Shown: positions 1-64,000 of the stretch, one piece after another
Layout of the letters: the number at the start of each line of letters is the position of its first letter
How positions within the stretch are numbered: position 1 is the first letter of the stretch
NCBI GenBank assembly: GCA_964291215.2
Contig: OZ219791.1
Span: 160,001-224,000, forward strand
Origin: Alphaproteobacteria bacterium
GTDB lineage: Bacteria; Pseudomonadota; Alphaproteobacteria; MPNO01; UBA830
Length of the DNA: 64,000 nucleotides
Reading direction: 5' to 3'
The notes under the pieces: model-generated
The model's database searches: none
What the model was told of the DNA's origin: nothing
What the model saw: only the letters and a program-made list of their open reading frames with translations
Translations under genes and position numbers: made by a program

Positions 1-143
1 ATCGAACTTTTCTCCTCCCCCGTTCCATAGTGAAGTGGGGCCTTAGGTTGTGGACGATTACGCAACCTGATGTCTGGAAATTGTCGTGAATCTCTCAGTC
101 ATCGAGCTGTTCATTTGATGTATGCCTTGGTTTCGGTTTCCCA

Positions 144-201
144 CCCCCGTTCCATAGTGAAGTGCAACACATGATGGGCTGTGACCATGTGTTTTTAGAC
201 G
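144..201 (+). mobile_element. Isolated IS30 left-end fragment (a further partial copy at ~17-37)
   Basis: CCCCCGTTCCATAGTGAAGTGCAACACATGATGGGCTGTG, near-identical to the IS30 left ends at 1335 and 10239. Confidence 0.8.
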
Positions 202-790
202 ATGGATGAGGAGGGCGGGTGTCAGAACCCGCCGGGGGGGGGGGGGGCTTGCCATGGAGTGGCTTCCGACGCAGCGCGGGCGTGAACCATCCCGCTCCAT
301 AGGCTTGAATGCCAGGGAACGAATGCTCGCCGAGGGCCGTGCGACCCCGGTTGTCTGAGGTGAAAGAGCTTCGGTCCTGAAGAACGGCACCCGACGGCGT
401 GGCGTGAGCCGCCGTGTTCCCGTCGAAGCAGGTCAGGGAAGTGGTGCGCCTGCGTAGCCGGCTCCCTGACCGAGAGGTTCGCGCTCAGGCGACGGGATAT
501 CTTCCCAAGCTCATCCGCCGATACAGTCCAGCGTCCGAAATCGGGGGGGGGGGGGGGGGGGGGGGGTACGAAGGTCGCGCGCGCGCGTGAGGCACTCACG
601 TTGTAGCCGAACGACCACGGCAGTCCGCGCATCACAACATCCCCTGATGTCTCGGTCATGCCTTCAACCTCCCGTACAACAGGTTTGCGGCCACATGCGC
701 CGACCACAATCCTGCCATATCGCATGTACGTATAGCTCGCACAGCAGCCGAGTGCAACCCCGTCATGTGGGAACGCACGGCGATCCCACG

Positions 791-1334
791 CTAGTAGTAC
801 ACCGGCATTGTATTGATGGTTTTTGTGGGTAGTATTTTCGTGTCGGCGTTCGTTGGAATCCGGACAGTGCCGATACGGGCAAGATGCCGAACAGGCAGGC
901 AGCCCCATGCGCAGGTCCGGACAACGGGCATGCCCGCAGGTCTTTGGGGCAATGACAGGAGCGGCGCATATGGCCAACTCTCAGGGCAGGAAACTCTACC
1001 GGGTGACCCTTTCGGCGCAGGAGCGCCGGGATCTGAAGGCGATGGCACCGGGGCTGCCTGGCGCCGGGCACAGGTCCTGATGCTGAGGGGGCGCTTGTCG
1101 ATGCCGACATTGCGCTGGGCATCGGCACGGCGACGGTCGAGCGCTTGCGCAAGCGCTGCGGGGGCTGGACGCCGCCCGCAAGGAGCAGGTGAACCGCCGG
1201 CCAAAACGGGGGCGATGGAGGCGAAGCTGGTCTCGTCCCCGCCCGAGGGCTGTGGACGCTGCTCGCCGGCCGTCTGGTGGAGATCGTCGAGCGCATTTCG
1301 GAAGAAACGGTCAGGAAGACGCTAAAAAAAGAGG
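791..1334 (+). mobile_element. IS630 type A, 5' half, degenerate, truncated by IS30
   Basis: Starts CTAG-TAGTACACCGGCATTGTATTG; remnants KLYRVTLSAQERRDL and ISEETVRKTLKK; homologous to 3865-5033. Confidence 0.8.
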
Positions 1335-2499
1335 CCCCCGTTCCATAGTGAAGTGCAACACATGATGGGCTGTGGCCATGTGTTTTTAGACGCATGATGT
1401 TGCGGAGCTGTCCAGCAGCGGCGAAAGTTCCTGTACAAGATGGAGGGAGCTTGTTCATGTCCAAAGGCTACCGTCACCTACGAAGAGCGATGCCAGATTG
1501 AGGCAGAAAAGCGGTCAAGGTACGATTGCTCGGCAGCTGGGCCGATCAACAATTTTCCGGGAGATCAAGCGCAACACCGGGGGACGGGGTTACCGTCACA
1601 AGCAGGCGCAAAGGATGGCAGAAACGCAGGGCAGCTTCGTCTGTTTCCTGGCGGTTGACGCCTCGGGTTGAAGCTCAGAAAAAGCTGCGGGAGGGCCCCG
1701 AGCAGCGGCCGTTTTCGACTGGAAGGCCGTGAACGGATCCATGATCGCCGAAGATCGGAGAGCTGGGGGCGTCTTGAAGCTTCGGCGGCGCGGCAAGAAG
1801 CCGAACTGGAAGGGCGGATGCCATTCTGGCCGGGTGGACATTTCCGAGCGCCCTGCGGAGGCAAAGGAACGGATCGGCGACTGGGAGCCATCATCGGCAA
1901 AGCTCACAGTGGAGCTGTCGTGTCGCTCGTGCCACGAAATACACCTTGCCGGGTGGACAGAAAGACCCGGTCGGTTCGGTCATGATGCTCGGCTCTGGTG
2001 CGCTATTGGTCCACACAATCACAACGGCAAAGAGTTCGCAGACCACAGGCGTGTCGCACTTGACGCAGATTTCTTCTTCGCCTTTCCATTCCTGGGAGCG
2101 CGGCTTGAATGAGCACACCAACGGCCTGGTGCGGGAGTACTTCCCGAAGGGCACGGACTTTCGCGCGACATGCAACGAAGATGTTCAGAAGGTGCGGCTC
2201 AACACTCGGAAAGTCCTGGGATCGCCGACGGAGGTAATCTTGAAGTGAAACCGCCCTGACCATCTGCGTTCCAAAGCCGCAACGTGCAGCAGGGTCCATG
2301 CCGCGCGACGGCGAAATAGTGGCTTGAAGCCGACAAAGGCGTTGCATAAGCTCGATGTTGAAGGAACTGAAGCTGTTCCCAGGCGGAATCGAGAGGGGCA
2401 GAGAGGAAAAATTTGCGCAACACCCGGCCCTCATCTCCGTTCGGGCTACGACCTCACTGCGATGAGGGCCGGGTGTTGCACTTCAGACTGGAAGTGGGG
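1335..2499 (+). mobile_element. IS30 family element, copy 1 (pseudo-transposase)
   Basis: Imperfect IRs CCCCCGTTCCATAGTGAAGTGCAACAC / GTGTTGCACTTCAGACTGGAAGTGGGG; motifs HSWERGLNEHTNGLVREYFPKGTDF and ERIGDWE; many frameshifts. Confidence 0.9.
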
Positions 2500-2764
2500 C
2501 CATTTTTCGTCGATGAGGACCGCGGTTAAGAGGCGCTCCAACGAGGCGAGGTTCAGAAAGACCCTGACTTTGGAGGTGCGCCGCTTGAGCTCTTGCTGGA
2601 TCGGCCGCTCGATACCGTTCGAGGTTCGCATGCGCTTGTGGTGAGCATCGGGCAAGGTGAAGACAGCGAGCCCCGCATTCTTTTCCAGCCAGAAAGCCCG
2701 GATACTTGTCGCTGGCCGCGAGGGCGCCCAGTTCAGCCTCGGCGGTTTGGAGTGAGGACGCATT
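2500..2764 (-). mobile_element. IS256 transposase C-terminal fragment
   Basis: HHKRMRTSNGIERPIQQELKRRTSKVRVF...SLERL, typical IS256 C-terminal motif. Confidence 0.8.
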
Positions 2765-3868
2765 CTAGTGTCTTGTCATTCATAAAATGTCGGATAAAAA
2801 CGTTTGAGTTTCACGCGGGCATCGTCGGTGGTGAACTGCCAATCCACCTTGGCCTGGATGCGGTCGCCTGCCAGGCGGCAACTTCCCGGCGTAGCACCTC
2901 GATGCAGTCGATGCGGCGGTTCAGGCGGATCATGACGTTGAGTTCCACCACGTTCAGCCAACTGCCGTGCTTGGGGGTGTAGACGAACTCGAAGCGGTCC
3001 CACAAGGCCTCGTCCGGCGGGTAGGCCTCATAGAAGGCGCCGGGGAGTGTTGAGATTGTCCATCACCAGGGTGATGGTGGTGGCGTCCTGGTAGCGCCCG
3101 GCGATGTCGGCCAGGAACTGCGCCCAGTCGATCTTGCGCTCGGTTACCTTGGTCATGCGCTTGCCGGCCAGGGGTTCCGTGAAGACGTTGCAGGTGCCGC
3201 AACGTCGATACTCGTAGTCGTTACGTCCGTCCCGGCGCCATGGCGATCGGTTGCCGTGTCTCGCCGGTCGGGGCGTTTCGTCCATGCAGACCACGGGGAA
3301 AGCGGCGGGGCGGCGATCGAGCACCTTCGCTGCGGCGAAGTCGGCGTTCCCTTGAGGAGGAATCACCCACCCGCTGCCATGGCTTGAGGCAGTTTTTTTT
3401 AGAACACGCCGCACCGTCTCGTGTGACACGGTGTAACCAAGCTCGACAACGCGGTCGGCCAGCAGCCGCAACGACCATTGCGCGTAACCCTCAGGCGGTT
3501 CACCACAACTCAGGGCCACGCGCCTCGAAGACGCCGTCGGCTTTTCGCATATAGGTAGGACGGCGCCGGCCACCCAATGCCGCCTCCAACCCCTCGAAAC
3601 GCTTTTTCACCCGGTCTACTTTGCGCATGCTGATGCGCAGAATCTCGGCAATGACCTTCCCGGTCATCTGGCATTCATTGAACGCGCCCTCGTCGCAGTT
3701 AAGCAGGGCGTTGATTACCTTTTGCGACAGGTGCGAGCCCTTGATCTCCGAAAGTTCTGCCCGTTCGTCCAGGGTCACCACGTAGCGTTTCATACTCCGA
3801 CCTCCATCCCGAATGGACGGACAGTCTAGCACCAAATGTACGACATATCATTGCTGACATAACACTAG
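2765..3868 (-). mobile_element. IS630 type B, copy 1 (pseudo)
   Basis: CTAG at both ends; VVCMDET, LVMDNLNT, YTPKHGSWLNVVE motifs; A-run at ORF junction; homologous to 17744-18918. Confidence 0.9.
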
Positions 3869-5033
3869 TAGCTTTGCATTATTGTATTGATAGATATAGT
3901 GACTTCAGTTTCGTCCGGGCATCCTTCCTCGTGAAACGCCAGTCGACAGTGACATCGGCCGCATTGCGCCGTTCTACCCATGCTGCCGTCTCCCGCCGCA
4001 TGGTGTCACGGTCGGGAATGCGTCGCCGAAGGCACTGCCGCGACAGCGCACCGATCTCGATCTCGGCCATGTTGAGCCAGCTTCCATGCTTCGGCGTATA
4101 GCGAAACTCGAACCGCTTTCGTACCCGCCTCCTCGGGCTCGAAGGCTTCATACAGTGACTGTGCGTGTTCAGATTGTCCAGCACGATCTTCTTGTCGGGG
4201 AAATGGTCGTCGGCAAGCTCCCGGATGAAGTGCGTCCAGTCCCGCGGCGGTCGGTGACTTTCACCGTGCGCCAGTTCTCGTTGGGCGCAAAGGCCAGGAA
4301 GAGGTTGGCCGTGCCGTTGCGCTCATATTCATAGTCGACCACCTCCGGCTGACCGGGGGGTTCCTTCGTCTGCTGCCGGCTGGTCTCAGCACCTCGCCCC
4401 CGGCGAAGTCCCGCTGACAAATGTCAAGCACATCCTTCGCCACGAACTGTGCGCTCCGGTGCGGTGGAATGCACCAGTTCAGCCACCGCTTGATCTCTTT
4501 TTTTAGCGTCTTCCTGACCGTCTCTTCCGAAATGCGCTCGACGATCTCCACCAGACGGCCGGCGAGCAGCGTCCACAGCCCTCGGGCGGGGACGAGACCA
4601 GCTTCGCCTCCATCGCCCCGTCCAGCCGTTTCGGCCGACGGTTCACCTGCTCCTTGCGGCTGAGGGCGGCCTCCAGCCCCTCCAGGACGCAGCGCAAGCG
4701 ATCGACCGTCGCCGTGCCCAGCGCAATGTCGGCATCGACAAGCGCCCCTCAGCATCAGGACCTGTGCCCGGCGCCCCCGGTGCCCGATCGCCTTCAGATC
4801 CCGGCGCTTCTGCGCCGAAAGGGTCACCCGGTAGAGCTTCCTGCCCTGAGAGTTGGCCACGCTCCTGTCATTGCGCCGAAGACCTGCGGGCATGCCCGTT
4901 GTTCGGATCTGCGCATGGGGCTGCCTGCCCGTTCGGCATCTTGCCCGTATCGGCACTGCCCGGATTCCAACGAACGCCGACACAGGAATACTACCCACCG
5001 AAAACCATCAATACAATGTCGGTCGACTACTAG
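3865..5033 (-). mobile_element. IS630 type A, full-length copy (pseudo)
   Basis: CTAG at both ends; VDYEYERNGTANLF, LDNLNTH, YTPKHGSWLNMAEIEI. Confidence 0.9.
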
Positions 5034-5354
5034 GGGGCGAGCAGTTACACACAATCAACGATTTTCCCGGTTTTTGCTTGACAACGTAGCCGCGCGATGA
5101 TACGATATACCATGATGCTTGGAATTGGATGGCCTAGGCCATGAACACGCTCGCGATGCACCCTCCTGAAGCCGTCCGGATCGGAACCTCAAAGAGACCT
5201 GCAGGCGGCGTGAGCCGCGCGACCGTGCAGCGGGCGGTGAAGAAGCTCCGGAACCGGCCTCCGCATGATCTACGAACTGCCAGACAACGCACGCAAACTC
5301 GGCCCAGAAGCATCACCCTGATTGGAAGAAATCAAAGCCGAGGTCAGGATGTCT

Positions 5355-5530
5355 GAAGTTCGGCTTCTTGCCGCGCCTCACGCCGTCGTTACGGAACGCG
5401 CTCGCAGATATCGGCCTTGCCGCGGTGGTCGTCATCTATCCGGACCAGCGACGCCATCCGCTTTCGGACCGGATCGAAGCGGTGCCGTTGTCGACGCTCG
5501 CCAAGGCGAGCAGCTGTTCGCACAGGCCGG
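5355..5530 (+). pseudogene. C-terminal remnant of AAA ATPase (DUF4143-like)
   Basis: PRLTPSLRNALADIGLAAVVVIYPDQRRHPLSDRIEAVPL resembles DUF4143 C-terminus; no N-terminal ATPase present. Confidence 0.55.
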
Positions 5531-5616
5531 GACGGGTTCGGGCCCGCGGGCGGCAGCATGTCGCCTTCCTTGAGGGGACAGGACCGGTCCACCCGCCGTG
5601 ATCCAGGACAGCGTGC

Positions 5617-6537
5617 CTACTGCTGATCCTGTTCCGGCGGCACCGGCGGGACATGCTGTCCGGCATCGATGACGCCGCGCCTGATTTCGCGGGTGCGGCG
5701 GAAGAACGTCTCCAGAGTCTCCCCATCGCCGACCCGGATCGCCCGCTGCAATATCGCGAGATCTTCCCACAGCCGGCCGAGCATCTCGAGCACCGCTTCC
5801 CGGTTGGCAAGGAAGACATCTCGCCACATGATCGGATCCGACCCGGCTATCCGCGTAAAGTCACGGAAACCCGACGCCGAATACTTGATCACCTCGCTCT
5901 TGATGTGATCTTCGAGGTCGTTGGCTGTGCCGACGATCGTGTAGGCGATGAGGTGCGGCAGGTGGGACGTGATGGCCAACACCTGATCGTGGTGTTCCGG
6001 GTCGAGGACATCTATGTGGCTTCCGGCGCGGCGCCAGAATTCCGCCACCCGTTCGACGGCTGCCGGATCGCACCCGGGCTGCGGCGTGATCAGGAACCAG
6101 CGGTCCTCGAACAACGTCTCGAAGCCGGCTTCCGGTCCCGACATCTCGGTGCCCGCGATCGGGTGGCCCGGCACGAAATGCACGTCGGACGGCAGACGTG
6201 ACAGCACATCGTCCAGGATGGCCGCCTTCACCGAACCGACATCCGTGACGATGGCGCCCGACTTCAGCGCCGGCGCAATGCGGTCGGCGATCGCGGCATA
6301 GGTCGAGACCGGGGTGCAGATCATGACGAGATCGGCGTCCCGCGCAGCGGCTGCGGGATTCGCGGAGATCTCGTCGGCGAGCCCGAGCTCGCGGACGGTT
6401 TCGAGCGTCGCTTCGGTGCGGGCACAGGCGACGATTGTGCCGGCCAGCCCGTCGCGGCGCATGATCCGCGCCACCGACGAGCCGATCAGCCCGATTCCGA
6501 TCAGGGCCACCCGGTCGAACAGGGGGGCGCCGTTCAT
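5617..6537 (-). CDS. tyrA: Prephenate/arogenate (cyclohexadienyl) dehydrogenase
   Basis: GIGLIGSS Rossmann motif, DVGSVK, GHPIAGTE, SHLPH, GFRDFTRIA; downstream of hisC. Confidence 0.95.
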   Translation of the reverse strand: MNGAPLFDRVALIGIGLIGSSVARIMRRDGLAGTIVACARTEATLETVRELGLADEISANPAAAARDADLVMICTPVSTYAAIADRIAPALKSGAIVTDVGSVKAAILDDVLSRLPSDVHFVPGHPIAGTEMSGPEAGFETLFEDRWFLITPQPGCDPAAVERVAEFWRRAGSHIDVLDPEHHDQVLAITSHLPHLIAYTIVGTANDLEDHIKSEVIKYSASGFRDFTRIAGSDPIMWRDVFLANREAVLEMLGRLWEDLAILQRAIRVGDGETLETFFRRTREIRRGVIDAGQHVPPVPPEQDQQ

Positions 6538-7628
6538 GACGGCTCCATGAACTCGGCTATCGCTTCCGCCGTCATCCGCATCTCCTCCTCAAGGCCGATT
6601 GTAATGCGGACGCCGTCGGGGATGCCGGCGCCGGCCGCGCTGCGGGGAATGATGCCGCGGGTCTTGAGGAACGCGATCGCTTTGGCCGCCGTGCGCCCGC
6701 CGCCACGGGGGAAGCGTCCAAGCACGAAATTCCCCGTGCTCGGCACCACCAAGACTCCGGCTTCATCCAGCCGCTCCGAGAGCCACGGCAACCATGCGGT
6801 GTTGTGATCGCGCGATCTGGTGACGAACTCGACATCGTTGACTGCCGCGATGCCGGCCGCCTGGGCCGCCACGTTGATGTTGAACGGCGAGCGTACGCGG
6901 TTGAGGACATCGACGATCGAGGGCGGGCAGTAGGCCCAGCCCAGGCGCGCGCCGCCGAGGGCGTAAATCTTGGAAAACGTCCTGGTCATGACCACGTTGT
7001 CGCCGGCATCCACGAGGCCGGTTCCAGGCGAATAGTCGTTGCGCGTGACATATTCGGCGTAGGCCGCATCGATGACGAGAAGGATGTCCGCGCGCAGGCC
7101 GGCGCGCAGCCGGGCCACCTCGTCGGCTGAAATGCAGGTGCCGGTCGGATTGTTCGGGTTGGCGACATACACCATCCGGGTGCGTTCCGTCATCCTGTCG
7201 AGCAGCGCATCGACGTCGAGCGTGTAATCGGTCTCGGCCACCTTGACCGGCGTCGCGCCGGCGGACAGCGCGATCAGCGGATACATGACGAATGCATGTT
7301 CGCCGAACATGATCTCATCGCCGGGGCCGGCATAGGCGCGCGCCAGCAGCGTGAGCAGCTCGTCGGATCCGGCGCCGGCGACGATCCGGTCGACATCGAG
7401 ACCGTATCGCGCCGCGATCGCCTCGCGCAACGCCGTCGAATCGCCATCCGGATACCGGTGGGCCTCTGCGGCCGTCGATCGATAGGCTTCAACGGCAAGT
7501 GGACTCGGGCCGAGCGCGCCCTCGTTCGCGGACAGCTTGATCAGCCTCTCCTCGCCCGCGATCTCAGATTCGCCAGGCACGTACGGGCTGATTTCCATGA
7601 TTCCGGGACGCGGAACGGGAACGGACAT
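6534..7628 (-). CDS. hisC: Histidinol-phosphate aminotransferase
   Basis: KLSANE, YPD, ANPNNPTG, DAAY, RTFSKIYALGGARLG; start overlaps upstream stop (TGATG). Confidence 0.95.
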   Translation of the reverse strand: MSVPVPRPGIMEISPYVPGESEIAGEERLIKLSANEGALGPSPLAVEAYRSTAAEAHRYPDGDSTALREAIAARYGLDVDRIVAGAGSDELLTLLARAYAGPGDEIMFGEHAFVMYPLIALSAGATPVKVAETDYTLDVDALLDRMTERTRMVYVANPNNPTGTCISADEVARLRAGLRADILLVIDAAYAEYVTRNDYSPGTGLVDAGDNVVMTRTFSKIYALGGARLGWAYCPPSIVDVLNRVRSPFNINVAAQAAGIAAVNDVEFVTRSRDHNTAWLPWLSERLDEAGVLVVPSTGNFVLGRFPRGGGRTAAKAIAFLKTRGIIPRSAAGAGIPDGVRITIGLEEEMRMTAEAIAEFMEPS

Positions 7629-8491
7629 CACGCATTGCTCCTGTTTACCGGCGCCGGCAGCGCCAGCGGCGCGGGCCACACGCCAAGGTGATCGATGGCT
7701 TTCGCAGGCTCTCCGCCAGCGCGGACGAGGCTGCCAAGACGTTCATCGCCGGACGGAACAAAGCCCGCAAATTCAACGAAATACCGCCCGGGGCCGGATG
7801 TCGTGCCGGACTCCCGCACCTCCAGCAGAGTCAGCCCGGCCGAGGTTGTTGCCGCCTCGATCTCCCCGCGTCCGGTCCCCGGTCCGGTATGCAGCGCGAT
7901 CAAGCTACGATCATCACCGCTCTCCTCCGGGGCGATTGTTGCGACGCAAAAGATGCGGCCGCCCGCATGCGCCGTCCGCACGAACGGAAGCTCCGCGCAT
8001 ATAGCCACCCCCGGGTTCCCGCTATCAGCGAGCAGATCCCACCAGCCCGCGTCCCCGCCGGGCTCCGGTCCGGGGAGAACGCCGACCGCCGCCGACCCGT
8101 CCTCCACCGTATCGAGCACCGCCCGACTCGCGCCGAACTCCTCGACCGCTGCGTCGCAGCCGAAGTGGTTACGCGCGGCCTCGCGGCCCGTCCGGTCGCC
8201 CGCCGGCGCATAGACCGCGATGCTGAAATCACCCTGCAGCCGCGTCATTGCCGAGACTATTTCCCGCCATATCTGCGCCACGACTCGCGGCGGAAACACG
8301 CCCTGGTGACGTTCCAACAGGCGACGCAGCACCCGGGCCTCGCGCGCGGGCCGCCAAGCCAGGCCGCTCCCCTTGGCCTGCAGTACTTCGTCCGCGATCA
8401 CGGCGCGACGCATCAGCAGATCATGCATCGCAGCGTCTATATCGTCGATCTGCCGCCGCAGCACTCCGAGCGGCGTGTCAACTTCCATCAT
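7628..8491 (-). CDS. Chorismate mutase (PheA-like with degenerate PDT/ACT-like C-terminus)
   Basis: LRRQIDDID..HDLLMRRA, RPAREARVLRRL; conserved position before hisC-tyrA. Confidence 0.85.
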   Translation of the reverse strand: MMEVDTPLGVLRRQIDDIDAAMHDLLMRRAVIADEVLQAKGSGLAWRPAREARVLRRLLERHQGVFPPRVVAQIWREIVSAMTRLQGDFSIAVYAPAGDRTGREAARNHFGCDAAVEEFGASRAVLDTVEDGSAAVGVLPGPEPGGDAGWWDLLADSGNPGVAICAELPFVRTAHAGGRIFCVATIAPEESGDDRSLIALHTGPGTGRGEIEAATTSAGLTLLEVRESGTTSGPGRYFVEFAGFVPSGDERLGSLVRAGGEPAKAIDHLGVWPAPLALPAPVNRSNA

Positions 8492-8608
8492 GACTGGATT
8501 TACTCTTGACAACCCGGCCGTTTTACGACGAAACTGGGGCCGTAACCAGCTTTCGCGGCCATATGTAGCCGCGCGAACTCGCAAACGCAAGGATTTCAGC
8601 GGCGAACG

Positions 8609-8803
8609 CGCGATAACCCCACGCTGCCAATCCTAGCGACAACCGATGAGACTTTTCAGTCTGCGTCGCGCTGCAATCGTGCCGCCAAGGCTCGATGGAG
8701 CCTTCTCGGCGCGAAAAAATTCCGATCAAGGAGGCAATCTGTGATGACGCGACCCCCGACGCATTCGGATTTCGCGTCTCCGAATAAGCATGGGATCATC
8801 GTG
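8609..8803 (+). mobile_element. ~190-bp MITE-like ISAs1 derivative, copy 1
   Basis: Homologous to 39037-39224; ends resemble the ISAs1 IRs of this window (..CCCACGCT / AGCATGGGATCATCGTG); a third right end at ~14701-14723. Confidence 0.65.
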
Positions 8804-8917
8804 GGGTCTTGGCCGCGAGGTCCTTCAGGAACAGCGCGTTCATGGCGCCCTTGAGCCAGACGTGCAACTCGTTGATCTCGCCTTCCGACAGGGTGACGAT
8901 CATCACACCCACGAAGC

Positions 8918-10033
8918 GTAAGCGTTCGTTCATGCGGTGATGACGATCTGCGCTGAGGTTTGTTTTGGTGATTCGGAGAAGGGGGCTGTAAATTTCTTTG
9001 GCGGTGCCATCAGGTCGTGCATGGTCATGTGCATCGAGGATTTCGTGTCATCATCGGGTGCGGACGCTGCTGGCGACGTGCCGCAGTCGTCGTGTCGTGA
9101 TTCGGCCACCTGGAAGTCCCTGTACGATCGCGAGTGTATTCGAGCCGAGGCTGCGGAGGGTCGCTGTGAGGAGCTGCGCTTGCAGGAGGTGGAGGAGCGC
9201 AGCCGCGCGAATTCCCTGAAGGCGATTTTCGAGAGCAATCGCGAGAAGCTGGCAGCTGCCCGTGCGGAGGTCAGGGAAGTTCGGCGGACGGCGAAGCAGT
9301 CTCTTGCGCTGAAGCAGGAAGTTGCGCGTCCGAGCCAGTTTCTTGCCGAGGCCGGCGCGCGGAAGCGGTCGACGGTGGTGTCGCTGCGCATGGAGAATGC
9401 CGGCCTGAAGACCGCGATGAAGGTTCTGAAGGGTCGGGTCGGAGAACGACAAGCTTCGTTCGAACAGGTCGTACGGGCGCAAGAGCGAGAAGAGGCCGCG
9501 GGCGTCATCGAAGCGCAGCCAGCAGCGCGGCACTCCTGGCCGCGGCCGGCGCTCGAGGAGGTGGAGGAGCGGCCGGAGGTGGCGGAGGACGCCTGCTCGT
9601 GCTGCGTTGCCAACGGTTCGCACCAAGATCATCGAGATCAAAAGCGGCGGATTGTCCGCCGGGGCTGTGACTGCCCCGGTTCACCGAGCGAGGCGGCTGT
9701 TTCACGGCACCGCATTCGGGTGTGGACGCATGTGCTGCACGAGCGCGTGCATGCGGCCCTTGCGTCGCGGCTGACCGACCGGGGGCTTTCGCCGGGAACG
9801 CTGGCCAGCGAGCCGGATGCTGCCCCTGTTCGGGACGCGATCCTCGCGCACCGGGGTCTGCGCCATGCCGATGCATCCGGGCCCCGAGGGAGGTCCGGAA
9901 GTCGCGCCTGGCTCCGGACATCGGTCAGCCGTGACGCGGCCCTCTTCCACCCCTCAGCGCCGAGGTCACGGCGAAGCTGTTCGCGGACGCCCCCATGTAT
10001 CCGGTCTGCGACCGCTACGGCGCCTGCAAGAAG
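8918..10033 (+). mobile_element. IS66 family (second type), degenerate and 3'-truncated
   Basis: Starts GTAAGCG; coiled-coil N-terminus, Cys remnants, HADA (HADET-like), VCDRYGA; ends at an ISAs1-type IR. Confidence 0.7.
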
Positions 10034-10051
10034 CCAGGGTGATCCCACGCT

Positions 10052-10237
10052 GGATATGGCCCTCCCTAGAGTATCCATAACAACAAGGGTATAGCGGTCG
10101 ATACGACCAAGTAAACTGTCAATGAGCTCATTTACCCTCTCCTTCGGTGTACTGATCCGTGGTACAGGATCTATAAACAGAATGTCATCAACCTTGGACC
10201 CGTGGTACTGTTCCCAGGCAAGCAGGCGTTTCCCCAT
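10052..10237 (-). pseudogene. Low-GC fragment of AAA_25/RepA-like helicase
   Basis: LVVMDTLGRA Walker-B-like motif; visibly AT-richer than flanks. Confidence 0.45.
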
Positions 10238-10377
10238 ACCCCCGTTCCATAGTGAAGTGCAACACATGATGGGCTGTGGCCATGTGTTTTTAGACGCATG
10301 ATGTTGCGGAGCGGTAGCGGCGAGAGTTCCTGTACAAGATGAAGGGAGCTTGTTCATGTCCAAAGGCTACCGCCACC

Positions 10378-13300
10378 GTAACTGCTCACCCCCTGGCTCC
10401 GGCTTGATGTCGGGGTAGGCAACGAACGGGTTTTCGTGGAGATTTGACACTGCATGCCGATTCGCTTAGTGGTGGTCATCGAGAACGACGGGGACCGCCA
10501 GTGGGCTACTTTGGATCGAAGGCGACGAGCGGGCTGTGCCAGCTACTTCCGGGGCTCCAGCCTCCGCATGATCTGTATGTGGAAACGCATCTCGGAGGCG
10601 GCGCGCTGATGAAGCGCAAGGCCGGGTGATGGCGACGGTCAACGCGGCGCGCGAGGAGTTCGAAGCGGCCAAGACTGCGGCGCTGCCGGCAAGGTGCCGA
10701 AAGAGGCCGTGATCCGCGTCTTCGTCATCCTGCTCGACATCATCATCGTCGTCCTTCTGGAGAAGACCACGCACGAGCCGGAACTCCGGTCTGCCGCCGT
10801 CACAGACGGACAAGAGCGTGCCGGGAGCAACGGCCCGAAGCCGAACCGGCAGATGGGCGACAACCTGCGCAAGACCATCGTCGAGGAAACGGTCGCGGCC
10901 TGCGACGCCTGCGGCGCCGACGGCCCCGTCGATCGGGAGCGCCGCACGACATCGTGTTCGAGGTCGTCGAGCGCCGCGCCGAGATCAAGGAATGTCCGAA
11001 GTGCAAGGCCCGGGGCCGGTTCCCCGACAACATCCCGTGCAGTACGGCATCGGCATTCAGGTCCTCGTCATCAACCTGCTGGTCGCCCAGATGCTGTCCC
11101 TGCGCCGTCGCGTTCGTGCAGGCGATCTCCGGCATCAAGCTCTCCGAGGCAACCTGCCTCAGCTATGCTTTCACGATGCGCTCGTGTCATGGGAGGAGGC
11201 CGCCGTGGCGCACCTCCTGCAACGCCCAGCCCTGCATGTCGACGAGACCGGATTTCGGATCAACAGTAAGTGGCTCCATGTCGTGGGACCCTGACGTGCA
11301 AGTTCCCGCACCGCAAGCGCGGCCGGGAGGCAAGAGATCGGCATCATCCCGCGCTACAAGGGCGTCCTGGTCCACGACTGCTGGGCCTCGTACATGGGCT
11401 ATGACCAGTGTAGCCACCAGCTGTGCGGCAGCCACCTGCTGCGCGAACTGACCTTTGTCGTCGAGGCTACCGCTGGGCGCGGCTGATGAAGAGCCTGCTC
11501 CGCGAGGTCTGCCACAAGGTCAACAAGAGCGCATCCAAGACCCTGAACGACGCCGGGCGCAAGCGCTACCGCACCATCAGGGCGCCAGGGAACTGCCCGA
11601 TATCCTGCCGCCGCCAAAAGGAAAACGTGGACGCATAGCAAAGTCCGACGCGCACAACCTGCACGAACGTCTTGTGAAACACGAAAAGTCAGTCCTGCGC
11701 TTCACAGACGACCATTGCGGTAGGGAACCGGGTTACCCCCCGCACAGAACCGGACGTGCGCTGTTCGCTCCTCCCCTGACGACAAGGCGCTGGTTTGGCC
11801 ACGGGTGGCGGATGCTGGCTCAGTGGGCAGCGGCGAGGGTGTCTATGTCCCCGGTGAAGTCCTTTTGGGAGCGTCGCCGAAGGGCACGCAGCCGTTTGCA
11901 TTGGTGTATGAACCCCTGCAGGGATTGACTGCTTCCCGGGACGGCGTAGTAGCAGCCGTTGATGACTCACCACTTGGCCGTTTCGTGCCGGTTGTCGTGC
12001 CATCGCATGCGCAAGGCCCCCTTGATCCGCCGCAGGGTGCCCGTTTGCGAGACGGTTTGCGACCGACCCTGAACCTGCCTTTCCTCGTCTGTTCGCAGAA
12101 GTGCGTCATGCCGAGGAAGTCGAACGTCTTGCCCTGCTTCCGGCGGTTCGCTCTGGCAAACCGACCGAACTCGATGATTGTCCGGGTGCAGTTCAAGTGG
12201 GCCAGCCTCTCCCCAAGGTCCCGGAGAAAGCGCTGCGCATCGCCCAGATGCTGAAAGCCGCACACGAAGTCGTCCGCATAATGATCGTGTCGCCTCCAGC
12301 CATCCGCTTGCGCCAGTGGTTCTGGAACCAGTCGCACGTAGTGCAGGTAAACGTTCGCGAGGCAGGGCGATACAATCGCCCCCTGCGGTGTTCCCTTGCC
12401 CGTATCCGACCAGTCGGTCCCTTCCATGACGCCGGCGTTTAGCCACTTGATGATCAGACCCCCCGATCCGTTTCCCGAGCATCGCAATCAGGTGGTCGCG
12501 GTCGAGATTGTCGAAGAACCCGCGGGCGTCAACGATCCAGTTGACCTTCCGCCGTTCCACCGTGACGGCGTCGAGCGCGTGATGCGCCCCGGCCGGAAAC
12601 CGTAACTAAACCCGAGGAACTCCGTTTCGTAGAGCGGCACCAGAATCACACTGCCCGCTGAAGAATCTTGTCCGAGGCAAGCGGTCGTTGCCCTCCATCC
12701 TCCTTGGGTATGTAAACCCTGGAGGCGCCCGGTACGCACCCCTGTGCACACGGGCGTGCAGGTCAACCAGTTCCACACCCTCCGCATACGCTTGCCACAC
12801 AACGCCGTCCACGCCCGCCGCCGCGTCCTTCCTCAAGGAATGGAACGCATCGTGCAGAGCGTCGACCGTCACGTGGTGGAGTAAAGACGCTCTTCCGGGT
12901 TCCTCTTCGCTACCTGCGTTCAGCCGCCTGTGACCCCCGCTTCTGCGCGCGGCGCGGGCCAACCGCATTGCCCTTCCCTCCAGCAACTCCGCAGGCTCCG
13001 AAGAACCCTTGTTCGCCGCCTTCAACGGTACTATGGCCGGATCTGACTTCTCGTTCATCATCGGTTTATGGAATAGTTCCTTTCCTCTGCGGCCCCTCCA
13101 CGACAGAGGGGCAAGACCTCCCAGGTCCCTGCTTCGGCCATGGTTCTCGGACCCCGCGGAGCCCCCCTCACCAACGCGGCTCGCGGGGTGTTGCCCACTT
13201 GGACGACCTCGGCACTCCGGTTTCAAAGCATCTCGTGGCTCAATAGCCCGGCCTGCCGCTCCCCAACGCTTCGCCTGACGCCTCACGACGCATGGTTCAC

Positions 13301-13615
13301 GGAGAAAGTGGTGGTTAGCCTCTCTTCCTGCCGGGACTTGCACCCGGCAACATTCCACCAGTTAGCCTGGCGCACCCAACGTCAACTTCACCAACAATGC
13401 CGGAGAACAGAAGATCAGGATGGCAAAGGTCAAGGTGTCCGGATGCTTCCGCTCCACGCAAAAGCATGGTGCCGGGGCTCAAGCTACCTCACCTCCATGG
13501 CCGCACTCGGCTACAATCATCACGTCGCCACCCGGATCGCCCTCGACGGAAAAGTCGCAGACATCATCAACGAGCACTACGACCAATCAGAACCCAACAA
13601 GGGGTGAGTAGATAC
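10378..13615 (+). mobile_element. IS66 family element (methyltransferase-carrying type), copy A
   Basis: IRs GTAACTGCTCACCCC / GGGGTGAGTAGATAC; 8-bp TSD CCGCCACC (10370-10377, 13616-13623); LHVDETGFR, LVHDCW, FTNNAGEQKIRMAK. Confidence 0.92.
11714..13375 (-). mobile_element. ltrA: Group II intron with degenerate RT/maturase (class E-like, tentative)
   Basis: 5' GTGCG at 13375, 3' CCCTACCGCAAT at 11714; GTPQGAIVSPCLANVYLHY and YADD motifs; removal restores IS66 codons GAC GAC CCC AAC (DDPN). Confidence 0.93.
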
Positions 13616-14876
13616 CCGCCACCTACGAAAAGCGATGCCAGATTGAGGCAGAAAAGCGGTCTTTCACAAGGTGTGATTGCTCGGCAGCTGGGCCGATCAA
13701 CAATTTTCCGGGAGATCAGGCGCAACACCGGGGGACGGGGTTACCGTCACAAGCAGGCGCAAAGGATGGCAGAAACGCAGGGCAGCCTCGTCTGTTTCCT
13801 GGCGGTTGACGCCTCGGGTTGAAGCTCAGAAAAAGCTGCGGGAGGGCCCCGAGCAGCGGCCGTTTTCGACTGGAAGGCCGTGAACGGATCCATGATCGCT
13901 GAAGATCGGAGAGCCGGGGGCGTCTTGTGGAAGAAGCTTCGGCGGCGCGGCAAGAAGCCGAACTGGAAGGGCGGAGGCCATTCCGGCGGGTGGACATTTC
14001 CGAGCGCCCTGCGGAGGCAAAGGAACGGGTCGGCTACCGGGAGCCATTATCGGCAAAGCTCACAGTGGAGCTGTCGTGTCGCTCGTGCCACGAAATACGC
14101 CTTGCCGGGTGGACAGAAAGACACGGTCGGTTCGGTCATGATCCGCCTGCTCGGCTCTGGTGCGCTATTGGTCCACACAATCACAACGGCAAGGAGTTCG
14201 CAGACCACAGGCGTGTCGCACTTGACGCAGATTTCTTCTTCGCCTTTCCATTCCCGGGAGCGCGGCTTGAATGAGCACACCAACGGCCTGGTGCGGGAGT
14301 ACTTCCCGAAGGGCACGGACTTTCGCGCGACATGCAACGAAGATGTTCAGAAGGTGCGGCTCAACACTCGGAAAGTCCTAGGATCGCCGACGGAGGTAAT
14401 CTTGAAGTGAAACCGCCCTGACCATCTGCGTTCCGAAGCCGCAACGTGCAGCAGGGTCCATGCCGCGCTACGACGAAATAGTGGCTTGAAGCCGACAAAG
14501 GCGTTGCATAAGCTCGATGTTGAAGGAACTGAAGCTGTTCCCGGGCGGAATTGAGAGGGGCAGAGGGGGAAAATTTGCGCAGCATCCGGCCCTCATCTCC
14601 GTTCGGGCTACGCCCTCACTGCGATGAGGGCCTGATGTTGCACTTCAGACTGGAAGTGGGGACCAAAAAAATCAAACGATTTTATATTTTTCCGCAGGCA
14701 CGAATTAGCATGGGAGCGTCGTGGGAGAGCAGATTCGCCCCTGCGATTCGGCATTGTCAAACCTTCGAGTTTGAGGTTTTCCTGCGCGAAATCATACGCT
14801 TGTCCCCTACAGGCATCCCCAGGGCGCACACGCGTTCCCTGTGGCATAATCGAAAAAACGCGATTCCGCATCGTCG

Positions 14877-15305
14877 TCATCGTGTTCTGGCATAGTCGGT
14901 CAGCGTCATCACGGACTGGCCATGCTCGGTCGGGGCCAAGGTGTTCGCGAATCGAAGGTCCGCAGTCAGCATGACCGCGCCGATGCGATGCGCGAGCGCG
15001 AGATAGACGCAATCGTAGATCGAACGATCGAGCGCTAGCGCCAGACGCACCGCATCGGCGGAGACGGTCTCGTCGGCGCCCCAGCGCACGGGCATGTCCG
15101 GCACGTTGGCCAGCAGGATGCCCGCGGCGCGGCGTTCTATCTCGCCCGCCCGCGCCTTGCGCCACAGCGCATTGGCGACTTCGGAGGCCATCAGGCGCGG
15201 CGCGTGCAGCTCCTCGCCGCTCGTCACCAGCTCCTGCGCAACGTCAGCATCATCTTCGACGACCAGCCGCTTGACCGCCACGCTCGCATCGACGACGAAG
15301 TGCAT
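14877..15305 (-). CDS. vapC: VapC/PIN-domain toxin
   Basis: FVVDASVAVK, EVANALW, IYDCVYLALA, LTAD acidic PIN residues. Confidence 0.9.
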   Translation of the reverse strand: MHFVVDASVAVKRLVVEDDADVAQELVTSGEELHAPRLMASEVANALWRKARAGEIERRAAGILLANVPDMPVRWGADETVSADAVRLALALDRSIYDCVYLALAHRIGAVMLTADLRFANTLAPTEHGQSVMTLTDYARTR

Positions 15306-15565
15306 CAGAAGTTATCGCGGTGACCGTGGTCGCGGTCCTCGCGGATCAGTACTTCCGCCGGCGTGTGCCTGCGCCCTTCGGTCAGGGGACGCAGTCGTTT
15401 CATGGCCTCCCCGAACGCGGCGCGCTTCGCCGCCATGTCGTCGTCGGCGGCGCATTCCAGTACATGACGCACCTCGCCCTCCAAGGAGCGGTTGTTCAGG
15501 ACGGCGCGCCGCTTGAGTCGATCCACCACATCGTCGTCGAGTTGTCTCACGTTGATCGTCGCCAT
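15305..15565 (-). CDS. FitA-like ribbon-helix-helix antitoxin
   Basis: MATINVRQLDDDVVDRLKRRA..NNRSLEGEVRHVL, LIREDRD; TGATG coupling to the toxin. Confidence 0.9.
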   Translation of the reverse strand: MATINVRQLDDDVVDRLKRRAVLNNRSLEGEVRHVLECAADDDMAAKRAAFGEAMKRLRPLTEGRRHTPAEVLIREDRDHGHRDNF

Positions 15566-15633
15566 CGGTTTATCTCCGAATATGCCATCATATTGATGGC
15601 GCTTCGTCGCGGCATTTGCAAGCCTGTGGGATG

Positions 15634-15960
15634 CAGGACCATTCTTTTGTCGGGCCTGTGGATTGCTGATGTGACAGGGACCTGGCATGGTTGAGGCACC
15701 TTGGGTTCACTGTGGGCCGGTTTCAGTGGCTGGTGCATCAGGCCGGGCACGCTTTTTCGAGTGTTCGAGCAGAGCTGTCCTGTTGCGTCGGCGCGTTCCC
15801 GGCTTGTGGCGCGGGGTCAGGAGCGAAGGTTTGTCTGCGGGATGAGGATGGCGTCGAGCGCGTCCCGGGCGCGGGCGGCGTAGTGCCGGTTGGCTTCGGG
15901 CATATGGCTGAAGTGTCCGCCGCAGCGCACGATGGCAGCGTTTGTCAAGAGGTTGCGCGG
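15634..15960 (-). mobile_element. ISAs1 3'-end remnant
   Basis: IR CAGGACCATTCTTTTGTC at 15634; C-terminal peptide TNAAIVRCGGHFSHMPEANRHYAA. Confidence 0.65.
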
Positions 15961-16144
15961 CAGGACCATTCTGTTGTCGCGATCGGCGGCGGACAACCGT
16001 GCCAGAGTGGCCGTTCTTGAAGTTGGTGGCACCGTCTCAAGGTCGGAACCGGCATATCAACAACGAAATCCGCCCCCGAATGGACCTCCAGATCTACCTA
16101 CAACGCCCCCTCGTCGGACGAAACCGGACAAAAGAAGAGCCCTG
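15961..16144. mobile_element. 184-bp MITE (ISAs1-type ends), copy 1
   Basis: IRs CAGGACCATTCTGTTGTC / GACAAAAGAAGAGCCCTG; 10-bp TSD GGTTGCGCGG; near-identical to 61823-62006. Confidence 0.92.
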
Positions 16145-16155
16145 GGTTGCGCGGC

Positions 16156-16372
16156 CAAGGTGATCCCATGCTTGTTGATGTGATGTGATCGGAGTCCTGA
16201 TCGCGGCGCAGGTCGACGCGTTCGAGTCTGCGATTTTGAGATTTGCTGACTTCTGATGCGCTGTTGCGGCGCGGGGCGCGATTGGTCGGCTGCGGTGTAT
16301 CCGGGGCGAGCGAGAGGCCTGCCGGGTTTGGTTGCCGGGCTCGAAAGCTTGCGGTTTCTGTCGGAGAGAGAG
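16156..16372 (-). mobile_element. ISAs1 right-end fragment
   Basis: Homologous to 52909-53100, begins CAAGGTGATCCCATGC. Confidence 0.8.
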
Positions 16373-17743
16373 CAGGGTGATCTTACCCCAAGTTGGCATT
16401 TTTTTGCGTCAGTTGGAGCCAAAATTTATGCGGCTGCCTCACTTAGTATATCATATGTTGGTGTTTTTTTATATTGCCTACTATATTTTTGATTGCGTGT
16501 CCGGGAGGGTCGGTGTAGTGTCGGGATATTGCCAATTCGCTCGACCCCGCCGCCAAACCCGGTATATCTGGAGCCTCGTCAACACAAAAGCCTCCAGACA
16601 ACATGTTCATCAGGGCAACCAAAACCCGCAGCACCGCAGACGGCAAGCCCGTCCACAGCCCGTGCTTTCTCAACGTATCGGCGACAAGGTCAGGCAGCGC
16701 ACCCTGCCTCGCCACCGACTATCCGATGGCGCGCAAGAACTGGAAGGAGGTTGCCGCCGAAGCGCTACTCCACGGCCACCCGCCGCTGTTCGAAGCCGCG
16801 TGCAGGCCGCAGGACATCGTCAACAGGGGCCCGGAGGTTCCGCGCCGACGCTCCGGAGGAAGACGCACGCAAATTGCGACCGTCAACCTCGACAGCCTCG
16901 AGAACCCGCGCCCGGTCGGCTGCCTGTGCCTCGAGACGCGATCTCGGCTTCACGACCTCGCGAGTGCGCTGATCGTCGCCAGGATGATCCGCCAGCGAGC
17001 GCTGGCTGCGCGATGACAGCGCGGCCGCGGAGCTTCTGGAGCGCAAGGCGCGCAAGACGCTGTACCGCATCGGCGACCTGCGTCACCGGGCCGCCAGGAG
17101 CTGTTCAACCGCGAGCGCGCGCTGCATCCCCGATACCATCGCCTTTTACGACCTGTTCACGGCCGCGCCGACGGCAAGCTTCCCCGCTTCGGGCGCTCGA
17201 AGCGCAACGATTGCCCCACGCTTGCGCGGCGCGGGCTTTCCGCGCAGTTGCGAGGTCTTGCGGGGCAACGTGAGCGAATCGGGCACGGATGCGCTGCTGA
17301 GGCTGGAGGCGGGCCCGGCGGCAAAGCCGACGACAGTCATGGACGCCGGCACCGAGGCGAACATCGCGTGGCTGGGCGAGCACGGCTACGGCTGAATCGC
17401 GGGCGGCGCCGCCCGAGGGTGGGCCCGAGGCTGATCACCAACCACGAAGTGCAGGCGCCTTGCCAGCGAGGATGGCGCGGCGTGGTCAGCGAGAGCAGGA
17501 AGAGGGCCGAGGACGCCATTCCTGGCCGCAGGGCTTCGAGACGGCAAAGCTCCACCTCTGGGCCAAGGGCCGGCGCCGCGACAAGGTGCCGGAAAGCGGT
17601 CTCGAGCAGCGCTTCTCCACCGTCGCCCGGCACTGCGAGATCACCGTCGAGAAGGCCGGCGCAACGGCCGTGCGCTTCAGCCACAGACGACAAGACAACG
17701 CGGGCGCCTGCGCACCAGCGACCGGGAGACCGTCCTTATATGA

Positions 17744-18918
17744 CTAGTGTTATGTCAGCAATGATATGTCGTACATTTGGTGCTAGACTGTCCATCCATT
17801 CGGGATGGAGGTCGGAGTATGAAACGCTACGTGGTGACCCTGGACGAGGCGGAACGGAAAGAACTTTCGGAGATCACGACCAAGGGCTCGCACCTGTCGC
17901 AAAAGGTAATCAACGCCCTGATCCTGCTTAACTGCGACGAGGGCGCGTTCAATGAATGCCAGATGACCGGGAAGGTCATTGCCGAGATTCTGCGCATCAG
18001 CATGCGCAAAGTAGACCGGGTGAAAAAGCGTTTCGTTGAAGAGGGGTTGGAGGCGGCATTGGGTGGCCGGCAAGGACGCCGTCCTACCTACATGCGAAAA
18101 GCCGACGGCGTCTTCGAGGCGCGCTTGGTGGCCCTGAGTTGTGGTGAACCGCCCGAGGGTTACGCGCAATGGTCGTTGCGGCTGCTGGCCGACCGCGTTG
18201 TTGAGCTTGGTTACACCGTGTCACACGAGACGGTGCGGCGTGTTCTAAAAAAAACTGCATCAAGCCATGGCAGCGGGTTGGGTGGGTAATTCCTCCTCAA
18301 GGGAATGCCGACTTCGCCGCGGCGATGGAGAAGGTGCTCGATGTCTATCGCCGTCCCTATGATGCCGCCTTCCCCGTGGTCTGCATGGACGAAACGCCCC
18401 GACCGGCGAGACACGGCAACCGATCGCCATGGCGCCGGGACGGGCGTAACGACTACGAGTATCGACGTTGCGGTACCTGCAACGTCTTCATGGAACCCCT
18501 GGCCGGCAAGCGCATGACCAAGGTAACCGAGCGCAAGATCGACTGGGCGCAGTTCCTGGCTGACATCGCCGAGCGCTACCAGGATGCTACCACCATCACC
18601 CTGGTGATGGACAATCTCAACACTCCCCGGCGCCTTCTATGAGGCCTACCCGCCGGACGAGGCCTTGTGGGACCGCTTCGAGTTCGTCTACACCCCCAAG
18701 CACGGCAGTTGGCTGAACGTGGTCGAACTCAACGTCATGATCCGCCAGTGCCTGAACCGCCGCATCGACTGCATCGAGGTGCTACGCCGGGAAGTTGCCG
18801 CTTGGCAGGCCTCCCGCGACCGCATTCAGGCCAAGGTGGATTGGTAGTTCACCACCGACGATGCCCGCGTGAAACTCAAACGTCTTTATCCGACATTTGA
18901 TGAATGACAAGACACTAG
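17744..18918 (+). mobile_element. IS630 type B, copy 2 (least decayed)
   Basis: CTAG both ends; ORF A 17819-18289 nearly intact, A8 slippery site, DDE half frameshifted. Confidence 0.92.
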
Positions 18919-18999
18919 GTTTTGTCCCCTTGATGATGAAATCATCCACAGCAGTTGGGGGCGGGAAAATGTGGATAACCTCGACTATGGGAGAGCTAT

Positions 19000-19185
19000 G
19001 GTTGCAAAGAGATTCCGCTCCCCTGTGTGAGAACGTACAGGGGAGCGGGGATCAAACGATCTCCGCGGAGATTGCCGTTCCGTCCTTGGCTTTATAGAGC
19101 CGTTCCCGAGCGTGGCAACCTCCTTTGGCGTCCCTTGCGTCCTGAATGGATGCTTGGGTTTGAACCGTATCATCATAAGGCGAGG
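19000..19185 (+). ncRNA. Putative IS110 bridge RNA (copy 1); boundaries approximate
   Basis: Stem GGAGATTGCC/GGCAACCTCC encloses CCGTCCT and TCCCGAG matching the insertion site; ATGGATGCT and ATAAG match the donor junction. Confidence 0.8.
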
Positions 19186-20725
19186 AACGATGGTCAAGGT
19201 AGTAGCAGGGGTCAGCCAGTCTGGACATCTGGGGCGTCGTTTTACGAACGACGCCACGGGCACGTGGCTTCGCAGCCTCGAGGTAACCCGTGTGGTGGGC
19301 GACAGGCCGCTATCACCGCAAGGTTCACCAGTGTCTTCATGACCGGGGCTTCGAGGTTGTCCTGCCCGTTGAGGGCTTCGCCAAGGCTTTGGGCCAACCG
19401 CGTTGACGCGTTGATGCTGGCCAAGATCGGCACGGTGCGATCTCGAGCCTGTGGCTCCTCAGGAAGCCTTCCTCAACTGCCTGGGGGATCTCCTGGCGCC
19501 GCGCTTGTCGACATGCGGACCAAGTTGAGGCAAGTGGCAGATGAGGTGGATGGCGAGACCGTCACAAGGGCTTCGGCGGCCGATCTCGATGACCGCATTG
19601 CCGGCGCGGCGATCAAAGCGGTGATCGCCGGTGATCCCGAGCAGAGGTACCCTGACCTCGATCCCCGGTCCAGTGACCGCCGCAGCCCTTCTTTGTTGGA
19701 TGCCCGAACTCGGCAGTCTCGACCGTCGTCAGGCGGCAGCCTTGATCGGGGTGGCGCCGATGGCCAACGACAGTGGCCACGGTGCTCGGCATATCCGAGG
19801 CGGGCGCCGGAGGCCACGTGATCTCCTGGCCGCGACCTCGGCAGCACGCTTCAACGCGGATCTGGTGTTCGAACGCCACAAGACCGCCGGCAAGGCCCAC
19901 AAAGTCGCCATTGTCGCCGTGATGCGCAAGCTCTGGCGAACACCTTGCTGCGACAGCAGCGTTGCTGGTCGACCGAAGCACCGGTGAGTGAGCGAAGGAG
20001 ACACGGCCCTCACCCCTGCCGAGAGCGCGATCGGGACTGTATCGACAGTCTCCCTACTACGACACGACTTGGGGAGAATGTCTGCAGATCATCGTCGAGG
20101 CCGACATCGAGGAGATCGAACCGCCTTGGGACACCTGGAACCCGGACGGTCACGTGCCCGGGGGCGGCAAGGTAGCCGCGTTCACGTGACCAATGGACGG
20201 CAACCCGCCGCCGGGACCACAAGCTTCATGTCGCCTCGCTCGCAGGGCAAATCCCACACCGCTTGTGGACAACCACAGAAAATATCACCGCAGACACCCG
20301 CAAAAACCTTGCCAAGAAACATGGATGCTCGGGACATGGATCACGGATATCGAGGCCACCTTCCGTTCATTGAAATCCGAGCCCGGATTGCGCCCGGCCA
20401 GCGCATCGCCGCTCACCTGTTGATCGCCGTGCTCGCCACGGTGCATCTGATCCCCGCGCGGGGCATCCACAAGTGCTGGACATCAATCCGCGAGAGCATC
20501 TGGATCAGGGTCACCACGCGCCTGCGCGCATTGATCGTCAACCGACAGGACACGCACCGCCGAGGTTGCCGAAATCTCCTCGGCGGCTGGTGTCGAACCC
20601 GCCGCACGAGGAGCCGCCTCGCAAGCTGACAGAATTCAACGGAATGTAGTGCCATGTTGAAATCGGCCGACAAAAAATCGCGCAACGTGAGAAAAATTCC
20701 AGGCCGCAAAAAGTGCCAACTTGGG

Positions 20726-21020
20726 TTTAGCTCCTAAGGACTGGAAACGGACCCTCAATCGCTGAATCCTGCAACCGACAACCAGCACAGGATGGCGCTC
20801 AGCTCCTACTCCGCAGCGCCGGGACAAAACCGCAACCAATGCGGAAAACACGGCATGTCGCCAGTGTCCGCCAACCTCACCGCGCATCCCCGCCCAGCGG
20901 TGCACGAAACCACTCCGGATGACGCTGGAACTCCCTGACAAAAGCCCGTCAAACGGACAAAAACAACAACACTTCACCGCACGAACGAACGCTTACCAAA
21001 ATCTAGCGTGGGAAAGTCCT
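20726..21020. mobile_element. ISAs1-type terminal fragment
   Basis: Ends ATCTAGCGTGGGAAAGTCCT, like ISAs1 ends at 29393-29409 and 45161. Confidence 0.55.
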
Positions 21021-21244
21021 AGCTTAACCCTAACCTGTTTCCGGAAAGGCAACGGCTTAATTCCTCCTGGCTTTCGGACCGCTCAAGCCACTCTCCTGCA
21101 TAGAATGCGTCCGCCATGAACGCGTTTGTCGGCGCTGAAAGAAGCGTGTCCGGCAATGTGACAAGATCCCGCTGGAAACGATGGGACGCTGTCGGACCCT
21201 GATATATACTCTCGTCGCTGCCGACAGCGGGGGAAGTTGCCCTC

Positions 21245-22041
21245 ATGGCGAGGAGATGGAAAAGGAAGCGGCGGGCCAAAGGAAAAAACGCCATCCCGAA
21301 GGCCTCCTCGTCTAGCGCGATCCCCCGCATCACCCTCGTGGATTTCCTCCGCGGCGCAGCCCTGCTCGGCATGACCGTCTTCCATTTCGTCTATGACCTC
21401 GAGTTTTTCGGCCGAAGGAACGCGGCTACTCGGAGCAGCTCCATTGGTGGACGCTCGCCATCATCGTTGCCGGCAGCTTTCTCTTTCTCACCGGCGCGAG
21501 CCTTTATCTCGCGCACAACGACGGAATCCGGTGGAAACCCTGGATACGGCGCCTCGCAATCATCGTGCTTGCCGCGCTCGCGATCACCGTCGTGACCCGG
21601 TTCGTGACGCCGGACAACTACATCTTCTTCGGCATCCTGCATATGATCGCGGTTGCTAGCGTCGCCGGGCTCGTATTTCTCCAGGCTCCATGATGGTCGG
21701 CCGTGGCATGCGCGGTCGCGATTTTCGCGGTCGATCAGGCCATTGCGCCGGAGTGGCTGAACGCATCCGCCCTGAGTTGGCTTGGCCTCGGAAGCGTCGC
21801 GCCCGTGGCCAGCGATTTCCGCCCGGTGTTTCCTTGGCTCGCGCCGGCCCTTCTCGGGATAGGAGCGGCGAAGCTGTGCCACCCGTCAGGCTGACTGCAG
21901 GTTCTGGCAACGCCGGAGCTCAAGGGAAGATCCGCAAACGCCGTGCGCTTCATCGGCCGCCACAGCCTCGTTTACTACCTGCTTCATCAGCCAGTGCTCC
22001 TCGCCCTTTTCTGGGCATCGCCCAAGCTTGTGGGGCGCTGA
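21245..22041 (+). pseudogene. DUF1624 (heparan-alpha-glucosaminide N-acetyltransferase-like) membrane protein, pseudogene
   Basis: VDFLRGAALLGMTVFHFVYDL, IFFGILHMIA, IGRHSLVYYLLHQP; frameshift near 21412 and in-frame TGA at 21690. Confidence 0.85.
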
Positions 22042-22293
22042 TCCGCGTTTCTCGCCGGTGTCGCGGTCTGCGCCGCGTCCCTGCGTTCGCTCAGCAAGGA
22101 ACGCCTTGTCATCGCGTTTTCTCCTTGACGAGTCGACCACTGTCGGAAGGCAAGCGTAAGAGCCCCTTCATGCGAACTGTGCGTCACATCCTCACAAAAT
22201 CCCGTACACCCGCAAACATTCCCGGTTTGACATGGCGGCGCTACGCCCATAGCAATTCCGCGGTTCCGGGAGCGGCAGCAAGGCAGGTTCCGA

Positions 22294-23469
22294 ATGGCGA
22301 ACGAGACGGCAACGGCATCCCCAGCCGGCGCGGCACCGGCAGTGACCGCCGGTTGCGCCGAGCTGGCGCGAGCCCGTCCGATGGCGCTCGATTCGGGCGA
22401 GGAGATCGGTCCGTTCGAGGTTGCCTACACGACTGTCGGCGGTCTCAATGCCGACAGATCTAATGCCATCCTCGTATGCCATGCCCTGACCGGCGACCAG
22501 CATGTCTACGGCACCCATCCGGTGACGGGCCGGCCTGGATGGTGGGAGGAGATGGTCGGACCCGGCAGGCCGCTCGACACCGACCGCTACTTCATCGTCT
22601 GCGCCAACGTTCTGGGCGGCTGCATGGGATCAGCAGGACCGAACGGTACCAACCCCGCGACCGGAAGCATCTGGGGCCTCGATTTTCCCGTCATCACGGT
22701 CGGCGACATGGTGCGGGCGCAGGCCCTGCTGCTCGATGAGCTCGGAATCGACCAGCTTTTCTGCGCGATTGGCGGTTCAATGGGGGCGATGCAGGCCCTC
22801 GAGTGGGCCGCAAGCCACCGCGACCGCGTGTTCTCGGTCGTCCCGGTGGCGGGGGCCGCGCGCCACTCGGCGCAGAACATCGCCTTTCACGAGGTCGGGC
22901 GTCAAGCCATCATGGCCGATCCCGAATGGCATGGCGGCACCTATCACGGCAAGGGCGTGGTGCCCCGACGCGGTCTCTCGGTCGCGCGCATGGCGGCGCA
23001 TATCACCTACCTGTCAGAGGTCGCGCTGCACCGCAAGTTCGGACGCCGGCTGCAGGCGCGCGACGCGCTCAGTTTCGGTTTCGATGCCGACTTCCAGGTC
23101 GAAAGCTACCTGCGCCACCAGGGCAGCACGTTCGTCGACAGGTTCGACGCCAACTCATACCTCTACATCACCCGGGCAATGGACTATTTCGACCTGGCGG
23201 CAAACCACGACGGCAGGCTCGCCAGCGTCTTCCAGGGCACGCCGGTGCGGTTCTGCCTGATCTCATTCACCAGCGACTGGCTCTTTCCGACCGCCGAAAG
23301 CCGGGAGATCGTGCGCGCGCTGAACGCGGCGGCGGCCAATGTGAGCTTCGTCGAGATCGAGACCGACAAGGGCCACGACGCGTTCCTCCTCGACGAGCCG
23401 GAATTCCATGCCACCGTCACCGGCTTCCTCGAAGGCGCCGCCGAGCACCGGGGGCTCCCCGTCCGATGA
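22294..23469 (+). CDS. metX: Homoserine O-acyltransferase
   Basis: CHALTGD, GGSMG nucleophile, RFDANSY, GHDAFLL. Confidence 0.96.
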
Positions 23470-24119
23470 ACGGAAACCCGGGCTCGGCGGGATCCGCAGC
23501 CCCGGCGCCGGGCCGGCCGATGCGCCCTGACTTGGCGCTGATAGCCGACATGATCACGCCGGAGAGCCGCGTTCTGGACATCGGCTGCGGCGACGGAGCG
23601 CTGCTCGATCACCTCGTGCACAGCAAGGGCGTGGATGGCCGTGGCATAGAACTGAGCCAAGCCGGCGTCAACGCCTGCGTCGCCCACGGACTTTCGGTCA
23701 TCCAAGGGGACGCCGACACCGATCTCGCCCAGTATCCGGACCGCGCCTTTGACTACGCGGTACTGTCGCACACGCTTCAGGTAACCCGGAATCCGAAGAG
23801 CGTGGTTTCCCACCTCGTCCGCATCGGAACCCACGCTGTCGTGTCGTTCACCAATTTCGGTCATTGGCGCTTCCGGCTCGATCTCCTACTTCAGGGCCGC
23901 ATGCCGGCAGTGAGCGCCAGCGGCGACAACTGGTACGACACGGCGAATATCCACCTGTGCACGATCCGCGACTTTGCCGAGATGTGCGGTGAACTCGAAC
24001 TCACCGTCAATCGCGCCGTTTCGCTGTCGCGCTCCGGCCTGACCCGGGAACTGAACGGAATCGGCGCGAGCGCAAACATGCGGAGCGAGGAGGCGATCTT
24101 CCTGCTGACGAAACGCTGA
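23466..24119 (+). CDS. metW: Methionine biosynthesis protein MetW
   Basis: [31 protein letters not shown]; ATGA overlap with metX (alternative start 23520). Confidence 0.93.
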
Positions 24120-24942
24120 CGCTCGGCCCTGTCACACGGCCCGGCCGGCGCCGCGATTCACAGCTTCGGACACTGTCCGCGGGGCTTCCACCGAATCTGC
24201 CACGCGGCGCCGAACCGTGCTCGGTGCCGCCGACGATTCTCGCGTAGCGGCGCCTGCGGAGATCGCGCCCGGCGCCAGCGAGGGTCCCGGCATAGATCTG
24301 CTTCTCGGCCTCGACGAAAAGCAATCCGCCAAAGGCGCGGAACCAGCGCCGCCCGATCTCCTCAAGCGCCGGCGCCGAGCGGAGAATTATCCGTGACCGG
24401 CTGGGTGGCATGTAGAGGCCGATCGCCGGCGGCGACGGCACGAACAGGTTCTCGCGCAGCAGCCGTCCCAGCTGTCCCGGCGTGTAGGGATGCCCGTGAC
24501 CGAAGGGCGTGTGATCCAGCCGCGCCCAGATACCGCGACGGTTGGGCACCAGCAGGAGCACCCGGCCGCCATCGGCCAGGATCCTCCAGACCTCGCGCAG
24601 CAGGCCGCGGAGATTCTCCGAGCATTCGAGTGCATGTACCAGTACCACCCGGTCCATCGAGACATCGGGAAGCGGCAGCTGTTCTTCCGGCACCAGCGCC
24701 GCAGCATTGCGGCCTGAAGCCGGCCACCGGATCACGCCTTGGCGGGCCGGCATCAGCGCGACCGCTCTCTGGGCTTCCTCGACATACGGCGCGAGATAGG
24801 GAAGGGCGTATCCGATGCCGACCACGTTCATGCCTGAAAGGTCCGGCCACATGGCGCGAATCTGCCGCCGCACGACACGGCGCGCCGCGCGGCCTGCAGG
24901 AGACGCGTAAAAGTCACGCAGATCAACGACATCATTGTACAT
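24007..24942 (-). CDS. Class I SAM-dependent methyltransferase (YafS-like)
   Basis: MYNDVVDLRDFY, GIGYALPYL, VPNRRGIWAR, TPFGHGHPY; divergent from gloB; 3' end overlaps metW. Confidence 0.85.
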   Translation of the reverse strand: MYNDVVDLRDFYASPAGRAARRVVRRQIRAMWPDLSGMNVVGIGYALPYLAPYVEEAQRAVALMPARQGVIRWPASGRNAAALVPEEQLPLPDVSMDRVVLVHALECSENLRGLLREVWRILADGGRVLLLVPNRRGIWARLDHTPFGHGHPYTPGQLGRLLRENLFVPSPPAIGLYMPPSRSRIILRSAPALEEIGRRWFRAFGGLLFVEAEKQIYAGTLAGAGRDLRRRRYARIVGGTEHGSAPRGRFGGSPADSVRSCESRRRPGRVTGPSVSVSSAGRSPPRSACLRSRRFRSVPGSGRSATAKRRD

Positions 24943-25071
24943 TCGCTGAATATGCGCCATCGCGGGCGATGAGGAAAGCGTTACCCGCGGCGCACAGGAA
25001 CTGGCATCGAGCCGGCGATTTTGATAGCTTGCGCGGCCAACCGGAAACCGCCCCACGCTGGAGGTCAACCC

Positions 25072-25842
25072 ATGTCGACACTGGAAATCCATCAGATCCC
25101 GACACGATCCGACAACTATGTCTATCTGCTGCGGGAGAGCTCCTCGGGCAACGCTGCCGTCGTCGATCCGTCGGACGCGGACCCCGTTCTCGACACGCTC
25201 GAGATGTTCGGATGGAACCTGACCCATGTGCTGGCGACCCACCACCACGACGACCACATCGGCGGTGTTCCGAAGATCAAGGAGGCGACGGGCTGCATCG
25301 TGGTGGGGCCGAAGGCAGACCGCGAACGGATTCCGATGATCGACATCGAGGTTGCGGACGGCGACATCTACCGGCTCTACGAGGCGGAGGCCAAGGTCTG
25401 GGATGTGCCGGGCCACACGCGTGGCCACATCGCCTACTGGTTCGCGGAAAGCCGCGCGCTGTTCTGTGGCGACACGCTGTTCGCGCTCGGCTGCGGCCGA
25501 GTGTTCGAGGGCACCCACCAGCAGATGTACGACTCGATCTCCAAGTTCGCCGAGGTCCCGGACGAGACGTGGGTTTACTGTGCCCACGAATACACCATGT
25601 CGAACGCCCGGTTCGCGCTCCATGTCGATCCCGACAACGCCGCCCTCAAAGGCTATGCCTGCCAGATCGAGCGCAGGCGGGAGGCGGGCGTCTCCACGGT
25701 GCCGTCACTAATGGGCCTTGAGCGCCGCACCAACCCGTTCCTGCGAGCCGACGACGCGGCGTTCGCCGCGGCGCTTGGTATGGCCGACAAGACCCCGGTC
25801 GAGGTCTTCGCCGAGGTGCGGACGCGCAAGGACACCTTCTGA
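25072..25842 (+). CDS. gloB: Hydroxyacylglutathione hydrolase (glyoxalase II)
   Basis: THHHDDHIGG, PGHTRGH, FCGDTLF..GCGR, CAHEYT, TNPFLR. Confidence 0.96.
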   Translation: MSTLEIHQIPTRSDNYVYLLRESSSGNAAVVDPSDADPVLDTLEMFGWNLTHVLATHHHDDHIGGVPKIKEATGCIVVGPKADRERIPMIDIEVADGDIYRLYEAEAKVWDVPGHTRGHIAYWFAESRALFCGDTLFALGCGRVFEGTHQQMYDSISKFAEVPDETWVYCAHEYTMSNARFALHVDPDNAALKGYACQIERRREAGVSTVPSLMGLERRTNPFLRADDAAFAAALGMADKTPVEVFAEVRTRKDTF

Positions 25843-25881
25843 ACCGGCCTTCCGGTTCGCCACCGAACGAGGACATTAGAG

Positions 25882-26499
25882 ATGAAGCTGCGCTGGTCGC
25901 CAACCTCGCCCTTTGCCCGCAAGGTCATGGTCATGATCAGGGAAAAGGGCATCGAGAGCTCCCTCATGCTCGAAAAATCCAATCCGCTCAGCCGCGAGGA
26001 TCGCGCGGCGACGCCCAACCCGCTGGGCAAGATCCCCTGCCTCGTCACCGACGACGGCGAGGCGCTCTATGACTCTTCGGTCATCCTCCAGTATCTCGAC
26101 GCGGTCTGCGACGGTCCAGAACTGCTCGCGCCGGACGGCCCGGCGCGCTGGACGGCGCTGCGCCGCGAGGCTCTTGCCAACGGCATGATCGAGGCCATGG
26201 TCGCATGTTTCGTCGAAAGCCTCCGCAAGCCCGAACGGCAGTCCGCCGGCTGGCTTGCGCACAACAGGTCGGTGACCCTGAATGCTGCCGCGGCGCTCGA
26301 ACCGGAAGCCACGGACCTCGCCGGCAGGGTCGATATCGGCACGATCTCGGTCGCGGTCGCTCTCGCCTATGCCGACCACGCGTTCGCGGACGAGGACTGG
26401 CGTTCCGCCAGCCCGGAACTCGCCCGCTGGTTCGAAGGCTTCAACGCGCGCCCGTCGATGAAGGAAACCGTCCTGGTCGACGTCCGGGACTTCAGCTGA
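25882..26499 (+). CDS. Glutathione S-transferase family protein
   Basis: SPFARKV, NPLGKIPCL, LYDSSVILQYLD. Confidence 0.92.
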   Translation: MKLRWSPTSPFARKVMVMIREKGIESSLMLEKSNPLSREDRAATPNPLGKIPCLVTDDGEALYDSSVILQYLDAVCDGPELLAPDGPARWTALRREALANGMIEAMVACFVESLRKPERQSAGWLAHNRSVTLNAAAALEPEATDLAGRVDIGTISVAVALAYADHAFADEDWRSASPELARWFEGFNARPSMKETVLVDVRDFS

Positions 26500-26597
26500 T
26501 CTGGAGCCGCGGGATCAGGTCCGCAATCCCGCCGCACTGAAGGCCGGGCCTTCCCGCTTGCAGAACGGGCCGGATCCGGGCGCCCGTGCCGTCGCCG

Positions 26598-27607
26598 TCA
26601 GCCGTATCCCGGCGGCTGCACAAAGCGCCGCCAAGCGTGTTCGAGGAGCCGGGCGAACCGGATGCAGCCGAGATCGCCATATTGCTGGCCGATGATCTGG
26701 ATGCCGAGCGGAAGCCCTTCGTCCCCGAGACCGATCGGCGCGACCGAGGCAGGCAGGTAGGCGAGGTTCGCGTAGCCCGCCAGCGAAATCTGGTTCATGA
26801 AGGGCAGCATCTCGCCGTCGACCGATGTCCGGCGCTCATAAGGCGGGGTGTGGTCGTGGCGGATCGCCGCCGAGACCGTCACCGGCGCCAGCATCAGGTC
26901 GCAGCGCCCAAAGAACTCGTGCCATATCCAGCGGATCCGTTGACGCGCCTCGTCGTGGCGCAGCCAGTCGCGGTGCGACAGGGTCACGCCGTGCAGACGG
27001 CGCGCCGGCTTGCTGCCGTCCCCGGCGGCAAGCTGGCCGAGCGCCCCGAAATTGCCGGCGAATTCGTCGTCCGTCTGATGACCCGATGTCGCCGCCCGGA
27101 GCAGGATATCGAAGAGGCGGTGGGAATTGGCCGCGTCGAACGCGGGGCGGATGCCGATCCTCACCTTCACCCCGTTGCGGCGGAGAAAGCGGGCAAGTTC
27201 CTCGTGAAGGCGCCGGATCTCGTGCGCCGAGGGAACGGTTTCGTCCTCTAGGAGGAGAGAAACCCTGTAGTCCTCGAGGTTCCGGCCGCGCGGCGCCGGC
27301 AGGCGGAGCCGGAGTCCCGCCGCATCGATCTCGTCGGGACCGCCTATCACCGAGAGCATTAGCGAAAGGTCATCAGCGCTGCGCGCCAGCGGTCCGATCA
27401 CAAACATGTCCAAAGGCGCCAGGTTGCCGTCAAGCGCATGTCCATTGGTCGGGCATATGCCCATGATCAGCTTGTGCCCAAAGAGCCCGCACCAGGCGGC
27501 GGGGTTGCAGATGGAGCCTGCAATATCGCTTCCGAGCTCGAGCGCGGTGAAGCCGGCAGCAAGCGCCGCCGGACGAGCCACCCGGGGCTCGGGCGGGATC
27601 CCACGGG
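26598..27607 (-). pseudogene. Amidase-signature protein, 5'-truncated by ISAs1
   Basis: PGGSSGG, LGSDIAGSI, GLPLGIQIIG; frameshift just after GGSSGG; N-terminus missing. Confidence 0.88.
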
Positions 27608-29409
27608 CAGGGCAATCTTACGCTAAATTCTGGTCGATTTTTCAAGGCAGTCCCTGGGTTTTGCGGGGGCGCGGGTTGATGCGGGAGATTTTTTGCAGTT
27701 TTCGCTGGCTTTCCTGCACTGGAGTTGTCATGGTGAGGGGATGTCGATTCACAAGCACATCGCGTCCTGTCTGATTCACGTCGCAGCTCCGGAAGGGTCT
27801 ATCCGAGGTTCGCGAAGCCTGAGGAGCGTCCGCTGCGTTGATGGACGACTATCTCGGGTTTCGCCGTCTGGCGGGGCTGCGCCATATTGCGTTCTTCAGG
27901 GGGCAGTGGTGGCGTGACGGGGCCTTCAAGTGCCGCGACCAGTGGCTGGAAGCCGGAGCAGCAGTGGCTTGATCTGACAACACGCGACTGCTTGCGGCGC
28001 CGGGAACGTTTCCGAACCTTGCCTCCTTCTTTCTTGCGACGCGGCGTCTGGCCGACGACTGGGCCTACGGCCACCAGGTGGCGGAGACGTTCTGCGATCC
28101 GGCGCGTTTTGCGGGCACAAGGCGGCGGGCTGGCGTGCCAGAGGGGGTTGCCCGCGGGCGCTGCACCGATCCCCATGGCAAGGAGATTTTCGTTGTGCGG
28201 CGCGGCGGCTGCTGTCGCAGGCGCTGCCGGGCGCCGCCTGCCTCCTCGCTCCCCGGGGTTCTGAGGTAATGCGTTCGCTGCACGACGAGCTGCGGCGATC
28301 GAGGACTTCCGCCGCGCAGGAAGCACACGGTGTGCTCACGTTCTCGCCGAGCTTGCGAATATGAAAGGCTGTCTCGCAGTTTGCGCGGTCGCTGTCCCGG
28401 GACGAGTTCGAGGCCGTCGGCGGAACCCGAGGACGGGGCTGCGCGAGTCGCCCTCCAGGGCGACCCCCCACCGGGTCGTCCGGTCGATCGACCCCGAGGC
28501 GCTCGAGGATGTGCTCGGCCGCGGGCTCGCCCGGGCGCTTGCCGCCGACGGCAAGCGCATCCGCGGCGCCAACCGCGACCACGAGACCGTGGCCCTCACG
28601 CCTCCGGCGCACCCTTCGCGCTGTTGAACTTCGACGACGGCGAGCTGGCGGCCACCTCCTCGAGCGCACCGATGTCCGCGGCAAGGTGATCACCCGCGCT
28701 GCACACGACGCCCAAGACGGCGATGCTGATCACCCGGCGCTGCGGCACAGACCACGTCTTCCCGGTCAAGGGCGCCCGAAACCTTCGACGGCATCGACTG
28801 GGAGACAGATGCCAGCGGCCGCTTCAAGGAAGAGTAAGGCCTACGGACGCCTCGAGCAGCGCTCGATACGTGCCGCTCGAGGACCTGATCAACTACCCCG
28901 GCAGATCGCCCGCATGCTACCGCAAGCCGCCGGGAAAGAGCGCCAGCGGCGCAGCGAGCGGCAACGACTGCACCGGTACATCAGCTCGATGCGCAACACG
29001 CGTCGCCAGAGGAACTGCTGCGGCCGCGGGCTGTGGAAAACATGAACCACCGAGACTGCGTCTTCGGCGAAGACGCCTGCCTGACCCGCAAACCGCGCCA
29101 GCCTCGACAACATCGCGCTCGCGGTGATCTTCGCCAACCGACGCGAGAGCCTCGCCGAAACACGGCGGCGGCTCGACCGCCGGGAAGCCGTCGCAGCTCT
29201 GACTCGGCCCTGAGCACAATGGTGTCCGGCCGATTCCCGGACGCCGTCCACAACCCGCCTACATCCCGAAAACAACCCGCCCACGCGCCGATAACGCCGC
29301 CGGCAGCGACCGCGTACGGCCCAAAGCCAGAAAACCTGATAAGAATGCGGAAATTCATGCTCCGTTCAGCGGTCATTCAAGACATCGACCACAGCGTGGG
29401 AAAGTCTTG
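27608..29409 (+). mobile_element. ISAs1 element with DUF4338-like N-terminal region (pseudo)
   Basis: IRs CAGGGCAATCTTACGCT / AGCGTGGGAAAGTCTTG; ALAADGKRIRGAN, VENMNHRDCVFGEDAC. Confidence 0.85.
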
Positions 29410-30361
29410 AGGCTTGGGCTGATGATGATGGGCGGCAGCGGAGACGTTCTTCGGCAAGCTCGGCGCCATGACGCCGTCTGTGAGCACCTTGCAGCGCCTG
29501 ACCATGCAGGAGCACCGGGAAAGTCTCGGCCCCCTGGATGACATCCGGGAAGCGGAGGACATCCCGCAGGATGCAGTCACCGCCTCGCTGGACGGTGTCA
29601 TGGTGGCGCTGCGGGCCGGCGAGGGCGGCCGTTCCGAAGCCTGCTGGCGCCGCGAGGCGGCCTGTGGCACGGCCTCCTTCCACGACACCGACGGTGAGCG
29701 CCTGAAGACCGTCTATCTCGGCCGCATGCCCGAGGGCCGAAAGCACACGCTGAAGGCGCAGCTCGCAAACGAGGTCGAGCAGGCGGAGACGTCCCGATAT
29801 CGGGATCAGCGCCGACGCCGCTGCCGACAACTGGACCTTCCTCAGGGGTCTCAAGCCCGAAACCGAGGTGATCGACTTGCCTGCGAGCATCTGCGCGTGA
29901 CGGCCGACCATGCAGCGGCGCCCCACTGGTTCGAGAAATACCGCGAGATCCTGCGTCACGATCCCCGCGGCATCGACAGGGTTGATCCGGGCGCTGCGCC
30001 ACCTTCGCGACACTGCGGCGCCAACGGGCCGATGTCGACAGGGAACTGTCCTTCTTCCGCAAGCATCGCCACCGAATGCGCTACCACGCGCTGAAGCAAC
30101 CGGCTCGGGAATTGTCGAGGCGGCAAACAAGACCCTCGTCACACAGCGCATGAAACGCTCCGGCATGCGCTGGCGCATCGTCGGCGGACAATCACCTTCC
30201 GCGCCCTGCTCAAATCCGGCCGCTTCGAAAGCGCGTGGACGGCCATGATCGGTGCAGACGGCGCACCAGCCAACGACAACATCAGCCCAAATCACACCCC
30301 GGCACTGTGAGATGAACAAATGGTACTGAGCCTGCAACTGTGCCATACGAGTCTCTCACCC
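29410..30361 (+). mobile_element. ISKra4 family element, 3' portion (pseudo)
   Basis: SLDGVMV, GSGIVEAANKTLVTQRMKRSGMRW; end CATACGAGTCTCTCACCC. Confidence 0.85.
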
Positions 30362-30883
30362 GATCGGCGAGACACGGCAACCGATCGCCATGGCGCCAGG
30401 ACGGTCAGCGCGTGACGACTACGAGTATCGACGTTGCGGCACCTGCAATGTCTTCACGGAACCCCTGGCCGGCAAGCGCATGACCAAGGTGACCGAGCAC
30501 AAGACCAGGATCGACCGGGCGCAGCTCCTGGCCGACATCGCCGGGCGCTATCAGGACGCCACCACCATCACCCTGGTGATGGACAATCTCAACACTTCCC
30601 GGCGCCCTCTACGAGGCCTACCCGCCGGACGAGGCCCTGTGGGACCGCTTCGAGTTCGTCTACACCCCCAAGCACGGCAGTTGGCTGAACGTGGTCGAAC
30701 TCAACGTCATGATCCGCCAGTGTCTGAACCGCCGCATCGACTGCATCGAGGTGCTACGCCGGGAAGTCGCCGCCTGGCAGGCGACCGCATTCAGGCCAAG
30801 GTGGATTGGCAGTTCACCACCGACGATGCCCGCGTGAAACTCAAACGTCTCTATTCGACATTTGATGAATGACAGGACACTAG
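30362..30883 (+). mobile_element. IS630 type B, 3' half (copy 3)
   Basis: Homologous to 18400-18918, ends GACACTAG. Confidence 0.88.
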
Positions 30884-31105
30884 GTAGTCGCGAGCCATCA
30901 CCACATCCGCGACGCCACCTTCCGCGAAGACGACTCCATGCTCCGAACGCGCCCGCAAACAACGCGATCACCCTCGCAATCGCCGTCATCATCCACAACA
31001 AGCGCAAGCTGCCCAAACCCTTCAACAGCTTCGTCGACACCACCATGGCGACAAGCGCAAGCAGGTCCTGCACGCAATCACAAGACCCGGCTGACCGCAG
31101 CGCTT
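30884..31105 (+). mobile_element. ISAs1 C-terminal fragment
   Basis: HHIRDATFRED; homologous to 53110-53310. Confidence 0.75.
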
Positions 31106-31243
31106 CTGCCGGGGCTTCGCAAACGGCGGTCTGCCCCAATGCGCCGCGGCGCGTACGGCGGAGCTGGATTCCGGCTTTTTGACAGGCCCCGTGGAACATG
31201 GCAAACGGCAGCCGAACACCACAACGAACCATGGAGACCAGAT

Positions 31244-31546
31244 TTGGGAAAACCGGAATGGGGGAAAAAGCGGACATGCCAAGGTTGCGGGGCCCGCTAC
31301 TATGACATGCTGCGCAATCCGGCCATATGCCCGAAATGCGGAACCGAAGCGAATGCCCCGGGTTCGGCGAAACCGCAGCGCAGCCGCCCCGCGGCGGCGA
31401 CCGAAACGGCGCCTCCGAAGGCCGAGACCGCCTCGGCCGGCGGCTTCACCGATGAAGCCGTCGAACTGGAAGAGGTCGATGACACGCTGGAAGACGACAT
31501 CGGCCTCAATGGAGAAGACGGCGACGCGGCCGATCTTCCCGCCTAG
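31244..31546 (+). CDS. TIGR02300 (FYDLN acid domain) zinc-ribbon protein
   Basis: TTG start after GGAG; KPEWGKKRTCQGCGARYYDM..CPKCG, acidic tail; precedes tRNA-Ala. Confidence 0.9.
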   Translation: MGKPEWGKKRTCQGCGARYYDMLRNPAICPKCGTEANAPGSAKPQRSRPAAATETAPPKAETASAGGFTDEAVELEEVDDTLEDDIGLNGEDGDAADLPA

Positions 31547-31693
31547 CGCGGACACTTCGCGCCCCTGCCGGCCCCCGCCGCCCGGGAGGGGCGCACACGG
31601 GACGGGATTCAGCTTGCAATGGACAGCAGCGGCAGCTAGAATGTCTTTTCCACGATTTCAGGCGGGGATCCCGGTCCGCACCGGACCCGCGAC

Positions 31694-31769
<76 letters not shown>

Positions 31770-31776
31770 GTCATCC

Positions 31777-31808
31777 GAAAGGCTCGGCCGCAGCGGCCGG
31801 GCCTTTCC
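31777..31808 (+). terminator. GC-rich hairpin after tRNA-Ala
   Basis: GAAAGGCTCGGCCGC/GCGGCCGGGCCTTTC inverted repeat; weak U tract. Confidence 0.55.
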
Positions 31809-31916
31809 CGTTTCGGGGCCGGCGCGCCTCGCCGCCCGGCCGTAGGCGCACGATAGGGGCCGCGCACCCGCCCGCCGGCCCGTCGACAGCGGCCTGCACA
31901 AAAGGACCGAAGAGAG

Positions 31917-32627
31917 ATGGCGAAACTGATCGAGGTCCTGAACGATCTCGTGGTGGCCAACCGGATTCTGGCGAAGGAAGGGGTCGTCGACGCTTTCGGG
32001 CATGTCAGCGTGCGCCACCCTGACCACCCCGACCGCTATCTCATGTCGCGATCCCGCAGCCCCGAGCTCGTCACGCCGGACGACATCATGGAATTCACGC
32101 TCGAGGGGGAGCCAGTCGGAGCCGGCCGGGGAAAGCCATACGCGGAACGGCATATCCACGGCGCGATACTCGAGGCCAGGCCGGATGTCGGTTCCGTCGT
32201 CCACAATCACTCTGAGGCCATCATCCCGTTCGCGGTCACCGACCAGCCGCTCAGGCCGCTCATGCACGTCACCGGCGTCATCGGCGACCGTGTTCCGGTC
32301 TGGGATATTGCCGACCAGTTCAACGACACGAATCTCCTGGTCACCACCATCGAGCAGGGAAGGAGCTTGGCGGCGGGCCTGTCCGACGCGCGCGTAGTAC
32401 TGATGCGGGGGCATGGCTGCGCCGTCGCCGGCGCCAGCATCCGGGAGGCCGTGCTGACGGCGGTCTACACCCAGGTCAATGCCCGCATACAGCTGCAAGC
32501 GATGTCCCTCGGGGCGGTCAGGTATCTCAGTCCGGGAGAAATCCGGCGTACGCCGGAAACGCTGATCGGTCCGCTGGCGATTGAGCGGGCGTGGGAGTAT
32601 CTCGCGCGCCGGGCAATGGAGGCGTGA
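31917..32627 (+). CDS. Class II aldolase/adducin family protein
   Basis: FGHVSVRHP, ERHIHGAI..ARPDV.SVVHNHS, LMRGHG. Confidence 0.92.
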   Translation: MAKLIEVLNDLVVANRILAKEGVVDAFGHVSVRHPDHPDRYLMSRSRSPELVTPDDIMEFTLEGEPVGAGRGKPYAERHIHGAILEARPDVGSVVHNHSEAIIPFAVTDQPLRPLMHVTGVIGDRVPVWDIADQFNDTNLLVTTIEQGRSLAAGLSDARVVLMRGHGCAVAGASIREAVLTAVYTQVNARIQLQAMSLGAVRYLSPGEIRRTPETLIGPLAIERAWEYLARRAMEA

Positions 32628-32647
32628 TAGGGCCCGTCGGCCGCCCG

Positions 32648-33112
32648 TCAGGCAGCTTTGGGATGGGCGTGGCCCGCAAGCAGGCTGAGGACCGTCTCCT
32701 GGTTCGGCGCCGATCTCAGAGCGTCGCATGTTGAACGGTCCCTCAGAAGACGGGAGACCCGCCTCAACACCTTGAGGTGGTCCGCGGCCGCGGTTTCAGG
32801 AGCCAGCAAAAGAAAGACGAGATCGACGGACTCGTCGTCGACGGATTCGAAGTCCACGGGCGCGTCGAGCCTGGCGAAACAGGCATAGAGCCGGTCCAGC
32901 CTCGCGAGCTTGCCGTGCGGCACGGCTACACCGCCGCCGATGCCCGTGGTGCCGAGGCGTTCGCGTTCCTGGAGAACGTCGAATATCTCCATCTTCGAGA
33001 GGCCGGTGGTCGCGGCTGCGCGCGCCGAGAGGTCTTCAAGTACCTGACGCTTGCTGGTGACCTTCAGGGACGGGATGACCGCGTCCCTGTCCAGAATGTC
33101 CGTGATTTCCAT
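32648..33112 (-). CDS. ptsN: PTS IIA(Ntr)
   Basis: ERERLGTTGIGGGVAVPHGK, VDLVFLLLAPE..ADHLK. Confidence 0.93.
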   Translation of the reverse strand: MEITDILDRDAVIPSLKVTSKRQVLEDLSARAAATTGLSKMEIFDVLQERERLGTTGIGGGVAVPHGKLARLDRLYACFARLDAPVDFESVDDESVDLVFLLLAPETAAADHLKVLRRVSRLLRDRSTCDALRSAPNQETVLSLLAGHAHPKAA

Positions 33113-33398
33113 TTCGTCCCCTGCGCCCGGCCTGATTTTCTTGTATTTGGCCGAGCCATAATGTCCGTCCGCGTGGTCCCGTTCGTCCAATACGCACACC
33201 CCGGCGCGGACACTCTGCACGGCGAGGCGCCGGGCTTCCGCCAGCCCCGCGCCGGCATCACGTGTTCCGCTCCGCGGGATCATGATCCGAATGTACGCCC
33301 CGGCAGACTGATGGAGCACGCCGACATCCCGGAGCCCGCTGATCAGCCTTCCACATTCCAACATGGGATTGTCGAAGATAGCAGTATCCGCAACCACG

Positions 33399-34775
33399 TC
33401 AAATGTTGCCGCCCCGGGACTGTCCTTCGGCGGCGACACGCTTGCGCCGGCGCCGAAGGGCGGATGGCGGAATCCGCATCGCGTCGCGGTACTTGGCAAT
33501 CGTGCGCCGCGCGATCCTTATCCCGTCCTGCTGCAGAATGGCCGCTATCCGGCCGTCGGAAACGACGGCCGCCGGCGTCTCGGATTCGACGATGGCCTTG
33601 ATGCGACTCCTGACCGCCACTGCCGAACAGTCTCCTGCGTCGCAACGGAAGCCGCCCGCAAACAGGGACCTCATCGCAAACATGCCGCAAGCCGTCGCGA
33701 GATACTTGTTGGCCACGGCCCGCCCGACAGTGCTCTCGTGGACGCCCATGGCGTCGGCCACGGTCCGAAGCGTCAACGGCTTCAGATGCGACAGGCCATG
33801 CTCGAGGAATGGTTCCTGGCGCGAGACGATCTCTGCGGCAACCCCGAGCAGCGTCGCACGCCGCCGCTCGAGCGCGCGGATCAGCCAGTTCGCCGACCGC
33901 AGCTGGTTGCGGATGAAGTCCCGATCCCGGTCCGTGCGCAGGCGACCGCGCGACTGCGCGTAGAAACTGCGATTGACGGCGAGCGCCGGCAGGAGGTCGT
34001 CACTGAGTTGGATGCGCCACCTGCCGGCGGCGCGGTCGACCACCACGTCGGGGACGACCGCGGGAACGACATCATGCCCGAAAGCCGCCCCCGGTCTCGG
34101 ATCGAGACTTCGTATCTCCCGCATCCTCCAGAGAAGCTCCGCCTCGTCCACACCGCTGAGCCCGCTTAGCCGCGCCGTCTCGCGATCCGCTACCAAGTCG
34201 AGATTGTCGAGAAGAACGCGGTAGGCGCCGTCGAGACGCCCCTGACGGTCGAGCTGGATGGCTAGGCACTCCTCGAGCGTGCGTGCGAACACGCCGGCGG
34301 GATCGAGGCGCCGACACTTGTCGAGAACCGCGTCGAGCAATCCGGCGTCGCAACCGAGCGCCCGGGCCGCGGCGGACGGATTGGCCTCGAGCCGCCCGTT
34401 GCCGTCGAGCATGTCCACCAGCTCGCGCGCGATGGTCCGTTCCCGCGGGTCCCGGAAATCGGCGTTGATCTGGCTGATCAGGTGATCCCTCAGCGAAGGC
34501 CCCGGCTGGACGATGCTGTCGATGTCCGCGGAAACGCCGGCGACCCCGCCATAGCCGCCGCCCGCGCCGGCGCCCGGCCGCGGGAGGCCAACGGCGGGAC
34601 CCGCGCTGCCGGCGTTCGCCCGCTCGAGAAACGCGTTCTGTTCGAGTTCCTGCGCCACAAACGCGCGAAGCTCGGCATTGGCCATCTTCAGGAGCCGGAG
34701 AGATTGTTGCTGGAATTGCGGCATGACCGCCGGCGACGGGACCTGCAGCAATGCTCCACGCCGGGCGGATGTCAT
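33399..34775 (-). CDS. rpoN: RNA polymerase sigma-54 (divergent)
   Basis: DPAGVFARTLEECL, LKPLTLRTVA..HESTVGR, RpoN box ARRTIAKYR. Confidence 0.92.
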   Translation of the reverse strand: MTSARRGALLQVPSPAVMPQFQQQSLRLLKMANAELRAFVAQELEQNAFLERANAGSAGPAVGLPRPGAGAGGGYGGVAGVSADIDSIVQPGPSLRDHLISQINADFRDPRERTIARELVDMLDGNGRLEANPSAAARALGCDAGLLDAVLDKCRRLDPAGVFARTLEECLAIQLDRQGRLDGAYRVLLDNLDLVADRETARLSGLSGVDEAELLWRMREIRSLDPRPGAAFGHDVVPAVVPDVVVDRAAGRWRIQLSDDLLPALAVNRSFYAQSRGRLRTDRDRDFIRNQLRSANWLIRALERRRATLLGVAAEIVSRQEPFLEHGLSHLKPLTLRTVADAMGVHESTVGRAVANKYLATACGMFAMRSLFAGGFRCDAGDCSAVAVRSRIKAIVESETPAAVVSDGRIAAILQQDGIRIARRTIAKYRDAMRIPPSALRRRRKRVAAEGQSRGGNI

Positions 34776-34821
34776 GAGTCCTGCTTTCCGCAGACGCGCC
34801 GGCCGCGTCTTCGAACCAGGC

Positions 34822-35598
34822 CTAGAGCCGGAACTGTTCGCCGAGATACACCCGCCGGACATCGCGATGATCTATGATTTCCTCAGGCGTGCCGCGCATC
34901 AGGACATGCCCGGCATGGAGGATGTAGGCCCGGTCCACGATGGCCAGGGTATCGCGCACATTGTGGTCGGTAATCAGGATGCCGAGCCCCATGTCCCGCA
35001 GCACCGTCATCAGGTTGCGGATCCCGTCCACGGCGATCGGATCGATGCCGGCGAATGGCTCGTCGAACAGCATGTATTTGGGCCGCGAAGCCAGGGCGCG
35101 GGCGATCTCGACGCGCCGGCGCTCGCCGCCCGACAGCGCCAGCGCCGGCGTGCGGGCAAGATGAGTCAGCGAGAATTCGGCCATGAGCGCCTCAAGGCGG
35201 TCCTCCAGGTGGTCGGGATCGTCCCCCGCGATCTCGAGGATGGCGCGAATGTTGTTCTCGACCGTCAGGCCGCGAAAGACGGAGGCCTCCTGCGGCAGGT
35301 AGCCGATACCAAGCCGCGACCGCCGGTACATGGGAAGATCCGTCACGTCGAGCCCGTCGAGCACCACCGAACCGTAGTCCGGCGCTATCAGCCCGCTCGC
35401 GATATAGAAGCTTGTGGTCTTGCCGGCGCCGTTGGCGCCGAGGAGGCCGACGACTTCGCCCCGCTGCAGATCGATGCTGACGTCCTGAAGGATCTGGCGC
35501 TTGCTGAAGAACTTGCCGACGCTGTGCATCTGCAGGCCGGCATTGTCCGCAACGAGCCTGGGCCCGTCCGACGCCGGGACTTCGTGCCTCTCGGTCAC
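34822..35598 (-). CDS. lptB: LPS export ABC ATPase
   Basis: GANGAGKTT, YLPQEASVFRGL, LSGGERRRVEIAR, ITDHNVRDTL. Confidence 0.96.
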   Translation of the reverse strand: MTERHEVPASDGPRLVADNAGLQMHSVGKFFSKRQILQDVSIDLQRGEVVGLLGANGAGKTTSFYIASGLIAPDYGSVVLDGLDVTDLPMYRRSRLGIGYLPQEASVFRGLTVENNIRAILEIAGDDPDHLEDRLEALMAEFSLTHLARTPALALSGGERRRVEIARALASRPKYMLFDEPFAGIDPIAVDGIRNLMTVLRDMGLGILITDHNVRDTLAIVDRAYILHAGHVLMRGTPEEIIDHRDVRRVYLGEQFRL

Positions 35599-35609
35599 CG
35601 CGCGCTCCG

Positions 35610-36446
35610 TTAGCGTTTCGTGTTCGGGCTGGACTGCTGTTCGGGAACGATAAGCCCCCTGACCTTCCCGCTGCCGCCACTGAACAACTGGCTTACGCCG
35701 GTCAGGAGATTAACCGTCGCACGGTCGCCGTTCAACTGACTGGACCCGCGGGTGATCTTAACTGATCCCGCGAGCGTGACAACACCGCTGTCGATGTCGT
35801 AGGCGCCCGTACGCGAACGGACGATCTCGTCATTCGTCATGACGACGACATCCTGCGCCGCGCTGATATGCTTCACGCGCACCTTGCCGTCGGCATCCTC
35901 GGCGAGCCGCGCCCTCAGGACGCCCGCCCGAAGCGTGTTGTCCTGCCGTCTGGCCGTTGCCTTTCCGCGCGCGATCACCAGGTTGTCACGCTCGCGATAC
36001 TCAAGGCTGTCCCGGGCCGTGATCCGGTCGGTTTCCGTGACCAGCTGGATGTTGCCGGTCAGCACGAAGATGCCGGAGCCCACATCGTAGACGCCGTTAT
36101 CCCCCGAGGCTTCCTGGGTTGGCGTCGCGATCTTCACGTTGCCAAGCGCTTCCATCCGCCGGATTGACATGCCGCCGGCGGCGGCGGCGTCCTGGTAGTT
36201 CACGGTGAGCACATCGGCGTGAATCACCACATCTCCTTGGGCCGCCCGCACCTCGCCGCGGGCGGTGTAGGTCTTTGTCGTGCGGTTCCACTCCAGACCG
36301 TCCCTGGCGTCGATTTCGATCGGGAGATCACGCGTCTGTTGCGGCAACCCGATGCCCTGGCCATGGCCTGGCGCGGTCCAGAACAGGATCGCGACAAGCC
36401 CGGCTGCCACCCGGTACAGGCGATGGCGATGGAGCGTGCGCGTCAT
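35610..36446 (-). CDS. lptA: LptA/OstA family periplasmic protein
   Basis: Signal peptide, two OstA-like repeats, between lptC and lptB. Confidence 0.88.
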   Translation of the reverse strand: MTRTLHRHRLYRVAAGLVAILFWTAPGHGQGIGLPQQTRDLPIEIDARDGLEWNRTTKTYTARGEVRAAQGDVVIHADVLTVNYQDAAAAGGMSIRRMEALGNVKIATPTQEASGDNGVYDVGSGIFVLTGNIQLVTETDRITARDSLEYRERDNLVIARGKATARRQDNTLRAGVLRARLAEDADGKVRVKHISAAQDVVVMTNDEIVRSRTGAYDIDSGVVTLAGSVKITRGSSQLNGDRATVNLLTGVSQLFSGGSGKVRGLIVPEQQSSPNTKR

Positions 36447-37144
36447 CTCGAATCCGCCGGATGGCGGGCCCGGCGAAGGAGAACCAGTTCCACGGGCCCC
36501 GTGAACAGGATGGTCGCGCCGTTGTCGAGAATTCTGAAACCCCCGGCCGCGATCGATCCGATCGCGCCTTCTCCCTCAACCGCGGTGTCGCTGGCTGCGG
36601 TGCCCGCCGAGAAATCGATCACCGCGTCCCCGGCGCGGATCCCGTATCCGGAATCCGACTCCAGCTCCACGCCGCCGGACAGGTACAGCTTGGCCTCGGA
36701 GCGCCCGTACATCCCCGTCGGCGCCGAGAGGGTCGCCCGGTCGCCGCCGGCCAGCGACACGTCGGCCTCCGGCCGGTCAAGGCGGAATTTCGTGCTGCCG
36801 TCATCGGCCTGCGTGATGGTCCGCGCCATCACCAGGAAGCGCCGCCCGTGGCCGTCGATCCCGCTCAGGCGGGGACTGGTTGCCACTTGGCGGCCTGCCG
36901 CCACGCCCGGACCCGCGTCTGGCAGACCCGGAGATATCGAGCCGAACCGGGCCTGCATTTCGGGCCAGATGCCCACCAGAAGGGTGAGGAGGACCGCGGC
37001 GAGGATCAGGATCCGCTTCACGAGCGAGAGCGTAGCGGCGCGCCTGTGCCTGTAGCGCGGCAGACGCGATTGTGCGCGATCCGAAGGTTGCTGCGCTGCA
37101 GACAACGCCGTCCCGGATCCGACGTATGCGGAAATCGTTGCCAT
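36443..37144 (-). CDS. lptC: LptC-like protein
   Basis: Single TM then beta-rich domain; operon position. Confidence 0.8.
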   Translation of the reverse strand: MATISAYVGSGTALSAAQQPSDRAQSRLPRYRHRRAATLSLVKRILILAAVLLTLLVGIWPEMQARFGSISPGLPDAGPGVAAGRQVATSPRLSGIDGHGRRFLVMARTITQADDGSTKFRLDRPEADVSLAGGDRATLSAPTGMYGRSEAKLYLSGGVELESDSGYGIRAGDAVIDFSAGTAASDTAVEGEGAIGSIAAGGFRILDNGATILFTGPVELVLLRRARHPADSR

Positions 37145-37147
37145 GGT

Positions 37148-38146
37148 TCAGGCTGCCGTCATGCTGAGCACGTCGTGAATGTGAATGATTCCGATCGGTT
37201 TGCCGTCCCTTACCACGAAGACGTTGGTAATCTTGTTGTCGTTCATCATCGCGAAGGCTTGGGCCGCAAGAATGTCGGCGCCCACGGTCTTCGGCCTCGT
37301 CGTCATGACATCGTCCGCCGACATGCGCAAAAGGTCGTTTTCGATGTGGCGCCTGAGATCGCCATCGGTGATCATCCCGTCGAGCGTGCCCCCGGGGCCC
37401 AGGACCCCGACACATCCGAACCTCTTGCTGGTCATCTCCAGTACGGTCTCGGTCATCAGCGTGTCCAGACCGACGAGCGGCATTTCGTGTCCAGCATGCA
37501 TGACGTCGGATGCCTTGAGCAGGCGCCGGCCAAGCTGGCCGCCCGGGTGCAGCATCCGGAAATCTTCGGGAGAGAAACCGCGCCGTTCGAACAGGGCTAC
37601 GGCGATCGCGTCGCCGAGTACCATCATGACGGTCGTCGATGTGGTCGGCGCCAGATCAAGGGGACATGCTTCGGGACTGTTCGGAATCACCAGCGAGATG
37701 TCGGCGGCGCGCGCAAGCGCGCTGTCGGGCCGGGCGGTAACGGAAACCAGGCGGATCTGCTGGAGCTTGACGTAGTGCAGGAGATCCGAAAGCTCGGAGG
37801 TCTCGCCGGAATTGGAGAGCGCAATAACGGCGTCCTCCTTGGTGATCATGCCAAGGTCGCCGTGGCTGGCCTCCGCCGGATGCACGTATTGTGCGGGCGC
37901 GCCGGTTGACGCGAGCGTCGCCGCCATCTTGCGCGCGACATGACCGCTCTTGCCCATGCCGGTGACAATGATCCGTCCGTTCACGCGTTCGAGCAGGTCC
38001 ACGGTCCGGACAAAGCACTCGTCGAGCCGCCCAGACAGTGCGCTCAGGCCTGCGATCTCGGTTTCCAGCACACGACGCGCCGACGCCAGCGCCGAGGCAT
38101 CCTCGCCAGCTTGGCAGTCGCGCAACTGGCCTGCTGAATTCGCCAT
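37148..38146 (-). CDS. kdsD: Arabinose-5-phosphate isomerase (KpsF/GutQ)
   Basis: TGMGKSGHVARK, HPAEASHGDLG, APTTST, HPGGQLG, CBS pair. Confidence 0.95.
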   Translation of the reverse strand: MANSAGQLRDCQAGEDASALASARRVLETEIAGLSALSGRLDECFVRTVDLLERVNGRIIVTGMGKSGHVARKMAATLASTGAPAQYVHPAEASHGDLGMITKEDAVIALSNSGETSELSDLLHYVKLQQIRLVSVTARPDSALARAADISLVIPNSPEACPLDLAPTTSTTVMMVLGDAIAVALFERRGFSPEDFRMLHPGGQLGRRLLKASDVMHAGHEMPLVGLDTLMTETVLEMTSKRFGCVGVLGPGGTLDGMITDGDLRRHIENDLLRMSADDVMTTRPKTVGADILAAQAFAMMNDNKITNVFVVRDGKPIGIIHIHDVLSMTAA

Positions 38147-38215
38147 TTCCGACTCCGAATTCCGCAACCCTACAGGCTTTTCCGGGTGCAGGCCAGCCTG
38201 TCGGCACCGCACCGG

Positions 38216-38827
38216 CTAGTGCGCGAAGAGGTCGACGTCACGCCAGCCGGCGAGGTCGAGTTCGACCCGGTGGGGAAGAAAGTCGAAACAGGCGGCCGCA
38301 AGTTCGGCGCGTCCCTCCCGGACCAGAATTTCGTCGAGCCGAGCCTTCAGCGCATGGAGATGAAGCACGTCCGATGCCGCATATTCGAGCTGCTGCGGGG
38401 TTAGTTCCGGCGCGCCCCAGTCCGAAGATTGCTGTTCCTTGGACAGGTCGACACCGAGCAAATCCCTGCACAGGTCCTTGAGGCCGTGGCGGTCGCTGAA
38501 GGTTCTCGCCAACCTCGAGGCGATCTTGGTGCAATAGACAGGCCGGCACGTCACGCCGAAGGTCTTCCGGAGCACGGCGATGTCGAACCGGCCGAAATGG
38601 AAGAGCTTCTCCACCGAGGCGTCTTCCAGAAGCCTGACGAGATTGGGCGCTTCCCGCGTTCCCGGGCCGATCTTCACGACATGCGCATCGCCGTCGCCGG
38701 CCGACAGCTGCACAAGGCAGAGCCTGTCGCGGCGAAGGTCGAGGCCCATCGTTTCCGTGTCGATTGCGACGGTGCCCCCGAACTCGAGGCCGGAAGGCAA
38801 ATCGCCGAGATGAAGCGTGGCGGTCAA
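38216..38827 (-). CDS. rnd: Ribonuclease D-like 3'-5' exonuclease
   Basis: AIDTETMGL, HFGRFD, SKEQQSSDWG, YAASDV. Confidence 0.92.
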   Translation of the reverse strand: MTATLHLGDLPSGLEFGGTVAIDTETMGLDLRRDRLCLVQLSAGDGDAHVVKIGPGTREAPNLVRLLEDASVEKLFHFGRFDIAVLRKTFGVTCRPVYCTKIASRLARTFSDRHGLKDLCRDLLGVDLSKEQQSSDWGAPELTPQQLEYAASDVLHLHALKARLDEILVREGRAELAAACFDFLPHRVELDLAGWRDVDLFAH

Positions 38828-38883
38828 GACATGTCACCCCGATCGCTCCACGGCTAGGCCCCGCCACGCGGCAGCGCCGAGAA

Positions 38884-38970
38884 TGGTGCCCAGGAGAAGA
38901 CTCGAACTTCCACGGCCTTGCGGCCACAGGTACCTGAAACCTGCGCGTCTACCAATTCCGCCACCTGGGC
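38884..38970 (-). tRNA. tRNA-Leu(CAG)
   Basis: GCCCAGGTGGCGGAATTGGTAGACGC, anticodon loop TTCAGGT, long variable arm, ends CACCA. Confidence 0.96.
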
Positions 38971-39036
38971 ATCCGTCCGAGCGACAGGGATATGCGCCAG
39001 CCTCGCGGCGATGTCAACCGCCGCGGCGTCCGGGGC

Positions 39037-39224
39037 CACGACAATCCCACGCTGCTAATCCGGTGACGACTGGCGAGATTTTCTCAGTTTGCGTCGCGTT
39101 GCAATCGTGCCGCCAAGGCTCGATGGAACCTTCTTGGCACGAAAATTGCGATCAAGGAGGAGATCTGTGATGAGCCCCAACGCATTCGGATTTCGCGTCT
39201 CTGAATTAGCATGGGATCGTCGTG
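39037..39224 (+). mobile_element. ~190-bp MITE-like ISAs1 derivative, copy 2
   Basis: IRs CACGACAATCCCACGC / GCATGGGATCGTCGTG; homologous to 8609-8803. Confidence 0.7.
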
Positions 39225-39315
39225 CTGCTCACCTCCTAGTTCCGGCTTGATGTCGGGGTAGAGCAACGAACGGGTTTTCGTGGAGATCTGACACTGCAGA
39301 TCTATTCGGTTAGTG
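39225..39315 (+). mobile_element. IS66 left-end fragment
   Basis: Homologous to 10382-10470, lacking the terminal GTAA. Confidence 0.75.
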
Positions 39316-39560
39316 TGAACTTCCTGGGCTGCCTCCGCCAAATCCTGATCCTGGCTGAATGTCACGGCCACATCGAGAGCGCCGTTACGCGCGATTTGCA
39401 CCGTGTCGAGACCAATCCGAAGGTCTGTTTCCTTCTCGCGCTGTGCCGGCACACCATGCGTCGTACCGTCCGGAAGCGGGACCCGCTCGGAGCGCGGTTT
39501 CCGGGAGGTCACGAGAATCCCGACGCGGCTCATTGCGGTCAGGTACCGCGCCCGGCACGC
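39316..39560 (-). pseudogene. NYN (LabA/DUF88) domain nuclease fragment
   Basis: REKETDLRIGLD...DVAVTFSQDQDLAE matches NYN EKG.D / S.D.D motifs. Confidence 0.7.
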
Positions 39561-39956
39561 CGGATCTTTCCTGACGTCGGGGCATCTCCTAACCCCTCCG
39601 CAGAGGCGGGTTTGGCGTTGTGCATCTTGATCATGTCGGCGGCGAGTGCGATCCGGATGGCGACGAGCGGGCTGTAGCCGAGTGCGGCCATGGAGGCGAG
39701 ATAGCTTGAGCTTTGGTACCGGGCCTCGGCGTGAAACCAGGTTCGGAAGCGTCCGGACACCTTGATCCTGACCTTTGCCATCCGGATTTTCTGCTCGCCG
39801 GTGTCGTTTGTGAGGCTGATGTTCGAGTCGCTCATGAAGCGCAGGATGGACTCTTCGTGCCTTGCGAGACGCTCCTGGAGGTTGTGCGCGTCGGATTTCG
39901 CGATCGGTTCGCGTTTTCCTTTCTGTCGGAGCGGGATTTCAGGCAGTTCCTTCGCC

Positions 39957-40468
39957 GGGTGAGAGTTTCGTATGGCACAGTTGCAGGCTCAGTACCATTT
40001 GTTCATCTCACAGTGCCGGGGTGTGATTTGGGCTGATGTTGTCGTTGGCTGGTGCGTCGTCTGCACCGATCATGGCCGTCCACGCGCTCTCGAAGCGGCC
40101 GGATTCGAGCAGGGCGCGGAAGATGATTGTCCGCCGACGATGCGCCAGCGCATCCCGGAGCGTTTCATGCGCTGTGTGACGAGGGTCTTGTTTGCCGCCT
40201 CGACAATTCCCGAGCCGGTTGCTTCAGCGCGTGGTAGCGCATGCGATGGCGATGCTTGCGGAAGAAGGACAGTTCCCTGTCGATGTTGGCGCCGCGGTGT
40301 CGCGAAGGTGGCGCAGCGCCCGGATCACCCTGTCGATGCCGCGGGGGTCGTGACAAAATCCTGTCCCGAAACGGGCGATTGTCACGAAAACCCGTTTTCG
40401 CCGCTACCTCGCAACCGTACAACCGTGTTAAATCAATGACTTGGATTCGTCATACGAGAACTGCACCC
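39957..40468 (-). mobile_element. Internally deleted ISKra4 (512 bp) nested in IS66
   Basis: IRs GGGTGAGAGTTTCGTATG / CATACGAGAACTGCACCC; 8-bp TSD CCTTCGCC; homologous to 29955-30361. Confidence 0.88.
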
Positions 40469-41451
40469 CCTTCGCCCCCCGGATCAGGATGGTCCGGTAT
40501 CGCTTGATGACGCTGCGGCGGTCGGCCTCGTTCGTTCAGGATCCTGGATACGCTCTTGTCAACCCTGTGGCAGGCAGCAGTTTCTTCATCACGCGTGCCA
40601 GCGGTAGCCGTTGGAGTCGATGATGAAGGTCAGTTCCCCGAGCAGGTGGGACCTGCGCAGCTGGTGGGTGCATTGATCACAGGCCGGGTATGCGGCCAGC
40701 AGTCGTGGACCAGCGTGCCGGTGTAGCTGATGCCGATCTCCTCGATCGCCTGCCTGCCGCGCCTGCGATGCAGGAACTTGCACGTCCCGTCGGTGAAGAC
40801 ATGGAGCGATCGGATCCTGCCGTCGACCCGGAAGCCGGTTTCGTCGACATGCAGCGCCGTGCGTTCCGGCAGCTCGGCGATGGCGGCATGGAGTGCAGCG
40901 CGTCATGCAGGCGCCTGACGTAGCCGAGGCAGGTGGCCTCGGAGAGCCCGGAGATCGCCTGCACCAGAGCGACGGCCCGGCGCAGGGACAGCATTTGGGC
41001 GACCGGCAGGTTGATGACGAAGGCCTGCAGATCGACGCCGTACTGCAGCGGTCCGGGCATGGTCTCGGGAAACCGCCCCCGGCTCCGGCATTCCTTGACC
41101 TCGGCGCGGCGCTCGATGATCTCGAAGACGATGTCGTGCGACGCTCCCGGTCGACAGCCTCGACGCCGTCGGCGCCGCAGGCCTCGACGGCGACCGTCTC
41201 CTCGACGACGGTCTTCCGGAGGTTGTCGCCTGTCTGCAGGTTCGGCTTCGGGCCCTTGCCGCTGGCGCCGCTCGTCCTTGTCCGTCTGCGACGGCGCAAG
41301 GCCGGAGTTGGCGCGGGCCGTCTTCTCCAGCAGGACGGCAATCAGGATGCTCACCAAGGTGGACAGCACGCGGATTACGTCATCGGTCTCTCCGGATATC
41401 TTGCCGGCCGCGCCGCGGTCCTGGCCGCCTCGAACTCCTCGCCCGTCGCCA

Positions 41452-42048
41452 TCATCCGGCCTCGCCGCGAGCATCGCCTGGCGCTCGCCCGGCAGCATCT
41501 TCCGGTACCCCGCCTTGCGCTTGATGCGCTGACGGTCCGTGCGGTTCCGCCCGACATCGCCGGCCGAGTGCATCCGCCCGGGCTCGAAGTCGAGCCACCT
41601 CGGTGCGGACCCGGGGCGTCACCTGCACGGCGATGCGGCGCCAGTCCCGCAGCAGGTCGTCGTACAACGCCGAGGGGTGGCCCGAGACCATCGCCTGACA
41701 CGGCAGCCCCAGTTCAAGGAGTTCGACATGGTCGGCTTCGGTGCAGTCGTGGCGGTACCGCCGGTCCGACCGGCGGGTCGCCTGCAGGGGTCGCTGCAGA
41801 CCAGTTCCGTGCCCCGGAACGCAAGGCCGGCGGGAACGCGTGGGCGCAGCCGTGGATCAGTTCCACCGCATAGTCGCACCCGAACCCGTCCAGCGCTCCC
41901 GATCGATCCCGATAGAGCACGGCGCCTTGCGCTTCATCAGCGCGCCGCCGCCTCCCGGATGCGTTTCCACAAACAGATCATGCGGGGGCTGGAGCCCCGA
42001 AAGCAGCTGGCACAGCCCGCTCGTCGCCTTCGATCCAAAGTGGCCCAC
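41452..42048 (-). pseudogene. Dam/D12-like N6-adenine DNA methyltransferase inside IS66
   Basis: GHFGSKATSGLCQ..PPHDLFVETH.GGG, IGIDR, ELVCSDP (eroded DPPY), DHVELL, MVSGHPSALYD, VRTEV. Confidence 0.78.
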
Positions 42049-42172
42049 TGGTGGTCCCCGTCGTTCTCGATGCCCACCACTGAACGAATCGGGCTGCAAT
42101 GTCAAATCTCCACGAAAACCCGTTCGTTGCTCTACCCCGACATCAAGCCGGAACCAGGGGGTGAGCAGTTAC

Positions 42173-42630
42173 GAAGGAGGCGAGGTTCGGGAATGTCCCC
42201 GGCGCCGCAAGCACCAGCAGTCGCGTGTTGTTCGCGATCAGATCAAGCCACTGCTGCTCCGGCTTCCAGCCAATCCACCGGTCGTGCGGACGACACTTGA
42301 AGGCCGCGTTCTGCCACGTCGCCAGACCCGGCCACTACCCCCTGAAGGACGCAATATGGCGCAGCCCCGCCAGACGGCGAAACCCGAGATAGTCGTCCAT
42401 CAACGCAGCGGACGCTCCTCAGGCTTCGCGAACCTCGGACAGACCCTTCCGGAGCTGCGACGTGAATCGGACAGGACGCGATGTGCTTGCGAACCGACAT
42501 CCCCGCACCATGACAACTCCAGTGCAGGAAAGCCAGCGAAAACTGCAAAAAAATCTCCTCACACCAACCCGCGCCCCCCTAAACCCAGGTGCTGCCTTGA
42601 AAAACAAACAGAATTTAGCGTAGGACCTTC
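42173..42630 (-). mobile_element. 5' fragment of ISAs1-DUF4338 element
   Basis: Homologous to 27608-28030. Confidence 0.8.
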
Positions 42631-42705
42631 CCGAGTCCGGGGACGGGCGATTTGCGTACCGGACGGCGCGGTGATAAGCGACAGGGCAGCGACGGCAACG
42701 AGGAC

Positions 42706-43623
42706 ATGATCATGATTGCCAGCACCGATCCCCGATCCCTGCGGTACTGCTTCCCGCCGAACCCCAATCCGCGAAAGCCGTCCTATGCCCTGCCGCCGGG
42801 TGCAGTCGACACCCATTTCCATATCTTCGGACCTCCGGAAATATTCCCCTGGGCGCCGGCCGAACAGAGGGTCTACACGCCGCCGGCCGCGCCTTCCGGG
42901 CACTACCGGAAGCTCGCGGAGCATCTGGGGCTGACGCGCGGGGTCGTCGTGCAGCCGATGGCGCACGGCATGGACAACTCGGCAACCCTCGACGCCATCG
43001 CCCGGTCGGAAGGGCGCTTCATGGGGGTCGCCAAGGCCAACGACCACACCAGCGAGCGCGATTTCGAGGCCCTCCATGCCGGCGGCATCCGCGGCGTCCG
43101 CTTCAACCTGCATGTCGACGCGGGCGGATCGACGGACAGAAAGGTGATGGAGACGGTGATCGACCGCGTGCGACCTCTCGGCTGGTCTATCACCTTCCAC
43201 ACGCGCGCCCGGGACCTCGTCGGCGAGACCGACTGGTTCGCGCGTATTCCGCTGCCGGTGATCATCGACCATTTCGGCCGCGTGCCGTTCGGCGACGGAA
43301 TCGACCAGCCCGCGTTCCGGAACCTGCTAGCGCTCGTACGCAACCACGAACATATCTACATCAAGATTTCGTGCATCGAGAGATGCTCGGCGCAGGGCTC
43401 GCCCTACGACGATTCGATCCCGTTCGCCCACGCCCTGCTGGAAGCCGCCCCGGACCGCCTGCTCTGGGGGACCGACTGGCCGCACTCGCAGCGCTTCGAA
43501 ATCGGCCAGCAATGCGATACCGGCGAGCTTGTCGACATGATTCCCGCGCTGATCCCCGACCAGTCGCTGCGCCACGCGATCCTGGTGGAGAATCCGCTCA
43601 AGCTGTTCCCGTTCGACGCCTAG
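42706..43623 (+). CDS. Amidohydrolase_2 family (LigI / 2-pyrone-4,6-dicarboxylate lactonase-like)
   Basis: DTHFHIFGP, GIRGVRFN, IDHFGR, WGTDWPH, LVENP. Confidence 0.88.
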   Translation: MIMIASTDPRSLRYCFPPNPNPRKPSYALPPGAVDTHFHIFGPPEIFPWAPAEQRVYTPPAAPSGHYRKLAEHLGLTRGVVVQPMAHGMDNSATLDAIARSEGRFMGVAKANDHTSERDFEALHAGGIRGVRFNLHVDAGGSTDRKVMETVIDRVRPLGWSITFHTRARDLVGETDWFARIPLPVIIDHFGRVPFGDGIDQPAFRNLLALVRNHEHIYIKISCIERCSAQGSPYDDSIPFAHALLEAAPDRLLWGTDWPHSQRFEIGQQCDTGELVDMIPALIPDQSLRHAILVENPLKLFPFDA

Positions 43624-43652
43624 AATACGCAGCGCCGGGAGCACCCGGCGGG

Positions 43653-44330
43653 TCAGGAGAGTTCGGGGACCTCCATCGTCCGGCAGGCATCGCGGCCGCC
43701 GAGCGGTGCGCCGGTGCGGCTCTGCAGCTCGTCGAAGGTGATGCCGGCGACGGCTTCCCGCGCCACCAAGCCTTCGGGAGTGACGTCGATGACGGCGATG
43801 TCCGTGAAGATCCGGTCGACCGCGCGCTCGCCGGTCAGCGGCAGGGCGCAGTCCTGCACGATCTTGAAGCCGCCGTTCCGCGTGTTGTGCGTTGTCATCA
43901 CCAACACGCGCCGCGCTCCGACAGCAAGATCCATGGCGCCGCCGACTGCCGGCACCGACCGTTCTCCGCCGGTGGACCAGTTGGCGAGATCGCCGACAGC
44001 GGAGATCTCGAAGGCGCCGAGGACGCAGATGTCGATATGCCCGCCCCGGACCATGGCGAACGAATCCGCGTGGTGAAAGAAAGCCCCTCCAGGCAGCAGC
44101 GTCACCGGCTTCTTGCCGGCATTGATCAGATCGTAATCGACCTCGTTGCCGCCCGGCTCGGGCCCCATTCCCAGGATGCCGTTCTCGCTGTGAAAGATGA
44201 TCTCGCGGCCCTCCGGAATGTGGTTCGCCACCAGTTCCGGCATGCCGATACCGAGATTGACATAGCTTCCCTCGGCAATGTCTTGGGCCACCCGCCATGC
44301 GATCTGGTTGCGTGACAGTTGCGCCGTCAT
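43653..44330 (-). CDS. pcaJ: 3-oxoadipate CoA-transferase beta subunit
   Basis: VNLGIGMP, HSENG, RGGHID, GGAMDL. Confidence 0.9.
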   Translation of the reverse strand: MTAQLSRNQIAWRVAQDIAEGSYVNLGIGMPELVANHIPEGREIIFHSENGILGMGPEPGGNEVDYDLINAGKKPVTLLPGGAFFHHADSFAMVRGGHIDICVLGAFEISAVGDLANWSTGGERSVPAVGGAMDLAVGARRVLVMTTHNTRNGGFKIVQDCALPLTGERAVDRIFTDIAVIDVTPEGLVAREAVAGITFDELQSRTGAPLGGRDACRTMEVPELS

Positions 44331-45052
44331 TCCATTCCTCCCGGCGCGTAGCGCACGCCCCGATCTATCAGGTTCCGTTCGACCGCCGGTTCGGCGACTT
44401 CCACCACCCTGTCGACGAAAATGCCCGGCGTCACGACGTTTTCGGGCGGGATGGCGCCGAGCACGACGACCCGCCGCGCTTGGACCACCGTCGTTCGCGC
44501 CGCCATGCACATGACCGGCCCGAAATTGCGCGCCGCCAGGCGGTAGGTGAGGTTGCCCCAGCGGTCCGCCTGTTCCGCCTTGACGAGGGCGAAATCGGCG
44601 TGGAGCGGCTCCTCGAGCACGTATTCGACGCCATCCACGATCCGCGAGTCCTTGCCCTCGGCCAGCGGCGTGCCAACCGTCGTCCGGGTATAGAACCCGC
44701 CGATTCCGGCACCGGCCGCGCGCAGCCGTTCAGCCAAGGTGCCCTGGGGCACGACCTCGAGCTCGATCCGGCCCTCACGGTAGAGGGTCTCGAACACCTC
44801 AGAATTGGTCGACCTCGGAAACGAGCAGATCATCTTACGCACGCAGCCATGGGCAAGCAGGGCGGCAAGGCCGACATGCCCGTTTCCGGCATTGTTGTTG
44901 ACCAGGGTGAGGTCGCGGAGGCCGCGGTCGATGAGCGCATGCACGAGCTCGGTCGGGTTGCCCGACTCGCCGAAGCCGCTGACGAGCACCGTCGACCCGT
45001 CTTCGACCGTTGACACCGCCTCATGCACACTGTCGACGATCTTGTTGAGCAT
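44327..45052 (-). CDS. pcaI: 3-oxoadipate CoA-transferase alpha subunit
   Basis: SGFG, NNNAGNG, CSFPR, PQGTLAERLRAAGAG, ARNFGP. Confidence 0.92.
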   Translation of the reverse strand: MLNKIVDSVHEAVSTVEDGSTVLVSGFGESGNPTELVHALIDRGLRDLTLVNNNAGNGHVGLAALLAHGCVRKMICSFPRSTNSEVFETLYREGRIELEVVPQGTLAERLRAAGAGIGGFYTRTTVGTPLAEGKDSRIVDGVEYVLEEPLHADFALVKAEQADRWGNLTYRLAARNFGPVMCMAARTTVVQARRVVVLGAIPPENVVTPGIFVDRVVEVAEPAVERNLIDRGVRYAPGGME

Positions 45053-45160
45053 ATCGATCCTAGGAGTTCGCGCCCCGGTCGGGCCCGGATCCCATGACGG
45101 GGCGAGCGCCGCGGAAGATAGCGGTTTCGGAAACCGAAACAAGCCTTGCCCAGCGCCGCG

Positions 45161-47085
45161 CAAGACTTTCCCACGCTACGTCTGATCTTTCGCGAGACCG
45201 ACGAATCGAGGCCAAATCGGGATGTCCTGGGCGGGTTCCGTGGCGCCGCCCGTGCGCCGACATCGGCAGCGTTTCCGGCCCGGATGCTTCGTTCTTGATG
45301 TTCTGGCGGCGTCCCGGACGCTCGTGGCGTCTCAGGGCCGGATCAAGGCCTCGCGGCGGTCGAGTTGCAGGCGGCGCCGGGTTTCGGCCTTGCGGCGGTT
45401 GGCGAAGATCACCGCGAGCGCGATGTTGTTGCGGCAGGCCCGGTTCGCCGTTTGCGGTGCGGGTCAGGCAGGCGTCTTCGCCAAAGACACACTCCCTTTG
45501 TCGATGGTTCAGGTTCTCCACGGCCCAGTGACCGCGGCAACTTTTCTGGCGACATCGTCTCTGCATCGAGGGAGGTGATGATGTAATCGGTTTCCGTGTA
45601 CTCCTTCCCTTCCTTCCCGGCGTCGCCGGAGCCTTTCTTCAACGGCTCCCGGTAGCGGGTGACCTGACGGACCCCCGGATCAGGCCGTCAGATGGGACGC
45701 TGATCGAACGCTGCTCCAGTCGGCGGTGCGCCTTGTCGAGCTTCTCCGTGAAGCTGCCGGTGGCGTCCCTCTGCCAATTGATGCTGTCGAAGGTCTCCGG
45801 GGCGTTTCCCTTGACGACGAAGACATGATCCGCGCGTTGTGTGCCTCGCGGTCCGGCGTGTGCAGCGCGTCGAGGGTGATCACCTTGCCGCCGATGTCGC
45901 TGCGCTCCAGGAGATCGTGCATGGCCGCCAGTTCGCCGCCGTCGAAGTTCAACAGCGCAAAGGGTGCGCCGCTCTCATGAAGGGCCACGGTCTCGTGATG
46001 ACCATCGCCGTTGCGGTTGGCGCCCCGGATGCGCTTGCCGTCGGCGGCGAGCGCCCGGGCGATGTGAAGCCGGGGCCGCGAGCACATCCTCCAGAGCCTC
46101 GGGGTCGATCAAGTGAATGGCCCGGTGGTTGGTGGACTTGGAGACGGGCTCGCGAAGCCCCGTCTTCGGGTTCCGCCACGCGCCTCCAGCTCCTCCCGGG
46201 GCAGGGACTTCGCGAACTGCGCGGCGGCGACACAGCCCTTGATGTTGGCGAGCTCGGCGAGCACGTGTGAGCACGGAGGCCGCGGCATGCTTCCTTCCCT
46301 GCCCCCGGCGGAAGTCGGGAATGGCCGCAAGCTCGGCGTGGAACGAGCGCAGCACCTCGGGGCGCCAGCCCGGGGCGCGGCGCCACGTCGGGGGGAAGCG
46401 GCGGCGGGCTCGACAAAAGCGCCCGGGCCTCAGTGCCGTAACGTGATCTCCTTGCCGTGGGGATAGCGCCCGTCGGAGCGGGCAAACCCCTTCGTTGAGC
46501 CCGGACATTGCCAGCCCTCAACATCGTGCCAGCAAAGAACTCCGGGGCGCAGAACGTCTCCGCCAGCAGCACCGTGCACCTTCAGCCAGTCGTCGCACAG
46601 CCGGCGCGTCATGCACGCAAGGAAACGGGAGGTAAGGTTCGCAAACACCCCGGGCTCGGAGAGGATCAGGAAACGCGTGTTGTTCGCCACCATCGAGAGC
46701 CGCTGCTCCGGCTTCCAGCCGGTCCACCTGTCGCGGGGAGCGCACTTGAAGGCGCCCACGCCGCCAGCCACTGGCCCCTGAAGGTCGCAACGTAGCGCAG
46801 GCCCGCCAGACGACGGAAACCGAGATAGTGGTACTTGTTCATCAGCGCGCCCCACAGCGGACGCTCATCCGGCCTGACCAAGCGTAATCACCTCGGACAG
46901 GGAAAACCCTCGGGAGTTTCCCGATGGATCGGGTGGGCTTCCATGCGCTTGTGAATCGACATGGCCGGACCGTCGCACATCCAGCACTGGATGGACAGCG
47001 GAAACTGCATTCATGCGCGCGCGTACAACATTCGATTCCCCGACGTCAAGAGAAATCAGACGGAATCTAGCGTGGGACTACCCCG
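45161..47085 (-). mobile_element. ISAs1 element with DUF4338-like N-terminal region (pseudo)
   Basis: 9-bp TSD AGCGCCGCG (45152-45160, 47086-47094); KYHYLGF, RDRWTGW, VANNTRFLIL, IPDFRRGQG, DGKRIRG, ITLDALHT, RGHWAVEN. Confidence 0.92.
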
Positions 47086-47155
47086 AGCGCCGCGACGGCC
47101 TCTGCGGGCGGACGGCCGGTTTGACGCCGCGACGGCCGGGATACAGGATTCCGCC

Positions 47156-48415
47156 ATGCGTACGCTCTGCCGCGATTGCCGCGCCGTGCATGCCGGCAAC
47201 GAGATGACGTCATGCGTGGCCTGCGGAGGCGGCCGGCTGGTCTCGCATGTCGAGCTCGAAAGCCTCGCCATCGCTCACCTCGACTGCGACTCCTTTTACG
47301 CCAGCGTCGAGAAGAACGACGATCCGGCGCTGCGCGACCGGCCGGTGCTGGTCGGCGGCCGACGCCGCGGCGTGGTGATGGCGGCATGCTACGTCGCGCG
47401 CCGCTACGGGGTCCACTCGGCAATGCCGATGTTCAAGGCCCTGCGCGCCTGTCCCGAGGCCGTCGTGATCGCCCCGGACATGGCCAAGTACAGCCGTGTC
47501 GGACGCCGGATTCGCACCATGATGCGCGAGGTGACGCCGCTGGTCGAGCCGATCTCGATCGACGAGGCGTTCCTCGACCTCGCCGGAACCGAGCGGCTTC
47601 ACGGCGGCAGCCCGGCCCGCACCATGGCGGCCCTCGCCGCGGAAATCGAGAACCGGACCGGGATCCCGGTGTCCGTCGGCCTGAGCTGCAACAAGTTCCT
47701 CGCCAAGTTGGCCTCCGGCCTCGACAAGCCGCGCGGTTTCAGGATCATCGGCCGCGCGGAGGCGGTCTCCGTGCTGGCAGCGCTGCCGGTGGAACGAATC
47801 TGGGGCGTTGGCGTGGTGATGCAGAAACGCCTTGCCCGCGACGGGCTGACGACGATCGGCCAGCTCCAAGCCGTGGCGGAGAGCGAACTCGTCCGCCGCT
47901 ACGGCGAACTCGGGCTCCGTCTCGCGCGGCTGTCTCGGGGCGAAGATGCGCGCGCGGTCGACCCCGAGACGGAACGCAAGAGCGTGTCGAGCGAAACGAC
48001 GTTCGAAACCGACATCTCGGATCCCGGACGGCTCGAGCGGATCCTGTGGCGCCGGGCGGAAGCTGTTTCCGCCAGCCTCAAGAAAGAGGGCATCGGTGGG
48101 CGGACCGTGACGCTCAAGCTCAAGACGGCGAAATTCGCGATACGCACGAGGTCGCGAACGCTCAGCCACCCGACCCAGATGGCCGACGTAATCTATGCCA
48201 CCGCGCGCCACCTGCTGCGGCGTGAGGCCGGCGGGGAACGGTTTCGCCTGCTCGGCGTGGGCCTCTCCGATCTCGCATCGGCGGATATGTGCGATCCGTT
48301 CGACCTTGCCGATCCGGACCTTGCCCAGCGCAAGAAGATCGAAAATGTCGTCGATGACCTTCGCGAGCGGTTCGGCGGCAACGCGATTGCCAAGGGGCGC
48401 ACCCTGGACTCCTGA
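47156..48415 (+). CDS. dinB: DNA polymerase IV
   Basis: HLDCDSFYASVE, ACYVAR.YGVHSAMP, SIDEAFLD, KFLAKLAS..KPRG; N-terminal CxxC..CxxC. Confidence 0.96.
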   Translation: MRTLCRDCRAVHAGNEMTSCVACGGGRLVSHVELESLAIAHLDCDSFYASVEKNDDPALRDRPVLVGGRRRGVVMAACYVARRYGVHSAMPMFKALRACPEAVVIAPDMAKYSRVGRRIRTMMREVTPLVEPISIDEAFLDLAGTERLHGGSPARTMAALAAEIENRTGIPVSVGLSCNKFLAKLASGLDKPRGFRIIGRAEAVSVLAALPVERIWGVGVVMQKRLARDGLTTIGQLQAVAESELVRRYGELGLRLARLSRGEDARAVDPETERKSVSSETTFETDISDPGRLERILWRRAEAVSASLKKEGIGGRTVTLKLKTAKFAIRTRSRTLSHPTQMADVIYATARHLLRREAGGERFRLLGVGLSDLASADMCDPFDLADPDLAQRKKIENVVDDLRERFGGNAIAKGRTLDS

Positions 48416-48555
48416 GATCCGACGAGGCCAGGAAGCCGCCGGAGGGCGCCGGGAGACGCGATTTCGATTGCGGGAGATGACGGGCCAGTCGCCGGTCCGG
48501 GGTCTTGCGGGTGAACGCAAGCCCGCGGAGGCGGACGCATCCGTCACGAGCGAGG

Positions 48556-48981
48556 CTAGCGCACCACCAGTACGGACCTCGACGAATGGCGGACGACACG
48601 GGCGGCATTGGGCCCGAGCAGGTAGTCCTGAAGCTCGGGCCGGTGCGCACTCATGATGATCAGGTCTGCATCAGCCCGGTCCGCGATCTCGATGATCGCC
48701 TTGTAGATCGTCCCGCTCTCCACGATTTGGCGCACCTTGACGTTTGCCGGAACGCGGTCGGCGACAAATCTCGTCAGCAGGCCCACGGTGTGTTCGCGCA
48801 TCCTCTTTTCGTGGTCTTCCGGAAAATAGTCGGAAACCATCGGGAGCCCGAACTCCGGGACCACGGTCAGCACGTCAAGCCGGGCATCGAACGTGGTGCA
48901 GTACCCGACGGCAATCGGCAGGGCCTTGACCCACGAGCTTTCGTTTCCGAGGTCGATCGGCAGCAGGATCTTGCTGTACAT
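48556..48981 (-). CDS. Universal stress protein (UspF/TeaD-like)
   Basis: ILLPIDL, ADLIIMSAHRP, LLGPNAARVVRHS..SVLVVR; follows TRAP permease. Confidence 0.92.
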   Translation of the reverse strand: MYSKILLPIDLGNESSWVKALPIAVGYCTTFDARLDVLTVVPEFGLPMVSDYFPEDHEKRMREHTVGLLTRFVADRVPANVKVRQIVESGTIYKAIIEIADRADADLIIMSAHRPELQDYLLGPNAARVVRHSSRSVLVVR

Positions 48982-49017
48982 CGCATGCGCTCCCCGTGTT
49001 TCACCGCGCCCCGACGC

Positions 49018-51618
49018 CTAACCGGCGGCCGGTCCGCGTTCCCGCCGCCGTCGCTGAAGCCACCAGACGCCCGCCAGGAGCACCAGGGCCGGAATGACGA
49101 ACACCTCCTTCGGCATGCGGTCCCTGTCGAGCTCGATCGACGTTATCTGCCAGTCGAAATCGAGTTTCGCATCGGCCGCCGGGCTTCCAGGAACGACGTT
49201 GTCGATCAGGACCTTGCCGTCCTCGACGCGGATCTCGATGCCAGCCACGGCGAGCCGCTTCGGCGCGGCGGCAGCCGGGCCGAGCGGCAGGACGGCCGTC
49301 GTCGCGACCGCCTTGCCGTCTATGGTTTCCCCTTCCACCCGGATCCTGAGACTGGCGTCGGCGGGCATTTTTTCGACGATCTGGACGATTGGCGCCGGAT
49401 CGGTGTCCACATAGGGAGCCTCTACCATGTCGAGCCAGAAGCCCGGCCGGAACAGGGTGAACGTCACCAGAAGCAGGACGGCCGTCTCCCACAGGCGACT
49501 CCTGACGATGAAGTAGCCCTGGGTCGCCGCAGCAAATGCCAGCATCGCAACTGTGGCCACGGCAAAGACCAGTATCGCTTCGCCCCAGCCGACATCGATC
49601 AGCAGAAGGTCGGTGTTGAACACGAACATGAACGGCAGGATTGCGGTCCGGATGTCGTACATGAAGCCCTGCAGGCCGGTCTTGATGGGGTCCCCTCCCG
49701 AAATCGCCGAAGCGGCGTAGGCCGCGAGGCCGACCGGTGGCGTGTCGTCGGCTAGGATCCCGAAATAGAACACGAACATGTGCATCGCGATCAACGGAAT
49801 CACCAGCCCGGACTGCGGCGCCAGAACCTGCATCACCGGAACCATCATGCTGGCGACGACGATGTAGTTCGCGGTCGTCGGCAGCCCCATACCCAGAATC
49901 AGGCAAATCAGCGCCGTGAACAGGAGGACGAGGATCAGGCTGCCGCCGGAGATGAACTCGACGAAATCCGCAAGCACCCACTGTATGCCGGTCAGCGACA
50001 CCGTGCCGACCACGATGCCGGCCGTGGCCGTGGCGACGCCGATCCCGATCATGTTGCGGGCGCCGGTCTCGAGGCTCACGACAAAGTCGTTCCAGCCGCT
50101 GCGCCACGCGGCGGAGAGGTTTCCGGAGCCGTCGAACATGGCGCGCAGCGGCCGCTGGGTGAGAACGATGACGACGAGGAACACGGTCGCCCAGAACGCC
50201 GACAGGCCCGGCGAGAATTTTTCGACGCCGAGGCACCAGACGAGCACCACCACCGGAAGGAGATAGTGCAGCCCGGACTTCACCGTGGGCCCGACCTCGG
50301 GAATCTCGGTGACATCGCCGAACGGATTGTCGGGCTCCGGATACCGCGCCGCGTAGCGGATGAGGCCGACATAGGCGGCGACGAGCAGGATCGAGGCGAT
50401 CACCGGCGAGGCCGGACCGGTCGCGGTCTTGATCCAGCCGAGCCCGTAATAGACCACCGCGCCGATGACGATAAGCGCGATGAAGATGCTGAGAAAGGTG
50501 ATCAGCGACTGGACCAGGCGGGGCGGATTCTTGCGCGGAAGGCCCTTCAGGTCGGCCTTGAGGGATTCGAGGTGGACGATATAGACGAGCGCGATATAGG
50601 AGATCAGCGCCGGCAGCAGCGCATGGGTGATGACCTCGATGTAGGAAATGCCGACATACTCGATCATCAGGAACGCGGCGGCGCCCATGATCGGGGGCGT
50701 GAGCTGGCCGTTCGTCGACGACGCGACCTCGACGGCGCCCGCCTTCTCGGACGGAAAGCCGATGCGCTTCATGAGCGGAATAGTGAATGTGCCGGTGGTA
50801 ACCACGTTGGCGATCGAGGAACCCGATATCAGGCCCGTCATTCCCGAGGAGATGACCGCGGCCTTGGCGGGGCCTCCCCGCATGTGTCCAAGCAGCGAGA
50901 ACGCGACGCGGATGAAGTACCCGCCGGCGCCGGCCCGCTCGAGCAGGGCGCCGAACAGCACGAACAGGAACACGAAACTCGTTGAAACTCCGAGCGCGAC
51001 CCCGAAAACGCCTTCGGTGGTGAGCCACTGATGGCCCATCGCCTTGGAGAAGGTCGCGCCCTTCCAGCGCAGGGCATCGGGGACGATCGAGCTGTCACCG
51101 AAGAAAACATAGGCCAGGAACACGGTCGCGACGATCATCAGCGGCGGGCCGAGGGCGCGCCGCGTGGCCTCGAGAAGCGCGATCAGGCCGATGCCGGCGA
51201 CCCACAGGTCGAGGGTGATCGGGGCGCCCGGGCGCCCTGCGAGCGATTCGTAGAACAGAAACAGATAGGCGGCGCAGAACGCGCCGAGGAGCGCGAAGAT
51301 CCAGTCCTGCAGCGGCACGCGGTCACGCGGCGACCGCTTCAGCGCCGGAAACGCCATGTAGGCGAGGAACACCGCAAACGCGAGATGGATCGAACGGGTT
51401 TCGGAACTGTTCAGCACCGGGAGCACGCCGGCGACCATGAACGGAAGCGGCGAGGCAATCCACAGCTGGAATAACGACCAGACGATCGCCGTTCCGGCGA
51501 GTATGCGGCCGACCGGACCGGTCGGCGAGCGGGAACCGGTGTCTACCGACGCGACGATGTCGTCGGCGCCCCCGCCGGGGTCCGCCGAGCGCGATTGAGC
51601 CTGATCCGACATGGCCAT
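49018..51618 (-). CDS. TRAP transporter 4TM/12TM fusion permease
   Basis: GGPAKAAV, SGSSIANV, GMGLPTTANY, DDTPPVGLAA. Confidence 0.95.
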   Translation of the reverse strand: MAMSDQAQSRSADPGGGADDIVASVDTGSRSPTGPVGRILAGTAIVWSLFQLWIASPLPFMVAGVLPVLNSSETRSIHLAFAVFLAYMAFPALKRSPRDRVPLQDWIFALLGAFCAAYLFLFYESLAGRPGAPITLDLWVAGIGLIALLEATRRALGPPLMIVATVFLAYVFFGDSSIVPDALRWKGATFSKAMGHQWLTTEGVFGVALGVSTSFVFLFVLFGALLERAGAGGYFIRVAFSLLGHMRGGPAKAAVISSGMTGLISGSSIANVVTTGTFTIPLMKRIGFPSEKAGAVEVASSTNGQLTPPIMGAAAFLMIEYVGISYIEVITHALLPALISYIALVYIVHLESLKADLKGLPRKNPPRLVQSLITFLSIFIALIVIGAVVYYGLGWIKTATGPASPVIASILLVAAYVGLIRYAARYPEPDNPFGDVTEIPEVGPTVKSGLHYLLPVVVLVWCLGVEKFSPGLSAFWATVFLVVIVLTQRPLRAMFDGSGNLSAAWRSGWNDFVVSLETGARNMIGIGVATATAGIVVGTVSLTGIQWVLADFVEFISGGSLILVLLFTALICLILGMGLPTTANYIVVASMMVPVMQVLAPQSGLVIPLIAMHMFVFYFGILADDTPPVGLAAYAASAISGGDPIKTGLQGFMYDIRTAILPFMFVFNTDLLLIDVGWGEAILVFAVATVAMLAFAAATQGYFIVRSRLWETAVLLLVTFTLFRPGFWLDMVEAPYVDTDPAPIVQIVEKMPADASLRIRVEGETIDGKAVATTAVLPLGPAAAAPKRLAVAGIEIRVEDGKVLIDNVVPGSPAADAKLDFDWQITSIELDRDRMPKEVFVIPALVLLAGVWWLQRRRRERGPAAG

Positions 51619-51679
51619 CCCGTCTCCCGTTCGACGCTTTCCGGCGATTGCTGCGAGTTCGCCACGCCGGCAGGATTCA

Positions 51680-51701
51680 GGGGAAGGCGTCCGCCTTCCC
51701 C
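51680..51701 (-). terminator. Intercistronic hairpin after TAXI gene
   Basis: GGGGAAGGC-GTCC-GCCTTCCCC. Confidence 0.55.
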
Positions 51702-51714
51702 CGGAACAGGCTGG

Positions 51715-52695
51715 CTACATCCAGCCCTTCTCCTTGTAGTACTTGGCCGCCCCGTCATGCAGAGGCGCCGAAAGACCGTCCTTGATCATTTCCTTTTCCT
51801 TCAGCACCTTGAATGCGGGATGGAGCTTCTTGAAGCTGGCGAAATTCTCGAAGACCGCCTTCACGACCTCATAGGCCACGCGCTCGGGCACGCGCGTCGA
51901 TGACACGAAGGTGGCGCCGACGCCGAACGTCTTGGTGTCGTTGGCATTGCCGCTATACATGCCGCCCGGAATCGTGGCATGGCGATAGAAGGCGTTGTCC
52001 TTCACCAGCTTGTCGATTGCCGCGCCGGTTACGTTGACGAGCACCGACTTGCACGATGTCGTTGCTTCCTTGATCGAACCTGACGGATGCCCGACGGTGA
52101 ACACCATGGCGTCGATCTTGTTGTCGCACAGCGCCTGGCTCTGCTCGGCGGACTTGAGCTCGGAGGCGAGCTTGAACATGTCCTTGTTCCAGCCCATGGC
52201 GCTCATCACCACTTCCATGGTGCCGCGCTGGCCGGAACCGGGATTGCCGATATTCACCCGCTTGCCCTTGAGATCGCCAAAGTTCTTGATCTTGGAATCG
52301 GCCCGCGCAACCACCGTGAAGGGCTCGGGATGAACCGAGAAGACGGCCCGCAAGTCCTTGAATGCACCGGCCTTATTGAACTTAGAGGTGCCATGGTAGG
52401 CGTGGTGCTGCCAGTCCGACTGGGCGACGCCGAAGTCGAGCTCGCCGGCGCGGATGGTGTTGATGTTGTACACGGAACCGCCGGTCGATTCGACCGAGCA
52501 GCGGATGCCGTGGGCCTTGCGGCCCTTGTTGACGAGGCGACAGATCGCGCCGCCCGTGGGATAGTAGACCCCGGTGACACCGCCGGTGCCGACCGAGATG
52601 AACTGTTGTTGCGCTTCAGCGGCGCTGCCGGTCGCGAGACCGTGAACGCCGATGCCGACCACCGCAGCCGAAACCGCGCAAATGATCTTTCTCAT
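51715..52695 (-). CDS. TAXI-family TRAP solute-binding protein
   Basis: Signal peptide, [41 protein letters not shown]. Confidence 0.95.
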
Positions 52696-53360
52696 GGTCA
52701 AGAGCCTTTCTGTTCTGGTTGTCGAGATCCGAAAGACCGCCTCCCGGATGGGCGATGCGCAGGTTCCGGACAACCGGACGGCCGCCCGCGCCAGCGGATG
52801 ATGACCCCTGATGCCGTCGTCGGGAAGGCCCGTATGGCAGCCCGAACGCATCGCTGCGGCGACTGTAGACAGCGGCTTCCCCAGCGTCAAGGTCGGCGAC
52901 CGCACAGCCAAGGTGATCCCATGCTTGTTGATGTGATGTGATCGGAGTCCTGATCGCGGCGCGGGTCGACGCGTTCGAGGCTGCGATTTTGAGATTGCTG
53001 ACGCGCTGTTGCGGCGCGGGGCGCGATTGGTCGGCGTATCCGGGGCGAGCAAGAGGCCTTGGTTGCCGGGCTTGAAAGCTTGCGGTTTCTGTCGGGGAGA
53101 GAGGCGCGGTCAGCCTGGTCTTGTGATTGCGTGCAGGACCTGCTTGCGCTTGTCGGCATGGTGGGAAGCTGTTGAAGGGTTTGGGCAGCTTGCGCTTGTT
53201 GTGGATGATGATTGCGAGGGTGATCGCGTTGTTTGCGGGCGCGTTCGGAGCATGGAGTCGTCTTCGCGGAAGGTGGCGTCGCGGACATGATGATGGCTCT
53301 CGGCTACCCGGTGTCCACGATTCCATGCGAGCAACTGTTGCGGCGAGGCGCGCTCGACCG

Positions 53361-54662
53361 AGCATCCATGTTTCTTGGCAAGGTTTTTGCGGGTGTCTGT
53401 GGTGATGTTTTCTGTGGTTGTCCACAAGCGGTGTGGGATTTGCTCTGCGAGCGAGGCGACATGAAGCTTGTGGTCCCGGCGGCGGGTTGCCGTCCATTGG
53501 TCACGTGAACGCGGCTACCTTGCCGTCCAGCGTCTCCGGGCATGGTAACGTGACCGTCGTCAATTGGGTTCCAGGTGTCCCAAGGCGGTTCGATCTCCTC
53601 GATGTCGGCCTCGACGATGATCTGCAGACATTCTCCCCAAGTCGTGTCGTAGAGGGAGACTGTCGAGACAGTCCCGATCGCGCTCTCGGCAGGGCCGTGT
53701 CTCCTTCGCTCACTCACCGGTGCTTCAGGCAACGCTGCTGTCGCAGCAAGGTGTTCGCCAGAGCTTGCGCATCACGGCGACAATCGCGACCTTGCTTGCC
53801 GGCAGTCTTGAGGCGCACCAGGTCCGCGTTGAAGCGTGCCGGTTGCGGCCAGGAGATCACGTGGCCTGCCCGCCACGGATGTGCCGAGCACCGTGGTCGT
53901 TGGCGCCACCCCGATCAAGGCTGCCGACGCTGCCGAGTTCGGGCATCCAGCAAAGAAAAGCCGTGGCGGTCACCGGATCGAGGTCAGGATGGCGTAGCTC
54001 TGCTCGGGATCACCGGCGATCACCGCTTTGATCGCCGCGCCGGCGGTCATCGAGATCGGCCGCCGAGGCCCTTGTGACGGTCTCGCCATCCACCTCATCT
54101 GCCACGCGTCGACAAGCGCGGCACCAGGAGATCCTCCAGGCTCTTGAGGAAGGCGGAGCCACAGGCTCACCGTGCCAATCCTGGCGTCGACGCGGTTGGC
54201 CCATCGCCTCGGCGAAGCGCCCGCAACGGGTTGACGAGAATAACCTCGAAGCCCCGGTCATGAAGACACTGGTAAACCTTGCGGTGATAGCGGCCTGTCG
54301 CCCACCACCCGGCTCACCCCGAGGCCGCGAAGCCACCTGCTCGTGGCGTCGTTCGCAAAACAATGCGCCAGATGTCCAGACTGGCTGACCCCTGCTACTA
54401 CCTTGACCATCGCTCCTCGCCTTGTGATGATACGGGTTCAGGCATCCATGCGAGGGACGTCAAGGGAGGTTGCCAAACTCGGACGCGGCTCTGTCAAGGT
54501 CAAAACGGCAACCTCCGCGGAGATCGTTTGATCCCCTGTGCGTGTTCGCTCAGGGGAGCGGAATCTCTCTGCAACCATAGCTCTCCCACAGATCCACATT
54601 TTCCCGCCCCCAACTGCTGTGGATGATTTCATCATCAAGGGGACAAAACCTGGTCATATAAG
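53361..54662 (-). mobile_element. IS110 family element, copy 2 (pseudo)
   Basis: Colinear with copy 1; CT cores; removal restores ISAs1 codons EHAMTSVERASP. Confidence 0.9.
54415..54570 (-). ncRNA. Putative IS110 bridge RNA (copy 2, eroded); boundaries approximate
   Basis: Perfect GGAGGTTGCC/GGCAACCTCC stem enclosing TGACCT and GTCCGAG; CATGGATGC donor match. Confidence 0.7.
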
Positions 54663-55996
54663 GTCATGGCGTGTTCGGTTTTCCTGAATTCGACGCGCCG
54701 GGTGACGCGGAAGATCTGCTAGTTGATCATCTTCGCCAGCGGGGTGAAGATGGTGCGCTGGCGGCCATGCGCGGGCTTTTCACTATAGCGTCCCGTGCTC
54801 GCGGTCTTCCGGTTGATGCTCTCGAAGGCGCGTTGCCCTTGACCATCAGTCCGCGCGATGGATCTCGACGATCAGCCTCGCAGGTGGTGTGGAGCGCATC
54901 GAGGGTGAGCAGACGGCCGGCAACCGACGCCGTCTCGAGCGCAGCGTGGACGGCAGCGATCTCCCCGCCGTGACAGTTGAGGATCGAATACCGGCCAGCG
55001 AGGCCGTCTCGTAATGATCCTCGCCGGTGCGGCCGCGCTTGCCGTCGACCGCGTTGCCGACCTGCGGCTGCGCGCCGCATCCTCGATCCATCCCGGGTCG
55101 GTAGCACCCGGTGCACGGTGGAGACCGGCTTGTCCCTGTTCTTCCACGCCGCTCCAGCTCTTTCTGCGTCGTAGTGCGCCACCGCGCCGGTTCGCAAGCC
55201 GCGCCATCACGCACAGTACCGAGGCGATGCCCCTGCGCGCGCCGGAAAGCGCCGCTGATAAATCGAGCGCAACTCCTGCGCCGACCAGCGGCGCCCGCAA
55301 CTCCCACGCCACAGGAAGCGGCGAACGATCCCGCGTCACGACGCAGCGGAAACACGTAAGGATCCTTCGCCTCCCCGGTCGGCGCCCGCTGGCGCGCGCA
55401 TGGCTCCTGCCAACGCACTCCCGGTTCGCCGCCTTGTACATGGTGCCGCTGAACTTCGTCGGCGAGACAAACTTCTCCGCAACAAGCAACGGCAGCCTCC
55501 CGGTCGCCGCCGCACCATCCGCGACAACGCAAAAGAGGCCCGGAAACGACCACCAGGAACAACAAACCTCGTGTTGTTCCCGGCAACCGCCTGAACTGTT
55601 CCTCGCGGCGCCAGCCAATCCAACGGTCCCGCAGCTGAGGGCGCCCGTCTGCCAGCCCGCAGCGCCAATCCACCGCCCGCGCCAGGTGAACACGCAGACC
55701 TCGACCGGCAAACTGCTTGAAACCAAGGATGACGGTCAACGACACGATTCCAGCGACATCAGGCCGCGCAAGGCGCACAACCACATCCCGGAGCGCAAAA
55801 CCCTCCAGAGTCGTCTCAAAAAAATCCACTGCCTCCACGACAACGGATACTGCGCCGCTTCACAAAAAGCCGGCAAAAATGCGAATCATCTGGAACAAGC
55901 GAAACCGACCCCTCCAACAAACTTGGCGTGGGATCATCGTGCCGCACAGCACTCCCGCGACGCCGCCGCAGGATGCGTTTCTGGTATAGTCGGGGC

Positions 55997-58765
55997 ATGT
56001 CGTCAGCCCTCCCGAACGCCGTTTCCCGACCTCCGCCCATTGCTGTCGCCGCCCTCGCCGCGGGCCACAGCGCGGCCGCGCTGGCGGATCCGTCCGGCGC
56101 CTGCGAGGTCATCTCCACCGCCGAGGCGGCGCGGCGCCTCGACGCCGGCCTCGAGCCCGTCGTCTGCCACCTGCCGGCCACCGCCCGGCGCCTTTGCCGC
56201 AATTCCCTGGCCGGCCTCGACCTCCTGGAACTCTTCGCCTTCGCGCGGCCGGCGCAGCCCTGCCGCCCCAGCCCGGCCGGACTCGCCGAGGCGCTGGAAC
56301 TCGCGCCCGCGCCCGACTTCGCCGGCGAGGCCCGCCTCCTCCAGCTCACGGCCGGCGAACTCCTCGCCGACCTTTCCGGCTACGGTCCGGAGGAGCGCAG
56401 GAAGGCAGCCGCCGCCGCGCACATGATGGCCCTCAACGGCTGGCACTGGGCGCCATACGTGCTGCAGGCGCTCGATGCGGAAGAGCCGGACATTCTCGGC
56501 GGATCACCGCGCGAAGCGCTGGAGGTGTGGCGGACTCTCCCGGAATGGTCGGAGATGGCGCCGCCCGCGGCCGCAAGCAATCATGCCGTTTCGCCGACCG
56601 ACGCGCGCGGGCGGCTCGCCGAACTGGTCGGGCCGGGCGCCGAGGACCGGCCGCAGCAGGCCGACTACGCGTCCGCGGTGAGCCACGCCTTCGTGCCGCG
56701 CAGCCGCGAGGATCACCCGCAAGCCGTGCTGGCCGAAGCGGGGACCGGAACCGGCAAGACCCTCGGCTATCTCGCGCCAGCGAGCCTGTGGGCCGAACGC
56801 AACGACGGCACAGTCTGGATCAGTACCTATACCCGCAACCTGCAGCGCCAGATCGACCACGAACTCGACCGGCTGCATGCCGAACCCGCGGAAAAGGCGC
56901 GCAGGGTCGTCGTCCGCAAGGGGCGCGAGAACTATCTGTGCCTCCTGAACTACGAGGAAGCGCTCAACGCGGTTTCCAGCCGGTCCGCGAACGCCGTCGG
57001 CCTCGCGCTGGTGGCGCGCTGGGCGGCCGCGAGCCGCAGCGGCGAGATCCCGGGCGGCGACTTTCCCGGGTGGCTCGTCGATCTCGCCGGCCGGCGCTGG
57101 ACGACGGATCTGGCCGACCGACGCGGCGAATGCATATACGCGGCCTGCGACCACTACCACAGGTGCTACATTGAGAAGACCGTGCGCCGCTCACGGCGCG
57201 CCGACATCGTCATCGCTAACCATGCGCTGGTGCTAGCCCAGGCCGCTGCGGGCGCGGCCGAGGACGGACAGTTGCCGACCCGCCTCGTGTTCGACGAGGG
57301 CCACCACCTGTTCGATGCCGCGGACAGCACCTTCGCGACCTGCCTCGGCGGCCGGGACTGCGCCGAACTGCGGCACTGGCTGATCGGGGCGGAAGGATCC
57401 CGGCGCAGCCGCGCCCGCGCCTTGGAAGGCCGCATCGGGGACCTTCAGGTGCTGGACGAAGCCATCCCCAACCTCATCGGCGAGATCCGGGCCGCCGCCC
57501 TGGCGCTGCCGGGGCCGAACTGGATGGCGCGGATCCGGGAGGGTTCAGGCCGGGGCGCCGCCGAACACTTCCTTCACCACGTCCGCAAGCAAGTCTACGC
57601 GCGCACCCCGGACAACCGCTCGTGGTACGACATCGAGACCGACATCATCGATCCGCTGCCGGAACTGGTCGAAGCGGCGCAGGAGTTCGGGATTGACATC
57701 GACCGGCTCGCCTCGCCCATGAAAGCGCTTTCCGAAAGCCTGTCGCGTCTCCTCGACCGCGAGGCGCGGCAGCTCGACACCGTACTCCGCAACCGCACCG
57801 AGAGCATCGCCCGGGCGCTCGCCACCCGCATCAAGGACCAGCTCGAGGCCTGGCAGTCGATGCTGAATTCGCTGATCGGCGAAACCCCCGGGAAGTTCGT
57901 CGAATGGTTCTGCGTGCGGCGCTTCCAGAGAGACGACGTGGATGTCGCCATGCACCGCCACTGGATCGACCCCATGGAGCCGTTCGCAAGCCGCGTCCTG
58001 GAGGCCGCGCACGGCGTCGTCGTGACCTCGGCGACGCTGCGCGAGGGCTCGGGCGACATCGAGGCCGACTGGCTCCAGGCCGAGGAACGCACCGGCATGT
58101 CGCGGCTCGGGGCGCCGCCGCTGCGCGCCCAGGTCGCGTCGCCCTTCGATTACGAGAGTCGGACCCGCGTCTTCGTGGTGACGGATGTCGACCGCAACGA
58201 CCGGCGCCAGGTCGCCGCGGCCTATCGCGAACTGTTCCTCGCCGCCGGGGGCGGCGCGCTCGGCCTGTTTACCGCCGTCACGCGGCTGCGCGCCGTGCAC
58301 AAGCTCATCGTCCAGGAGATGGAGGCCGCCGGGTATCCGCTGCTGGCGCAGCACGTGGACGGGCTCGACGCCGCCAGCCTGGTCGACATCTTCCGTGCCG
58401 AGGAACGGTCGTGCCTGCTCGGCACCGACGCGATGCGCGACGGGGTCGACGTTCCGGGCCGGAGCCTGCGCCTGATCGTGTTCGAACGGGTGCCGTGGCC
58501 GGTTCCCACGATTCTCCACCGCGCCCGGCGCGCGGCCTTCGGCGGCGCGCGCTACGACGATCTCATCGTCCGGCTGCGTCTCAAGCAGGCCTTCGGACGG
58601 CTGGTGCGGGGCGCCGGCGACAGCGGGGTGTTCGTTCTTCTCGACCCGCGCCTGGCGGCAAGGTTCGCGGGCGCGTTTCCGGACGGGGTGGAGATCCGCC
58701 GCACCGGCCTCGCCGACGCGCTGACCAAAACCCGGCGTTTCCTGGAGGGCGGCCGGGACGCTTGA
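55997..58765 (+). CDS. DinG/YoaA family ATP-dependent helicase
   Basis: EAGTGTGKT, KGRENYLC, DEGH, TSATL, GVDVPG, LKQAFGRLVR. Confidence 0.94.
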   Translation: MSSALPNAVSRPPPIAVAALAAGHSAAALADPSGACEVISTAEAARRLDAGLEPVVCHLPATARRLCRNSLAGLDLLELFAFARPAQPCRPSPAGLAEALELAPAPDFAGEARLLQLTAGELLADLSGYGPEERRKAAAAAHMMALNGWHWAPYVLQALDAEEPDILGGSPREALEVWRTLPEWSEMAPPAAASNHAVSPTDARGRLAELVGPGAEDRPQQADYASAVSHAFVPRSREDHPQAVLAEAGTGTGKTLGYLAPASLWAERNDGTVWISTYTRNLQRQIDHELDRLHAEPAEKARRVVVRKGRENYLCLLNYEEALNAVSSRSANAVGLALVARWAAASRSGEIPGGDFPGWLVDLAGRRWTTDLADRRGECIYAACDHYHRCYIEKTVRRSRRADIVIANHALVLAQAAAGAAEDGQLPTRLVFDEGHHLFDAADSTFATCLGGRDCAELRHWLIGAEGSRRSRARALEGRIGDLQVLDEAIPNLIGEIRAAALALPGPNWMARIREGSGRGAAEHFLHHVRKQVYARTPDNRSWYDIETDIIDPLPELVEAAQEFGIDIDRLASPMKALSESLSRLLDREARQLDTVLRNRTESIARALATRIKDQLEAWQSMLNSLIGETPGKFVEWFCVRRFQRDDVDVAMHRHWIDPMEPFASRVLEAAHGVVVTSATLREGSGDIEADWLQAEERTGMSRLGAPPLRAQVASPFDYESRTRVFVVTDVDRNDRRQVAAAYRELFLAAGGGALGLFTAVTRLRAVHKLIVQEMEAAGYPLLAQHVDGLDAASLVDIFRAEERSCLLGTDAMRDGVDVPGRSLRLIVFERVPWPVPTILHRARRAAFGGARYDDLIVRLRLKQAFGRLVRGAGDSGVFVLLDPRLAARFAGAFPDGVEIRRTGLADALTKTRRFLEGGRDA

Positions 58766-58786
58766 CGCATGTGCCGTCGGCGGCCT

Positions 58787-59371
58787 TCAGCCCCGTCCGC
58801 CGAACAGGCGCCGGATCCAGCCGAGAATCCGTTGCCAGAGGACGGCAGCGGCCATGCCGCCGACTTCCACCGGGGCCGAAGCCGGGGTGTCGGCCGCCGG
58901 CTCGGCGCCGGCGTCCGCCTCCTCCTCGATCCGGGCCGCGAGGTTCTCGGCGAACTGCCCGATGATCCTGCCGGCGAGGTCCTGGATCATGCCGACGCCG
59001 CGGCCGTACTGCGCCACCGAGCCGGAAAGCTGCATGTCGGTGTGAATATTGACGGTCGAACCGGCATCGGACGGCTTGAGGCCGAACGTGATCCGCGCCT
59101 GCGCCCCGCCCCGGCCCTTGGCGTCCGACCCCTGGGCCCGGACCAGCGCCGTGTGAGCGGCATCGTCGACTTCCTCGAAGGCCGCCTGGCCGTCGAAGGT
59201 CAGCGCCACGGGCCCCAGCCGCACGGACACCTTGCCGCGGAACGTGCGTTCGTCGATGATTTCCGTCAGTTCCGCGCCCGGCATGCACGGGGCGATGCGC
59301 TCGATGTCCATCAGCGTTGCCCACGCCCGGTCGGGCGGCAACGGCACTTCGAAGCTGTTGTCTATTTCCAT
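58787..59371 (-). CDS. coxG: CoxG/SRPBCC family protein
   Basis: W..L.DIERIAPCMPGAEL, GSVAQYGRG. Confidence 0.88.
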   Translation of the reverse strand: MEIDNSFEVPLPPDRAWATLMDIERIAPCMPGAELTEIIDERTFRGKVSVRLGPVALTFDGQAAFEEVDDAAHTALVRAQGSDAKGRGGAQARITFGLKPSDAGSTVNIHTDMQLSGSVAQYGRGVGMIQDLAGRIIGQFAENLAARIEEEADAGAEPAADTPASAPVEVGGMAAAVLWQRILGWIRRLFGGRG

Positions 59372-59396
59372 GTCTTTTCCGCTTCCATCTTCGGCC

Positions 59397-61736
59397 CTAT
59401 TCCGCGGCCTCGGCCGGCCGGGCCGAACGGATCGCCTCCCACAGCCGCGCCGAGCTCGCCGGCATGTCAAAGCTCCTGATGCCGAGCGGCGCCAGCGCGT
59501 CGCACACGGCATTCATCACCGCCGGCATGGCGCCAACGCAGCCGGCCTCGCCGGCGCCCTTGATGCCCATCGGATTAGTCGGGCTCGGCACCTCGTTTTC
59601 CTGCATCTCGAACGGCGGGCAGTCTTCGGCCCTCGGCATGGCGTAGTCCATGAAGGACCCCGAAACCATCTGTCCCGAATCTCCGTCCCACAGCATGTTC
59701 TCGCACAGGATCTGGCCCAGCCCCTGGGCAGCGCCGCCGTGAATCTGGCCCGCGAGCAAGAGCGGATTGACCACCGTGCCGACATCGTCGACCATGCAGT
59801 AGCGCACGATCTCGACGGTGCCCGTGGCGGTGTCGATCTCGACCTCGCAGAGATGGCTGCCGTTGGGAAAGGTCGGCGCTGGCGGAGACCATGCCGCCCA
59901 TTCGTCGAGGCCGAGCTCGAAGCCGGGCGGCGCGGTCATGAAGTTGTGCGCATGACGCGCCGCCTCGGTCAGCGTCATCGCCTTGTCGGTGCCGACAATC
60001 GTGAACACGCCGTCGGCGAACTCCAGGTCTTCCGGCGCCGCCTCAAGATGATAGGCGACGAGTTGTCGGCATTTCTCGACGATCCTTTCCGCGGCAAGCC
60101 CGATCGAGGCGCCGCCGACCCCCGACGAGCGCGAACCAAAGGTTCCCGTGCCCATCATCGCGACATCCGAATCCCCCTGGACGATGCGCACCTGCTCGAA
60201 CTCGAGCCCGAGCATGTCGCACAGCATCTGCCGGAAGATGGTCTCGTGGCCCTGGCCGTGATTGTGGGTGCCCATGATCAGGGTCGCGGTGCCCGAACCG
60301 TCGATCCTTATCTGCGCCCACTCGGGCGGGCCGCCCGCCGACTGCTCGATGCAGTTCGCGATCCCGATGCCGCGAAGCCGGCCGCGCGCCGACGCCTCGC
60401 GGCGCCGCGCCTCGAACCCGGCATGGTCGATCATTTCGAGAGCGCTGTTCATGTTGGCTTCGAACTCGCCGGAATCGTAGGTGAAGAGGAAGCCGGTGCC
60501 GTAGGGCTCCGAGATCGGCGGAATCAGGTTACGACGCCGCAGTTCCGCGGGGTCGATCCCGGTCTCGCGGGCCGCGGTGTCGATCACCCGTTCGACGCAG
60601 TAGACGGCTTCCGGCCGTCCGGCGCCGCGGTAGGGACCGGTGGCATTGGTGTTGGTAAACACGCCGGTCACATGGGTGTAGATGGCCGGCGTGCAGTAGG
60701 TGTTGGACAGCGACCCCAGGTTGTTGGTCGATGAATGGGGGCCGAGAAGCGTCAGATAGGCGCCGAGATTGGCGATCGTTGTGACGCGGAGCCCGAGAAA
60801 GATGCCGTCGCCGTCGAGCGCCAGCTCCACGGTCGAGATGTTGTCGCGGGCCTGGTCGTCGGACTGGAACGATTCAGTGCGGTCGCCGGTCCACTTGACC
60901 GGCCGGCCGAGAAGCCGCGCCGTCCACAGGCAGAGGATGTTCTCGGGATAGGGGCCGGAGCGCATGCCGAAGGCGCCGCCCATGTCCTCCGAGACCACGC
61001 GCAGCCGGTTCTGGGGAATGCCGAGGACCGGTTCGGCGATGGCCTGGCGAACTCCGTGCGGGCCCTGGGTGCCGGTATGGAGCGTGTAGCGGTCCTCGAA
61101 ACGATCGTACTCCCCGATGCAGGCCCGCGGTTCCATTGGAGCCACCGAAACGCGGGTGATGTCGAGGTCCAGCCGGGTCACGTGAGCAGCTTCCGCAAAG
61201 GCTCGGTCGGTCTTCTCGCGATCGCCGAGCTCGAAGACGAAGCACACGTTCCCGGGCGCCTCGTCCCAGACCGCGGCGGCGCCTTCCGCGAGCGCGTCGG
61301 CGGTCGCGGTGACCGAGGCGCGCGGCACGTATTCGACCTCGATAAGCTCAGCGGCATCGTGCGCCTGCGCCGCCGTCTCGGCAACCACCCAGGCGACGGG
61401 ATCGCCGACCATCTTGACCGCGCCGCGGCGCAGCGGCGCGTTGGGCGGCGTGAACATCGGCGACCCGTCCGGCTTCTGGCGCGGGACCACGCACGGAAGA
61501 TTGCCGAGTCCGGAGGCCGCGTAGTCCTCTCCCGTCCAGACGCCGAGAACGCCCGGAGCGGCGGCCGCAGCGGTCGTATCGACGGCGGCGATGTCCGCGT
61601 GCGCGTAAGGGGACCGCAACACGTGACCGTAGGCCTGTCCAGGGCGATTCAGGTCGTCGGAGTATCGTCCGCCGCCGCGCAGCAGACGCGGATCCTCCCA
61701 GCGCGGTACGCCTTGTCCCACTCCGAACTTCGTCAT
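59397..61736 (-). CDS. Xanthine dehydrogenase family molybdopterin-binding subunit (form II CoxL-like)
   Basis: EDPRLL.G.GRY.DD, MGGAFG, PYRGAGRPE, GQGHET, GQIHGG, KGAGE. Confidence 0.93.
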   Translation of the reverse strand: MTKFGVGQGVPRWEDPRLLRGGGRYSDDLNRPGQAYGHVLRSPYAHADIAAVDTTAAAAAPGVLGVWTGEDYAASGLGNLPCVVPRQKPDGSPMFTPPNAPLRRGAVKMVGDPVAWVVAETAAQAHDAAELIEVEYVPRASVTATADALAEGAAAVWDEAPGNVCFVFELGDREKTDRAFAEAAHVTRLDLDITRVSVAPMEPRACIGEYDRFEDRYTLHTGTQGPHGVRQAIAEPVLGIPQNRLRVVSEDMGGAFGMRSGPYPENILCLWTARLLGRPVKWTGDRTESFQSDDQARDNISTVELALDGDGIFLGLRVTTIANLGAYLTLLGPHSSTNNLGSLSNTYCTPAIYTHVTGVFTNTNATGPYRGAGRPEAVYCVERVIDTAARETGIDPAELRRRNLIPPISEPYGTGFLFTYDSGEFEANMNSALEMIDHAGFEARRREASARGRLRGIGIANCIEQSAGGPPEWAQIRIDGSGTATLIMGTHNHGQGHETIFRQMLCDMLGLEFEQVRIVQGDSDVAMMGTGTFGSRSSGVGGASIGLAAERIVEKCRQLVAYHLEAAPEDLEFADGVFTIVGTDKAMTLTEAARHAHNFMTAPPGFELGLDEWAAWSPPAPTFPNGSHLCEVEIDTATGTVEIVRYCMVDDVGTVVNPLLLAGQIHGGAAQGLGQILCENMLWDGDSGQMVSGSFMDYAMPRAEDCPPFEMQENEVPSPTNPMGIKGAGEAGCVGAMPAVMNAVCDALAPLGIRSFDMPASSARLWEAIRSARPAEAAE

Positions 61737-61822
61737 GCCGTGCTCCCTGCGCAACGGATCGCAAAATCGCGCCCGCGACTGAATACCGCCTGAAGCCTCC
61801 GCTCGCAAGGCGCGGCTCAGGA

Positions 61823-62006
61823 CAGGACCATTCTGTTGTCGCGATCGGCAGCGGACAACCGTGTCAGAGTGGCCGTTCTTGAAGTTGGTGGCACCGTCTC
61901 AAGGTCGGAACCGGCATATCGACAACGAAATCCGCCCCCGAATGGACCTCCAGATCTGCCTACAACGCCCCCTCGTCGGACGGAACCGGACAAAAGAAGA
62001 GCCCTG
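61823..62006. mobile_element. 184-bp MITE, copy 2
   Basis: 10-bp TSD CGGCTCAGGA (61813-61822, 62007-62016); same length as 15961-16144. Confidence 0.92.
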
Positions 62007-62010
62007 CGGC

Positions 62011-63255
62011 TCAGGACGCGTTGAGGACCGTGCGAAGGCGCAGCAGGATCACGACGAGAAGCGCCGCAATGCCGACCATCATGAACAGCGAGGCGTCGAA
62101 ATCCCCGGTCCAGTGGGCGACGGCGCCCATTGACATCGGACCGAGCACGCCGCCGACCTCTCCGACCGAGAAAAAGAGTCCGCTGGCGGCGCCCATGCGG
62201 TTACCGCTGCTCCGGTTGTCCATCAGATACAACAGGGCGATCGAGGTCATGGCGCCACGGCACACCCCCTGGAGAACGAGCCCGACCGCGACCAGAGGCA
62301 GCGAGGCCGACCAGATGAGGAGCACGGCGAGTGCGGCGCAGTCGAACAGGGCGAGCAGGATCGGGAAGCGGCGCTCGGGGGTAGCCAACCGCGGAAGCAG
62401 GAGCGACGCCGCCATGCCGAACAGGGTCGGAAGCGCGGCCCAGTAGCCAGCCTCGACCGGCGTCATACCATAGCTGTGCAGCAGGTCCGGCATCCAGTGA
62501 TAGGTACCGTGAATGTAAAACAGGATGAACAGGCCCATAAGGAGGACGATGCGCACCACAGGGTCGCGGGCCAGCCGCAGGAAGACCTCGCGCACCGGCA
62601 GCCTCTCCTCGCCCTTCAGGCGCGCCTCAACGGCGCGGCTTTCCGGATGTGCGCTGATCAGCAGCCATGCCAGGCCGGTGACTACGATCACGCCGGCATA
62701 AATAAACATGACGGTGCGCCAGTCCCCATCCACCGCGGGAAGCATGACGCTGTTGGTCAGCGCCACGGTGAAGATGCTGCCGCACCCGTTACCCGTGAAA
62801 TAGACGCCGAGCGCAAAACCGCGTTCCCGGCCGGCAAACCACAGGCTGACCACCTTCGGGGCGCCGGACGAAATCAGCGGGCCGCCGAGCCCGAACACCA
62901 TCACGGCGAGAAGCAGCGTCCAGTAATCCACGGCGAAGCCACGAAGCATGACCGAGGCGGCGACGACCAACGACGCCGCAAACATCATCCACCGCGGGCC
63001 AAACCGGTCCATCAGACCGCCGCACGGCAGCGAGGACAGGATGTATGTGAGCTGCCAGGCGGCAAGCACCATCCCCATCTCTCCCCTGTGCATGCCGAGA
63101 TCGGTCATCACCACATAGACCAGCGGCGCCAGCGCCACCATCGACATCGCGAAGGAAAAGTAGAGCAGCCACAGCCCAACCAGCATGAACCAGCAATAGG
63201 GGTGGGGCGCGCCGGCGGGACCATCGTCGTCAGCCGTTCCAGGAGCCAGGACCAT
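62011..63255 (-). CDS. MFS transporter (CynX/NimT-like)
   Basis: GGLMDRFGPR motif A, WFAGRERGFALG, about 12 hydrophobic segments. Confidence 0.88.
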   Translation of the reverse strand: MVLAPGTADDDGPAGAPHPYCWFMLVGLWLLYFSFAMSMVALAPLVYVVMTDLGMHRGEMGMVLAAWQLTYILSSLPCGGLMDRFGPRWMMFAASLVVAASVMLRGFAVDYWTLLLAVMVFGLGGPLISSGAPKVVSLWFAGRERGFALGVYFTGNGCGSIFTVALTNSVMLPAVDGDWRTVMFIYAGVIVVTGLAWLLISAHPESRAVEARLKGEERLPVREVFLRLARDPVVRIVLLMGLFILFYIHGTYHWMPDLLHSYGMTPVEAGYWAALPTLFGMAASLLLPRLATPERRFPILLALFDCAALAVLLIWSASLPLVAVGLVLQGVCRGAMTSIALLYLMDNRSSGNRMGAASGLFFSVGEVGGVLGPMSMGAVAHWTGDFDASLFMMVGIAALLVVILLRLRTVLNAS

Positions 63256-63361
63256 CGTCAGCGTGATTCCCGCACGGCGGCGGCCAACCGACGGTTACCA
63301 CCGGTGGAACAGCAACCTGCGTGCACGGGAAGCAGCGGTCGCCGGAGAAAGGACGGAAGTC

Positions 63362-64000
63362 TCAGAACAGGCCCTGAACCTGCCCATCGGCGTCAAGCCC
63401 GATGGAGTTGGCGGCAGGCACCCGCGGCAAGCCGGGCATCGTCATGATCTCGCCGCAGATCGCGACCACGAATTCCGCACCGGCCGACAGCCTGACCTCG
63501 CGCACCGGGATTTCGTGACCCTCAGGCGCGCCCTTGAGATCAGGATCCGTCGAGAAGCTGTACTGGGTCTTGGCCAGGCACACAGGAAGGTGCCCGTAGC
63601 CCTCGTCTTCCCAACGCCGCAACTGGTCGCGGACGCGGGCCGGCGCCGTGGCCTGTCCGGCACGGTAGATCTTGCGGCAAACCGTGTCGATCTTCTCGAA
63701 CAGGCCCATGTCGTCGGGATAGACCGGCACGAAGTCGGCGCCGCCGCTTTCGACGGTGACGACAACCTGGCGGGCGAGCGCCTCGATGCCCGCCCCACCA
63801 TCGGCCCAGTGGGTGCAGGTTACGACCGGAATGCCGAGGTCGGCGAGACCGTCCTCGATGCGCGCAACCTCGGCGTCGGTATCGCCGGTGAACCGGTTGA
63901 TCCCGACGATGGCGGGGACCCCGAAGCGCCCGACATTCTCGATGTGGCGCCGCAGGTTGGCGAGCCCCGCCGATACCGCCTCCGCATTCTCATCCCCGAG
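63362..64000 (-). CDS. fhs: Formate--tetrahydrofolate ligase, 3' part (runs off window)
   Basis: [31 protein letters not shown]. Confidence 0.95.

Follow-up and report, generated by a model that had tools for sequence, protein, structure and literature searches.

Decayed IS110 copies with predicted bridge-RNA guides that match sites in other mobile elements of an alphaproteobacterial genome

Why do two IS110 elements of the same genome, both with a wrecked recombinase gene, sit in different transposase genes, and why do short variable sequences at their left ends resemble these insertion sites? The question is raised by a window of 64,000 nucleotides from an Alphaproteobacteria bacterium (GCA_964291215.2 OZ219791.1:160001-224000), in which an earlier note had recognized two sister copies and proposed that their bridge-RNA guides were naturally retargeted within one genome. 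Very likely, these are dead copies of an IS621-like IS110 element whose predicted bridge-RNA guides, mutated and probably shuffled, match fixed sites in mobile elements; at least for the copy-1 clade, later insertion was probably fed in trans.

Anatomy of the copies and of their family

Copy 1 begins with the CT at 17735, ends with that at 20329 and is split by an IS630 after its first 12 bases; copy 2 lies on the minus strand. They have a common scaffold and differ in their guides and in many short deletions, which wreck the recombinase genes of both (29 deletions with 259 nt in all in copy 2). The features of the window, counted from its first nucleotide, are:

16387..20725, plus strand: IS1634-family host of copy 1, decayed and split by the IS110, with inverted ends at about 16387 and about 20725
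17728..17736, plus strand: left target half GACCGTC and CT core, start of copy 1 (read from the sequence)
17739..17744, plus strand: TATGAC, -10-like hexamer of the predicted circle-junction promoter (read from the sequence; putative function by analogy with IS621, from the accessible part of PMC11208160)
17747..18915, plus strand: IS630 (1.17 kb) within copy 1 at CTAG, with TA duplicated at 17745-46 and 18916-17
18942..18978, no strand: two inverted DnaA-box-like 9-mers, kept in relatives (sequence comparison)
19045..19187, plus strand: predicted bridge RNA core of copy 1 with 5' hairpin, target-binding loop and donor-binding loop (folding)
19080..19086, plus strand: left target guide CCGTC-CT of copy 1 (loop parsing)
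19104..19110, plus strand: right target guide TCCCGAG of copy 1, reverse complement CT-CGGGA (loop parsing)
19146..19154, plus strand: left donor guide ATGGATGCT of copy 1, which reads ATGGATG-CT (fold)
19169..19179, plus strand: right donor guide of copy 1, with ATAAG at 19175-19179 (sequence; covariation with the donor in relatives)
19190..19987, plus strand: IS110 recombinase pseudogene of copy 1 (PF02371 in the 3' fragment; 315 aa in the intact orthologue)
20004..20125, plus strand: remnant of a second ORF, deleted, with approximate limits (95-96 aa in intact relatives)
20309..20329, plus strand: right end of copy 1 with -35-like TTGCCA, left donor ATGGATG and CT core (sequence)
20330..20334, plus strand: right target half CGGGA of copy 1 (sequence)
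53361..54662, minus strand: copy 2, whole element, inside an ISAs1 at CCATGAC-CT-CGGTC (sequence; NF033564)
54497..54502, minus strand: left target guide TGAC-CT of copy 2 (sequence)
54478..54484, minus strand: right target guide GTCCGAG of copy 2 (loop parsing)
54418..54460, minus strand: donor-binding loop of copy 2, shortened by deletions (fold, alignment)

The guides and junction strings quoted earlier for the two copies were all recovered in place, and the junctions can be read directly in the sequence, GACCGTC-CT / CT-CGGGA for copy 1 and CCATGAC-CT / CT-CGGTC for copy 2. Also the proposed hosts were confirmed, namely IS1634 (the empty sister copies match NF033559) and ISAs1 (NF033564), the latter with an N-terminus that is presumably DUF4338-like. 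Empty sites read left-CT-right, both in empty alleles of the genome and in a contig joint across copy 2, and a target duplication beyond the 2-nt core is absent. The IS630 in copy 1 sits just past the -10 box and cuts the predicted bridge RNA off from its promoter. Within its first 15 nt, and there mostly at the CTAG after the -10 box (17744-17747 in the window), the left end is a hotspot for insertions of IS630 and other IS, which are found in about 10 of 65 left ends; many copies read CCAG at this place.

The genome of 6.15 Mb (2 contigs) contains 65 left-end and 71 right-end BLAST hits of the family; a stricter motif search gave 49 intact left junctions and 68 right ends, and a full recombinase ORF is present in none of the 65 copies. 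A tree of 55 element bodies, built without the guides and with many inner branches unresolved, has a copy-1 group of 16 copies with the guide CCGTC/CGGGA, a copy-2 clade (support 100/100) with 32 copies and, besides these, five copies that are older and longer. The supposed sibling pair thus does belong to one IS110 family, but the copies represent two clades, and copy 2 is a mosaic. Among 40 related genomes, a recognisable relative with a left end was found only in G001, whose left junction was not found, and 400 genomes of the class gave just one partial hit.

Intact orthologues of 315 aa are present outside this genome. One of them, P0002, is 88% identical over the window fragment, matches PF01548, PF02371 and NF033542 above cut-off, retains the DEDD residues and the serine that align to the catalytic positions of IS621 (E 2e-28 to IS621), and has IS621 and ISCro4 as its only PDB relatives. 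Members of the IS1111 group have a non-coding RNA downstream of tnp and long subterminal inverted repeats; this assignment was considered and rejected, as the guide-bearing RNA lies upstream of tnp in the family described here. All features of membership that can be read from sequence were found, and a classification as IS621-like bridge-RNA IS110 is well supported. The only two full PF01548 matches of the assembly were rejected as source of the enzyme, as they belong to an unrelated 425-aa IS110. At C1:480856 and C1:884303 (L051, L052), apparently intact IS110 transposases of about 425 aa are found, which belong to another subgroup, are low-copy and have no frameshifting deletions.

The intact relatives are 1.8-2.0 kb long and encode a second ORF of 95-96 aa downstream of the recombinase (L011:2181-2468, also in L016 and L019), which is followed by 1-4 palindromes of the GGTAACGTTACC type. 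This ORF has 337 homologues and a confident all-helical model; it matches no Pfam or NCBIfam family, only unnamed Atlas clusters, and a comparison of the model with PDB folds gave nothing at or below E 0.001. That it may be an autoregulator which binds the palindromes is a guess. Inverted DnaA-box-like 9-mers lie close to the left end of L011, L016, L019, L024 and L025, with a single one close to the right end; those of copy 1 (18942-18978) are termed so on the basis of TTATCCACA, which is taken here to be the DnaA box consensus, and a control by a host factor is possible.

Predicted bridge RNA, its guides and their targets

When single sequences are folded, a 5' hairpin is obtained together with a target loop and a donor loop; the z-scores are weak (-1.5, -1.9), and the target guides are placed in an internal loop that surrounds a short inner hairpin. 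In a consensus fold of copy 1 and seven relatives, 9 of 51 pairs change on both sides and both target guides are unpaired, and in the target stem of copy 1 each arm has lost 5-6 nt with the pairing retained. No Rfam match for a bridge RNA was obtained in 6 loci. As to the donor loop, 34 of 41 donor guides in this genome match or wobble with the joined ends over the 5 nt of CTTAT, one fits CTTGT and six mismatch; in the four relatives that have the CTTGT donor variant, it is paired with a guide ACAAG or GCAAG in every case. The earlier statement that the donor guides of copy 1 match the circle junction holds; the last 5 nt of its right donor guide pair with CTTAT, and a further ATGA could pair past a one-base bulge. 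The right donor guide of copy 2, ACAAG, fits a CTTGT donor and not its own CTTAT. When the ends of copy 1 are joined, the string TTGCCA-17 nt-TATGAC does arise as had been noted, and hexamers and 17-nt spacing are conserved in L016 and L019, although the -10 hexamer TATGAC misses the last T (score 4/6). The circle junction string occurs 0 times in the assembly and was not found among the contigs of three public runs. A promoter scan of the integrated left end of L011 found none, as would be the case for a promoter that arises only when the ends are joined.

From the genome, 60 loops were parsed (two further loops failed, and the left flank of C2_742093 was excluded as doubtful), and these contain 17 guide pairs. 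The guide columns vary by 0.72-0.78 bits, as compared to 0.03-0.27 bits in the scaffold, and at least four of five flank positions are matched in 33 of 43 copies on the left and in 51 of 55 copies on the right side. In a permutation with rows collapsed to one per site, the left guides matched 3.63 versus 2.63 of 5 positions (16 sites) and the right guides 4.31 versus 2.98 of 5 (13 sites), and none of 20,000 shuffles reached the observed value on either side. Five intact relatives, which come from G041, G042, G043 and one metagenome contig, have 50 guide bases in all, and 42 of these fit the flanks; this is the best of 120 pairings and a low figure, since the guide of one relative was parsed one base off. 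The collection of genomic copies, their folding and the covariation analysis, which had been proposed as a check, thus support the bridge-RNA reading, as guides follow their flanks beyond chance and lie unpaired in loops, and by the same comparison of guides and flanks it is likely that there was a natural retargeting onto other transposase genes.

This tracking holds overall, but 10 of 18 copies at the ISAs1-A site, among them copy 2, have a right guide that belongs to another site, and at the CATCAC site two of three left guides are not cognate. That the guides of each copy fit its own site is true for copy 1, whereas the right guide GTCCGAG of copy 2 matches its own flank in 6 of 7 positions and fits a second ISAs1, at its CT-CGGAC site, without mismatch. 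Conversion between copies, an RNA of a sister copy acting in trans, or half-match recombination, as reported for IS621 in the accessible part of 10.64898/2026.08.31.748434, could each suffice to bring about such non-cognate guides. At C2:3385611, C2:2862756, C2:1488756 and C2:1496753, each copy has its left flank from one host and its right flank from another, which points to half-match events or to rearrangements between IS110 copies.

Most targets fall in other mobile elements. In this genome, IS1634 (13-14 copies), ISAs1-A (21), three ISAs1-B sites (11, 5 and 1), ISNCY (3), IS630 (1) and a few single-copy sites are occupied, and another occupied host (4-5 copies) is presumably an IS4-like element. 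The ISAs1-A site and one of the ISAs1-B sites are homologous codons, and in one copy both guide changes that suit this ISAs1-B site are present. Targets in relatives include an rve integrase, an IS3-type element at its left end and a group II intron at its 5' end, where an Rfam hit lies at a distance of 25 nt; a further target is assumed to be the codons of the ADLNAA motif of TnpB, and one next to a reverse transcriptase presumably resembles domain V of an intron. Among the intact relatives, those directed against the TnpB codons and the ends of group II introns are L025:1134, L011:883 and L024; with such targets, an RNA-guided element would disable other RNA-based mobile elements. One of four copies in G041 has a partial match and lies in a methylase gene. 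In the accessible literature, no paper was found on a guide radiation within a genome or on IS110 elements aimed at TnpB or introns; supplements may tabulate such targets.

Filling of sites, spread of broken copies and short deletions

A perfect 11-nt target is kept in 1 of 14 empty hosts of the IS1634 type, 7 of 23 of ISAs1-A, 5 of 22 of ISAs1-B and 1 of 9 of ISNCY, and of nearby control 11-mers, which overlap and are not independent, 0 of 276 were as depleted. Two other sites are unsaturated, with a perfect target in 19 of 35 and 4 of 9 empty hosts. Of the perfect IS1634 sites, 13-14 are filled and one is empty; where a site is one mismatch off the copy-1 guide, just one host of 32 is filled. 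In all 45 pairs compared, which come from 10 loci, the IS110 copies nested in IS1634 diverge less than their hosts (medians 1.4% versus 5.9%; for two hosts, other insertions inflate the value), and 2-6 substitutions separate deleted copies at three non-homologous sites from those borne by IS1634. Dead copies that are younger than their hosts have likely moved in trans, and the sequence divergences, together with the near-identity of dead copies, argue for a repeated insertion, probably of already broken copies; for clade 1, these data favour a non-autonomous movement, with gene conversion as the rival. An intact recombinase of this subfamily, as the source of the enzyme, is absent from the assembly. 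In three public runs with the deleted copies of this genome, there are also contigs that equal the intact element L011 of G041 (L011:860-2880), and one of the runs contains the L011 flank; an intact relative thus occurs in the same communities, which suggests a route of exchange, not an enzyme in the same cell.

By analogy with IS621, the element would circularise at its CT core and thereby join the right-end -35 to the left-end -10, and the joined promoter would transcribe the left-end RNA, the donor loop of which would read ATGGATG-CT-TAT and the target loop about 5 nt, CT and 5-7 nt. Guides would have been varied by point mutation and were likely shuffled between copies, and insertion would have filled nearly all perfectly matching host sites and left mismatched hosts empty, which is the pattern that is seen. 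At least the copy-1 clade likely continued to insert after its recombinase gene broke, presumably because an intact copy outside this assembly provided the enzyme in trans.

A possible, if rather doubtful, alternative is that all copies inserted intact, that gene conversion later spread deletions and mosaic guides, and that dead copies never moved. Deletions and guide alleles indeed combine in mosaics, the nearest neighbours of copy 2 change along its length, and the enzyme in trans was not found in the assembly, but the equally repeated IS1634 hosts are less homogenised and clades 1 and 2 remain distinct. It is very unlikely that a few single insertions were copied passively with their host IS, and that guides match flanks due to shared descent. 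Some occupied hosts are near-identical, and about 10 ISAs1-A copies have in common a deletion that destroyed the left junction, for which passive duplication or conversion is needed; against this, the guide match survives the collapse to one row per site and holds across genomes, distances are alike for occupied and for empty IS1634 hosts (0.039, 0.044, 0.041), the nested copies are younger than their hosts, and the empty hosts are depleted of perfect targets. Passive copying is thus largely refuted for IS1634 and a partial explanation for ISAs1-A.

The preference for mobile elements could also be a survivor bias in an IS-rich genome from which insertions in host genes were purged, and the abundance of IS copies, the few insertions at single-copy sites and the methylase insertion in G041 would be in line with that. 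This is unlikely as well, as the guides themselves match conserved mobile-element motifs in five intact relatives from four sources, and since selection on the guides would still be the cause, such a bias would alter the why and not the mechanism. It is hardly credible that repeats which collapsed in the assembly have produced the deletions and the mosaic guides as artefacts: the assembly is uncurated and has many near-identical repeats, but the host genes are intact, and contigs of the three public runs carry the deleted alleles gap-free and the long alleles as variants. As the source sample may be among these runs and none of the pieces covers an entire copy, the phase of guides and flanks lacks independent confirmation. 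Guided insertion into other mobile elements, at least in the copy-1 clade probably by dead copies in trans, is the preferred explanation.

The short deletions are a separate, unexplained lead, and could represent a new way of disabling repeats. Among the copies listed, the IS110 recombinase genes have 15-29 deletions per copy, mostly of 5-7 nt or multiples thereof and at shared positions, and the 5-7-nt peak is found also in six other IS families that were sampled (44-76% of distinct indels). Window elements with this signature are those at 17747-18915, 16387-20725 and 53361-54662. In comparison with the genes of G004, there are 20 such deletions in 261 kb of single-copy matches versus 84 in 44 kb of multi-copy matches, a contrast that could be due to selection on single-copy genes or to a repeat-directed process; the IS copies of G004 itself show no such peak in the 400 kb sampled. 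Microhomology at the deletions is only modestly enriched, no sequence motif at their ends was seen by eye, and Argonaute (PF02171) and Ku (PF02735), considered as causes, were not found in this genome. Bacterial pseudogene deletions are described in the accessible part of PMC6054270 to follow a power law with a 3n excess, and thus a 5-7-nt peak is atypical; in the accessible literature, no paper on such a peak was found. In a bolder scenario, which is rather improbable, a specialist parasite of mobile elements with fast guide evolution and shuffling would spread in trans as dead copies and drive the escape of host targets, and the bacterium would answer by an undescribed repeat-directed process that puts 5-7-nt deletions into all high-copy elements and spares single-copy genes.

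Relation to known systems

The bridge-RNA mechanism of IS621 and the targeting of transposase genes by ISEc21 are already published. As far as described in the accessible part of PMC11208160, and with the structures PDB 8WT6 and 9T56, the element resembles IS621 and ISCro4/IS622 in its DEDD and serine recombinase of about 315 aa, in its CT core, in the left-end RNA with two loops of left and right guides and the junction promoter, all predicted here, in the discontinuous pairing of the right donor guide and in the covariation of guides and targets. Unlike in IS621, the left end is 317 nt long with an extra hairpin and the DnaA-box-like 9-mers, the left guide has only 4-5 nt plus core and the right guide up to 7, there is a conserved second ORF with palindromes in a long right end, and many guide alleles occur in one genome in which all local copies are dead. 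In ISEc21/ISMch6, an upstream non-coding RNA targets codons near a catalytic residue of an IS3 transposase, and a relative with changed guide bases occupies a changed target (accessible part of PMC11187229); in contrast, one subfamily is here aimed at many element classes (IS1634, ISAs1, ISNCY, IS630, an IS3 end, TnpB and group II introns), and saturation and escape are visible among host copies. For MITEPpu9, a transposase-less unit derived from the IS110 element ISPpu9, movement with an enzyme in trans has been proposed (PMC12288879), but these are short modules at REP sites, whereas the copies described here are near full-length and riddled with small deletions. Cargo-bearing IS110 elements exceed recombinase and RNA in size, according to the accessible part of 10.64898/2026.08.14.744561; unlike such variable plasmid cargo, the extra ORF found here is a fixed 95-aa family without a Pfam match.

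The mechanism is thus known, yet this genome constitutes a natural experiment with one family, 17 guide pairs and dozens of filled and empty targets, from which specificity and guide evolution can be read directly. The intact relatives offer a compact recombinase, an uncharacterised partner ORF and naturally tested guides, some of them directed against TnpB or group II introns. What distinguishes this case from the known systems is the guide radiation within a genome, the saturation pattern and the deletion signature.

Follow-up and report, generated by a model that had tools for sequence, protein, structure and literature searches.

The 64,000-nucleotide stretch of DNA analysed here (the window) carries two decayed copies, A and B, of an insertion sequence (IS) of the IS66 family whose first gene encodes a methylase-like protein of the Upf31 family. 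The product of this gene probably binds a palindrome in the promoter of the element and would thereby repress both itself and the translationally coupled transposase, a control from which the lineage of the window copies appears to have escaped. The window locus is only a decayed copy of a widespread element; little is understood of how IS66 transposition is controlled, and a repressor derived from a methylase and dedicated to that task would be unusual. Two sequence observations extend this picture, namely the loss of the palindrome and of two aromatic residues in the window's lineage, and a restriction-site register at position +5 beside the palindromes of related phages and plasmids. No description of the IS66 cassette (gene and palindrome) or of this register was found in the literature outside subscription papers.

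The features of both copies are listed in Table 1. The left inverted repeat (IR) GTAACTGCTCACCCC begins at 42172 on the minus strand in copy B and at 10378 on the plus strand in copy A, and in both copies the methylase-like frame opens 124 bp further in (42048 and 10501), directly inside the repeat as a preliminary description of this DNA had stated. The motifs quoted there are present as well, in copy B spread across three frames. The copy B gene is 93% identical to an intact sister of its own lineage (G000:C2:872935, minus strand), from which it differs by nine deletions of 1-15 nt and one 3-nt insertion. The DPPY-like site described as eroded is indeed so, a 7-nt deletion near 41788 having taken PPY out of ELVCSDPPY, and the reported TGATG overlap with the transposase start was recovered at 41454-41450, where the intact sister joins its stop codon to the transposase start. 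Copy A has lost the middle of the gene, also as described, through an internal deletion with an identical junction in 103 copies of the genome. The position 39582, given previously as the end of the element, is in fact merely a decayed inner repeat: the sub-lineage of copy B extends to about 39225, with a 267-bp segment past 39582 that we take from its motif to be NYN-like, followed by the left end in inverted form. A sister copy with this outer end measures 2317 bp and has a perfect target site duplication (TSD). Copy B itself has no TSD, and its last 4 nt are gone where it adjoins a MITE-like palindromic repeat of about 190 bp (39037-39224) with more than 100 matches in the genome.

Table 1. 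Features of element copies A and B in the window.
Feature	Position	Strand	Basis or remark
Left inverted repeat, copy B (GTAACTGCTCACCCC)	42158..42172	-	Sequence; varied flanks of read contigs
Predicted Sigma70-type promoter region	42079..42105	-	TTGACA -35 box at 42105-42100, then the decayed operator position
Decayed operator position, copy B: TGCAG-N10-TCAGT (consensus of relatives CATAG-N10-CTATG)	within 42079..42105	-	
Upf31-family methylase-like pseudogene	41453..42048	-	Nine deletions; DPPY destroyed near 41788
TGATG stop/start overlap, methylase-like gene to transposase	41450..41454	-	
Single-ORF IS66 transposase remnant, frameshifted and split by nested element	39632..41452	-	tblastn to intact L118 (PF03050)
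Nested 512-bp non-autonomous element, GGGTG ends	39957..40468	.	8-bp duplication 39949-39956, 40469-40476
Decayed inner right inverted repeat	39582..39596	.	
267-bp segment, in 10 copies of the copy B sub-lineage	39316..39581	.	No Pfam hit
Outer right end, an inverted left end including its promoter	39225..39325	+	Terminal 4 nt lost beside MITE
Copy A, whole element, both IRs, TSD CCGCCACC	10378..13615	+	Transposase broken; large internal insertion
Copy A methylase-like remnant, first 41 codons	10501..10629	+	Junction common to 103 copies

The transposase is split into at least four frames in both window copies. Both copies are dead, with both genes broken in each. The 512-bp element nested in copy B, presumably ISKra4-like, has 73 BLAST matches in the genome and a further copy in the window at 29955-30362. 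The insertion within copy A (about 11705-13377, minus strand) bears eroded reverse-transcriptase-like motifs (YADD) and may be a group II intron. The small deletions are not assembly noise, since 54 of the 66 gap events seen among 53 compared copies are common to at least two of them. Public short-read contigs from three runs belonging to one study, which may include the source sample, span two of the copy B deletions without gaps and stop at 42172 with many differing flanks.

The source genome holds about 200 loci of this family (207 by tblastn), two of which are the window copies. The left IR was found in 182 of the 198 loci having the gene start, and a perfect 8-bp TSD in 116 of these, copy A included; 12 of the 182 keep an intact methylase-like frame. 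Lineage Y, that of the window, comprises 168 copies, of which 103 share the internal deletion, 63 are otherwise broken and 2 have intact genes. Lineage X has 12 copies with 10 intact genes and a transposase whose catalytic region is open and whose start is disturbed, and lineage Z consists of 2 broken copies. No full-length uninterrupted IS66 transposase was present in the source genome, so that a candidate for a trans-acting transposase was not found there. The 53 short Y copies all differ from one another (median identity 97%), and most shared gaps measure 5-7 nt. Since the copies are all distinct and 54 of the 66 gaps are shared, erosion preceded much of the spread, and the Y copies likely moved in trans. 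IS66 copies throughout the genome, including the window region 39632-42048, are eroded by many deletions of 5-7 nt, often at short direct repeats, and the metabolic genes neighbouring eroded elements are intact. The shared short deletions suggest a process of deletion-biased repair or slippage.

The transposase of one genome copy matched PF03050 (E 2.5e-38) and NF033517 (260 bits, cut-off 180), and terminal IRs with a start of the GTAA type are present, as in the IS66 family. The intact transposase L118, which matches the window fragments, is a single ORF of 484 aa, and neither the window's lineage nor its relatives of 2.2-2.5 kb have room or an ORF for tnpA or tnpB. PMC12898284 describes elements of the ISBst12 group of IS66, such as ISDge4, as having a single ORF of about 450-480 aa and no accessory genes. 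The element resembles that group in its PF03050 transposase, GTAACT-type imperfect IRs and 8-bp TSD, and in its window lineage also by being without tnpA/tnpB; it differs by a putative regulatory gene and operator added ahead of the transposase, and in that one cassette lineage has a canonical TnpC plus TnpB. As for membership of the ISBst12 group, the best plasmid matches reached 32-36% identity and none of them was named.

The methylase-like gene had been thought to be carried instead of tnpA/tnpB. This did not hold. The window's transposase belongs to the single-ORF type, and an element of genome G436 has the cassette ahead of a canonical TnpC while encoding TnpB (PF05717) and a small tnpA-like ORF on its opposite strand; two of its three copies read have TSDs. 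With both present in one element, the cassette is no substitute for tnpA/tnpB. The element at L431:659-3873 has the same layout, cassette and tnpC on one strand converging with tnpA-like and tnpB genes on the opposite one, and about 20 near-identical copies in G436. As 46 IS-type proteins precede two single-ORF transposase types that are about 30% identical to each other, the cassette serves three transposase lineages, these two and the canonical TnpC.

A count of adjacent methyltransferase and transposase genes in databases had been proposed in the preliminary description. Among the best 80 of 311 matches in GTDB, from 17 genomes labelled Alphaproteobacteria, Dehalococcoidia and Binatia, the transposase lay immediately downstream in 78 of the 80 loci, with both IRs in 67 and a TSD in 51. 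Among the best 80 of 447 metagenome matches it was the next gene in 56 of the 63 loci with enough sequence, and the left IR was found in 64 loci, both IRs in 38 and a TSD in 5. Together with those of the source genome (116 of 182 copies), these 8-bp duplications bear out that the gene is mobilised within the IRs. In a sample of the phylum a homologue was found in 2 of 400 other genomes, neither adjoining a transposase, and genomes of relatives had one in 5 of 40, strong in 3. Homologues of 45-59% identity also occur in 196 plasmid and 95 phage records, with no IS66 transposase beside them in any of 77 viral and 5 annotated loci. Homologues outside the IRs had been named as evidence against a co-mobilised methyltransferase; those of plasmids and phages do lie outside, while the 46 IS-borne proteins form a branch of their own (SH-aLRT 97 in a quick, midpoint-rooted tree with SH-aLRT as its only support). 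Because of the midpoint rooting, and because the IS rows were picked by closeness to the query, the tree does not show the direction of capture.

The assignment of the protein to the D12/Dam class was supported by structure matches and by a SAM-binding motif I placed before DPPY, in a class I fold; in both window copies these motifs are destroyed. The profile search that had been suggested for MethyltransfD12 was less favourable. Pfam returned no methyltransferase hit on the window's own fragments, and an intact genome copy stayed below the cut-offs (PF02086, E 0.035, 14.3 bits against 22; TIGR00571, 24 against 115), Upf31 scoring 26.8; in the family, PF02086 matched 66 of 115 members at E<=0.01. 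A sequence search of the PDB gave DpnM at E 0.5 with the single sequence and 0.006 with a profile; TPR-like designs ranked above it were dismissed as chance. The predicted model (pLDDT 84) had EcoDam and DpnM as its best Foldseek matches, and VIA-align placed DpnM, Mcbe1 (M.CbeI-type), EcoDam and T4Dam at Z 16.6-17.4 and rmsd 1.9-2.5 over 141-149 aligned residues. Since model residues 2-168 span DpnM 15-284 with 149 aligned, the target-recognition domain of about 100 residues is absent, and residues 170-217 are modelled as extra helices. Thus the cassette protein shares with DpnM, EcoDam and T4Dam the catalytic fold, the motif order and DPPY, but it lacks their target-recognition domain and has a helical C-terminal extension of about 50 residues. 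Hia5, Hin1523 and Nme1821 likewise have Dam-like motifs and reside on mobile elements, but as described in PMC3299994 they are active and have a divergent region (residues about 80-170) at the target-recognition position, which sets them apart.

The closest characterized relative is Upf31 (upf31.0) of IncP-1beta plasmids such as pBP136. With the intact gene of lineage Y it shares 44% identity across 222 aa, the homology including the C-terminal helical domain, and scores 233 bits against the family profile. According to PMC11997246, Upf31 cut the activity of its own promoter from 4.76 to 0.09 units, about 50-fold, and repression was lost in the mutants Y180A, F185A and W198A; binding to the operator is inferred rather than shown in that text, which ties Upf31 to the IncP-1beta repeat clusters, of unexplained function. 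The two proteins agree in full-length alignment, two-part build, DPPY and motif I, and both genes have an operator behind TTGACA, in the form of a 20-bp palindrome with a 10-bp spacer. They differ in the half-site, CATCG for Upf31 and CATAG for the IS cassette, which lies within an IS and is coupled to a transposase, encodes no KorB partner and has one operator instead of clusters. In PMC11997246, Upf31 is placed in group beta and regarded as mostly restricted to IncP-1beta; here both the fold and the order of the motifs resemble Dam, and homologues were common in IS elements, phages and other plasmids. Among IS proteins, positions 176 and 181 are both aromatic in 33 of 44 scored rows, the window's lineage being an exception, and W194 is present in 46 of 46.

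The putative operator has a constant layout in the IS elements. Ahead of the gene stand TTGACA, one base and then CATAG-N10-CTATG, which overlaps the -10 box, and TTGAC with the palindrome was found in 34 of 38 IS representatives (clustered at 85%). A spacer of 10 gave 27 matches in IS and 66 in phage and plasmid representatives; other spacers gave at most 9 in the latter and at most 4 in the former, save for 13 at spacer 15. On pBP136 the geometry is identical with the half-site CATCG (13 matches with spacer 10 and no more than 2 with any other), and CATCG-N10-CGATG occurs on other plasmids as well. Phage and plasmid homologues have arrays of CATAG palindromes nearby (29 of 31 representatives, 69 operators in all); in some phages these arrays flank the gene on both sides, and they also adjoin promoters of P2-like phages that we take to be late-gene promoters. 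The palindrome travels with the gene and not with the transposase, since it is present with the gene where the transposase is missing and falls to chance level in IS66 relatives without the gene (1 match in 9 loci). A host regulon is not indicated, as 12 of the 13 perfect operators in the source genome lie inside elements. A DNA site is favoured because the spacer of the palindrome is fixed in length yet does not pair. A search of 17 loci with Rfam at the gathering threshold returned only a tRNA, so that the palindrome matches no curated RNA family. LexA, whose box is CTGT-N8-ACAG, was rejected as the binder by reasoning, its orientation and spacer being different. Scanning viral contigs for the pattern placed the gene no more than 1.2 kb away in 16 of 80 and in 5 of 28 loci; 41 of 121 loci had too little DNA, and many of the other matches were chance-like. 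Arrays of operators with restriction sites are also found between the genes of P2-like late operons, ahead of those for tail sheath and baseplate and at a distance from the methylase-like gene (L268, L273, L275, L278, L282, L286, L296, L298 and L339, at about 1080-1260).

The conservation of gene and operator speaks to the idea that the cassette was taken up by the IS for the ribosome loading and strong promoter that it provides, the protein doing nothing for the element. The commonest copies do have the gene deleted or broken, and IS66 relatives at 31-37% transposase identity lack it. However, the median dN/dS is 0.14 (1054 non-independent pairs), the motifs are invariant, and both the operator, in 34 of 38 representatives, and the cassette, over three transposase lineages, have been kept, which makes such neutral cargo very improbable.

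Shielding of the element and remodelling of host methylation, both raised in the preliminary description, fared little better. A broad-specificity adenine methyltransferase could protect the element or its vector, the palindrome merely limiting the dose. Its catalytic motifs are intact and the target-recognition domain is absent, homologues lie on conjugative plasmids near ccgAII and radC/JAB genes and on P2-like phages, and non-specific adenine methyltransferases of phages exist, as PMC3299994 reports. Against this, Upf31 overexpressed from a vector in E. coli ER2796 neither restored GATC methylation and its protection nor gave a SMRT pattern in PMC11997246. A shield of its own would also be of little use to a chromosomal IS, and 166 of the 168 copies in the largest lineage lack an intact gene. 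We therefore regard shielding as unlikely. A third suggestion, that the gene regulates the ends of the element, came closest, with the amendment that regulation appears to act on the promoter and not on the IR.

Under the repressor model, a protein of the Upf31 family, putatively as a dimer, would sit on the 20-bp palindrome across the element promoter and repress its own gene together with the coupled transposase. In a newly arrived element both genes would be expressed briefly; as the protein builds up, it would shut them down in trans and limit transposition as the copy number rises. The catalytic pocket, with intact SAM and DPPY motifs, may engage a base next to the operator. Having neither palindrome nor aromatics, and with the gene mostly deleted, the window's lineage would have lost this control, and its broken copies would have been moved in trans. 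Transporter ISs are ISs carrying passenger genes, and here too a non-transposase gene moves inside the IRs, but its product appears from the sequence to regulate the transposase rather than to serve the host. Genes annotated as 'DNA adenine methylase' (3691 matches) may be regulators. A repressor alone would not need DPPY, yet the motif is invariant, being present in 46 of 46 IS and 33 of 33 phage and plasmid representatives (142 of 150 among distant ones).

A fixed register was observed beside the palindromes of phages and plasmids. In 31 representatives, 90 of 134 operator flanks carry GATC, TCGA, TGCA, GTAC, GGCC or AGCT with the host-methylated base at +5, whereas column shuffles gave 22.6 +/- 4.0 (maximum 38 in 2000) and the random background is 2.2%; offsets other than +5 reach at most 5 of 138. 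Full sites among the 134 flanks include TGGCCA (21), CTGCAG (19), GGTACC (17) and CAGCTG (4), plus others. Every restriction motif has its own fixed offset from the half-site: the start of the site varies (+2 to +4 for the 4-bp cores) and the methylated base is constant, with A or C at +5 in 119 of 138. Of the CTGCAG and GGTACC sites in 208 kb of phage DNA, 23 of 43 and 24 of 40, respectively, adjoin an operator. A register by cut position or site centre was ruled out on inspection of the offsets, the cut positions being those we assume for these enzymes. The six motifs and their offsets were chosen after the phage set had been viewed, and many of its rows are related P2-like genomes. Data examined later agreed: 13 of 26 flanks on pBP136 fit +5 (other offsets at most 4), as did 8 of the 32 flanks of seven further plasmids (no more than 3 at any other offset). 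The methylated positions placed at +5 are our assumption for all motifs other than GATC, ATCGAT and AGCT. For GATC and ATCGAT they are backed by PMC4752239, and for the cytosine of AGCT by PMC12707154.

The invariant DPPY and this register suggest that the catalytic pocket may engage the +5 base. The protein could accordingly be an operator-guided methyltransferase or reader of methylation, a dimer on the palindrome with its pockets reaching the base 5 bp outside the half-sites; in phages and plasmids, where that base would be methylated by the host, repression would depend on the mark, which is compatible with the repressor model. We consider this a real possibility, while leaning against it. 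It would account for the excess over shuffled flanks and for the retention of DPPY. In addition, the SMRT analysis in PMC11997246 used an expression vector in place of a repeat-bearing plasmid, so a few operator-adjacent marks could have escaped it. On the other hand, the motifs were selected post hoc among kindred phages, with methylated positions mostly assumed, Upf31 gave no methylation in the same report, and in IS elements a restriction site at +5 was found in 0 of 34 cases on either side. The left +5 base in IS elements is the C that pairs with the G of the -35 box.

Tentatively, proteins of the Upf31 family may thus be methylation-gated repressors, in which a Dam domain without target-recognition domain would probe the +5 base on the operator. 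If so, the module would tell a mobile element whether a new host has marked its DNA and would set the downstream gene accordingly, be it an IS66 transposase, an SspA/DndA-type gene (one plasmid) or possibly late genes of P2-like phages, and the repeat clusters of IncP-1beta plasmids, long unexplained, would be accounted for.

Returning to the repressor model, the operator in the 168 copies of the window's lineage has decayed to TGCAG-N10-TTAGT (score 4-5 of 10), and its two intact proteins have H176 and H/R181 where Upf31 needs aromatics. The joint change of palindrome and aromatics fits a likely escape from repression. The pairing of the two losses occurs in one clade (2 genome copies and L105), and in four representatives a good operator is retained although the aromatics are not both present. 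Bursts would not be prevented by repression, since elements with an intact operator have multiplied too (12 copies in the source genome, 28 matches in G436). The source genome nevertheless offers a natural contrast, with 168 copies of the lineage that loses operator and gene against 12 of the lineage that keeps them.

Cassettes also occur in other settings. A homologue at L441:1489-3329, which has one CATCG operator, lies ahead of, and overlaps, a cysteine desulfurase gene of the SspA/DndA type (PADLOC) and a DUF4007 gene; an operon for phosphorothioation defence may begin with the cassette there. At L442:1501-3011 and L443:1447-3026, homologues with TTGACA and CATCG overlap by 1 nt a gene of 276-277 aa that has no PADLOC hit; these coupled pairs lie near a 7-cyano-7-deazaguanine synthase gene. 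Finally, leaders of IS elements, for example those of L125, L135, L154 and L180, contain a second inverted repeat, GATCC...GGATC, past the -10 box and reaching the ribosome-binding site. It has compensatory variants and may block the translation of read-through transcripts.
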